A stretch of 64,000 nt of DNA from Octopus sinensis (Eukaryota). Positions 1 through 64,000 of this stretch are shown here, piece after piece. The notes under the pieces are model-generated. The model saw only the letters and a list, made by a program, of their open reading frames with translations. It did not search any database and was not told the DNA's origin. Positions within the stretch are counted from its first letter, which is position 1. Each line of letters begins with the position of its first letter. Both the position numbers and the translations under genes were made by a program. Where the stretch lies: positions 102,796,001-102,860,000 of the forward strand of contig NC_043005.1 of assembly GCF_006345805.1 (NCBI RefSeq), read 5' to 3'.

Positions 1-1171
1 GATGTAATCTCTGCATGCATATGTACGTGTGCGTATGTGCATGTGTGCGAGGTTATATATGTACATATACTTATATGCAGATGTGTAAAATTAGTTACCT
101 GTATGGTAGGCTTACAATGTGATGATAAATGTGCAGAAATGTGGAAAACACTGATTTTATTATCTCAATTCATAGAAAAATAAAACTAGATAAAGAGAAG
201 AAGACAAAGTCACTAATTGCAATCAGTGAATCTCAAATAAAGTCACCTTCCCTTATGTTCAACCTTACGTCGAAAGCAAATTTTATTTTCAAGAAATTGA
301 ACATTGCGTACAATAAAACAAAACATGATTATCGGTCCTTATTTAAATTCTACTTCATTACGTATTCGCAAAAGGAAATTACCCAATTACTAACTTGGTC
401 TGAATGTAACTATTCAAATGTGATTTCAGTGACAATTTCGCCATAGTCTTGTAACTTGGTGATATTGGGCTGTTAACATTTGTACAGTTGAATAAAGGGA
501 AAATTTAATTAAGGACATTTTTGCCAGAGACTATTTTAATATTCTAAAGTACAAGACATTTACATAACAATTAGAGCTCTCTTCAAATCGGAATTTACTT
601 CTTACGCGATTTCATCAATCTATCGGAAATTGCAGTTGAGAGGAATAAAACAATCAATATTGATAGAAGTTCACCTAATTAATACAATCTGACTTTATTC
701 GCAGATATTCAATGGCATACACATACAAACACATTGGCTAGCACGGATATACACAGTACAATAGCAATGCGCGACACACTTATGTTAATTCATTAGTACG
801 ATCTCGTGTTGCTGTTTGCTGCTTTTCGTGTACTATTCACACGACGATTTGAAATTCCTAGTAGCCGAAATGTTAACACGAAATATTTCTAGTGGCACAT
901 GATAAAGAATTTGTTATTTGGCTATGCAAATATAATTGAATGAAATTTTCCACGTCTTGAGGTTGTTGAAAGTGAAACTTAGATGAAGTTCTCAGGAAGA
1001 ATCGAAATACCGAAAGAAGGGTTCTTTTCCCTCGAACACAGAATAGATATGTATGTGTGTGTGTGTATGCACGCCTAAAAAAATATATATATTATAAACA
1101 CTTACATAACTACACATCATACATGTGCTCATATGCATATCTATGTAAATAAATATTTGTGCATATATATA

Positions 1172-1210
<39 letters not shown>

Positions 1211-1212
<2 letters not shown>

Positions 1213-1394
1213 TAAAAACGGTAAGATAACAAAAGATGGAAGAGACCTCAATTTTATGTAAATAGAGGAAATTTATATGTAAAATAATATGTGACAATTA
1301 TTCGGTAGCCAAGATAAAAGTCTGACTTATTTCGGCATACGAAACTCAGAGTTTTATCTTGGCTACCGAATAATTTTCACATATTATTTTACAG

Positions 1395-1397
<3 letters not shown>
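1211..1397. mobile_element. Asymmetric fold-back element in (TA)n, probable Penelope-like element (PLE) end
   Basis: Inverted arms tgtaaaataatatgtgacaattattcggtagccaagataaaa / ttttatcttggctaccgaataattttcacatattattttaca, with a one-sided extension and (TA)n on both sides. Contains GAAACTCAGAGTT, the same HHR 3' half as at 10285. Confidence 0.6.
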
Positions 1398-1428
<31 letters not shown>

Positions 1429-1437
1429 GTATGTATA

Positions 1438-1511
<74 letters not shown>

Positions 1512-4066
1512 TAGATACATAAATATAAATATACATACAGAGAGAGAGGGAGAGAGACAGAAAGAGGCAGAGAGAAAGAGAAGGAAAGAGAAACAATTTG
1601 TTTCAAATCTCTTTAAATCTCTGAGGGGCATGTATACAGTAACAGTACCGAATAGTAATGTTTATTTGCCAACAGTGTGTGGCAATCCTATAAAGGACGA
1701 TGTTGCTGCTGTTTTAGTCCCAGTAAAAGATCTTTTCTAGCTGGCTATCAACACACATTTTGTGTCCGTATAGCAATTTGCAAGGGAGGTCATCGCTCCC
1801 ATACCTAGCCTTACGTGATACTCAGAGACTTTAGGTTTCTGAGTGGTTACCGGTGTTCCAATAGCAATTTGCATACATACATACATCCAGTCAGACATGC
1901 ATAGATATTGATATGCCCATGTACATACCCTGCCCTATTCAGAAATGCATTTCATGTTGCTAGCCGTGACAAATATAAAAAGAATGTTATGCACTTGAGT
2001 TACAGAATGCTCCATCTTTTTCCATTCAGAGTTCTTTTATTTCAGCTTAGTGAAATCTCGATTCGCATGCATAAGTGCAATTTTTATGTTGTATCACTGA
2101 ACTCAGAAGAGGTAATATGACCTGCATCCACAACAGTTATGTGCTTCCGATAAAGTATGCAGTCATTTTCATTCTGCACAAGCATTCATGAGAGCAGTTT
2201 CCAGAACTGTTGGGTTTTTATTCCTATTATGAGAGCATATGTATACTGTTACTGGTTAGATTTTCCTTTTCCCACATAAGTAGACTGTACACCACCTAAA
2301 ATCGTTAAGGTGCGTTCCTCAACGTACCAGCGACTTGTTGCTCAAACACATTTATGTATCTATGTATGTATACATCTACATGTGTAAATGCACACACGCA
2401 CACGCGCGCGTGCACATACACACGTGTACATATATACACTCATATACATGGATATAACGTCAAGCAATATAACTGAACAGAATGCTGCCGTCGGTTACCG
2501 ACATGCTGGCCGATAGCAACTACCCTTCTTAGCGTGGGTGGCTTGTTGGCAAATGTATGTAATGAAACATATTCGGAGGAGGAAAGAAAAAGTGAAAATG
2601 GTAGGCTTATTTTTTTCTGGATGAAATATGGAGGCTGCGTATATAGTTCCCTCTCGATCAAAATTTATTACCACTTTTCCTAAACGAATCTTCTAGCATA
2701 TAAGCAAATTCACATTTGGAGTTTAGGTAAGTGTCATAATTGTGTGAATGGTTCAAAAGTGTTCTCTCACAGCCTTGACCGAACCAGGGACTTCCAGCAT
2801 GTGTGATAAGACAATGAATGCTCTTTTATTTAGCATATAAAGCTAACTAAAATTTTGATGTAACGCCTTTTCTACAGCCTAAGAAAGCTAAAGCATAAAA
2901 AGAAAACCTCAATATGTATACCAGAACATCACCAAACAGTCCGGTCGCATCGGAATTCCTTCCCAGCAAGCAAATATAATCCCATGTTTATGCTCGCCTC
3001 CACACACATAGATATAAGAAATAAGCGGGACTGAAAAAAAAACAAAAACGAAAGCACGTTAGAATCACACCTCAAATAATGAAAATACTTTTTAGTAGTT
3101 ATGCAGCCATACAAATTATAACTGCGCTTAATCAATATCTGATTAAGCCAAACATGTTTTGTCTTAGAAACTTGGTACTTTGATGCAATCCCTGTCACTA
3201 TACAATACATCTTTACAGCGTATTAAATGCGTTCTTTTATATTATCCTACAGCGCAATGATCACAATCCAAAGTAATGTTGTTAACACGTTGGATCCTTG
3301 AAGCATTTTCTCAGAATTTGTCTTACTTCACATGTGTATTTATTCACCAGTTTCCTATTTCTGGAAAATCTCTATTTTAGCATTTTACAAATATATTATG
3401 GTTCCGTTTTAAAATATATTTTAACATGTTTTTTCTCTTTTGTGGGTAATATACGTCGAAAGGAAATGAAATATTCCTTTAAATAGAAATATATATGCAA
3501 TTCACCGACAGCATTTATGAAATAATATAAATTCTTTTTTTTTTTTGTTTATTTTTTGTATTACCTTATATTTCCGTGTTGTAGACTTATTAAGTACAGA
3601 AACTTCGAAAATGGCTAGTACTCTTTGTTGCTCTCCACAATATCGCGATTATCCTAGATGAACTTTAACCATCATGTTACTAAAACTATAAACTATATTA
3701 CTTTACTACAAAATGTGCTAAATAAATTCATTACTTCACATAAATCTTAAACCTTATGACACTGTGTTAATTTACGAATACAATTTTGAATATTTCCAAA
3801 GAACAAGAAAACAAAGTATTTTTTAAGAAAGCTGAACTGCAGCTACATGTTGGAAGATATTGCAGAGTAAGCTTCCTCTATCCACTACACTTGTCCGGTG
3901 CATTTTCGAGCAGCGATGAAGTCATGTTAAATATGGGAGTTCAAATGAGAAAGTAATGCAAGTGATCACCACCGATGGAGGAAGCCATTAAAGAAAGGGC
4001 TAGGTATTCTCGAAAAAACTCAAAGCAGTAATATAAATATATATAAATATAATATAAATATACGTT

Positions 4067-4213
4067 GGAGCAGGAGTGGATTGCTTTCGAACCACATGGT
4101 TCTGGGTTCAGTCCCACAGCGTAGCATCTTGAGCAAGTGTCTTCTACTATAGCCTCGGGCCGACCAAAGCCTTGTGATTGGATTTGGTAGACGGAAACTG
4201 AAAGAAGCCCGTC
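4067..4213 (+). mobile_element. tRNA-derived SINE family A, 5' half
   Basis: Matches the head of the full copies at 12036 and 16482 (ccacatggttc.gggttcagtcccac...ggaaactgaaagaagcccgtc). Confidence 0.85.
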
Positions 4214-4641
4214 ATTAATACTAACATTAAAGATCATAATAGTATAAGCAATAATAACGCTATTCGGATTAACAATAGCCACAGAACTAATAATGTAATG
4301 GCAGTAAACCCCAATAACATAAACCCAACACAGCCACACAGAACATGTGGTTGAAGAATAAGAAATAATAGGGCATTTAATAATACTTACATTAGAACGG
4401 AGGTAGTATATCAATGTGTATCGACTACACAATATGACAGCAAGGTATATGTGGGTGTGACATAAAACAATATGAAACAGAGACTGAATTACCATAACTA
4501 TACAATTTAAAACAGAAATAGTAGAAATTCTACAGGGTTAAGTAGCTATATATGGGAACTTAAGGATAGGGGAATTAACTATAATATAAATTGGAAAATA
4601 TTAACAATAGCACCTGCGGAGAATATAAATGCAGTGAGAAA

Positions 4642-5033
4642 TCTTTATATATAAAAGTCAAGTTGTGTCTGCCTCCTACGATTTAGATTCCTAACTACTA
4701 CCATATTTTGCGGTGCAGTTTAACCAAAACCGGGTATCTTATAGTCGTGATTCATATCCAGCCCTTCTGGGTATTAGCGCGCGTCTACGATGAGTCTACG
4801 ATTAAAAAAAAATTACCATCATTTTTTTCCATTTGAATGAATTTTTGCTATTATATAAGGGAAGTAACTCTCTAAAAATGTCTACGATGAGTCAACGATT
4901 TAAAAAAAAAATTACCATCATTTTTTTGCCATTTTTAATGTATTTTTTTGCTATTTTTTGGCTAAAACTCTCTTAAAATGCTTATATAGTTATTTCCCTT
5001 ACAAACCCGAGCAACGCCTGGCGATACTGCTAG
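4642..5033 (+). mobile_element. Non-autonomous Helitron
   Basis: Starts TC, ends CTAG, and lies between A and T. Subterminal GC-rich hairpin-like segment (cccgagcaacgcctggcg). Close second copy at 21449-21841. Internal tandem duplication. Confidence 0.8.
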
Positions 5034-5095
5034 TTGGGGATAAAAATGGGTTAAAAAACAAATATGAGTGAGAAGAATGAAGAATTTAATGAAGG

Positions 5096-5400
5096 TCATT
5101 CAACCGGTAATTTCTCCTACTACAGCCTCGGATCCATCAAAGCATCCCGAGTGGATGTGTTAGATGGAAATTAAAATATATCTATGTGTGTATCTTCGTG
5201 TTCATGCTTGTATCCCACCACCGTTTCGCAACCGATGGTGGTGTGTTGGCGTCCCCATAACATTAGCGGTTCGGCAAAAGGGAATTGATAGAATAATTAA
5301 TAAGCTTAACACATAAATCCTGGAGTCGATTTGTTCGACAAAAACCTTTGAAGATGGTGACACAGCCTCGTCGCAGTCAAATGATTGAAGTAAGTAAAAT
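5096..5400 (+). mobile_element. Degenerate SINE family A
   Basis: ttagcggttcggcaaaag...gtcgatttg.tcgac...gcagtcaaatga shared with the family A copies. Confidence 0.7.
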
Positions 5401-5545
5401 ACAATATATACACACACACAGACATATCCCTCCATCCATCCATATTGTACGTAGCTTATTAGTTGCATTTGCTGGGAGAGTAAATATAGGAGAATGAGTT
5501 TTCCCCTGAGCTCTCTCCCACTTCCTTTGTATATATATATATAAT

Positions 5546-5585
<40 letters not shown>

Positions 5586-5586
5586 T

Positions 5587-5671
<85 letters not shown>
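5546..5671. repeat. (GATA)n microsatellite
   Basis: Direct tetranucleotide run. Confidence 0.95.
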
Positions 5672-5672
<1 letters not shown>

Positions 5673-5689
5673 TCGGCATGATAATTCGG

Positions 5690-5845
5690 TAGCCACTACA
5701 CACATTTTTTCTCTCCTTGTTTCTTTCTGTGTTCCTTTCTGTAGAAGTGCGTAAGCTCGAAACGTTAAAGACTCTCAATTCCCGGGCGTTATACTAATAC
5801 ATATGTTTGTTTTCTACACCACCTATCTTCAACTTTAGTTTTTTC

Positions 5846-5852
<7 letters not shown>
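5690..5852 (+). mobile_element. PLE-like terminal fragment with degenerate minimal HHR (5735-5770)
   Basis: cttt-CTGTAGA-a-gtgc-gtaa-gctc-GAAAC-GTT-aaag. Homologous to 19650-19810, 44128-44327 and 48947-49050. Confidence 0.55.
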
Positions 5853-5923
<71 letters not shown>

Positions 5924-6898
5924 ATATATTGATATTGATGTATAAATAGTTTGATGGATAGATCGACAGAGAGATAAATAGGAAGATAGAGAAACAGACC
6001 GTCAGGCAGATAGAAAGATTTCATGAGATCAAAGTTCAGTGTTGAAAGCCAATGTAGATTTCGAGAATATATATGTGTGCATCTGCATGTGCATATAATT
6101 GGTAAATCTATTGCAGTCTGCAACATTGAGTCAGCTTGTATGGATGGAAAGCTATGCACATAGGTAAATAGGCAAAAAGCTTATGACTGGTGCAGCTTCG
6201 TGTATTTCTCTATACCACCGTATACGAATAGTGATATATACATACACGTGTATAAACAGACACATCTATATAGTATGTGTGTGTGTGTGTGAGTATGCTC
6301 ACTGACACATATACATACGTATGTGCATAGATACATTTGTATCTAATAACGTTACTGTGCGCATGATCATGTGAGTATGTTAATGTGCAGTAAGAATGTG
6401 TATATATGTGTGAATATTGGTTGAATCACACAGCGATTCATTTACATAAAACTGGTGCCTGAGTTATAATTATAATTATCAATACGCAGCCATGCATATC
6501 TTAGCTAAGAATTGTGTAAAACTATGTTGAAAATAGAAATAATCTTGCGAGACCTTATACGTTTTGAAATCTATATTTCTAATCAGAATTTAGTATGGCA
6601 ACTTCACTTTAGCGAAACTAAATACTCCCCATCAATTTCTTTTTCATCATTTTCCCAGTAGCATATGTAAGAGATGTTGAATGTTTTGTTTGCTTTATAT
6701 ATTTGCTACGCCCTCTTCTACCTTACTTCTGAGCTCGCGTATCATTTGTTCAATACCTCTACACATCGATGCGCTTCGTTCGTTTACAATTAAGTAAAAC
6801 GATAGTATAGAGATATTGACTCTCTGAAATACTATGGTTGAGGTCACAAGTCGCAACTAGTAGATTCGCGCTTTCATCATATTTAGTTTTTGCGTTTC

Positions 6899-6931
<33 letters not shown>

Positions 6932-8193
6932 GTTTTATTCTATTTATCTTTCTTTCTTTGCTATACATGGTTTATCGCTAGAGGCGCTTGATATACTTGA
7001 TGTCCGGATGCTGTTTGTAGCAATTTAACGCTTCATGTGTTCAGACTGGCTCAGTGAACGGAGAGTAATGTGTGTGTGTGGAAGGTGTAGATCTCAACCA
7101 ATCGCTTTCTTGTGTTCTCATCATAAATATCGGCCTCTGCTTCAGTGGAATTGTGTCAACAATATTCCTATTGTGAAATTCAATATTTTGTCAATCCACC
7201 AACAGGCTGTAAGTTGTTTGTGGCTATATTAATTTCGTCCATCAGCCTCGTTCTTCACTGGTAAAATATTTAGTTGTGATGCTACTGTTATTAATGACAG
7301 ATACTTCTTTTACGTTGTTGTTAATCTTGTTCCTTAAATATCAATGTTTACCAATCTTTTCTTACTTTATCAGATTTATTTATATTCTTTGATTTTTTTT
7401 AAAACTATTTTATTTGATATTTTTCCGCAGTAATTTTACAAAAAAAAAAGAAAAACGAAAAACAAAACAAAGGTATATATTTTATTAATATTTTATTAAT
7501 ATTATTAGTAATATTATAGTAAAGCTGCAGTGTATTAATAATGTTCTAGCTATTCCTGCTATCCTTGTCACTTTAGATGTTGCACGTGCCTTGTAAAACG
7601 TACTTTTTTATGTATTATATTTTTGTTATACAAATATATAAAACGATAGGAACTATTAAATTATCGAAAAATCACCAGGATGTTATTGAGATATTAGAAT
7701 TATTGGAATATTATCGGAAAATATATATATCGTAGTTATAATTAGAGGACGGTTGCTGTCGCACACACATTAAAAAGAGAAGAGAATGAATGTCTGTAGG
7801 GAATCAATAGTAAGATTACAAGAAGCGCAAAAATGAAGCAATGGTAATAGTATAGACATCAGATAGAAGGAATCAACTTTGAATACTAGAAAAATAACAT
7901 GTAATTATGAGTAAAAAATTGCCCCCACACTTTGCTGCTCATTATATCAAGATATCCTTATAAGATACGTAGCACTTTTCATAAAAATGTTTGAAGCCTA
8001 GATTCAGTTTCAGGAATGCTGACTATTTTCCCCAGATACAAGGAAAAGTGGAACAAAGGAAAACATAGCATGCAAAATGTTTTAAGTTATGTAAATGAAC
8101 GTGTATATCTGTATAGATGTAAAGACATATATATATTAAAATATTTCTATGCATCCCACTTTCTCTGTGTGAGTGTATATATATATATACATC

Positions 8194-8571
8194 CTTTTAT
8201 TCTTTTACTCATTTCAGTCATTTGACTGCGGCCAGGCTGTAGCAGCGCCTTTAGTCGAAAAAATCGACTTATTCTTTGCAAACCTAGTACTTATTCTTTT
8301 GCCGAATCGTTAAGTTACGGGGACGTAAACACACTAACATCATTTGTCAAAGTGATCAAAAAGGGGGACAAACACAGACACACACACTAACATATATATA
8401 CATATATACGACGGCCTTCTTTCAGTTTCCGTCTGCCAAATCCACACAAAAGGCTTTGGTCGGCCCGAAGCTATAGCAGTAGACACCTTGCCAAGGTGAC
8501 ATGCAGTGTGACTGAAGCCGGAATCATGTGTTTTGAAAGGATGTTTCTTACCACACAGCCACACCTGCGCC
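8194..8571 (-). mobile_element. tRNA-derived SINE family A
   Basis: Reverse complement of the 12036/16482 copies, including the central (TA)(TG) tract and the aaaagagt tail. Confidence 0.9.
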
Positions 8572-9284
8572 TATTAACATATATATCTCCTCTGCATCTT
8601 TCCCTTTGTCTCTGATTTTTTTCTAATCCTTCGATCTCACTAACCGCTACCAATTTCACCTCTTTCCACGTGACCGGTGTCCGGCCAGCTATGATATTTC
8701 CCTCTTGGCCTGACTGCCGACCGTCAACACGTCTTGTGTCCATCTCCTATGTTCCTACCTTTAGGCTTTCACTCCATGCCAGATCATTTTCAATCGTTCT
8801 CAGTCAAAAGACGCCTGTTGTTATTTCTTGTTGCTTGTATTCGTAATTCTATACCATGTTCTCCGTTTTTTGCTTGTTTGTTTTTCTTTGTTGCCGTACA
8901 CATTCGGTAGCTTTCTTACAAAGGGGTCTAATGGTCTTAGCTTAGATCAAACCATCTCGAGTGTTAATGTCCGAAATGATCGTGAATTCTGGTACTTGTC
9001 TCAAGAAAAAATGCGAAGAATGACCCTTGTTTTTTGCCTGTCCTTCAATTTCTTGTTTTTCTTCTCCGCCTTTGTGTCGTCCATCTGTCTGAACGTTTTA
9101 ATACCCTCTATTGCAATTTGTTCCATTGCATGAGTAACACGTTATAGCTTCATCGAAACCTCGAATATCAAGTGCAATGTATAATGGAAAAAGCATTACC
9201 AATGAGAAAGCAAATACGTGAGGGATGAAAATCAACGGCTCCTCCCATAATATATATGTGTGTGTGTATGTGTGTGTGTTGTGT

Positions 9285-9390
<106 letters not shown>

Positions 9391-10208
9391 TATATGTATA
9401 TATATATAAAAAAAACTTATAAAAAATTATAAAATTCGAGGAAAAAACCTTACATTGAATAAAATACATATTGACGTTAATGAAGAAAGTATAAATTAAT
9501 TCATAGAAATTAAACCTGTTATAAATATTACACTGCAATACATATTTTTATTAAAATGTGCATATATATATCAACATACACAAAAGTTTGCGTGAATATA
9601 TGTACACATGACATATATATTATTGATAAAATATAGAGATGTACTATTTTGCTTTTCCAGTAGGAGAATCTTCTTTACCGTTTCTTCATTCTCACTTGCA
9701 TTTTACTCTCAGAAGTATTGTTAGATTATTGAAGCGGAATAGAATAAAGGGATGAAGAAATGAGTATAAGGAACCGTGAAAAAGGATGGCCAAGCAGGGA
9801 ACACTTCCCGTTACGACTTCCGGTCGGTCCATGTGCATTCATACAGCCTTTCATATGCACGAATATTTTAGAGATTAATGAGGAGAGAGTAATAGACTGA
9901 TTTAATATAGTGTAGCATCAACAGTAAGCGTAAAAGTAACAATACTATCAATAGAATGGTGGTAAAATATCGTTAATATTCTACCATAACACCATATTAA
10001 ATATAATAATAACAAGAGTAAGCTTAAATACTATGGTCAACTACCAGAATACCCCAAATTGTCAGAACTTAAAAAAATTATTCTCATGCTTGCCCCTCCC
10101 CCACCTTATACGATCCCGTGCAAAAGCTTGACTATCTGATTCTCTTGAAACTCATTCAATATGTATATATATATACTTTATTTAAAGCAGCAGAAAATTC
10201 AACAAAAT

Positions 10209-10246
10209 CTGTTACTCTGAGTTTCTCGTTGCCGTTCATCAGACAG
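10209..10246 (-). ncRNA. Type I hammerhead ribozyme motif
   Basis: Minus strand: ctgt-CTGATGA-a-cg-GCAA-cg-a-GAAAC-tcaga-GTA-acag. Stem I extends to about 12 bp with one mismatch. Confidence 0.7.
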
Positions 10247-10263
10247 TTTTTGTCTAACAAAAA

Positions 10264-10301
10264 CTGTCTGAGGAACAGCAACGAGAAACTCAGAGTAACA
10301 G
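10264..10301 (+). ncRNA. Type I hammerhead ribozyme motif (stem II mutated)
   Basis: ctgt-CTGAGGA-acagcaacga-GAAAC-tcaga-GTA-acag. Inverted copy of 10209-10246. Confidence 0.6.
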
Positions 10302-10419
10302 ATTTTGTTGAATTTTCTGCTGCTTTAAATAAAGCATATTACTCTACCACTGGTATTTGAGTACTCTTTTTTCCACCTTGTTTCAGATTTATGTGTTTAC
10401 TCCGGTAGATATATATATA

Positions 10420-10466
<47 letters not shown>

Positions 10467-11274
10467 GTATGTAAGTATGTATGTATGTATGTATGTATGA
10501 ATGTATGTGCGTATGTATATATGTACACATACACATCCTATATTTCTTCTTAATGGTGCCAAACCTCAACATAAGTACGAAAATTTAAAGCAACGCTCGA
10601 TTCTCATATTTTGAACTTGGTTTCCTTTTTTATCCAATTTTTCTTGTTATTCTTCTTCTAAGTCCCAGCATTACAGTAAGCCATCTTTATACTATTAATC
10701 CACAAATATGCTAATTATATTTAAATCCTATGGTATAAATTTACAAAATCTTCACATATATCAGCACTAAAATTGTACAGGTCCAGAATTACGCGAACCT
10801 TTAGAAATATAAATTTTTAGACGCCTTTTGATGCTTTATGCACAGTAAACACAATCCTATCAAATTTGTGCACATCGATCATTGTCTCGCTGTATTTGAA
10901 TATATAAAAAATGAATAAATTTTCTCAATCACTATTTCCCACTACTCTTTTACCAGTTACCATACACTATCATCCTACTAGGATCCAACAACAAAACAAA
11001 ATGTCCTAGAATCAGTTTAAGTTATTCGCAATCGTATTACAACATAACATAAAAAAGATACGGAAGCACCAAGGCTAGTTCTATCACAGTTTTCTTTTTT
11101 TCATTGTGACATTATCATATATAGAGAGCAATGAGAAATCGAAAACCATTTTGCTTAAACTCGCAATAATTTCAGAAATAAAAAAAAATGCTTATACGCC
11201 GCACGCGCATACACTCACACTCATACACATATTTTCTATGTTTACACACTGTGAGACGAACACACATGTGTATG

Positions 11275-11503
11275 TATTTCTTTACTACCCACAAGGGGCT
11301 AAACACAGAAGGGACAAACAAGGGAAGACAAACGGTTTAAGTCGATTACATCGACCCCAGTGCGTAACTGGTACTTAATTTATCGACCCCGAAAGGATGA
11401 AAGGCAAAGTTGACATCGGCGGAATGTGAACTCAGAACGTAACGGCAGACGAAATACGGTTACTATTTCGTCCAGCGTGCTAACGTTTCTGCCAGCTCGC
11501 CGC
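11275..11503 (-). mobile_element. tRNA-derived SINE family B
   Basis: Minus strand shows a tRNA-like head (gcggcgagctggcagaa...gagttcac) and the central cctttcatcctttcggggtcgataaa..agtacc domain. Second copy at 17475. Confidence 0.85.
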
Positions 11504-11848
11504 GTTATACACATATGTATATGTATGAATGTGAGTACATATGTATGAAAGTATTATGCACATCTGTACATGTATGTGTATACATATAATGGTCATTCAG
11601 TGATTTACTGAACTATTCTAATATATATTATATTAGGATAGTTCAATTATTGGGATTTCAGTCAACATATTTGTGGACATACAATTTCAAATAATGCAAG
11701 ATCATATAACGTATATTTATGATGGAAAATTCGTGGTATTTATATGCACATGAAGAAATGATACTTGAGGATAAAACCAGTACAATAGCAGGGTATAAAA
11801 TACACTACCTTAATTAACCCTTAATTAAGTTAAATTATAATTAGAAAG

Positions 11849-11930
11849 GAACTACACATGTTTCTGTATTGGAAGATCTGAATACATGTAATGATCATGT
11901 TTATAATTCTACCAACACATCTTCATGTTC
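11849..11930 (-). ncRNA. Degenerate hammerhead ribozyme with long stem II
   Basis: Minus strand: gaac-ATGAAGA-tgtgttggtaga...tcttccaataca-GAAAC-atgt-GTA-gttc. All stems pair, but the core has a C3A change. Confidence 0.6.
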
Positions 11931-12035
11931 ATTTTTCATAATGTTGTTCAGCTATTTTAAATCGTCATAATAATCAAGCGTTAAATTAAAAATTACGAGT
12001 TGAAAAATCAGAGATTATAAATATAAATTAGCATA

Positions 12036-12457
12036 GGCGCAGGAGTGGCTGCGTGGTAAGTAGCTTGCTAACCAACCACAGGGTTCCGGGTTCCGTCCCA
12101 CTGCGTGGCACCTTGGGTAAGTGTCTTCTGCTATAGCCCCGGGCCGACCAATGCCTTCTGAGTGGATTTGGTAGACGGAAACTGAAAGAAGCCCGTCGTA
12201 TATATGTATATATATATATGTGTGTGTGTGCGTGTATGTTTGTGTGTTTGTGTTTATCCCCCTAGCATTGCTTGACAACCGATGCTGGTGTGTTTACGTC
12301 CCCGTCCCTTAGCGGTTCGGCAAAAGAGACCGATTGAATAAGTACTGGGCTTACAAAAGAATAAGTCCCGGGGTCGATTTGCTCGATTAAAGGTGGTGCT
12401 CCAGCATGACCGCAGTCAAATGACTGAAACAAGTAAAAGAGTAAAAGAGTAAAGAGT
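12036..12457 (+). mobile_element. tRNA-derived SINE family A, full length
   Basis: A box (tggc..tggtaag) and B box (ggttccgtccc), CORE-like ccttgggtaag, internal microsatellite, (gtaaaaga)n tail. Confidence 0.92.
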
Positions 12458-12714
12458 ATACGTTTATCAAATATAGAAAGTCCAATATAAAATCATTGAA
12501 TCATAAAATTATAAATCAGAATCAGTCTGTGATTAAAAGTAAAAAAATAAAGACACATATCCCATTGTGAAAGGTTCAAGATGTCATCCAAAATGGCGAT
12601 TAGTGGAAGTGAATATAGCAGAGCACTATGGGAATTCATAGGTGGTTAGTTCTAAGGGAGGTTACTTCACTATGTAAAGTTTAAATAATTTATCTGCTTC
12701 TATTATATATATAT

Positions 12715-12769
<55 letters not shown>

Positions 12770-12818
12770 TAGATACATATATGTATGTATGTATGTATGT
12801 ATATATATATATATGTAT

Positions 12819-12855
<37 letters not shown>

Positions 12856-12859
12856 GTAT

Positions 12860-13255
12860 AACATATTAGAAAAAAAACACCTTTTATCAATTCAAAATGA
12901 ATAATTAAATTACACCATCTGGAAAACTACATATAATAGAAAAGTTAAAATTAAAATAACAATTAAAAGGTAAAGATTAAGTAAATCACAAAAATAAAAT
13001 AATATATACCTATTATATACATTATATTATTTTTGTAATTTACTTAATCTTTACTTTTTAGTTGTTATTTTAATTTTAACTTTTTTATTATATCTAATTT
13101 TCTAGATGGTATAATCTAACTGTTCATTTTGAATTGATAATAGGTGGGTTTTTTCTAATATTTTATATATATATTATATTGCATGGAATTTGATTTAGCA
13201 TTTCTAAATTGAATTCTTTTTCCTCGTAATTTGGATTTTATTCTCTCAAATAAAA
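12860..13255. mobile_element. AT-rich asymmetric fold-back element in (TA)n (PLE-like end)
   Basis: ~150-bp diverged inverted arms centred near 13010. The extension at 13170-13250 matches the reverse complement of 37322-37400. Confidence 0.6.
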
Positions 13256-13257
13256 AT

Positions 13258-13358
<101 letters not shown>

Positions 13359-14271
13359 AAGATGTAGGAGGAGAGAGAATCTGAGTGTGTGAGTAGAGAG
13401 CACAAGAGAAACTAGAGACGAATATGATAGCGAGTGCATGATACAGACCTGACAAAGACCTGCTGGTTGTACAGTGTATTTCATACTACACAGACACCCA
13501 CTCACACCCACACACACACCCTCACACCCACACACACACACCTATATATATATCCACCAGATTTTTCAATTCTTATATTGACATATCTTGAATCGTTTAT
13601 CATATTTTCACATTTTTCTAACGAACATGGAAATATGTCAATGCATAATATAGAACAACATCAACAACAACAAGCATTGGTAACCGTCACAGAAAGTGGT
13701 GCAAACATTTTCATACAAACTGTTGTTGGGTAGATTGGCTTCGTGAAATTATAGGCAAATATCTTTTTGATCTCTAGGGATAAAATGAAACCTAGATTTG
13801 AATATTAAGGTGTTTAAATATTTATCACATCCTATGTGATAAAATGACTTAAAAACTCTGTACTTCTTGAATTGGACCATCGTTGATTTTTTTTCCAATT
13901 TATGTGAAGGTGCAGTCAATTATATATACACTATTATGTTATTGAAATTTTAATTTTGAGGACTGCAAGCAAGAAAACAATGAAAATTGATTCTAAATTC
14001 ATTGCTTCAAACTCTTATTAAATATTGTTATATTTGAAACTTTACAAATTCTCTCAAATAACTAACAGCAATAAAATTGGTATCGGCGTTACTTCCACGA
14101 TATATGAATTTTCTTATTTCGCTTTTATGCATAACATTGTTGAATTTATGTCGTGTTACGTCATTAGGCAAAATATAATTAGGTTTCATATTGTCGACTT
14201 ACTAAAATTGGTTGAAATTGTGACACAAGCATTTGCTTTATTATACTAAATAGCTTCGACCTTATTTTCTA

Positions 14272-14793
14272 TTGGGTTGTCCGGAAAGTTCGTGCCGATT
14301 TATAGCCGCTTATCTTTTGACTTATTTTAGAACATAGTTGAGTCCATAAAATAGGATTTGACTACATCTCCATTTAGAGCCCAGATTAAGCTATCTTTTC
14401 ATGGAAGAAGGTTTAATTTCCTAAACTGTGTTAATTCTGTAACCTTTTAAAATGGAAGATAAGAAAGTTCATTTTCTTATCTTGATGCTTTAGGAACCAG
14501 ATAAAAATTGCTGCAGCTCGGTTGGGATGTGTTACCCCACTCTCCATATTCACCAGATATTGCTCCTTTGGATTTCCAATTATTCAGGTCTCTGCAGTAT
14601 AGTCTTAATGGTAAAAATTTCAATTCCTTGGATGACGTAAAAAGATACCTTGATGAATTCTTTCCCATGAAACCACCTCAAATCTGGGAAGAAGGTATTT
14701 TCAAGTTAAAGGAAAGATGGAGACGCATTGTGCAGCAAAATGGTTCATATTTGGTTGATTAAAAATGTAATGGCAGATATTTATTGACCTTTT
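14272..14793 (+). mobile_element. Internally deleted mariner, right TIR lost
   Basis: TA followed by TIR ttgggttgtccggaaagttcgtgccgattt. ORF 14508-14762 has the mariner motif HSPYSPDIAPLDFQLF. Confidence 0.9.
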
Positions 14794-15689
14794 CCGGTCC
14801 CAACTTAAGGCTGTTAAATGCGTAACGCCTGAAGACATGTCATGACAAACAGAATAATATAATTTTCCAGCAATCCAAGAATTATAAATGTCTACTCAAT
14901 TATATCGAAAACCGAGCGTGAAAGACTGACTCTGATTTATCCATATTGAAAAAAGATGACAGAAATTGCCGGTCATGGTCAATTTGCTCGGGACATAAAA
15001 AATATAAATCACTTATATTGATTACATTTTCACCTATTCAACCAATTATTGCCATATGCTCCTTATGTGCTTATTTCAAAATAAACCTGTGTTCTACTGT
15101 TTCATGAAATCGTTTCAGGATGTCTTGGTAACGATTTGCATCTGACCAATAGAAAAATCACCCTTTGCTTCGTCACAATCGGTTTCTGAAATTAAAAAAG
15201 AAAAAAAACGGAAAAAAACAGAGGAGCCTTTGAATACTACATAAAGTAATATTGTGATGCACATAAATAACATATAACGTTGAATTCAGCTGAGATAATC
15301 TAGCCAATTTATTTGCAAAAACCCCCTGTAAATTTGAGAAAAATCTAAAAGCGAAAATAATAAAACTATATGTAATATCAGGAAAAAGATTCGTTCATCG
15401 AAATGTTTGGACATATAACAATGCAGATTTGGGAGGTTCTAGTGTTTAAAAACCAACTAATGGAAGACTATATTTTGTTCTAGATAGAACTCATTAGTGA
15501 GATATACACATTCTATATTTCAAAATGTCACATATTTTCGCTATTCCCTTCATATGCTGAAACGCCAGAAAAATGTCTCAACTGCGTATCACCTTTTCTC
15601 TGGTACTTAACTTTGAATAACAAAGAGTTCAAATTATATTTTGTGTAGATATTGTATTCATTGTTAAAGTAAAATTATCGTCTCTTGTC

Positions 15690-15905
15690 ATTCCGACTGA
15701 TAAGGGCCAGTTTATCGGTTTCCATGGCGTATAAATTCCCCAACCGGACGGCACAGGATTATTATTGTTTGTGAGCTGAGTGGGCTGGTGCAACGTGAAA
15801 TTAAATGTTGTGCTCAAGAAAGCAACGCGTCGCCTGATCCAGGAATCGAAACCACACTCTCATGATCATAAGTCCAACGCCCCAATCACTAAGCCACGCA
15901 ACTCT
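15690..15905 (-). mobile_element. Old tRNA-derived SINE related to family C
   Basis: Minus strand gcgtggcttagtg...ggtttcgattcctgg...ttcttgagcac..cacgttgc matches the head and body at 44436. Confidence 0.6.
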
Positions 15906-16481
15906 ACTTTCATTGTTAATGATATTTAGGTTCTTCTTTTTCTTTATTGTAACAGACTTATGACCAAATGTTTTCTAGTCATGCCCAGTCTGTGTTTGGT
16001 ATACCAGGCTCTACGTCATACAATACAAGGTTTTTTCATTGAAGATGATAGATGATAATTTTAGGTATATTTGCTTAATTTTTCTACCAGAGCATTAAGA
16101 CTGCATATGTCTGTAAAGGGAGACATAGAACTAATGTTTTCCAGCAATATACGAGACATTAGGTTGAAATCGCTTATATTAAACAGTTAAGAGCTCTCTC
16201 TGCCTGAAAGAATTCCACAAATTCGAGATGAGTTTAACTTAGGATAGAGATATATGGCTCAAGATGCTGTTGATGTTCTTTAGACATTCACATCTCTTGT
16301 TTAATCAGGCCTATAATCAAGCGGCCTTTTCAGTATCCACTGCTGGATTATTCAATAAGTCAGGATTATATGTATTCAGACAACAACCCATAGCCGATCA
16401 ATGACACAAGGGCATTTATGCATAAATTGTTCTGTTAACATATGAGAAGAAATTTAGCTCAAACGTAACTATATCTTAATA

Positions 16482-16893
16482 GGCGCAGGAGTGGCTGTGT
16501 GGTAAGTAGCTTGCTTACCAACCACATGGTTCCGGGTTCAGTCTCACTGCGTGGCATCTTGGGCAAGTGTCTTCTGCTATAGCCTCGGGCCGACCAATGC
16601 CTTGTGAGTGGATTTGGTAGACGGAAACTGAAAGAAGCCTGTCGGATATGTATATATATATATGTGTGTGTGTATATTTGTGTGTCTGTGTTTGTCCCCC
16701 TAGCATTGCTTGACGACCGATGCTGGTGTGTTTATGTCCCCGTCACTTAGCGGTTCGGCAAAAGAGACCGATAGAATAAGTACTGGGCTTACAAAGAATA
16801 AGTCCGGGGGTCGATTTGCTCGACTAAAGGCGGTGCTCCAGCATGGCCGCAGTCAAATGACTGAAACAAGTAAAAGAGTAAAAGAGTAAGAGT
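16482..16893 (+). mobile_element. tRNA-derived SINE family A, full length with TSD
   Basis: Complete copy flanked by a ~21-bp duplication, aaac(g/a)taactatatctta(a/g)ta (16461-16481 / 16894-16914). Confidence 0.95.
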
Positions 16894-17319
16894 AAACATA
16901 ACTATATCTTAGTAGGCACTTACTTTAAATGTTTTGGGAATGAAGAAGCCATATAGCTAAACAGATACTGTTGCTAAATCAAACGTCAGCTTTGATTCAG
17001 AAGCCTTATGACTAAATGTTATACAAGTAGTAGACATGTCTACGTCTAGGTTCAAAGTCACATTGTAACTAGAAGTACGGTATCTTAAAATACATGTGTT
17101 TATACTTCAAATTTTACGAGAGTCAGTTGTAATTCAGAAGATACTTCGTTGAGATTTCTAATCAGTCGATCGTTTGCATAAAATTTCTTTGTTGACTCAT
17201 ATATGTTAAGCATGCTATTTACTCACTTTAGTTTAAATTCAAAAACATTGGAGAATATCTGACAAGGAATATATCTGTGAGATTAAAATAAGGATTTAAA
17301 TAGGTACAGAAAATATTGA

Positions 17320-17705
17320 TTTCTAATTTTGACAAAGGCTAAACATTTTGGTGAGAGGGAGAAAGTCGATTCTATCAACCCCAGTGATCAACTGGTACTT
17401 ATTTTATCGAGTCTCAAAAGCAAAATTGAACCAGGCGGAATTTGAACGCGGAACATAAAGACTGACGAAATACTTATTTCTTTACTACCCTCAAGGGGCT
17501 AAGCACAGAGAGGACAAACAAGAACAGACAAACGGATTAAGTCGATTATATTGACCAGGGTGCGTAACTGGTACTTATTTAATCGACTCCGAAAGGATGA
17601 AAGGCAAAGTCGACCTCGGCGGAATTTGAACTCAGAACGTAGCGGCAGGCGAAATACTGTTAAACATTTTGGCCGGTGTGCTAACGATTCTACCAGCTAG
17701 CCGTC
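17320..17705 (-). mobile_element. Two adjacent or nested SINE family B copies
   Basis: 17475-17705 closely matches 11275-11503. 17320-17472 is an older partial copy. Confidence 0.85.
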
Positions 17706-18300
17706 TTAGATACAGTTGATATTAAATAAAAGCTAGGATCCTATTTTTCTGGTAATCATCATTATTGATACCATATCTTGTAAAGTGAAACTGTATCTCA
17801 GGTTCTGCTTGACGGGAGCTCTCTTGTTGGTTAGAACAATTATTGATTTTTCCTGTGTCTAACGTAAAGGTCATTATCTTTTCACCTGAAGCGGGGAATG
17901 TCGCTTGAATAGTCTGCAAATAATACTTTGTTTATCGAAACTGAAATTTTTTGAAAGCGCAAGTCAACATCGAAGAAGTTTGAACAAAAGATCGAAAATA
18001 TTTCTAAATAGTATTTAGTTCTGAACAGTAGCGATTTAGTCATTCCCATGGCCCTTGACGGCAACAGTCATTACTATGTAGAAATTAATGATAATTTTAC
18101 CTACGAAATGGGACATCATAATCGTATTTTCCGCTTCTCTTCATATTGTCCGCATTCATAATATTTTGCACAGAGACTTTGTGTCGATGTTTATAAATAC
18201 CTGCGTATTGATAATTGACTATACGTATACATGCATTCACGACTGTATGTATGAGTGCGTATATAACTATATGTATTATATGCTATATAAAAATATCTGT

Positions 18301-18366
<66 letters not shown>

Positions 18367-18396
18367 CATACATACATACATATATATATATTCATA

Positions 18397-18429
<33 letters not shown>

Positions 18430-18452
18430 CATACATACATATATATATATTC

Positions 18453-18483
<31 letters not shown>

Positions 18484-18915
18484 TATATATATATATATAA
18501 TATATATATATATATGCATATATGTATATATATATATATATATATCTATATATATATGCGCATGTACTATGTATACATATGTGTATATCACAGATTATTA
18601 TTCATTCATTAATTCAGTTATCGCTGAACCATTATGTTTGCGATCAACAATAGAAGTCGTAACAGTCCTACACCATAATAATAATAATAATAGTCAAAAT
18701 CCCCCATGTTCCCCCATCATTGTAGTCACCACTGTCTATAGAACTGAATAGAATCGCAAATACTATTTTACCTATTAATTTTAGCATTGTTATCGAGACA
18801 AGTAATAAATTGGATGTGTGTGTGTGTGTGTGTGTGTGTGTGATTGTATAAACTGCATTGCTATCGATTATTTTACAATGAACATATATAGACTCGCTAT
18901 GGTTATGTAAGCACA

Positions 18916-18977
<62 letters not shown>

Positions 18978-19055
18978 CTATGTCTAGAATGTTAGTGATC
19001 GACGAAAATATCCGTCATCTTTCCTGTTGATCTATCTTTCTATTGATATATATAT

Positions 19056-19369
19056 GTTTATATATTTATAAAACGGAAGTTGTCTATGTATGGCAGGTTT
19101 GATAGCCTTCAACTAACAATATCACCTCCGAGACCCTGCGGTGAAAGTTGACCAAAATTAAGAGTATGATAGAATATGGCTTGCTCTTCCTTCCATAGCA
19201 GAAAACATTCAAATCGGACCATGTTAACACCCAAAAATATATACATCAAAAGGTGCATTTTTACTATTTTTTTGACTGCTTTCTCGCCATTTTCCGTTGT
19301 ATCTCACTTTTCAAAAATTCCATTCTAAAGGGTCGAAACAAACCCGAGCAACAACGAGCGATACTACTA

Positions 19370-19370
<1 letters not shown>
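19056..19370 (+). mobile_element. Non-autonomous Helitron, second subfamily
   Basis: The 3' end caaacccgagcaacaacgagcgatactaCTAG matches the Helitrons at 4642 and 21449, but the interior differs. The 5' boundary is approximate. Confidence 0.65.
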
Positions 19371-19410
<40 letters not shown>

Positions 19411-19499
19411 TATATATATATATATCTATATACATATATATATAATATATTATAATATGCATATTGTTATATACACACACATACACACACGCACACGTC

Positions 19500-19812
19500 A
19501 ACAGCACCAGCCTTCTTTCACACGCACATACGTACTCTCTTACACACACTCACCTTCATTTTGGGATGACTACTACTTTGTTATCTCCCCTACGTCTTCG
19601 CTTTCTTGTGTGACCCTTCTGTCCGACAGTCACCATGATAGATCGTTAGACACTACGCACATTTTTTTCTCTCCTTGTTTCTCTCCTTGTTTTTCTGTGT
19701 ACCTTTCTCTAGAAGAGCATTGGCTCGAAACGTAAAAGACTTTTTCTATTCCTGAGCGTTATACTAATACATCTGTTTGCTTTGTACACCACCTGTCTTC
19801 GTCTTTTGTTTA
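19500..19812 (+). mobile_element. PLE-like terminal fragment with degenerate minimal HHR (19703-19738)
   Basis: cttt-CTCTAGA-a-gagc-attg-gctc-GAAAC-GTA-aaag. Homologous to 5690-5852 and ends in (TA)n. Confidence 0.55.
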
Positions 19813-20045
19813 TATATATATATATATATAAATTGTTATATATATATATATAAGTTCAGCAAAATTTAAATTCAGATGAATATGGTACTAAATTTAAAGG
19901 CACCAGAATTTGGTATGGTATTATCCATATAAATCAATTGGGTGATTTGATTTATATATATGTATATATTTATATATATATATATATATATATATTTAAT
20001 AAGTATTAAAATGTACATTGTCCATGTAATTACAAAAAATCTATA

Positions 20046-20112
20046 TGTAGCTGAAGAATGCTCGACATTTTATAATTGATGTAATAAAGTAGCATGAAAC
20101 GATTGTACTGCA
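20046..20112 (+). ncRNA. Type I hammerhead ribozyme, intact core
   Basis: tgtag-CTGAAGA-atgct-(28 nt)-agcat-GAAAC-gatt-GTA-ctgca, inside a ~150-bp island between (TA)n tracts. Confidence 0.75.
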
Positions 20113-20144
20113 CTACTTTTGATATCAGTGTTGCTTATTTTGAT

Positions 20145-20203
<59 letters not shown>

Positions 20204-20310
20204 AATAATATAATAAATAAATAAAATATATGCATATATACATACATATATGTACATACGTACATCTACATGTATATATACATGCATATATATATATATA
20301 TATATATATA

Positions 20311-20957
20311 TGAGTACAGGACACCACAAATAAACGTGGAACACAACGAGAGACGAAAACATAAAATCAAACAAGGAAACGGACTTTTTTTAAACAACGA
20401 AAAAACAGAGTACAGGACAAACAATACAAGGAAGTATCCCCTTCATCAGCTGTCCCTGGTTCGATTCAAAGTGTGTTTCGAAGGTAAGGACAGAACACGG
20501 CCGAAGCAGTACTTCATGCAAAAGGAATTAAATAAAATTATTTTACAGAGGGGTAAAACAAGTGACAAAAACAGGAAATAAAAGCAATACAAATGAAGAA
20601 AAAAACAATACAAATGAAGAAAAAACAGTACACATAAAGAAACAGGACAGGGAACAGACAATAAGGGCTTTTTTGCCTGGACGGTGGAAAAATTAGTTAG
20701 AACGCATGTGAAAAATCGGCTTACGAAGGACAAAAGTCGATCTATACTTGTTGAAGGACGAAGCTGAAAGAAACTTTTAGCAGCACTCTGGTCAGGAGGA
20801 GTAGGAGGAGAAGGAGAGAGAGAGAGAGAGAGAAAAGAAACCAGAAAGGGTGGAAAATAAGAACGAGAGAGATAAGTAGAGAGGAAGACAGACAGGCAAG
20901 GAGGAAAGGTCAAAGAGTGCGCGTCATGATTATTCAAAAATAACTTCGAGAAGAGAA
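20311..20957 (-). mobile_element. Probable PLE-like non-coding end
   Basis: Purine-skewed island abutting (TA)n, with an internal repeat of gagtacaggaca. Minus-strand CTGATGA at 20443-20449 has no matching GAAA. Confidence 0.35.
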
Positions 20958-21012
20958 ATATATTCACATAAAGCATTATCAACCATAGTAGGCATATCAG
21001 TTCTAAAAAGTT

Positions 21013-21076
<64 letters not shown>

Positions 21077-21312
21077 ATATATATATACCAAGGATGTGAG
21101 AGTTATGGTGTCAAGAAAACCCTAAGTTATCAGGTAGTGCTGAGTAAGTGCTATGAACAGATTATAGTTAAGCGCTAGGTTCGATAATGATACGAATGAG
21201 GAGTCCCAAAAGTTCATGTATTAAAATGCATATATATAAAAATTAACAGAATGAGACAAAGATTCAAGTCTGTGAATACTTTTCAGTTATAAATGTTTTG
21301 AATATATATATA

Positions 21313-21407
<95 letters not shown>

Positions 21408-21412
21408 TATAT

Positions 21413-21448
<36 letters not shown>

Positions 21449-21449
<1 letters not shown>

Positions 21450-21841
21450 CTTTATATATAAAGTAAGGTTGTGTCTGTCTCCTACGATTTAGATTCCTAA
21501 ATACTCCCACATTTTGCGGTGCTGTTTAACCAAAACCGGGTATCTTATAGTCGTGATTCATATCGAGCCCATCTGGGTATTAGCGCGCATCTACGATGAG
21601 TCTACGATTAAAAAAAAAAATTACCATAATTTTTTTCCATTTTAATGCATTTTTCCGATATTATATAAGGGAAGTAACTCTCTAAAATGTCTACGATGAG
21701 TCAAAGATTTAAAAACAAAATTACCATCATTTTTTTTCCATTTTTAATGCATTTTTTGCTATTTTTTGACTATAACTCTCCAAAAATACATATATAGTTA
21801 TTTCCCTTACAAACCCGAGCAACGCCAGGCGATACTGCTAG
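21449..21841 (+). mobile_element. Non-autonomous Helitron
   Basis: TC...CTAG termini inside (TA)n. Close copy of 4642-5033. Confidence 0.85.
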
Positions 21842-21873
<32 letters not shown>

Positions 21874-21874
21874 A

Positions 21875-21944
<70 letters not shown>

Positions 21945-21946
<2 letters not shown>

Positions 21947-22134
21947 GGTGAAAAATTGAATATTAATTGATTAATATAAATTTTAAACCAGTGGTCTAGC
22001 ATATAGAAAAACCGAAGAAAAGAAAACTAAAATAAGCCCTCATTGTTATGTGAGTGCCTCGGGGAAAGGAGAAAATATGGGGTGACTGACTTCTAGTATA
22101 TGGATGTCCACATAGTGGTCATTCCTCATATATG

Positions 22135-22135
<1 letters not shown>
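21945..22135. mobile_element. Rearranged end fragment of the 36442-37310 family
   Basis: The left part is the reverse complement of atatgctagacca.tggt...tcaccct. The right part matches ttctag...gtccacatagtggt in forward orientation. Confidence 0.6.
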
Positions 22136-22203
<68 letters not shown>

Positions 22204-22469
22204 TTTGCAATTAAGGACAACTACTTAATAAGGAAAACTTAACAAGAAATTGTCAGGTAGATAGCGTAAAAACCTCATAAGAGAAAATTTCGAAAATAAT
22301 TATTTCTTATTGAACATATTAATTTATATATAGAGGGCATAATTATACATACATGCCAGGAGGCATTATATATACACGCCAAACGCTAAGAGGGACAATC
22401 AGTCATTTCTACCAAAATATTACTAATCCCACCGAATGCAACTTTTCAAAGTAAGACATTTAAAAATAT

Positions 22470-22516
22470 AGGCCTGTATCACAGTGATTCATACTTACGT
22501 AATCATCAGCAGGCCT
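22470..22516 (-). ncRNA. Type I hammerhead ribozyme (1-nt deletion in GAAA)
   Basis: Copy of 22951-22998 with gattc in place of gatttc. Confidence 0.7.
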
Positions 22517-22950
22517 GAATGTATTATAAATAAACAACGACCCTGCCTCGCTTAAGCCGAACAGCTAACTGATCAACATCAACGAAGCACATGGGTGAGT
22601 TTATATATATTACATCCGGGTGAATGGCAGACTTTTACAAAATTGCATTTCGGGAGAGGAAAAGTTTTTTCGGAATAAAAATTTTGCAATTAAGGACAAC
22701 TACTTAATAAGGAAAACTTAACAAGAAATTGTCAGGTAGATAGCGTAAAAACCTCATAAGAGAAAAAATTTCGAAAATAATTATTTCTTATTGAACATAT
22801 TAATTTATATATAGAGGGCATAATTATACATACATGCCAGGAGGCATTATATATACATGCCAAACGCTAAGAGGGACAATCAGTCATTTCTACCAAAATA
22901 TTACTAATCCCACCGAATGCAACTTTTCAAAGTAAGACATTTAAAAATAT

Positions 22951-22998
22951 AGGCCTGTATCACAGTGATTTCATACTTACGTAATCATCAGCAGGCCT
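22951..22998 (-). ncRNA. Type I hammerhead ribozyme
   Basis: Minus strand: aggcctg-CTGATGA-t-tac-GTAA-gta-t-GAAA-tcac-t-gtga-TA-caggcct. Confidence 0.85.
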
Positions 22999-23402
22999 GA
23001 ATGTATTATAAATAAACAACGACCCTGCCTCGCTTAAGCCGAACAGCTAACTGATCAACATCAACGAAGCACATGGGTGAGTTTATATATATTACATCCG
23101 GGTGAATGGCAGACTTTTACAAAATTGCATTTTACAATAATTATTTTCGAAATTTTTTCTCTTATGAGGTTTTTACGCTATCTACCTGACAATTTCTTGT
23201 TAAGTTTTCCTTATTAAGTAGTTGTCCTTAATTGCAAATTTTTTATTCCGAAAAAACTTTTCCTCTCCCGAAATGCAATTTGTAAAAGTCTGCCATTCAC
23301 CGGATGTAATATATATAAACTCACCCATGTGCTTCGTTGATGTTGATCAGTTAGCTGTTCGGCTTAAGCGAGGCAGGGTCGTTGTTTATTTATAATACAT
23401 TC

Positions 23403-23450
23403 AGGCCTGCTGATGATTACGTAAGTATGAAATCACTGTGATACAGGCCT
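23403..23450 (+). ncRNA. Type I hammerhead ribozyme
   Basis: Stem I aggcctg/caggcct, CTGATGA at 23410-23416, GNRA-capped stem II, GAAA at 23429-23432, stem III tcac/gtga. Predicted cleavage after A23443. Confidence 0.85.
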
Positions 23451-23626
23451 ATATTTTTAAATGTCTTACTTTGAAAAGTTGCATTCGGTGGGATTAGTAA
23501 TATTTTGGTAGAAATGACTGATTGTCCCTCTTAGCGTTTGGCATGTATATATAATGCCTCCTGGCATGTATGTATAATTATGCCCTCTATATTATAAATT
23601 TATATATATATATATATATATTAATA

Positions 23627-23657
<31 letters not shown>

Positions 23658-24019
23658 ATATATATTATATAATATATATATATGTATATATACATATGAC
23701 ACATATATTCGTACATATACGTAAATATGTATATATTCACATAAAGCATTATCAACCTAGTAGGCAGATCAGTTCTAATTTTCTACAAACCTGTATGATA
23801 ATTTGTTTCAAATGAAATGCTACCGAAACACCTGTAGTGAATTTTAAAATTAACCTATGTTTGTGCAAATTCCATTCTTGGAACAATCCCGAGGTCGTAC
23901 CTGCAACTTACACAGAATTGTTTCTGTATATATTTAAACATATGCACGTGCTCCCAGCATGGAAAACGGACGTTAAATGATCTTTGATGATGATTATATA
24001 TATATATATATATATATAA

Positions 24020-24175
24020 TATAAATTATTAGAGAGTTATCCACTCTCTATTAGAGAGTTATCCACTTTCTAATAATTTATGTATAAATTTGTATTTTCT
24101 CCGTAGTTATTTGTGCTAAGCCACTTGGTGTTAAATTGACGGTATTATTAAATTAATATCGATTTTTCACCCCAT

Positions 24176-24185
<10 letters not shown>
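24020..24185 (+). mobile_element. Short fold-back PLE-like end in (TA)n
   Basis: Duplicated ttagagagttatccact and inverted ataaattattaga/tctaataattttat. The 3' end attaaattaatatc..tttttcaccc resembles 36700-36725. Confidence 0.5.
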
Positions 24186-24217
<32 letters not shown>

Positions 24218-25334
24218 ATATTAATATATATATTATATATATATATATAAATGCATGAGTGTGTGTGTTTATGCATGTAGAAGTCTGAATATACATGTTA
24301 TATATATATGCGCACACATCCACACGCACATACATATATACAAAGACACATTCTCACACACACACATATGTATTTTTGTCGCAGCTTTTTTTAAATGCCT
24401 ACCCATAGTATCTCTAAAGTGTAGGCCAACCCGCGTAATTTAATACTATTGGGATGTCTGGCCAGAATGGTTCAGCGGTTAAGACGATGCAGTTATCAGC
24501 AAGCTGTAAATTTTACTTTGAAGTTGCTTTGTCGTTGCTAAGTTGATTTACAGGGCCGGAGCGGTCCACTTACCTAGAGCCACTGAAAGTTACAGAGGGC
24601 AACAGCCGGTCAGCGGGATCCTACTCCTCGACTACCTGTCAAATTTGCTCCCACCCCCATATCTTTTCTTCTTCCAAGACACTCACAGGACAGTGAGGGT
24701 TTATATTAGTTTTCTTTTCTTATAACATGCTAATTAACTCATAGTTAGGACCCTGACTAGTGATTCTATTCCAGTCAGGTTAGACCTGGGAACAATAACG
24801 ACTAACACCTGATTCTACCCTCTTCAAATTCCTGGAACTCCCTAAGCGAAGTTTATTATTAAATTTACCTCATGTAGGAGGTAAATATTAAAATTAATAT
24901 TTCTATATCCTACCAGCGGGCAATCTCTCACACAAAGTTGTCCATATGTCCATGTGTCTAGATGTATGCGTGTAAATATTTAAGCATATTTATTTTTATG
25001 TACATACGGTTCTCCCTGTGTGCGTAAGTGAATGTGTGCACCTGTTTGTACCTGGTTTTGTGTTTGTGTGAGTGTTTGTGTCTTAGTATATGTCTGTGTC
25101 TGTGTGAGTTTATTCATTACCAATCAAGCTAATCTCACCTCTGCTCCAGAGAGCTCTAATAAAGCAGTAGTTTTATATTGTGAGAAACTGTGAAAACAGT
25201 CAACGATATTACAGCCTCAACCAACCGGTTCTTTCAATTTATTTCCAATTATCTTTTTCTAGAATTAATTAATTATTCTTTTGTGTAATCTTTCCAGAAA
25301 TGGCTCTATAATAATGTCGACGAACAAGGAACGT

Positions 25335-25736
25335 CGATGATGACGACTACGGCGACGGCGGCAACGACTACGACGACTACGAAGACGACGATGATAATGA
25401 TGGTGATGATGATGGTAAAGGCGATGATGACGACAATCAGGGTTGTGATGGGTCTGATGATATTAATGAAAATGATGCTAAGTATCCTCGTGTGGATGAT
25501 GAAGATGCAAAACAATGTGAAAGTGGTATCCATGGTTTTTGTTGGGCGATGATGATGATGATGATGAGAGGGAGGAGGAGGAAGACGACGAAGTTGATGG
25601 GACAGTAACAACAAAGATAATGATGATGTTGATAACAATGCTGCTGATGAGGGGGATTTCGACAACGACGAAAATAATGACGGTTATGACGACGACGATG
25701 ACAACACCGACGGCAAATATGCTGATGATGAAGATA
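25335..25736. repeat. Degenerate (GAT/GAC)n low-complexity tract
   Basis: Imperfect trinucleotide repeats that give spurious poly-M/D/T ORFs. Confidence 0.85.
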
Positions 25737-26648
25737 ATTAATGTTGCAATTATTTAAAACATATAAATGCGTAGAATGTATCACGAAGAGTTGTAACAAA
25801 CAAAGGCAGTATATAACATAGCTTGACTGGCTAAACACATGGCCACAGGAGTGACTTTAAAGGATTAGAAAATGACTTTGGTGAAGTTCCTAAAAGCAAC
25901 GAACCGCAAAAAGACCGCATAAAAATGTTAATAAACCCCCAGAAAAGACTATTAACGATGTTGGTCAAGTCCATGGATGCATGCACGTAAGCCTAAAGCC
26001 GTTTATCTTAGAAAATGCCGGTTGACTCCTGGTTGTCAAAGTTAAGCTATTTCGGGGTTAGTTGAAATGAAGATGAGTGTACTCACTGAGCAATGTAATG
26101 TTTGATATAAATACGTGTCATATAGACATAGTTAGAATATGTTTGACTTGAGATAACCTGGAGCAAAATTATTACAATCATAACCGTCCATGATAGTTTT
26201 AACTTTAAATGACACACTTATACCAACGATTTTAGTTATATTTTAGAATGTCTTATTGGAGAAGAAAGCAATCATGTTTATCTCTGTATTCTCTAATAAA
26301 TAAATCGGTACTAAACGTTAGAAAATCTTAATGGTAGTGGAAGTAATAAATACTGACACATTTTGTGGTCTGTACTAAGAAATATAGAAAACGGAATTAA
26401 AAATAATAACAGGTGTCTTTCGACTAAGGACGAGTTAAATTAAGCTGGCGTGGAATATCGATGTTGCACGGACAAGAGCCAGGCCAAGAAAGAAAGATCA
26501 GGCTTGGCCGAACGCCGTTCCCGTGGGAAGAGAAGAGAGAGAGAGAGGCATATATATATATATGTATACACATATATACATATATACATACATACATACA
26601 TGCACACACACACACACCCGAACACACACACACACATATATATATATA

Positions 26649-27206
26649 TTGCGTTGTCCGGAAAGTTTATGCCGATTTATAGTAGCATACCTTTCGACTT
26701 ATTTTAGAACATGATTCAGTCCATAACATAAGATTTGACTACACCACCATTTAGAGCACAGTATAAGCTATCTTTTCGTGGAAGAAGGTTTATATTCTTA
26801 TAACCTGTGTTAATTCTGTAATCCTTTAAAATGAAGATAAAAAGTCCATTTTCGGCACTTGATGCGATAGGAACCCGACAAAAGTTGCTGCAGCTCGGCT
26901 CGAATGTGTTACCCCTCCCTCCATCTTTACCAGATATGGCGCCATCGGATTTCTACTAATTCAGGTCTCTGCAGAATAGTAAATGGTAAAAATTACAATT
27001 CCTTGGATGATCTAAAAGGATACCTTGATGAATTCTTTGCCATGAAACCACCTCAATTCTGGGAAGAGGGTATTTTCAAGTTTAAGGAAAGGTGGAGACG
27101 TATCTTGCAACAAAACGTTTCATATTTGGTTGATTTAAAATGTAATGTCAAGTATTTATTAACCTTTTTCTTTCCTTTCGAAATCGACACGAACTTTCCG
27201 GACAAC

Positions 27207-27210
<4 letters not shown>
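26649..27210 (+). mobile_element. Non-autonomous mariner with both TIRs
   Basis: TIRs ttgcgttgtccggaaagtttatgccgattt / aaatcgacacgaactttccggacaacccaa, with TA flanks. Same internal deletion as 14272. Confidence 0.92.
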
Positions 27211-27271
<61 letters not shown>

Positions 27272-27300
27272 ATATAATATATATATATATTATATATATA

Positions 27301-27346
<46 letters not shown>

Positions 27347-28069
27347 GCGCAGGAGTGGGTGTGTGGTAAGTAGCTTGCTAACGGTTGCTTCTGCGCATGT
27401 GCGAGTCAGTGTTGTGTTCGGCACTGAAGCGGTGAAGACGTGCCATTGAAGCCGTCTTGAATTGAAAACTTTGGAAGCCCCATGTAAGGTAAGATTCTGT
27501 TTTCTGGGTCCAGTCGGAGTTTTTGTTGAGAATTGTTTTTTACAGGCAGGAAGTCCTACTGGATTCAGAATTCTGATTCTGCAGACATGTGGCAAATATA
27601 TTTTTCTCGCTGCGAAAATTTTTAGGGGCGTATCCGTCTTCGATAAATTGAGTAAATATTTCTCTCACGTAATTGTGAGAATTGTATTGTGCTGTGAAGA
27701 ACTTTTATGAATTGTGAAAACTACTACTTCGCAAGAAAATTATAAAAATAAGCCACTATTGGACTACCTTTCGGACCCATTTTTGTGGAGGTTGTGTTGC
27801 AGTTGCGGCGTTCCAGGTTCAACCCAGGCCGGGAGTACCGCAAGGCCAGAATATTTTTGCTGTGTTTTTTCTGTTTATTAACTTTCTTTTGAACTTCATT
27901 TAACCCTCCCTTTTGTTTTTTTTCTTTATTGCGACTTTCCGTTGATTTCTTCCCTTCTGTTGTGCTTTCTCCATTTTGTTTTTTAAAAAATCTATCAAAT
28001 TTTATTTGGACTTTTCGACATTTTTCTTCCTGCTTTTTGAGTTTAATTTGAATATATTTTTAAAAAAAC

Positions 28070-29314
28070 ATGGCAATGAAAAATAACAAAATTTTGGAGT
28101 GGGAAATCATACCACCTAAAAAGTGGTTAAATGACCGTGAAGATAGGACGGTGGTGTTGAGAACCTACTCCAAGGCACTCGACACCATCGCCTTATTCGA
28201 AAAGACGGCAATTGAGGAGGAGTTGGAAGAGTATTTGCCAACAATTAAATTCATTTCCAGGGGTGTCAAATATGCAACGGTGTGGTTGCTATTTGACACC
28301 CCTGAAGAGGCTTGCAAATTTGCTAGCAAACCCCTGGAGGGTAAGGAAATCTTATTCCTGCCCACGTACAAAAAAAAGAAATTGATGAAAGCTTGGATAT
28401 GCGGATTGCCACCCGACATAGAACCCGAGTGGATAGAGGAGACTATCCGCCGGGGTCTGGGTGACAGCGAACCTAAGCTCGTCAATGTAAAAGTTCTTCC
28501 TGCGGCTGCTTGGGTTGGGTCAAAAGTAATTTTGACCCTGTGGACCCAATCAGCCAATCTGGTTCTTCCAGATTTTTTGAAAATGGCCGGGTGCAGGTAC
28601 CCGGTGATGCTTGAGGGTCACCCCCCTAAGTGTCATCGGTGCTTGGAGTCCGGCCACATAAAGAAGAACTGTCCTCGGGAACAAAATAGGATCCCGGAAC
28701 AGTTAAGTAAAACCCCTCTAGAAGAGGGAACGATAACGGCCGAGAAAGCGGAGGACTCCTCAAACAGAGGCCGAAAGAGGAAGGTGAGCAACAATGGGTG
28801 CTCACCAAGGGATAATAGGGATGAGGAGAGGAAGGCGAATCTTCCAGCCACGGAGGAGACGCACCCTCCCTCAGTTGAAAAGGGAAAAAAAAAGAAAAAG
28901 AGGAAGAAAAACGGGACATTACCGGCTGTCAGTGTAGCACCGGAATGTCCCGGAACTACGTCGGTTGGGGTTGTGCCACCGACAAGAGAAGGAATACCGT
29001 TGGCGGGAACTGCGCCGCCAACGAATGAACTGAACGTATTGGTCCTCTTCTATAGAGGAGGAGAAATTGAAAAAGTGATGGAAGAGCACTACAAGGGAGC
29101 ACCTTTAGCCTTCACACAGGACCCCGAATGGCCTCCGCAGGTAGCTGTGGAGGCCGTGACGTTCGACGTGACGCTTGGGCTAAAGGAGTTCAATGAAGAC
29201 TATAACTTGGTCCCGGGCGACGCTGACTCGGAACTTGATTACGTTCTGAGGGAGGCGTGGTTGATGGTGGAGGGCGCGGGCACAAGCTATTTCGAGGACG
29301 ATATGTATTATTAG
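28070..29314 (+). CDS. Gag-like/LINE ORF1 nucleic-acid-binding protein with CCHC zinc knuckle (414 aa)
   Basis: Uninterrupted ORF with aaacATGG start and CHRCLESGHIKKNC (CX2CX4HX4C). RRM-like N-terminus (VWLLFDTPEEA, AWICGLPPDI) and a basic KKKKKRKK tract. Confidence 0.85.
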   Translation: MAMKNNKILEWEIIPPKKWLNDREDRTVVLRTYSKALDTIALFEKTAIEEELEEYLPTIKFISRGVKYATVWLLFDTPEEACKFASKPLEGKEILFLPTYKKKKLMKAWICGLPPDIEPEWIEETIRRGLGDSEPKLVNVKVLPAAAWVGSKVILTLWTQSANLVLPDFLKMAGCRYPVMLEGHPPKCHRCLESGHIKKNCPREQNRIPEQLSKTPLEEGTITAEKAEDSSNRGRKRKVSNNGCSPRDNRDEERKANLPATEETHPPSVEKGKKKKKRKKNGTLPAVSVAPECPGTTSVGVVPPTREGIPLAGTAPPTNELNVLVLFYRGGEIEKVMEEHYKGAPLAFTQDPEWPPQVAVEAVTFDVTLGLKEFNEDYNLVPGDADSELDYVLREAWLMVEGAGTSYFEDDMYY

Positions 29315-29323
29315 TAATGGACT

Positions 29324-29436
29324 TAAGTCCAAAAATTGAAAAATTGTAAGAGGATTAATACCTCGTTTTGTATTAATAATTGACTGCTAAGTCCAAAAAT
29401 TGGAAAAATTGTAAGAGGTTTAATACCTCGTTTTGT
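29324..29436 (+). repeat. ~48-bp direct repeat in the retroposon 3' UTR
   Basis: taagtccaaaaattg(g)aaaaattgtaagagg.ttaatacctcgttttgt at 29324-29371 and 29388-29436. Confidence 0.9.
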
Positions 29437-30203
29437 GTTTATCTTTAAAAAGAACAATGTTTTAGAGAAGCGAAAGCCGGCGGGCGCTTTTTGTCTTCTT
29501 CCATCCTTATCTTTCTTTCATTATCATTCACCTCATTAATGTCCTCGTCCAGCCCGCAAAGCTAACTTAATCTGTGTACTGCCTTTATGGCAAATGTTTT
29601 GAAATAAAGTAGCTTGCTAACCAACCACATGGTTCCGGGTTCAGTCCCACTGCGTGGCAACTTGGGCAAGTGTCTTCTGCTATAGCCCCGGGCCGACCAA
29701 TGCCTTGTCAGACGGAAACTGAAAGAAGCCTGTCGTATATATGTATATATATATATGTATGTGTGTGTGTTTGTGTGTCTGTGTTTGTTCCCCTAGCATT
29801 GCTTGACAACCGATGCTGGTGTGTTTACGTCCCCGTCACTTAGCGGTTCGGCAAAAGAGACGGATAGAATAAGTACTGGGCTTACAAAAAGAATAAGTCC
29901 CGGGGTCGAGTTGCTCGACTAGAGGCGGTGCTCCAGCATGGCCGCAGTCAAATGACTGAAATAAGTAAAAGAGTAAAAGAGTAAAAGAGTGGTTTCAATT
30001 CCTAGTCTGGGCTATTCATTGCGTTCTTGAGTAATACACGTAATCTCACGTTGCTCTGTAACCACTTCTACACTCAAGGTACGATGAGCGGTGCACCAAT
30101 TCAATCATATATGAACTTATACACACACACACATAAATATATATACATGCACACATCTATATTTATTTATTTATCTATCTATTTCTTTATTAAAGAAACA
30201 TAA

Positions 30204-30438
30204 TTATGCCCAGTCAATGGTGTTACCCTGGGTTCCACATGCATAAAGCGCTTAGCTTTATGTTGTTTCCAAAAACTCTAATGGCCGTTGGCCTAAATAT
30301 TTCTCTTCAAAGTGGAGGGAGAAAATACTAATTTCAAGGGAGGTTATAGGCCACCGGCCATTAGGACCTGAAGAAACATCGTAAACCTAAGCGCTTTATG
30401 AACGCGAAAACCGCGGTAACCCCTTAGACCGGCTTTAA
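30204..30438. mobile_element. Fold-back MITE
   Basis: ~100-bp imperfect inverted arms (cataaagcgcttag/ctaagcgctttatg; ctaatggccg.tggccta/taggcca.cggccattag). Confidence 0.7.
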
Positions 30439-30584
30439 ATATCTCTATCTAATTACTCTACTGCTTTATAATTAAGAGTGTGCTTCTCTTTCGGATTTAT
30501 AATTAGCTGACGGTATATATATATATACATACATACATATACATACATATATATTTACATATTTATATATTTATATATTTATAT

Positions 30585-30644
<60 letters not shown>

Positions 30645-30911
30645 GCACCTAATAATCAACACATACGTGTGCGAGCACGCACACATGTTGCTGGTCATCT
30701 TAAATTATCCCAGAGATTAGTTAGAATTTAAATGTTGTTTACCAAAACTGAAATGAAAGAAGACTTGGAAAATGGACTGGAATATATAGAAATTCATTAT
30801 GCAATAACGATAAACTTATCATTTTTGCAACGAAGGTACAAATTTAATATAGATAAAGAAATAAAATTCAATTACAGTAGAATTAAGAAATTCTTCTCGT
30901 AGAAAGATATG

Positions 30912-31110
30912 GCTTCAAATTTTGGCACAGGGCCAGTGGTTTTCGTGAAGAGAGTGGGGGTGTCGTTTAGTTGTCTAGGACTTATTTTATCGACTAAAAA
31001 ATGTCGAAATGAACTGACCATTGCAGAATTTGAGCTCAGAAAGTAACTATGGACGAAATACCGCGAAGCAATTTTTCCGGCATGCTAAAGTTTCTGGCAG
31101 CTGGCCGCCT
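30912..31110 (-). mobile_element. Old SINE family B relic
   Basis: acttattttatcgac...gaatttgagctcagaa...gacgaaataccg...gctaa...ctggcagctggccgcc. Confidence 0.65.
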
Positions 31111-32448
31111 TCTCGTACAAAATAAACGAGTTAAATTTTTTGATTCATTAGCGACTAGAATAAAACATGAGAGTACTCTTTTTATTGGTAATTGAGTAAT
31201 CAGGGTCGTTATAACGATTATAGAGATCGAACATATAGAAGCAACGGTGAGTAAAATCAGCATACCATGATGAATATGTGAACGAAAACTCTACACAACA
31301 TGTAATAAATATTTGATTTGTGTATCCATGTAAATTGGGCTCAACATAATGAACATCCGATAAGACTGGGCAGGTCTGAATTAAAAGAGTGCCGAACGTA
31401 TAAACGACTTGTTTTCAATTATAGACTATATACCGAAACAGACTTTATAATGGTCACATGAGCTAGAATTTGCACACAGGAAATTGCCTAAAGTGTACGA
31501 CAAAACAAATGGAAAACTGTATAATGCAGTTATGCAACAGATATAGGAGTACGATCGATCATAAACTCTTCATGCGACCAGCTTTTGTGAATTCAGAATG
31601 TACATGCAGCGTTAATTTCAGAAATTATATTCAGTGGCGAATACGTAAATATTAGCAAATCAGAAAAGACAACAAGTTGTGTAAACTCTTATAAAAATTC
31701 AACATCAAAATATAAGAGACAACATGTTGATAATAACATAATTTTCCGCACTATTTAACTCATCATTACGCTGTATATTTACTCTATTTATATCGACCTA
31801 ACGTTTCGATTGATGTGTTCTCCGGTGATTATCGTCAAATATATATTCCTGGAAATGTACATGATTCAAAGATTATATTAGAAACACAAATATTGTAAAT
31901 GTAAACCCTAAAGCATAGGTTAATAGCCCGGAAAACTATAATCGTGCCACACTTGTCATTGATAACATCCATGATATTTTATATTATTATGAGACAGTCT
32001 TTGCAAGGAAAACAGAGATAAAACTGGTTATTGTTAAATCTGTATTTAGAAATACAGGTTCCGTTAATGAGTAAACTATAGAGATGGGTTTAACGAAGCA
32101 ATGAAGTGGTGAGTATTTTATAAGGATAGTTTCAAAACGCTTGTTAAAGGAGAGCGTATTTGTTAATTCTCTTTGTTAATTCTCTTAGACATGGAATATT
32201 AAAACATGTTAACCGAATGTAATAAAACTCACGTGTAATTTTACAGACGCCTACTAGTGAAATGAAAATAAATATTGCTTGACAGAAGAGCTTTATTTAC
32301 CCATAGCAGAAGATGGCGACAACTTCATTTATCTCTCTTGACATCTGTGTTTGTGTAATTTAACTAATATTTTGTATAGCTAACTCTACTGCGTTTGTGA
32401 ATTTAAATAGTCTTGATATGGCTACATATTTATATACATGTACGTACT

Positions 32449-32480
<32 letters not shown>

Positions 32481-32517
32481 CATTTGTTTATGTATATATA
32501 GATATATATGTGTGTGC

Positions 32518-32563
<46 letters not shown>

Positions 32564-33217
32564 AGAATATAAATATGTATGTATGAATGCATCTATCTAT
32601 CTATCTATCTACCTGTATATATATATATATATATAAATTCATGTGTATGTGTGTTCGTATTTATGTGCTTTTTATGTTGTTGCCTATATAAATTAGCGGT
32701 GTTTTATAGCACATTTTATAGCATATATACGTACACATCACGCACTTAGTCCATAACATTCCACTAACACATTTATACTTTTAATTTTCATGATAAAATA
32801 ACTTCAATAAGAATTTTAAAATGACCAAACTGAATCCGTAATAATATTAATGATGATGTTTACTTGTATATAATGTAATTAAAATGTAACTTAACATTAT
32901 AGTTAAGAAATATGAAGATACAGAACATTAAACTTATTTTATTATTCAGGAGCGAAATCTCAAAGTTTGTATAAATTGATGTTTCAGAGCCAAGACAAAT
33001 TATCCGAAATAACATTCTATCGACTCAACTGTTTAGTGGCAGTGACCAATTTCACCAAATGTTATTGACATCGTCCAATAATATGTGGGAATGATATGCT
33101 GACGCCATAGCTTGTCTATGTTAACTAACTTTCACATATGTAGAGTAATGTTTTACGCAATATATTATACTCAAATTCACATTATCTGCCCCATTATCAT
33201 GTTTTAGTGTTTTCTAA

Positions 33218-33254
33218 AATAATAATAATAATAATGATAATAATAATAATAATA

Positions 33255-33315
<61 letters not shown>
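33218..33315. repeat. (AAT)n microsatellite
   Basis: Direct repeat run. Confidence 0.95.
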
Positions 33316-33321
<6 letters not shown>

Positions 33322-33355
33322 TGAATTATTACTATTATTGTTATTATTATCATTA

Positions 33356-33513
33356 TACAAAGATCTGGAAATAGAGGTAACTCGAATGTGGAGCCTAGAA
33401 ACAGAAACAGTTCTTATAATAATATGTGAGTTAGATATAATAAAAAAGCATAACCAAAGCCCCAGGACTTACAAATGTATATACGGAAAATAGCACTTCT
33501 AGGAGAGGCACTT
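33356..33513 (+). mobile_element. R4/Dong-type (RLE) non-LTR retrotransposon 3' coding fragment
   Basis: Translates YKDLEIEVTRMWSLETETVLIIICELDIIKK...IRKIALLGEA, the recognisable C-terminus of restriction-like-endonuclease LINEs. Confidence 0.7.
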
Positions 33514-34064
33514 GTGTATGAGGCTCACGGTGACCTTAAGTTTATGGGATTTCACGAATAGCTCTAACTGGGGTTGCTTTTGCATCAGGAGTATATGTGT
33601 TTGACCATTCGAGTTGTCTATATAAACTTCACGCTTTTTAAAATGTCCTTGTTAATGTATCTCTTACACGTCGATTTTGCCTCGTGGCAAACCATTAGCA
33701 CCAAAACACGCACCAAAATCAGCACCACCGACCGCTGCCCCATCTATCGCCACCACCACCAACAACAACACCATCATCACGACCACCACCAAACTCTTCA
33801 TCATCATCATTATGATCATCATCATCTTCTTCTTCATCATTAATTTATTGTCTGCCATTGTGATGTCTCCTCATCTTCGTCCTTTTTGGTTAATAAAAGA
33901 AATTGTTATTGTTATTATCAATAATATTAATACGCCAATTTGTTTTTTTACGTCTGTTTCTGTTGCCTGTCCCACTACTTAAAAGGAAAGCGAAAGTAGC
34001 AAAGTGGGAGAAAGGAGGACACATTCTGCTACTATAACGAAAATTTATCTGGTACATCCTAGGT

Positions 34065-34239
<175 letters not shown>

Positions 34240-34624
34240 CCATTTTACAACCATCACCACCTTCCTCAATTTTGTTTCCCTTTGATTTTCTTCTTCGTTG
34301 AAGAAACGAAAAAGAAAAATCCTGCAAAATACACGAAGTATTTTCCAATGAATTATGCCGTCAGATTGGCATGTGTGGGGTGGGGGGAGCGATGGTGACA
34401 AAAAGGAATAAATGATATTTGTATTATCAGAAGTTTCTCTCTCACACACATTCTCTCTCTGTCTCTCTCTGTCTCTCTCTCTCTTACATATACACATATA
34501 TACATATATACATATATCAATACAATTTATATATATAATATATATATGTATATAAACATATATACATACATATATATACACATATACCCACACAGACATA
34601 GATACAGACGCATACATATATATA

Positions 34625-34706
<82 letters not shown>

Positions 34707-34769
34707 GTATATATATATGTATATATGTATATATGTATATATGTATATATATGTATATATGTATATATG

Positions 34770-34842
<73 letters not shown>

Positions 34843-35188
34843 CATTGTTATGATCTTTCATTGAGGTCGGAAAAAGCTGGCAAGTGGGAGATAATCGGAA
34901 ATACGATTGCTGAATTTAGTAAGAAAAACAGGATTTAGAGATCAGAAAAAAAAGATAACTTCTTAAAGTGTAAAGTTTAATGTATTTTGTTGCCACAAAT
35001 TTTCCATCTCAGGTGAATTTCGACAACAATGATACAGTTCCACAAAACCCAAGAATACGCTCTTAATTTCCGGTTGGAGGCGATAAATGAAAATATTTTC
35101 GCAGGCAACTGTTTGCAATCGTTTTAATTTAGTTTTATTTTCCTAAGGAAATTGTAAAAGAGTACAAAGAAAATAATGATAACAACAA

Positions 35189-35222
<34 letters not shown>

Positions 35223-35397
35223 AATAATAATAATAATAACAATAATAATGCTGATAGCGATAGAAACTATAATAAATGTTGGTTTGTAGCAAAAAGCAGT
35301 ATTTTCGTATAAGATACTGTCATTCTGAGACAGAAACCTTTATTATTACATTCTGTTGTACTATAAACATATCGTATTTGTATATATGCCTGTGAAT

Positions 35398-35443
<46 letters not shown>

Positions 35444-35451
35444 CACACATA

Positions 35452-35482
<31 letters not shown>

Positions 35483-36441
35483 TATATATATATATTATAT
35501 ATATATATATATATATAGATATATATATAATATATATATGTTTTTGTGTGTGTATGCATATATATATGTGTGTGTATCTATCATTGGGGGATTATATTTA
35601 TGCATATATACATATATTATGTACACATATATACACATACACATATATGCATATATGTATAGACATATACATATGTACATGCATAAACACAAACACGCGC
35701 ACACACACACACACAGCCACACACACAGGCACACAGACACACTCACGCATGGACACGCACCCAAATATACAGGTGAGATAAACTGTGAGACAGAAGGAGA
35801 CTGAAAGATAAACGAATAATTAGTGAGAAGCATACGAAAACAATTCGGATTTTCCTGTGAGATGTTCATTAAAGCTGATAGCAACAATAAAACAACATGA
35901 GAAAGGACAAATTGTTGATAATTCTTTTATCGCTGAAACTAAAATGGAAGATGTTAGTTTATAACCTTATTTGGCATAAGCGTAGCAATAAGTACTCGGC
36001 TTAGACTTCTGTATAAATTGCTCTTATTGAATAATTCGCTGAAATAGCTGTTAGTTTTTGTTCCATCTAAAAAGCACGCCCACACATTTTGAGGATCACT
36101 CAATGTTTGTCTTAGTATTTCATCATCTACTTACCAGAATCTGTATATTGTAGATCTGTGGTTAAATTCTCCAAGAATTCTAACATAGCAAACCCACGAT
36201 TTCCAGATAATTTTTCTATTACATTCCAACAAATTTCCAGAGGTTTCTAAATTCAATTTCCAGAGGTACCTTAACAGAGTTTTCACTATTTGTCTTACAA
36301 CTGTCATACATCTTAATCAATGTAAGCGCACATTGCAAAACAGTGACGTTACCTACTCTATAAATTACCATTGTCTCTTCAATGATCACCAGTAAATCAC
36401 CAGAAGTTTAGTAATCATGTCTGTGGGTATATTTTCACATC

Positions 36442-37310
36442 AATGTCCGTAGATCATCTACGGACATTTATGTAAGTAAAATTACGTAATATGTTAATAG
36501 TGAAACATGTATGAGAATATTGAGAACATTTATGAGAACATTTCTTAGAGAACATTTCTTAGAGGTAAGACCATAGCGGATCTATTTCTAGCATAAGGGT
36601 GTCCACATAGTGGTTCCCTTTAATATTTATATAATACAATTTTACTGAACCTTCAGTTTTTTTATATGCTAGACCAGTGGTGTGAAATCGATATTAATTA
36701 AATTAATATCTAATTTCTCACCCTCATTTTAAATTTAAATATAAATTAATACGTTCTCTAGCCGGCAAAGGTCACTGCAGTAAAATATTATCTGCGGCAT
36801 CAGTTATTCCGGTAATTTAGCGCGCCAAAACGAGGGCATTTAAAATAGTAACCACGAGTGTAATGGGTAGGACTGTTTTACAAGTTTGACTTCATGCGGA
36901 CGTCCTAGTATGCAGTCCTGCAAGTTATATTCATCTGGACGGTCGCACCGATGATCTACGGACATTTATGTAAGTGTAATTATGTAATATGTTAATAGTG
37001 AAACATGTATGCGAATAATCCATATTTTTATTGACTTTTCTTTTGTCTTGCTCAATTACGTTTTGGTTGATTTGCTAAATTTTTCTTGAGAACATTTCTT
37101 AGTGGCAAGACCATAGCGGATCTATTTCTAGCATAAGGGTTTCCACATAGTGGTTTCCATCTAATATGAATATAATACAATTTTACTGAACTTTCTGTTT
37201 TTTTATATGCTAGACCAGTGGTGTGAAATCGATGTTAATTAAATTAGAAAGTATACGAAAACAAATTTGTATGTTTTCTAATTTCTCACCCTCATTTTAA
37301 ATTTAAATTT
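36442..37310 (+). mobile_element. Second tandem HHR-bearing element (~500-bp unit, older)
   Basis: Diverged direct repeats at 36456-36745 and 36954-37310, a 5' palindrome at 36442-36468, and a 3' end in (TA)n. Confidence 0.7.
36943..37014 (+). ncRNA. Degenerate minimal hammerhead ribozyme with long stem II
   Basis: tcgca-CCGATGA-t-cta-cg-gacat...atgtt-aa-tag-t-GAAAC-at-GTA-tgcga. Palindromic acatgt stem III and a U4C core change. Confidence 0.6.
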
Positions 37311-38484
37311 ATATATATATAGTAGGGAATATAAATATAAAATTCCAAATTTACAGGGAAAAATTCAATTTGGCAATACTAAATCAAATTTCACAATATA
37401 TAATATATGTATATAAGTAAGTGAAATAACCTCTATTAAGTAATTCAAGTGATAGTGAAAGATATTATCTATATCAAATCATATAGAAAAATGTAAATAT
37501 ATTATAATATTATCTAATCAACTATTCCCTAGCCGCTTTAACTGCATTAACTTCATCATAAGTCATTTGTTTATTATGTACAAATGAATTTATGTAGATA
37601 TTACTATCTAATAAGAAAATTTAATTAACTCCCAAGATGACAGAAAAATTAAATGTAGACATAGGTTAAATTACTTATATAATAAGTTTAGCTAATTTTT
37701 GTATATATATATATATATTTATATATTTATATATATAAACCCCTGATTTATGTTACTGATTTATGTAGTTATAATTTGTAGTAGTATAATGAGTATAAAT
37801 TAGCCGTAGATTACGTAGTGTATGGACAGAACTAGATTAAGATTAAACCAAGGTGTTTATAAAATATAAAAAATAAATAAATGATGATTATATATTAAAT
37901 TATCGAAATTTAGTTTATTTTATGCATAACGTTTTCTCGTAAAGGCGAGCAATAGAAGAGAGAGCACGTGTTTATTTACAATGCATTTTTTCATTTATTA
38001 AGTAATGGAACGCACGCATGCCGACTTTTATTTACAGTTTTTTATATCTGTGTGACTCTTCTTGCCTTCACTATTCCTCCTTTTCTCTCTCTCTCTCCTT
38101 TTCTCTCTCTCTCTCTCTCTCAAACTCTTTTATTTCCAGCCTTTCCACTTTCATTTTTTCTCTTTCATCCTCTTACTTGTATTTGTTGCATTTCTCCTTT
38201 CTCCCTATTCCTCCTTCCTCCCCTCCATCGTTTTCTCTCTGTCGCTCTCTCTACCTCCCTCCCTCTCTCTTGCCCTCTTTCTCCTCCATCTGTTGCTGAC
38301 ACATGAGCCGTAGTCAGCTTTCCTCATCCTTTCATTCCGTACTTTTTGTTCACATTAGTTGCGTAGCTTGAACTTTCGTAAAAATTTCTTTGTGTCTTGT
38401 TATTTGTTGTTTTCTATATCCATTAGGATATCTTCAAAGCTTTACTCACCATTCTTGTCTTTTTGGTCCTAAGGCTGTATTTTG

Positions 38485-38584
38485 NNNNNNNNNNNNNNNN
38501 NNNNNNNNNNNNNNNNNNNNNNNNNNNNNNNNNNNNNNNNNNNNNNNNNNNNNNNNNNNNNNNNNNNNNNNNNNNNNNNNNNNN
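38485..38584. other. Assembly gap (100 N)
   Basis: Run of N. Confidence 1.
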
Positions 38585-38659
38585 AATACTTTATCGTTCT
38601 GTGACATCCTTATATACTTGTATATGTCACAAGTTGATATCTGATGGTATAAACATACC

Positions 38660-39620
38660 AGTAATTCATATCATTAAATCTAGGTGATCTGAAATTTTCA
38701 AATTGTGTTAGTCTTATACCATCAAATTTAATATTTCCATCTTTCTTCAGAATTACACTTATCTCAAACTGCTAAATATGTTTAGCGTTTAGATCAGAGA
38801 ATCCAGATCTGTTCCATTTTCGTGTACAGTTTGAGGTCTTGTCTTTTATCCTGGCACTAGTAAGCTCACAGGGAAGGAAACCAGGATTTTCATTGCATAC
38901 TTGTCAGATGAAAAGTAACAAAGTGAGCGAATCTCCTTGAAGAAATATTCATGTGTATTTTCAGATTTCCAATTAATTCACTTCTCTGGTACTTTTTCTA
39001 ACGAACTCTTTATCAACTTATTGATCACAAGTGCTCTCAGGTACTCTTTCTTTTTGTAGCTTATTCCACCAATAGCTATTTTGTTTTTAATTATATTTCG
39101 CTTAATATGATAATGTCGATATTCAACAGCTCTGCAATATACCTTGACATTCTTCTACATCCCTTTTGGTCCATAGAAACTATGCTGTTCATCGTATAGT
39201 CCATCATATCCAGAGTAGTTTTAAGCATATAACAGGCCTATACTAAGTGATTAAACCTGTTTTGTTTTGTTTTGTTTTTTTGATATTTTGGGGGCCTTCC
39301 GTATGTGCACTTCTTATTTCCCCCATTGCCATTTTTTTATATACAGGCAGTAAGAAACGTCGTACAAATCTGTGCTTGCTTATGAAATTTCGTGGCAGAA
39401 TTGCTACAAACCATCACGTCCAGTGTTTTCAAGATTGGTATTTTGTTAAGTACTTTTACCAGTTTCACATTTCTAATATCTATATTCTCGTGCTTTGCCG
39501 AAGTTTCCCCCTCATTTTTAATTTACTTGGTATCGTCCTTCATATATTGTAGCGATTCACATCAAATATTTAGTCAAAAGTTTTCTTGCTCCTTCAGCAT
39601 TTCATACACCATTCCCCTGA
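38660..39620 (-). mobile_element. Heavily degraded LINE (ORF1 knuckle plus APE endonuclease)
   Basis: Minus-strand fragments VCSNSATKFHKQAQIC (knuckle-like), SIVSMDQKG...LLNIDIIILSE (APE N-terminus) and ISDHL (APE C-terminus), with many stops. Confidence 0.4.
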
Positions 39621-39681
39621 TGTACGTTCTATTTGACCAGCTGTTTCCTTTCTTTGTTTGATCTGCTTACATTGGTTTCCC

Positions 39682-39798
39682 CTTCTTCTTCTTCTTCTTC
39701 TTCTTCTTCTTCTTCTTCTTCTTCTTCTTCTTCTTCTTCTTCTTCTTCTCTTCTTCTTCTTCTTCTTCTTCTTCTTCTTCTTCTTCTTCTTCTTCTTC
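39682..39798. repeat. (CTT)n microsatellite
   Basis: Direct repeat run. Confidence 0.95.
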
Positions 39799-42534
39799 TT
39801 TTCCCCTTCTTACTCTTCGAGTAAAAGAAAATACAGGACAATCAGATAATTATGATTTTATTCAACATATTCGCGTCTCAGATTCACATACTTATTGCAG
39901 TGGTCCTTCAGTGTAAAAAAACTCGGAAAGTTGGGCCTAACCATTCCTAACCATTCCTTTCGCGACACCCTTAAAGCCAGGAACGTTTCAGCACCACCTT
40001 GTATGTTGTATTTCCTCCGTTCTTTAACTCCTTATCCTTTTCCTTATCTCTCTCCTCATAGTTCACCTCAGCCTCCCCCTCTCCCTCTTCATCATAATCA
40101 TCTCAATTCATTAGTATCTACATGCGTATATATTATTATTTTTATGTATCACTTTCAGATAATTTGCTTGGAAGCAATTTCTACTATAGTCTAGCAACAT
40201 CAGAACCCTCGAATGTGTATTCACTTATATATTATATTTCATAAAATGATGAAATAATATATTTTGTATAGAATTCACAAAAAAGTTTACACATATCAAA
40301 ATTTGTACGTAAATTGTTTGTGGAATCATGCATTTCGCTTCGTTAAAGGTTACATATATTTTTGTAATTTTTCCTCTAATCATCTCAAAATTTGCCGATT
40401 TCGTTAACATTTTTGTAGACTATTTATTCACCATCACTCTTTAAAATCTTCAGTCGTTCTCACATGTGTATTTAATGCATTTCTTTCCCTAATTCTGTTG
40501 CTTTCGCTTTTATTCATGGTATCAAAAAAAAAAAAAAAGAATCCCAACCTCCAATAATTCTTACCCAGAATTCAAGTGCAGGGACATAGACAAATTTATC
40601 ATGTAATCTCATAAATACAACTTATGTATATTTTCTTATTCTTTCTTTTTTATTTGCTTGTTTCATATTTCTTTCTCTCTTTTCTTCCTTCTGTCTATAT
40701 TATATACGTATATATATGTGTGTGTAAATGTGTATATATATATATATTTTTTCAGCAACACATTTTCCTACGTATTTTTTTCCTGCGTGGAAACACCACT
40801 CCCATTTTTGCTATTATATAGATATAGAATATATATATATATATATATTATAGATATATATATATATAGATATATATATATATATATATAATGTGTGTAT
40901 GTGTGTGTGTTAGCTGACAATTGTGCTCTCTTTTTACATCTTCTATTACTTGATTTCTAGAAATCAAATTTGCTTTCACTTTTGCGAGAAATCTTGCGAT
41001 TGGTGTCGTGATTTTACAGCAAAGAAATGTTAAGTTCTATTCAGAATGCCAGCACACACCCTAACAGCACACATGCATACACAAATTAAACACGCAACTT
41101 CATACATTCAAACAATATCTCATGCTCTTGAATTATACAATTCTAATATATTTTCTGTTCAATCCTATTCCTAGTTTGCTATTTGGGAACCATATTTACT
41201 GTAAAGGAAATATTTATAATGTCTCTTGTTATGTTTGGGATGTGCTCAGTAGCAGTGATGGCTGTGAATAGCACGTGACTTGCTAGTTTGACGCGCATAA
41301 ATGTGTATACAGATTACAATTCCATGCGTTACTTGCTTGCTGTGATCATTTTATAACATTCCCTATACAAGCCAGACTATGCGCGCACCACTGGAATATT
41401 ATATCAATGTAATGTGCGTACGCTATTAGTAAAATGCGAAGAGGATTACAGAAAAATGAATGAAAATAATTCCTTTGTTCAGCATTGATATAAAAGGAAA
41501 CATTATTGAGTGTCGAGCCCACGTCAAGCTTTCAATAACCATTGATACCAATACCATAGCACTTATTTTAATAAATATCTTTGATAAATTCTTACTTGAA
41601 GCTTTTAAGTATGGATCAAATACATTCCACAATTTACTGTTTGAAGCTCTTAATTAAGTCACAAGTAGCCTTTATCCTACCAGTATAATTAGATAAACTT
41701 ATTATTGGATGGTCATATTTAAAATATTCTATTCAATCGTCAGCGAACAAGGATGGTGTGTGCATAAACCTATCTGCCCACTGATTAAAAAAAATTAATC
41801 AACCGGTTGTAGACATAACCATGAGTAGTGTAGTTTTCCCGTTCTCAGTGTTTAAGATAATCAACTTGGATTATGAATGCCTTTAGTGAACTTCCCACCT
41901 ATAGCAAACATTGGCACCAATCTTCCCATTTCAGTTTATCTTCTTCTGTCCAGCTGGAATTCGATCCGTAAATGGTCTCTGTTACTGTTTTCTCTGCTCA
42001 CTAACAGATAACATGCGTATGGCTGAAAACTACATCATACATTACCACAGGTAACTTTTCTGCGGACATTGCAAATCATGCTGTCAAAAAAGTATGACAC
42101 CTGCTCATCGTGTTGTTTTCTTAATCACGTGTTCAATTGGTTATTAGCTTTAACCTTTAGTCTATCCCGTCCCTACACTTCTAGCTTATCTTGCAAGAAA
42201 TACTTGCTGAAATATGTACACACACATCGACACATACACACACATCTTTATTGCTTACAAGTTTCAATCATTGGCTGTGACCATGCTAGAGCATGCTGGA
42301 AGACCTACGTCGGACATATCGTCGCCAGTTCTTATCTTAAGTCTCTTAAACATTCTAACCATTTATTTTACCAATCTGCTAAACCACAGGGACATTAAAC
42401 AAACCAACAATTGGTGTCTCGCGTTCATGGGCACAAACCGAAACATAAGCGCACATTCGTACATACATACATATGTGTGTGCGCGCCCACGCGCCTGTGT
42501 GTGTGTATACATATATATATATAAGATGAGCTTG

Positions 42535-42665
42535 TACACTGTCCTCTTTCACTGATCGGCCAGAGTCAACAATGGAAGATACCTGCCCAGTGTGTCACAC
42601 AGTGTGACTGCACACGAAAACCGTGTGATTTCAAAGCGTCGCTCTTGATCACAGTGCCATACCTG
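42535..42665 (-). mobile_element. Very old SINE family A head
   Basis: atcggcc...gaagatacctgcccagtgtgtcacacagtgtgactg resembles the reverse complement of the family A head. Confidence 0.5.
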
Positions 42666-42769
42666 TTGAAACTGTGTTGACTGTCAGAACTGTAGATTAC
42701 GGGGATATTCGATACAATTCTTATTTTACAGAAGAATGTTCCATTTACGCCTGGAAAACATAAGAAATC

Positions 42770-43330
42770 CGTTTGATACGTGCCAAACGGTTACTTAACA
42801 AGGTTAAAACCCCACACAAGCATTGCATTGATTCGGTTCTTCTCTGATGATAAGCGCATCAACGAAAACCAAATGTCAAAGAGGAGAAACAGCAGACAGT
42901 TATATGCTGATCTTTCTAATGTATCCAGAGCAACGTTATCTAAGTTTCCAGCGACTGTAATTGTTCCAGGAGTTGTGAGGAAATAGGACCAAGTCACGTT
43001 AGGTTACATGTTTCCACAGCGTTGTAGAATTAAAGCTGTTGGTTAAGCTGAGATGTTAGAGAAAGTTGTTAAGCCCCGGATAATGTCATATGTGTTTCAA
43101 TAAAACTCAGCGCCTTCTCATAAAGCCAATTTAACCTAAGAATAAATGTCAGACAATGTTATCATGTTAAAGCGTTGCCTCCGAACTAACCAGATTTAAA
43201 TCCTATGGACTAATATGTTTGGAGCATTATTCAAAGGGAGACTAATCGACATCGTCAAAATACCAGAGTATCAATTACAGTGACTCTGGAGTGGCTAAGG
43301 TCCATTAGTGCACATTCGCAATAAACACCT
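42770..43330 (+). mobile_element. Degraded Tc1/mariner-superfamily transposase, maT/DD37D-like
   Basis: FFSDDK...RRNSR...KFPATVIV.GVV, YVFQ*NSAPSHKA and LPPN*PDLNPMD*YVWS motifs with stops. Confidence 0.75.
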
Positions 43331-44043
43331 TACACAGCACAAGTAAATTTCGCTTGCAATTTAATTTGAAAGAAAACTAAGAAAATAATTAATAATTAAA
43401 AAGTTTTCAATATAACTTGCTATAACTCAGACGTGCTATTGTCTCAAGCAAATAGATACCCCATCCGTAATAGAAATGACATTATCCGGGGCTTAACAAC
43501 TTGTCTTGTTCCCCATTTACAATTGTGGTAAAGATTCTTTTATATTATTTGTTCATAGTTTCCTATATTCTATGTTATTTCAATTTTTCTTTATCAGTTA
43601 TATTTATTTATTTCTTTTTCGTTTTCTCGTTACCTTGTTTAAATTTAGGTAAATTTCTAATTTTCTATCTAGCGCATACACTTGACTGATATGATGGTGT
43701 TTATAAGAAATGAAAAATTTTCAGAGTAATAACAACAAAACATGAGAAACTAAACTTTTACTGACGACATGAATGTCTTCCATACATTGTGTACATAAAG
43801 GGTGAAAGTTGTGAATATATTAGAGATGAACTGTTCAAGTAAGCGTTATGTCCCGACGATCGGGACATATGAAAACAGACTCTTATAGTACAATTTTGAC
43901 CATGGATATTTATAGAAACCTATAAACATAATTTCTTGAATACTGAAATGAAAACTACACGAAGGACGCAAAACTGCTGAAATTGTATGGAAACCTTCAG
44001 GTAATAAAATATATCTTCACCTCACATAACTCCTGACTATATG

Positions 44044-44089
<46 letters not shown>

Positions 44090-44127
44090 TATATATATAT
44101 ATAATATAGACACACAGACCTTATATA

Positions 44128-44327
44128 AAGTTAATCCAAACATGAAAATGAAAACACAAAGAGAAATCACAACAACGCTAGGGCGTGGAACAAGTATAGT
44201 GTTATTGGATGCTCAGGAAAGAATGATGGGGGGGAATCAACGTTTCGAGCGGAACTCTTCGACAGAAAAATAGGGAAAGGAAAGATCCAAGGAAGGGAAA
44301 GGGAGGAAAAAATCGCCAACGATTCAC
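44128..44327 (-). mobile_element. PLE-like terminal fragment with minimal HHR-like motif and TSD
   Basis: Minus strand CTGTCGA-a-gag-ttccg-ctc-GAAAC-GTT (44239-44265). Flanked by accttatata (44118-44127 / 44328-44337). Confidence 0.55.
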
Positions 44328-44403
44328 ACCTTATATATATATATTATATATATATATATATATTATATATCATATATATATATATATATATATATCATAT
44401 ATA

Positions 44404-44435
<32 letters not shown>

Positions 44436-44437
<2 letters not shown>

Positions 44438-44768
44438 CGCATGGCTCAGTGGTTAGAGCGTCGAGCTTACGATCGTGAGGTTGTGAGCTCGAATCCCAGA
44501 CCGGGCTGCGTGTTGTGTTCTTGAGCAAGGCACTTTATTTCACGTTGCTCCAGTTCACTCAGCTGTAGAAATGAGTTGCGACGTCACTGGTGCCAAGCTG
44601 TATCGACCTTTGTCTTTCCCTTGTATAACACTGGTGGCGTGGAGAGGGGAGGCTGGTATGCATTGGCGACTGCTGGTCATCCATAAACAACCTTGCCCGG
44701 ACTTGTGTCTAGGAGGGTAACTTTCGAGGTGCAATCCCATGGTCATTCATGACCGAAGGGGGTCTTTA
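44436..44768 (+). mobile_element. tRNA(Arg)-like SINE family C, full length
   Basis: ggcgcatggctcagtggttagagc (A box), anticodon-like ttACGat, B box gagctcgaatccc, followed by a non-tRNA body. Confidence 0.85.
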
Positions 44769-45204
44769 TATATATATATGTATATGTGTGTGTGTGTGTG
44801 TGTGCGTGTGTGTGTGTGTGCATGTGTTAGTGTCTTTGCGCGTGTTTGTGTGTGTGTGTCTGTGTTCGTGTGCATTTCTATACATACATAAGCACATACA
44901 TACGCGCAAACATACATCCTTCCGTACGTATATACATACGTATGTTGTCCTCTATTAACGATAAATTGTCGGATTCGATATATTTATACGGAAACAAACA
45001 ATATGTACATCTCTTTTAAATACTACAATATGCTCATTGATATATATATGATACAGTTAATATTAGAGCAATTCAAAGAGATTCTTACAAAGTATTAGAG
45101 ATCTACGTAAGTATATGCGCAGATATACTTTTAGGTGCATGCGTCACTATATATGCACGTTTGTGTGCACATGAATATCTACGTGCTTATGCATAGACAA
45201 TTTC

Positions 45205-45266
<62 letters not shown>

Positions 45267-47540
45267 TATATGTTATTATATATATATTTATATATATATA
45301 TATGTATATATATATATTATATATATATATGTATATATATATATTTATATATTATATATATATATTTATATATATATATATATGGACAGCGTGTGTATGC
45401 GTGCGTTGGTGTACCTTTTCAATTAAAAAAATTTCTGTTTAAGACCTTGCATTACAAAGTATGTTAATATATATACAATAATATTTTTATTGCATAGAAA
45501 GTATGAGCATCAGAAGTTAGTTTATAAGCGAGCATACACACATAAAAATACGCACACATGCAAACTTATACACACACACACACACACACATATGCAGAGA
45601 AATAAAGAAAGATGTATAGATATATAGACCGACATATATATATAATCACAGATGTTCATATACATTCATGTATATGCATTTATGTATGTATATTCATGTA
45701 TGTGCAGGTGTACATTAAAAATATATACGTATAATGATGTGTATTATATTGGATTCTATTTGTGCGTTTATCTAAAAAAATTTTAAATGCTAGCACAGAT
45801 TTATATAACAATAACCAATATACATGAAATTAAAGAATTGGAGTCTGTTTAAAGAGAATTTAATATACAGAATATAAATAAAATATATTGCCAAATTGAT
45901 CTAATACCAAGTGGATGTATGTACATAGGAATATATGCATATAACTATGTCTATTTTAAATCTACATTTATATCTCTATTTCTATCCATATATTATATAT
46001 ATATATATATATATATAATTATGGTGAGAGAGAGAAGAGAGAGAGTGAGAGTGATAAAAACTCACATATATACACACACACATCTATATATACATATATA
46101 TATATATATATATGCATATACTTATACATATATATATGTGTGTGTGTGTGTGTGTGTAGGCGTGTATCATATATATATATATATGTCTATATATGTATAT
46201 ATATATGTATATATATGTATATTTATATATATATATGTATATATATATATGTATGTATTTATGTATGTATGTATACACACACTTACATATATAATTGATG
46301 ATAAATACAGATACATTTTTGAATGAAACAGATTTGAATGCTTTATCTTGTTTGATATATTTGAATGTGATTTGAATTCATATCTTAGATTTATAACCTA
46401 AAACTATCTTTCTTAATCTCAAAATATATAATATATTCAGATAATACTATAATTCGCAGTCAATTTGATGATTAAGGAAGCAGAATGCTTCAATTGAAAC
46501 AAATATAAAGCAATTAGAGAATGAATTATCATGAAAGATATTTTCCTTTTAACTATTTGAAATTCTCTGATAGGGACAGTACCTGGTTCTAATAAAAGAA
46601 TAACATTGTTATCTGAAATTTCCATTCGATCAACGCTAACAGTTACTTTTTAATTTGACCAGCTTTCGCTGCCCCGCTTTCAGAATGTATATTTGTAAAG
46701 TTTGAGTCAGCCAGTCATTTCCATTGTCAAAAAGCTTTAGATTTTCTGAAGTGATACTCATTTACCAACATACCTACATTCATCACTCGTAGAAATTAAT
46801 CATTTGCAGGTAAAATTTACAGGTTCTTGGGTGCCTTCCAGATTTCTTCTTCCCTGAAAAGTTTTGGATGGCGTTGGATCCTCCATGGGGGTTTTCTGTT
46901 GTTTGTTTGGTGAGTTGGGGTTTCGATTTTGGTTATTTTGCCTTTTCCTTTTTCTTCCTTTCCATCTTTATTTTTGTTTTCCATCCTTCCGTTTTTCTAC
47001 TGTTTCTCTAATGGAGCGAGAGCTCCGTTTCTTTGTAGGACCACTGGCGCAGGGGGGCTTCCAGTTACTGCTCCCTTGGATCCCCTATCCTTTTCTGAAA
47101 GGTGATACATTTTCTTGAGGAACCTCTGGATCACAGAGACTTCCGGATTTTGTTTCCTTTTCTTTTTCCTCTTCTCCATCCTCATTAACCTTGCCACAAT
47201 AAATTTCGATTATGTTATCCAAGGTGTTGATGTGTGGTCTTATAAGCATATAAGACCGGATAAATTCACTCTTTGTGAGAGTTTATTATTCAATGTTTAT
47301 TGTCTGAACGCTTGGATGTAATTGCGCATAACGTACTCTCTTAGTAAATTTTAGAAGATATTTTCACATCTGCCAGTTAGCTTACCCTTTATAACTGCAA
47401 TCTGACAACTATACCATGTGGATGTATAAGACAGTTATTTACTTTTTCAGTCGACACATGGAATTTCCAAATAAATGTGACAGAAGTAACATTTTCGATT
47501 AAGTATTTGTGTGTAGTATAGATGCAGACACACACACATA

Positions 47541-48825
47541 TCCGAGTGGGTGCTGAAAAGGTCCCGGGTTTCAGAATATCGGGCATATGGGGTAGTGGTT
47601 AAGAGCGCGGGCTACTAACCCCAAGATATCGTGAAAGGGTTGAGCATTTACCTTTACAAGGGAGGTAGGACAAATATTTAATGAAAGATATGCAAAAATA
47701 AATCATGATGCTATACAGTATATCTTTCGCGGGTTTAACGTATGATGGCATCTCCTAGAGTGGATTTTGGTAGAACTGAAGCACGGGCAGCCATGAAGTT
47801 CCTCGTTTCACAAGGTAAAATTGCAGCAAAAATCCATGGCGAGATGAAGGAATTGCTGCCTATCTTACTCCGCAGTGAAAATCTGAGAGTCATATTTTCG
47901 GACAAGTCATTTCGAGGTGACAGGTGAACCCCGATGAGGACAGCTAACTTCCCCGACCACAGGAGAAAAAGCCGAGGTTGTGCACGTCATTTTTCCCGAG
48001 GACCGCCTAATTTCATCTAAAGTCGTAGCTGTAACTGTGGGCATTTTCCACGAAAGAGTTGGACACATGAATCACAACATTTTGAACATGAGAAAGTTTT
48101 TCACAAAATGGTTGCTGAAATGCCTGAATGCAGATCAGAAGCGCATCAGCGTGACCGTGCGATATTGGACCGGTTTGCCGCGGGGGAGAATGATTTTATG
48201 GTTCGTTTAGTCACAATAGATGAAACGTAGCTTCATCGTTATAGTCCCCAGCCCAAGCAGCACTCAATGGAGTGGCGCCACACCGTGTCCCAAGAGGTTT
48301 CGGACCCAGAATTCAACTTCAAAGATTCTGGCTTTAGTGTTCTGGGAGAAAGATGGAATATTATTCGTAAAATACTTGCCAAATATTCGCACCATGAACG
48401 CAGAATAGTACATGCTTCTGTTGGATCAACTGCGTGGAGCCTTGAAGCAGAGACGCCATGAAAAGATGAGCCGTTCTGTAATAGTTTTGCAGGACAATAA
48501 CCCAGAACATACAGGACAGGAAGTTCTACAGAAAATACGTGGCTTTGGTTTCGAATTGTTAGATCTCTTTCTTACTCTCCAAACTTGTCTCTCCCCTACC
48601 TCTTTCCACAATAAAAGAAACATCTTAAGGAAGTGATTGCTGCTACTGAGGCCCGGTTGGATGCCAAACCTTCCGTGTTCTTTTTATAGGGCTTAAACTA
48701 CCTGAAGGTCTCCGGGAATAAGTGTGATAATCTGAGTGTGCCAAATGTTGAATAAAATTATAATTAACTGATCGATCTGTATTTTATTTTACTCAAAGTC
48801 ATGAAATTTTCTGCACTCCCCAGCA
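47541..48825 (+). mobile_element. Near full-length degraded mariner
   Basis: Frameshifted transposase (RAAMKFL..QGK, VTIDET, ALVFWEKDGI, VLQDNNPEH). Imperfect TIRs ccgagtgggtgctgaaaagg / aaattttctgcactccccagc. Confidence 0.85.
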
Positions 48826-48946
48826 TATGTATATACATATTAACATACATACGTACATACACACAGACATATGTGTATGCAAGCACACGTACATATATAT
48901 ATATATATACATATATATACACTCACACATATAATACATACATACT

Positions 48947-49050
48947 TAGAAGAGCGTCGGCTCGAAATATAAAATACTTCTTCATTTTCGCGAGCGTCAA
49001 ATTATTACACTTGCTTCTAGTTCCTACACCTGTCTTTTCTATAAATTTCG
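48947..49050 (+). mobile_element. Short PLE-like end fragment
   Basis: tagaagagcgtcggctcgaaa...gagcgt...tacacctgtctt, homologous to 19710-19800. Confidence 0.5.
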
Positions 49051-49088
49051 AATATACACACACACATATAAATATAATAAACATTATA

Positions 49089-49145
<57 letters not shown>

Positions 49146-49199
49146 CACAAACACACACATACAGACACGCACATATTTTTTGTCTGTATATATATATCA

Positions 49200-49473
49200 A
49201 CGTGATCACCGTGACCGACCAGGCTATCAGATGTTGATACACATCGCTGGTCACAATGCGCTTTGCATTGCTTTAGCCTTCAAGTGACGCCACCCCGCTT
49301 GAGTACTACAGAAGAAAGAGTGTGAGAAAGTTGTGGCGAAAGAGAACAGCTGGGGTCACCACCACGCCCTGCCGTAGCCTCGTGGAGCTTTAGGTGTTTT
49401 CGCTTAATAAACACTCACAACGCTAGGTCTGGGAATCGAGTCCGCTGCCCTAACCACTGGGCCATTGCGCCTC

Positions 49474-49475
<2 letters not shown>
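49200..49475 (-). mobile_element. tRNA-derived SINE family D
   Basis: Minus-strand head ggcgcaatggcccagtggttagggcagcggactcg, shared with 61461. Confidence 0.8.
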
Positions 49476-49545
<70 letters not shown>

Positions 49546-50211
49546 TATGAGTGTGTGCGTGTGTATGTATACAGGCGTTGCTAGTCCATGGCTACGGTAT
49601 AATGACGAAGCGCTGAAAACTGAAAGCGACTTAAAGGTTAAGGAAGATTAAAAACAGTTCTTCATATTGAATAAAGTTCTTTGAGGAAAATCATGTCGAT
49701 ATATTTAATCACGTCTAATATTTTAGATCCCTTTTGTACTTCATTTCATTTCCCACATGGATACATGTCTCACTGTAACTGAAGAAAAATCAATTTTGGC
49801 ATCAATTATATATTCTAGCAATACGTTGCGTTGCTGATATCCAGATACATGCATACGTAATCGTGTGTTAAGTTGCTGTTAAATAGAAGGAACAAAAAAT
49901 AGAGGCTAATAACGAAGTAAGATTTCAAATTTAGTTTTTGTTTTACGTTGATGTTTCATAGAATTGATTTACACTTAAACTGATTCGAATTTTCAGATTG
50001 CATTTTACAATAAATCGTAATTAACTTTTTGCTCAAAAGAAACACGCACACAGGCCTAAGTTTTTCTACGAAAAAATATGTTAAGTGAAAACGTACCAAA
50101 CTTTGCATGTTATTGTTCATGTGTATGAGTATCGATGTGTACGTAAATATGCATATATATATATATATATATACATATATGTGTGTGTGTGTGTGTGAGT
50201 ATCTGCGTGTT

Positions 50212-50244
<33 letters not shown>

Positions 50245-50259
50245 AAGTATCTGCGTGTT

Positions 50260-50310
<51 letters not shown>

Positions 50311-50339
50311 TATATATATGTATACATATATTTTTATGT

Positions 50340-50978
50340 ATAAATGAGCTACTCCGTGTCGGTCACCGGTGTGGTACTTGATTACTTTATAGCGTGTTTG
50401 AGTATTGGTTTGGTGTGTGGAAAGTGATAGTTTACCTCATGGGCAGTTACAAGCTCTTAAACCTTGGTTGGTAATCTACCTAGGAGAAGGAAATCACCAA
50501 AATAAAACCTGAGGCCTTGGATGCTCCTGGGTTTGTCAATTTTCATGTCACACCGGCGAAAGTCTTCTAAGCCAATGGGTGATGGTAGGGCAGTGCAAAC
50601 TACACCCATTGGAAATTATTCATCTGCACACGTATTTCTTGTACACGAAATTTTAGTAAAATCATTGAATTTGTTGGTTGACAGAAACCTAAAAATTCAC
50701 TTGTAACTTACTCTAAAAGACTCGGGAACATCAGGGAAACAGGTCTGGCTCGGCAGGTGTCCCAGTGTATCACAGGCTAGACCCTGTCGTCATCCTGCTA
50801 CTGTGGTCAAACAATCTTCATGAAAAAGTAAAAATAAACCTCCCTTCAATTTTCGCTGCTGAAATGTGCGAACACTTTAAGGCGTTCTGCACTTATTGCA
50901 CGTGAGGTTAGGAAATGTTCCGTTGATATAGTTGCACTCTCTGACACTCGGCTCTCTGATGAGGGTCAAGTAAAATAA
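50340..50978 (+). mobile_element. RTE-clade LINE 5' fragment (UTR plus APE start)
   Basis: FRC*NVRTL followed by RSALIAREVRKCSVDIVALSDTRLSDEGQV, the typical RTE endonuclease N-terminus. The 5' boundary is approximate. Confidence 0.75.
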
Positions 50979-51039
50979 TCTACTTATGGATATACTATCT
51001 TTTGGAGAGGCTTACCTAAGGGTCAGCGTAGAGAATCTG

Positions 51040-51085
51040 GTAGTGGTAGTAGTAGTAGTAGTAGTAGTACTAGTAGTAGTAGTAA

Positions 51086-51122
<37 letters not shown>

Positions 51123-51187
51123 TGTAGTAGTAGCAGTAGTACTGGTGATGGTGGTGATGGTAGTAGTAGTGGTGGTGGTGGTGGTGA

Positions 51188-51238
<51 letters not shown>

Positions 51239-51248
51239 AGATAGTAGC
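51040..51248. repeat. (TAG/TGG)n microsatellite
   Basis: Direct repeat run. Confidence 0.95.
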
Positions 51249-54200
51249 AGTGGCATTTGTTATAATTGTTGCAGTATATTTCTCTTTCATATGCCATATA
51301 TTAAAAATATTCGTAGTTATTTTTCCAGTTTCTTATACATTGTTCTGATATCTAGCGTTCCTTCATGTATGATAACCAGTAACAAACATACTAGTAACAA
51401 TTCATATTTATATATGTATGCTTGTATGTGTATACACACACATACACACATATGACTGTGTATATACATATCTGCATATATATATATATATATTATAAAT
51501 GTACGTATATATTTATATATATATATATATACTTACATGTTCACGTATTTATATATATATATATATCATACATTTATATTTGCATACATATATACATATA
51601 TCATACATATACACGCACACACGCAGACACACACACACACACATACACACACACACACGTATGTATGTATCGGAAGCTACACTGATAACTAGATAGATAG
51701 ATGCATTTGATTAGATTCTATATTTCTATTTCCGTCGGATGTTCGTCTTATCATTGAATTTATAAGCGAAATCAGCCATGTAACATAAACATTCTAACAT
51801 ATCTCTGGACTAGCGAGAAAATTAACATGGATGATGTTTTATATTTTACGGCCTTTTTCAATATCCGTGGCGACGAGTATCGACTGCACTATTTATTACT
51901 TATCCACCAAAGCTTAAAACATGCGCCATTTTGATATTGTTTCGTTTGAAATATTCTTATACGATGCAATATCTTTTCAATGTTTTCTATTTACCAAGTT
52001 GCTCTGAATTTGCAGATATATTCTATACATTTTATTTTAGAAATTTGAAAATTAGCAGCTTGAATAAGTCTCCATTCGTTGAAATTTTTATTTGGAATAC
52101 ATTAAAAGTTTTAAACTTTTCACTCTCTCTGAATAGCAACCAAAAGCATCAGGTTTCCACTTTGTGAAGAGAAATATACTAACATGAATTTCAAATGAAA
52201 TATCTACTTCGATCTTGCTATTGGTTACGTTGATTCAACCAAATAGTTTAGCCAAGGTTTATTTTACAAGATAATGTACATTGCACTGACACCTGAATAT
52301 TCTGCAGATTAGATATACCAATCGGATTATATCACTAAAGCCATTGAGAACATGGATCATCTGAATACTGAAATCAATAATATCGTAAATAACACTGTTC
52401 ATGGAAATTAAGCATCGTTTTCTTGTGCTGGTGACAGAATTCTGGGCCAACATTGAATTAAACAAACATAAATGTAAATTTCCCTTAGTTTCCTTTATCT
52501 GCTGTATTTCCATTTTCTCGTGTGACTAAGAGTTCAACAATTTCGAACCAATATGTAAGGTTCTATGTCCCTAATTGTTTAATCTGGATATATTTCTGTT
52601 ACTTAGAGCGATTGGATTAGCGGGTTCTAGAGAAGAAAAATTGTGAAAAATTGTGAAAAATTGTGAAAAATTTTTAAAGTAAGAAATTTCGGTCACGATT
52701 CGTTGTAATTTTACAGGATGTAATTGCTCTTAAGTTGAGTTTCAAAATGCTAATTTTGAAGAAATATAAATTTATTGAAGACTATTTGTTTCTGAAAAGT
52801 GAAACTGATGCAGTGGGGAAATACAGTGTTAGGCAAAGAAGCTCTGGTGTATGCGACAGATTAATCTATTAGAAATAGAAATAATATCTGTCTGACATCG
52901 CACTTTTCTTTCGTATAATATGTCTCAGATAAAAGGGGTGACGCTTAAAGTAACCCATAAACACTATCTTCTTAGTCTTAAACCAAAACATATTTATTAT
53001 ATTTTACATTGGGTCTCACGTTTCGTAGAGCGTCATTGAAAATACCGGAAGGGAAATATATCCAATCCCGATGAGGTTTACTCCCGCTTACATGCCTTCG
53101 CGTTTGATTAAAGAATTATCAGTAATACGGATGAGTAAAAATAATCGGCTGTGACGTTGGTACTAGAATAGCTGGCATTTTACTGAAGTTAATAAGCTTT
53201 ATTATAATTTCCAAGGATACAAGAATAATTGTTCAGTGATTTGAACTGGTGTTTTAGGTTTCCTGGTAAATATATGAACAAGTGGAGCCTCGGGGGCCTT
53301 CTTTATCGCTAGAACTCACATAAGTAACAGCCAATAATCCTTCGAATCACTCCCTCCCATTTCAAAAGGTAAATACTTGGGGCGTCTATTGAATAATGTA
53401 ATATATCTAAATTAACAGATGACATGTTTTGAGATGACCGAGATGGATGATTTGAGACTAAACACAAGCAACAACTGCCCCTGGTATATTCGACATGTTT
53501 TCCTTGATTTATCCGCTCAACACCAATGGGAAAGTAACTCATTTCGTTTTCTGAAGCATTTTGCTGAATGACACTTTATAGCCCGGAGATGTTTCTCGTA
53601 TGAGTATTTTACCACCATTATCTGACTAAACTTGATATATCAGGATAAGCAAAGGAATTACTCTGCTTCATTTTTCAGGAACGTTCAATGTTCGAGAAAT
53701 AGACACAAGTTTTATATTTATTTTCTAACATTAATTTAATAAAATACCCTATTGATTCACAGAGATTGGTATATTTACTTATAACTATTGTTTATTGATT
53801 TACAGAATTACATCCTTTTGGCAAAGATTTTATTTATTATAATTAAATCTATATCCTGGAATAAGCTTCCAAACTTGATTAACGGTAAGTTTAGTTCAAC
53901 AATCTGTAGCAGTTTTAAAAAATTGAGGCATAAAAACATGTCCCGTGAATCTGCAGCATTGGCATGAATGATCATGACGAACTTGGACTAAAAACAATGA
54001 ATATAGCTACTTCATCTGGATAAAGTATAAATTTCCTGTAGTCATAAGTGTTAGTTAAAACGGATAACGGTTTCCGTAAAGTTTTGAGAAATAAATTAGA
54101 ATAATATCAATTTTCAAATAAAGAATATTTGTATATGCATTATTGCATTTAATCTTTTCTACAAATTTCAGTTGGTGAAAACTGGAAATTTCATTACTAA

Positions 54201-57200
54201 GGGAAATTTTCTATCGAATAAATAGCACTCACTGTAAACTCATGAGAAGTCTGGTTTAATAAATTTGAGGTCATTCTACTCTATAATGAACTGCTTCTTC
54301 AAATCGGCAGAACGCTCAAGATTATTAAAAGAGGTGACCATTTTACAATATTGACGAGTCTCTCAATCGTATTACTAACCGTAGTGAAGTGAACTTCCAA
54401 ACAGAAATAAAAACAATCGCGAACTTAGCACCCTAGATTCTAACATTGTATTTAACGTCGGGTCGTTGCCAATTAGCTATTATGGAAATTAACATTGTGT
54501 AATGAAATTTACTAAATTGCTTGTGCGTTGCGTATAGTATCATGGAATTCTGTCCTCTACCTTAAGCGGTTAACTAGCCAGGAAATGTAATTATATTAGA
54601 TTACGGAATATAATTGCAGCGTTTTAATCGGTGATAGATATTGCTATAAATGCAAATAAGATCGTTCCATGATCCAAATCGTAGGATAACTATTACTTGA
54701 GTCCAGTATAATTAATAGTTTATTTGGTGTATATCTGTATGGTATAGCGTATTATTTACCGGAGTAGTTAATTCGGCATCATGTATTTAAATCAAAGCTT
54801 TCCTTTCAGCAGGTAGAATGCTATGCTGAAATAGCTGCATACTATATGTAATCCCCCGGCAAACAAAATGTGTGATCATGTTTCAGATCTCTGTTGAAAT
54901 CGGCTTACGTGATTTCCAATGCTAATATCCGTCAGAACGGCAGAAATGTAAGCCATTCCTATTCCTGTGGGTTTAGAATGCTTGCCTTTATGACAAATTA
55001 AAACCAATGTATCTAATGGCTATTTATGATTAGGAAGAATAAAACCAATAAAGGTTAGGAGCATGTAACTGTTCTCGTGTTCTCAAAGTAGTGCATAGAT
55101 ATGAACATATATACGTCTTGTTCTTAGGCCCGTCTTTAAGAGAGTTTAGGTCTTATTTAGACCCCAAGTCAAGAGCCTTACAGCTGTGATCAATCGTTAT
55201 TGCTTCAAATATTACGAACGGGATTTCCCGCACGTATGAATCCTTGAAATCTTAAGATGGTGGCGTGTGATTTGAGGAACGTTTTTATAGGCTTTTAGCA
55301 TTTTCTTCATCTTGAAACCTGTTAAGACAAAGAAACATGTAACTACGTATCAATCCGTTCTCTATATATACCTTATTTTCATTAATGCTGGTAGAATAAA
55401 TCACCTCCCACCAGCTTAAAGAAAATGGGGATTTTAGAAAATATTCTCGTTTTACTTAAAATATCATCTGGCTGCAGTTATGTATTTGGTCTCAGATATA
55501 TGAAATATGTTCTTTCTTTAACCGTATTTTAAATATAAAGCTACATGCATGCAGATTCTAAAATCTACTCATAAATTGTCTACTTCTAAGGAAGCACATT
55601 CTTTTTTTCATAATGAATGTTCTCAATTGAATACTGATATTTATCTCATTCACACCATCGAGATTTCAGATCTTTCATTTGCAATTGTTGCAAACCCATT
55701 GTGACAGCTGTTTTGTATTTAGATTCATCTTCAGTAAGGCTTTCGTTGGACGTTTCTCATTTATTACAAGCTACATTTCTTTATAGACCAGCTAGCTTTC
55801 AACTTCCATTTAATTTCGGCCATATCTTGCCGTGTATTATTATTTGTTGTGATTCATCGACGTTATTGTTCGTGTTTCTTTCTAAAAGTTATTTCTCTAT
55901 CACGAGGTTTTAGTCTGTCAAATAAAACTGGTTTTCGAATATTAATATTAAAACGGAGAATATATGTTATATTAGAACACGTCTGAGGCATTGCCAACTT
56001 GCTTGGCAAACTTATCGAAAAGCAGCTCCATAAATTTTAATTTCATACTAATCGCATTTTCCTTGGTCTTCCTTGTCTAATATTTAATTGCATTCCGTCT
56101 TTTTCTGATATCAGAATATAGATTATATACGATAGGAACTTATAAAGTAAAGCTATGTAAAGATAGATATAATATTTTTGAAGCGATAAATCAATACGTT
56201 GCATGATATGATACCAGTGTGTTTATTTAGAAATAAACCTCACATTGGTAAATATATGCAATCTATACTGATTTTAGACCCATAGATATTGGCAAGGAAA
56301 TGATTGCAAAACCATAATATATTCTTTAGATGTTCTAATCTCACAATTACTACTATAGAATATGAATTTCGTTCTAAGTACGTGAAGATAATTTATATAT
56401 CAAGTGAAACAATATGTGGAATATAGATGCTTTTTTTCTGAAATTCATTAACGGACAAACACATAAAAGTAGCAAAATATACATAATTTCTCAGGGTAGA
56501 TGATATCATAGCTGAGGTTTCGATAGGTTCCAAATCCCTATATCTTCTGTAGCATACATTCAAAGGCAATTATTTCTTTATAGAGGTAACGAAATTTTGA
56601 AGTTCTTCATAATATTGTTTGCAAATAGAGCTTGCTTTCATTTCGGATAATCCGTTCGAAATTATTAACCACTAACGCATCGATTCCGACAATCAGTTTT
56701 CAGCTTAGATCAGCGAAATAACCTTTACTGTATATAAACTTTGAGAAGGTCTGAGTATACCATAAACATCTGTTCTTCTAGTAAAATTCTCAAGTGGATT
56801 CAGAGTAACATTGTGTAACTAGAACTGACACTTGATTTACTTGTCCAGTCCATCCAACGGGCAGCCACAGAGATTATGTGAGCTGAAATTCTCATCTTTC
56901 ACAAAGCATAAGTTAATTGAAGGCTAAGGCAAAATTAACTTGCACAAAATCGCAAAGAGTTGGATCAAACTCGGAACATCGATATTATGAAATGAAGTTA
57001 AAGTATTCGGTAAAGCTACACGTCTGTGAAGGACAAATAAACAGTTTGGCCATGGGCTCTTAGGAGCCTCGTTCGATTTGTTTTGCTCCGCCTCTGTTCT
57101 GTTTTTGTTTTTTCCAACGGATTTCCTATTTCTTCCTGAAGAGAAAGACACAAAATGGTCTCCTTATTCAATCGGAATTTGGTAAATTGTGCCTTTCGAA

Positions 57201-57465
57201 ACACGTGTAGAATGCAATAAAACGATTTCTGTTCAATCTTCGTTCAACTCCATTTCTTCAATTCACTAATAATATATATATATATATATATATATACATG
57301 TTTGGCTGTTGAAAGCAACACAGGGTCTTATGGTTTATTGCTAGCTCTTTATAAATATGTACTCGGTTTCCTTCCACACTCAACTGCTGTTAATATCAAA
57401 CTATCCATCAAGCCAAATTTATCGTTATATTATATAGTAAATCAATACACAATATATACTAAATT

Positions 57466-57469
<4 letters not shown>

Positions 57470-57536
<67 letters not shown>

Positions 57537-57725
57537 ATATATATATATATCTATCTATCTATCTATCTGTCTATCTCACTAACTATCTATCATTCTATCT
57601 ATCTGTCTATCTATCTATCTATCTATATATCTATCTATCTATCTAGCTATCTATCTATCTATCTGTCTATCTCACTAACTATCTATCATTCTAGCTGTTT
57701 GTCTATCTATCATTCTATATGTCTG

Positions 57726-57805
<80 letters not shown>
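57470..57805. repeat. (CT)n/(TCTA)n compound microsatellite
   Basis: Direct repeat runs. Confidence 0.95.
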
Positions 57806-57806
<1 letters not shown>

Positions 57807-57940
57807 GTATCTGTGCTTCTGTCTGTCTATAATATATTCTCTATGTACATGGTTTTGACTTGTTCGTTGTGCTTTTACTTTCGTTTTTATTTTTGATTTG
57901 CTTACATATATGTGTGTGTGTGTGTGTGTAGGTAGGTAGG

Positions 57941-58002
<62 letters not shown>

Positions 58003-60649
58003 TATTGATAGATAGATATATTGATAGATAGACCTATGCATCCTTATAGGTATTTAAAAACATACACATACACATATTACATTATATTGAGTATATGTTT
58101 ATCACGTCTTGACTACATAAAGATATACTTGCATAAATAGAATAACACGCAGTATATATATTCACTCGGTAAATTATTTGCTTGTGAATATCCGTTGTTC
58201 TTTCATGTTTTCATTATTATCATTTTACCTCGAAAATTGTAAATATGTAATGGTTTATTCAATATTTCCCTCTCATAAAAATCATTTATAAATGCCATTT
58301 CTTAATAAATTTTTTAGATCTTGGTGTGAAATTATTCTGTTATGAGCACCGATGTGATTTAGAAGACAAACAAAATAAATTATATATATCCGCGCGCGCA
58401 CGTGTCTGTGTGTGTGTGCGTCAGTGCGTGTGTGTGTGTGTATGTGTGTGTGTGTGTGTGTATGCATGTAAATATACACATATACATAGTCACAGCGAGA
58501 CATTTCTAATTGTTGTTGCATAGTATAAAAACTATGTTGATAGACGTACTGAATGATTTGTCTGAAGTCTGAAAGAAAATATTAATTTTCCTGTATAAAA
58601 AAAAAATATTGTTGCCGTTGTTGTTCTTGTTGTAGTTGTTGTTGCTTATTCTCTAATCAGTGGAGACTACACAGTCCAGTGATTGGAGAATTTCTTGTTA
58701 TTAGTACACAGTTCTTTTTAGGAGCAATGAGTGACTGGGTTTATATCAACAAATATTCTCATTTCATGTCTGTTTCTTTCCTTTCTTCTCGGCAACTTAA
58801 GTTGCAATTTCAGTGATATTTGCTTATTATTTCTAACATATCAACCCACCAAGTAAAGGTCCCACTTTCCCCAGTTTTTCCACATTGATGGCAGAACAGA
58901 CTAAATTCTGGGTCATTTGGGCTAAATTCATAAAAAGAATACATGACCAGTGATTATGTAGTTGATGTAGAAGAAGTAAATCTTTCATGATACGGAACGC
59001 TCCAAACATTAAATACATTATCGTGTAATATCGGCCGTTAAAAAGATATTTCCCACATTATTCTAAAAAACATACACAGATCAGTTTCTGCCTTCCTCGT
59101 AATGATATGTCCAAATATACGAATAGCACCCTTTCTACCATCGCATATCAAGTAGTATCCTTTATATGCATACATACACAGACATACACACACATATATA
59201 ATAAAACACTGTAACTCTTTCCCCGAAGTAACACGGAAGGGCTCTATTGAGCAGATATTGTAATAGCCCAACCTTGGAATTATAAATAAGAGAATGTATA
59301 TCTATATATTTAGTGTATTCCGAATTTGAATATGTACTGGCCGGAGTAGGAGGGTGATAAACTAATCTGTCTTCTCTCTCTCTCTCTCATAAATATATAT
59401 ATATATATATGCATGTATATGTTTGTGTGTATTAATACTTATATATAAAATCTATATACTATGTCTTTCAATACTATGGGGCAGCCACGCTGATACACAG
59501 TCGTCAAGTATTTTAATTCAATATAGCGATAGGAGACCATACATTAATGTGTGCTATATATTCCGGCGGTTTCTTCTGCCGGATCACTATATACCGTAAA
59601 CAATTCAACAATGGGGGTCGAGCGGCTGGGATTGGTAAAATATAGACATAAAGGCATAAGTACACACGCATACATGTGTATATACATGCATATATACATA
59701 TGCATACATATGTACGCAGACACGACACACACATACACACAGATACAAACGAACACGCACATATATAAATACATATTAGGACATTCTATGAATAATGCGA
59801 CTATTTTTTAAAAAATTAACACAGGCAAACTTCTTTTTAAATATAAAGTATACTCTCCTTCATTTCCTACAATACTCTTCCATCTATCTGGTAGTCTTGC
59901 AAAATCCTGCTTCCAAAATCCACTTGTCCGTGACAAAAAATACTCTTCCAGTATTGTTCTGACCTCGTCTAGAGAATTTATATTCTTTCCGTCCAAATGA
60001 TTTTGAAGACTGCAGAATAAATGATAATCAGATGGGGCAATGTCCGGTGAATATGATGGGTGGGACATCGTTTCCTATTGAAACTGCTCCAGCCTTTGAA
60101 ATGTCATCTTCGCCGTATGTTGCCGAGCATTATTCTCGTGGAAGGGCACCTTTCATCATGAAACGAAAGATGTTCGATTTTCTTCTAGCGCTGACTTGAA
60201 TGACTGGTTAAATGAGCAAATCCAAGCTTCTCTGCAATTTTCTCTACAGTGAATAAAGTATTTTGTTCTCCCAGGAATATTGGATGACGTCGACGAACTC
60301 TTCAACGACGGGGCTTGCATTCCAGGCTGTAGCTTCCGACACGGAATTCTAGAACCACCGTTGGCACTGGCTTACGCTAATTATCTGAACCTCATATACT
60401 GCATTAATATTTCTTGTACTTTCTGTTTCGTTGTTGCCTTAATTGAATTCATAAAGCAAAATATCCCTTGTCACTTCCCTATAGCTTTGAGATAGTAACT
60501 CTTAATGTCGAACAGCACTCTTCAAAACTTACTCTAAGAATAATAAGATAACGTTACTCCCTACTTTTATAGCAAGTTGATGAAAGTAGTTTATCTCATT
60601 CCGCTCCGACTATTAGTTTATGCCAAGGAAAACACCGCATTATTTATAT

Positions 60650-60975
60650 AAAAAAGTTCGGGAAAATGAGAAAGTCTTTTACATTGTACCCATAAATCCA
60701 CACAAACCTGAAACCTCTCTGGCAGAGAGATCAGCATGGTGTTCTCTCACCTCACGAGCAGCAGCTGCCTTCGAAGATCACAGGTGACAGTTTCTCCCTG
60801 CAGCTGCATGGTACAGGTGCCACAGGGCAGCACCCGTCTTATTGCAGACAACACACTATCGCTGTGACAAATGTGGGCGCCTGTGTGGTTCAAGCTTTGT
60901 ATTGCGGAGTCGCATGCGCTCTTAGAAGTGAGAGCACATGTATGTCGTTGTTTTCATACAGATGGACTCCGAAGG
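60650..60975 (+). mobile_element. RTE LINE 3' end
   Basis: INPHKPETSLAERSAW...AAFEDHR...YRCDKCGRLCGSSFVLRSRMRS*, resembling the RTE C-terminal zinc finger. Confidence 0.65.
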
Positions 60976-60999
60976 TATACATACACAGATACAGACATA

Positions 61000-61390
61000 C
61001 ATGATGGCCGTCCACTTCTGACCAAGGAAGAAAACTGCTTACCTTTAGGGTCATTCTTCGCTCTATGACTAACATATATTTTGCATTGGTGGCTAATGAA
61101 TCCTGCTCGGGACAAGCGTACACAACTACAAACGCAGCAAACAAAGCTTTCCCCATTCACTATGCTAGCAGTGCACTTCATGCAAAATACTTGCTCTTTC
61201 AAAGCTGCGGAACCCCTCCTTAACCTGCTTTCTCCATCTGTAGCGATGACAGATATTGCTCTCTCAATCGGTGACCTGCATATCACAGGCTTTTGATGAG
61301 GACTTGACACAGTTCTTAAATCGCAGCCTTGGTTCTGGAAGACTTTTGAATTGACAGCAAATCGGTGCAGATTAAAGAGGCGGCCAGACA
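61000..61390 (-). mobile_element. RTE LINE 3' end, internally deleted
   Basis: SGRLFNLHRFAVNSKV (RT) joined to FVCCVCSCVRLSRAGFISHQ (C-terminal finger), with tail ggacggccatcat. Confidence 0.7.
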
Positions 61391-61460
61391 TTTAGCTCAT
61401 GCAATTAGAAAAAACAGCATTATTTATGGAACGTCCCAATATTTGTGTGTGTGGGTGTGC

Positions 61461-61830
61461 GTAGGCGCAATGGCCCTCTGGGTAGAGCAGCGGACTCGCG
61501 GTTGCAGAATTGCTGTTTCGATTCTCAGACCGGACGTTGTGAGTGATTATTGAACGAAAACATCTAAAATTCCACGAGCATCAGACAGGGGTGGTGGCCG
61601 ACCGTGCTATACTCTTTCACTGCAACATTCTCTCACTCTTTCTTTCTGATGTACCTGTATTTTAAAGGGACAGCCTTGTCACACTCTGTGTCACAATTAA
61701 TCTCCCCGAGAACTACATTAACGATACACGTATCTGTTGAGTGGTCAACCACTTGCACGTTACTTACACGAGCTGTTCCGTTGATTGGGTCAACGCTGGA
61801 ACTCTTGTTGTCATAACCGTCGGAGTGTCA

Positions 61831-61832
<2 letters not shown>
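61461..61832 (+). mobile_element. tRNA-derived SINE family D with a different 3' module
   Basis: Head and body match 49310-49475; the tail is unrelated. Confidence 0.75.
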
Positions 61833-61870
<38 letters not shown>

Positions 61871-61972
61871 AAGATAAATAATGGCTTTAATGGTTTTAAA
61901 AAAAAACAACAATTATTTACGGGTAGATTTCGGCATGTAAATATAACCATTAACCATTCAATATATATTTAC

Positions 61973-62046
<74 letters not shown>

Positions 62047-62769
62047 TATATTCATGTATGTGTGTATGTATTTATGCATGCATAGAAATACATGAATATA
62101 TATACATGCATACATACATACATAGATAAATACATACCATATGTACATACATGTGTTTAGTGTGTGCGCGCGCGTGCCCGTGAGTTTCTTCTTTTCCTGG
62201 TTGCATGTACGCCATTTCCTTTCCCTTGTGGTTTTTGTGGAGTATTTTCATTGTGTGCAGCAATTTGCGGTATTGTTTATGGCGGTATTTAATCGAACTC
62301 AACGGACTATATCTGAAAATAATGCTATCATTTATGATAAATTATTTTTCCGTCATCAGCTCTCTAGCATTTCACTGCATTATCCATTCACTTTAGTTTA
62401 CTCGGAGAAGAATAATTATTAAATAATTCAGACGAGGATATAGGTAATATCTTATAAAGAAAAACGAAATATGTATAACAAAAAAAAAGTTAATAATAAT
62501 AACAAAATATACCATTAACTTAAACCACATAGATGAAAGCAGAGCTTGCAAAATGCCAGTTTTTCATGGAAACTAAATAATTTTGGGCCTGAGACTAAAA
62601 GCTAATATACGATTCTGAATCGATATAATTATGGGAGCTGAAGATAATCGGATAAGAAAGAGAATATGATTACACACACATACACACACACACACACACA
62701 CCTAATATATATATATATATACATATATACATACACACATATATATATATATATATATCTATATGTATA

Positions 62770-62820
<51 letters not shown>

Positions 62821-63380
62821 TATTGTACATATATACACATACATAGCTAGTTTCATACAGAGATAAATATCGATATGAAGAATAATATGAATGCCAAGAA
62901 ACAAATATTTGCTATTTCGATATTATTTGGCTGAGAGCAATTTCCATTAATACCAATACATCTGGGCATGGTCTTAAAAGCAGTTCGCTCGCCAAGATGT
63001 TATTTACCTGACATTGACTGCTACGAGGAATTTACCATTTTCCAACATCTCGTTTTATTATTTCATCTATATTCATAATAAAAGTCCCTCCATGCCTTGA
63101 CTTCGATACTTAAAGATACATTCTTCGTTTAGGCTCTCGTTGTTTATTCGATTCTTTTCGAATTTGTTTTCTTAGAGCAATTTCCTTGTTTCTTCTCCAA
63201 CTACTGAGGTAGCGAATTAGACGTCTCCAATTACCTCACAAGAACATATCAATATATGACATAATTACTTCATAAGGATATGCTGTATTCAAGGAATATT
63301 GTATAGAGGAGAAAATGGGGACGAGCTGGGAGCAAGGGAAACCAAAATTTACAAGAAGATATTTCTAGCAAATATACTGC

Positions 63381-63463
<83 letters not shown>

Positions 63464-63511
63464 CATATATCTATCTATCTATCTATCTATCCATATATCT
63501 ATCTATCATTA

Positions 63512-63567
<56 letters not shown>
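63381..63567. repeat. (TCTA)n microsatellite
   Basis: Direct repeat run. Confidence 0.95.
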
Positions 63568-63568
<1 letters not shown>

Positions 63569-63790
63569 CTCGACATGGACGGACGCTAGTCAAATGGGCT
63601 CCACGTAAGTTGGTCATTTTGTACGGTTGAAAATTGTTATTGTGAAATATTTTGTGTTTAAAAGTTGTGCAACAACATCCACTGCAAACCTTGATTAATA
63701 TCTACACAAAATTTTGCCCCTTGTGGGCAAAATTTAAAAGAAAAAATTCTCATAGCCTTCGTGGTTTCATTTAGCCATTTTATTTCCAAA

Positions 63791-64000
63791 ATGGCCACTG
63801 GTCACCACGAGGCTGAGGTGCAAGTCAAGCGTGACGCAGAGGCAGAAAAACAGGATGCTCTGTTACCTTACGCTGAACCTGACAACTCCGCCACCATCAA
63901 CATCGACAACAGCAACAAATACAAAACAAAGGTCGCAAGGCCAAGCACCGTCAACACCATCAGTGAGTCCACCACCACCACCAACACCGACAACAACACC
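63791..64000 (+). CDS. Probable start of a host protein-coding exon (partial, product unknown)
   Basis: Strong Kozak context aaaATGG and 70 open codons to the window edge (MATGHHEAEVQVKRDAEAEKQDALLPYAEPDNSATINIDNSNKYKTKVARPSTVNTISESTTTTNTDNNT). Sharp GC rise and a possible acceptor ttcatttag ending at 63774. Confidence 0.6.
   Translation, partial: MATGHHEAEVQVKRDAEAEKQDALLPYAEPDNSATINIDNSNKYKTKVARPSTVNTISESTTTTNTDNNT

What the first reader, a model, noticed from the sequence alone, without database searches (positions are those of the whole stretch)
27383..29606. Intact ORF1-only retroposon inserted into a SINE with a perfect 15-bp TSD
Seen: a 2224-bp element with both ends defined by aagtagcttgctaac. 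It has a long 5' UTR, one intact 414-aa ORF with a CCHC knuckle, a short 3' UTR ending at AATAAA, and no RT/endonuclease ORF, LTR or TIR. Established: LINE insertions truncate from the 5' end, so keeping the 5' UTR and ORF1 while lacking ORF2 between TSDs is not ordinary truncation, and mammalian HAL1 elements have this ORF1-only design. Inference: this is a recently active non-autonomous family that supplies its own RNA chaperone and borrows ORF2 from an L1/Tx1-type LINE. It is the only long intact ORF in the window.
Basis: partly seen in the sequence, partly recalled or inferred. Interest (0 to 1): 0.8.

Follow-up and report, generated by a model that had tools for sequence, protein, structure and literature searches.

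The report
SINE-targeting ORF1-only retroposon family
This is one copy of a family of jumping genes that encode only a predicted RNA-binding protein and land at one exact spot inside the genome's very common SINE repeat, likely by borrowing the copying enzyme of a full-length LINE that uses the same spot and by carrying a short piece of that target at their own front end.

Summary
The element is real and multi-copy. 151 exact 3' ends exist in the genome and 145 run into the same nucleotide of a tRNA-type SINE; all 60 loci inspected sit there. The 414-aa protein is predicted as two RRMs plus a CCHC knuckle and shows purifying selection (dN/dS 0.09-0.27 between families). Its family never continues into its own ORF2 in the loci held. 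I found the likely helper: a 5.4-kb L1-group (probably Tx1) LINE with endonuclease and RT, in the same site, sharing a 4-bp 3' hairpin but only 27% ORF1 identity. The left copy follows the element's 5' UTR family (23 of 29 versus 1 of 29 on the right), so it is likely carried on the RNA, as in some R2 elements. Several sister families, module swaps and tandem arrays share the site. Each ingredient has a precedent (HAL1, HeT-A, Tx1 targeting of other transposons, R2 junctions); I did not find the combination in print, but Repbase and the HAL1 paper could not be checked.

The parts
27346..27367 (+). Head of the host tRNA-type SINE (positions 1-22, with an A-box-like TGGnTGTGTGG; box motif recalled)
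27368..27382 (+). Left 15-mer: target-like leader that across copies follows the element's 5' UTR family, likely RNA-borne rather than a true duplication
27383..28069 (+). 5' UTR; its first ~340 nt are one of several exchangeable 5' modules; donor-like AG/GTAAG near 27486-27494
28070..29314 (+). Intact ORF1, 414 aa: predicted RRM-RRM (about aa 11-181), CCHC knuckle (aa 188-201), low-confidence linker and C-terminal part
29315..29606 (+). 3' UTR, with a two-copy ~65-bp repeat (29331-29377, 29396-29442); ends GAAATA without poly(A)
29580..29592 (+). 4-bp hairpin TGCC-5 nt-GGCA shared with the autonomous LINE and sister families; likely ORF2 recognition signal
29607..29621 (+). Right 15-mer: the target SINE's own sequence (varies across loci like free SINE alleles)
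29607..29987 (+). Body and tail of the host SINE (positions 23-411, with the B-box-like GGTTCAGTCCC; motif recalled)

Best explanation
The element is a copy of a non-autonomous, ORF1-only retroposon family that inserts at one fixed nucleotide of an abundant SINE, and it is likely copied in by the ORF2 of a co-targeting L1-group (probably Tx1) LINE. Shown: fixed site, many copies, ORF under purifying selection, a LINE at the same site with the same 3' hairpin, a family-specific left 15-mer. Inferred mechanism: the element is transcribed from within the target 15-mer; its own RRM-RRM-CCHC protein coats the RNA in cis; the LINE's ORF2 binds the 3' hairpin, nicks the bottom strand at GTGGT|AAG and primes reverse transcription at the GAAATA end; the finished cDNA ends in the target-derived leader, anneals to the cut top strand and primes the second strand, giving precise full-length insertions with an apparent 15-bp TSD. 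The re-formed site next to the SINE body is used again, which builds head-to-tail arrays.
For: Site: 29 of 30 loci; 145 of 151 exact 3' ends followed by AAGTA; 60 of 60 fetched loci at the site, including 4 of the 6 exceptions, each with a point change. Helper: ~5.4-kb elements at the same site with ORF1 plus APE, RT and zf-RVT, best solved relative human L1 ORF2p at E 3e-65; 89 exact 3' ends, 30 of 30 inspected at the site, one with an extra T; an intact 1137-codon ORF2 lies directly upstream of an ORF1-only copy (L185); similar ages, nearest-neighbour divergence 0.9% versus 1.3%. Hairpin: 36 of 36 cells paired, 2 of 4 pairs with a two-sided change in 9 hand-picked ends. Selection: family A variants shared by 3 or more copies 41 N/43 S (omega 0.27) versus private 308 N/119 S (0.74), P 6e-5, 77 copies; N-terminal dN/dS 0.09-0.27 in 10 pairs of ORF1-only copies. 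Leader: 5' family C has the 14-nt allele on the left in 23 of 29, on the right in 1 of 29, in 0 of 21 free SINEs (P 2e-9); for A-type 5' ends whose right copy is one of the two common other SINE alleles, the left ends in CTAAC in 9 of 9; four 5'-truncated LINEs keep only about 0-7 nt of the 15-mer. 54 of 60 loci retain the full 5' end.
Against: No biochemical or RNA evidence; transcription start, cis action of ORF1p and hairpin binding are inferred. In 4 of 29 family C and 1 of 25 informative A-type insertions the left copy equals the target allele, so target DNA is sometimes kept. Family C (8 N/2 S shared variants, 26 copies) and LINE ORF1 (14 copies) show no within-family selection signal, with few variants. 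C-terminal dN/dS is higher (0.2-0.9) and its model is unreliable (pLDDT below 50). Only 8 of 68 family A copies have an open ORF. The hairpin is only 4 bp and the ends were chosen by me. Tx1 placement was not tested on a tree with named references (one search gave none).
Confidence: 0.8

Rival explanations
1. Hitch-hiking: one insertion into a SINE was amplified as a composite SINE by the SINE's own partner, so there is no real targeting.
For: Nearly all copies lie in the SINE; occupied SINE bodies are more alike (0.91) than free ones (0.86, n=23).
Against: SINE bodies next to 94 inserts are 91% alike while the inserts' own 3' UTRs are 97% alike; right-hand alleles vary like free SINEs; many different 5' and ORF families, an autonomous LINE and truncated LINEs share the nucleotide.
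Confidence: 0.04
2. Ordinary true 15-bp TSD, with left-right differences from later mutation or gene conversion among copies of a family.
For: Left equals right in 29 of 64 A-type and 4 of 29 C-type insertions, including a shared rare variant in L002.
Against: The left allele is family-specific and nearly absent on the right and in free SINEs; truncated copies lack the 15-mer.
Confidence: 0.08
3. The ORF1 is kept not for its own RNA but as a trans-acting helper or competitor for the LINE, or the family has its own unsampled autonomous parent with this ORF1.
For: Only the best candidates were scored (150 of 12122), so an unsampled ORF1+ORF2 relative cannot be excluded; selection shows use, not in cis or trans.
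Against: Of 152 loci (overlaps included) with this ORF1 type, 4 have ORF2 hits, each in a separate LINE across a junction; 18 ORF1-only rows form one long-branched clade apart from the 5 sampled LINE ORF1s.
Confidence: 0.08

Closest known systems
HAL1 (half-L1) of mammals
   Same: Non-autonomous L1-group derivative encoding only ORF1p, arisen more than once (PMC5753468, passages read); a second ORF1-only lineage is seen here too.
   Different: ORF1p is RRM-RRM-CCHC, not Transposase_22; strict single-site targeting; no poly(A) tail; target-derived leader. The HAL1 paper itself was not held, so non-mammalian cases it may list were not seen.
Target-specific Tx1 clade LINEs (Tx1L into Tx1D, Keno, Kibi, Koshi, crocodilian Tx1-Mar) and SINEU
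   Same: APE-type LINE inserting into another repeat, with non-autonomous passengers that share the target, often in tandem (PMC4494074, introduction and part 3 of 5 read).
   Different: Targets listed there are DNA transposons, LTR elements, snRNA or 5S genes, satellites and microsatellites, not a SINE head; the passenger there is a non-coding SINE, here a selected protein-coding element; targeting here is to one nucleotide.
Drosophila HeT-A
   Same: Gag/ORF1-only, lacks pol, proposed to use TART or TAHRE Pol, site-restricted (PMC4467039, passages read); head-to-tail arrays.
   Different: HeT-A goes to chromosome ends and serves the host; it is of the Jockey group (recalled). This family uses an internal endonuclease site in a dispersed SINE.
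R2 elements whose RNA keeps upstream 28S sequence
   Same: [quoted passage not shown]
   Different: R2 is autonomous, RLE-type and uses an HDV-like ribozyme; no ribozyme was tested here and the 5' UTR families are unlike each other.

Membership tests
HAL1 | Encodes only ORF1p, no ORF2 | tested here: met
HAL1 | Multi-copy family propagating as such, not one-off deletion | tested here: met
HAL1 | Derived from mammalian-type L1 (Transposase_22 ORF1p) | tested here: not met
   No Transposase_22 hit; tandem RRM fold and ZCCHC3-like features
HAL1 | Poly(A) tail and unspecific insertion as for L1 (recalled) | tested here: not met
Tx1 clade (helper LINE) | ORF2 with APE endonuclease, RT and C-terminal zinc motif of the L1 group | tested here: met
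Tx1 clade (helper LINE) | ORF1 with RRM and CCHC, described as consistent with Tx1 in non-mammalian animals | tested here: met
   PMC5203782 passages
Tx1 clade (helper LINE) | RT groups with named Tx1 references in a tree | not testable with these tools
   None of the 120 listed homologues carried a Tx1 name
Tx1 clade (helper LINE) | Target sequence preference (common, not defining) | tested here: met
Processed copy of a host gene | Single parent gene, poly(A), random sites | tested here: not met
R2-like 5' joining | RNA begins in target sequence | tested here: inconclusive
   Junction alleles fit; no raw RNA reads available
tRNA-derived SINE (host) | tRNA-like head with A and B boxes | tested here: inconclusive
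   Box-like motifs seen by eye (recalled consensus); ARAGORN and Rfam gave nothing; 26606 exact empty sites

The most novel reading that the evidence does not exclude
An old, self-standing lineage of protein-coding passengers of a Tx1-type LINE that parasitises a SINE's promoter: the RNAs carry target sequence at their ends for precise full-length insertion, swap promoters and protein halves inside head-to-tail arrays, and by parting the A and B boxes switch off every SINE they enter, giving a three-level transposon ecosystem and a compact site-specific integration system not yet described.
Probability: 0.3. Interest if true: 0.8.

Novelty: new variant of a known kind. Interest (0 to 1): 0.62.

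Why it matters
It shows that an ORF1-only design can persist to near-saturated synonymous divergence under purifying selection beside a helper with a very different ORF1, which makes the open question of what ORF1p does for its own RNA testable by comparison. It extends sequence-specific LINE targeting to a SINE head, and it warns that a perfect TSD at a fixed target can be RNA-borne. A natural APE-type system that gives mostly full-length, base-precise insertions in trans is also of interest for site-specific integration.

Tried and rejected
PDB sequence search with the ORF1 protein: nothing under E 1. Protein database: 2 hits, both labelled octopus predicted proteins, no function. C-terminal 100 aa: no Atlas hit above 0.80. 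ORF2 search at E 1e-100 gave none; the RT-region search gave no named Tx1. ARAGORN and Rfam did not name the SINE head. Expression: no RNA holder listed on record; four runs laid were contigs only, two guessed RNA, so they are not used as evidence of expression. Earlier scan findings: none by sequence or words. Papers not held: PMC2923044 (HAL1) and PMC85248. Literature searches that found no description of this system: (listings), and term look-ups in the 2026 octopus repeat annotation PMC13282606, which lists 13 recently active L1-Tx1 families but has no hit for ORF1, nested or non-autonomous (supplements not examined). Repbase and Dfam are not available here. Enrichment of re-targeted sites (3 of about 55 with an element on the left) is significant against 0.7% occupancy (P 0.007) but not against 2% (P 0.10), so it is not claimed. 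The binomial figure printed used an arbitrary null and is not used. The 60 loci are 60 of the 100 listed of 151; some repeat earlier loci.

Full report
Observation. The sequence is as described: a 2224-bp insert between two copies of AAGTAGCTTGCTAAC, with one 414-aa ORF. The flanks are the two parts of a SINE of which intact copies lie at 12036 and 16482. The 15-mer is simply SINE positions 23-37. The element ends in GAAATA with no poly(A); AATAAA is completed by the target. The only useful protein homologue in the large database is labelled as an octopus predicted protein at 62% identity, so the genome is likely an octopus (inference).

Family and target. A DNA search scored 40 of 3102 candidates and gave 9 full-length matches at 94-100% and many that start at position ~343, that is with another 5' module. 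In 29 of 30 loci the 3' end joins SINE position 23; the thirtieth has lost its 3' end. Genome-wide, 151 exact 28-nt 3' ends exist and 145 continue with AAGTA. I fetched 60 of the 100 listed, including 4 of the 6 exceptions: all 60 are at the site. The hairpin-plus-site junction occurs 749 times. For one exact allele there are 188 occupied and 26606 empty sites. 54 of the 60 keep a full 5' end. Only 8 of 68 family A copies have an open ORF; 84 of 210 indels lie in homopolymer runs, so some breaks may be assembly errors.

Protein. AlphaFold2 on a 25-row alignment models about aa 11-200 with block pLDDT 66-90 and the rest below 50 from aa 207. Foldseek returns tandem-RRM proteins (hnRNP A1, HuR, Hrp1; E about 1e-4, low TM-scores), and the Atlas returns CCHC and ZCCHC3 RNA-binding-domain clusters at 0.91-0.93. 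The four knuckle residues are invariant. RRM plus CCHC is the type I ORF1p, said to fit the Tx1 clade in non-mammalian animals (PMC5203782, passages). Variants shared by three or more of 77 family A copies have omega 0.27 against 0.74 for private ones (P 6e-5); family C and LINE ORF1 show no such signal with few variants. Between ORF1-only copies of different families the N-terminal dN/dS is 0.09-0.27 with dS up to 2.5. Families are mosaics: C has B's N-terminus and A's C-terminus and 3' UTR; D pairs an E-like N-terminus with B's C-terminus.

Helper. Among 30 junction loci picked by the site alone, 11 carried a different 3' end. Six of 8 extended were 4.5-5.5-kb elements with ORF1 (27% to the query) and an ORF2 with APE, RT and zf-RVT, nearest to human L1 ORF2p among solved structures. 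It has 89 exact 3' ends, and 30 of 30 inspected are at the site. L185 holds an intact ORF2 directly upstream of an ORF1-only copy. The clear shared sequence with the ORF1-only elements is the terminal TGCC-n5-GGCA hairpin and AAT..GAAATA, with two two-sided changes among 9 ends that I chose. Ages overlap (0.9% and 1.3% nearest-neighbour divergence). In the tree, 18 ORF1-only rows form one clade (100/100) on a long branch, apart from 5 LINE ORF1s; the tool warns of long-branch joins. Two further ORF1-only copies group separately, nearer the LINEs. No ORF1 of the query type runs into its own ORF2 in 152 loci held, overlaps included.

The TSD. Comparing left and right 15-mers in de-duplicated insertions: for 5' family C the left copy is AAGTAGCTTCTTAC in 23 of 29, the right in 1 of 29, free SINEs in 0 of 21 (P 2e-9). 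For A-type 5' ends (64), 25 have a right copy other than the leader; the left is the exact leader in 15, the leader with one extra base in 7, with one substitution in 2, and equal to the target in 1. Some right-hand differences may be later mutations, so the cleaner test is the 9 with a common alternative SINE allele: all 9 have CTAAC on the left. Four 5'-truncated LINEs keep about 0-7 nt. So the left copy mostly travels with the element, while the right is the target. This parallels the annealing model for R2 RNAs that keep upstream 28S sequence (PMC3774820, abstract). The match in this window is perfect because leader and target allele happen to be the same.

Arrays. Up to four elements of different families lie head to tail in one SINE, each separated by one 15-mer (L100, L103, L105, L106). 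None of the 60 A/C-type 3' ends or 30 LINE ends is followed by another element, while 15 rows have an element on their left and 5 have one on their right. New insertions therefore likely prefer the junction next to the SINE body. Hitch-hiking inside a composite SINE is unlikely: SINE bodies beside 94 inserts are 91% alike, the inserts 97%.

Mechanism. Shown: site, copy number, selection, co-targeting LINE, shared hairpin, family-specific leader. Inferred: transcription from the leader, cis coating by ORF1p, hairpin recognition by the LINE ORF2p, nick at GTGGT|AAG, cDNA annealing at the 5' junction. The insertion falls between the A-box-like and B-box-like motifs (recalled consensus), so it would silence the host SINE; at about 1% occupancy a genome-wide effect is doubtful.

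Comparison and verdict. It works like HAL1 (PMC5753468) and HeT-A (PMC4467039) in design and like Tx1-Mar with SINEU (PMC4494074) in targeting, but fails HAL1 membership on ORF1 type and targeting; Tx1 membership of the helper is likely, untested by tree. Searches and the 2026 octopus repeat paper (main-text look-ups only) showed no description, but Repbase, the HAL1 paper and supplements were not seen. Contigs of the family occur in runs under three organism labels, which shows presence as sequence only. Verdict: new variant of a known kind, interest 0.62.

Noticed in passing
L186, L187, L195, L197, L198, L204: A sister LINE family (about 65% ORF2 identity) is followed by the same sequence in these loci; in L186 and L187 an 18-nt direct repeat (TTTCATCGCTACCTGGTG, one mismatch in L186) flanks it inside another repeat, suggesting a second fixed target.
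   Followed up: partly
L098:4536-5576 (-), L203:7507-8445 (-): A second, shorter ORF1-only lineage in the same SINE site, 38-40% identical to the LINE ORF1 and outside the main clade: likely an independent origin.
   Followed up: partly
window 27486-27494 and L010, L019, L096, L102: A splice-donor-like GGTAAG lies 60-110 nt into several unrelated 5' UTRs, including the LINE's; family C in L117 lacks it in the first 260 nt.
   Followed up: no
L004, L005, L103, L111, L116, L203 and others: Left leaders with one extra T (AAGTAGCTTTGCTAAC) recur in several families and were not seen as terminal right copies; may mark slippage at the 5' join.
   Followed up: no
window 26621-27238: Degraded element with ~58-bp inverted ends and broken transposase-like fragments (mariner-like by recalled motifs), just left of the host SINE.
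   Followed up: no
L092: An ORF1-only copy interrupted by a ~3.4-kb foreign insert with no hit to this LINE's ORF2.
   Followed up: partly
L189:700-1250: A fragment resembling the C-terminal part of the ORF1-only protein (about 40%) lies upstream of a non-SINE-targeting LINE.
   Followed up: no
window 4075-4213, 5176-5399, 8194-8571, 12036-12457, 16482-16893: Further copies or pieces of the host SINE in the window, without this insertion.
   Followed up: partly
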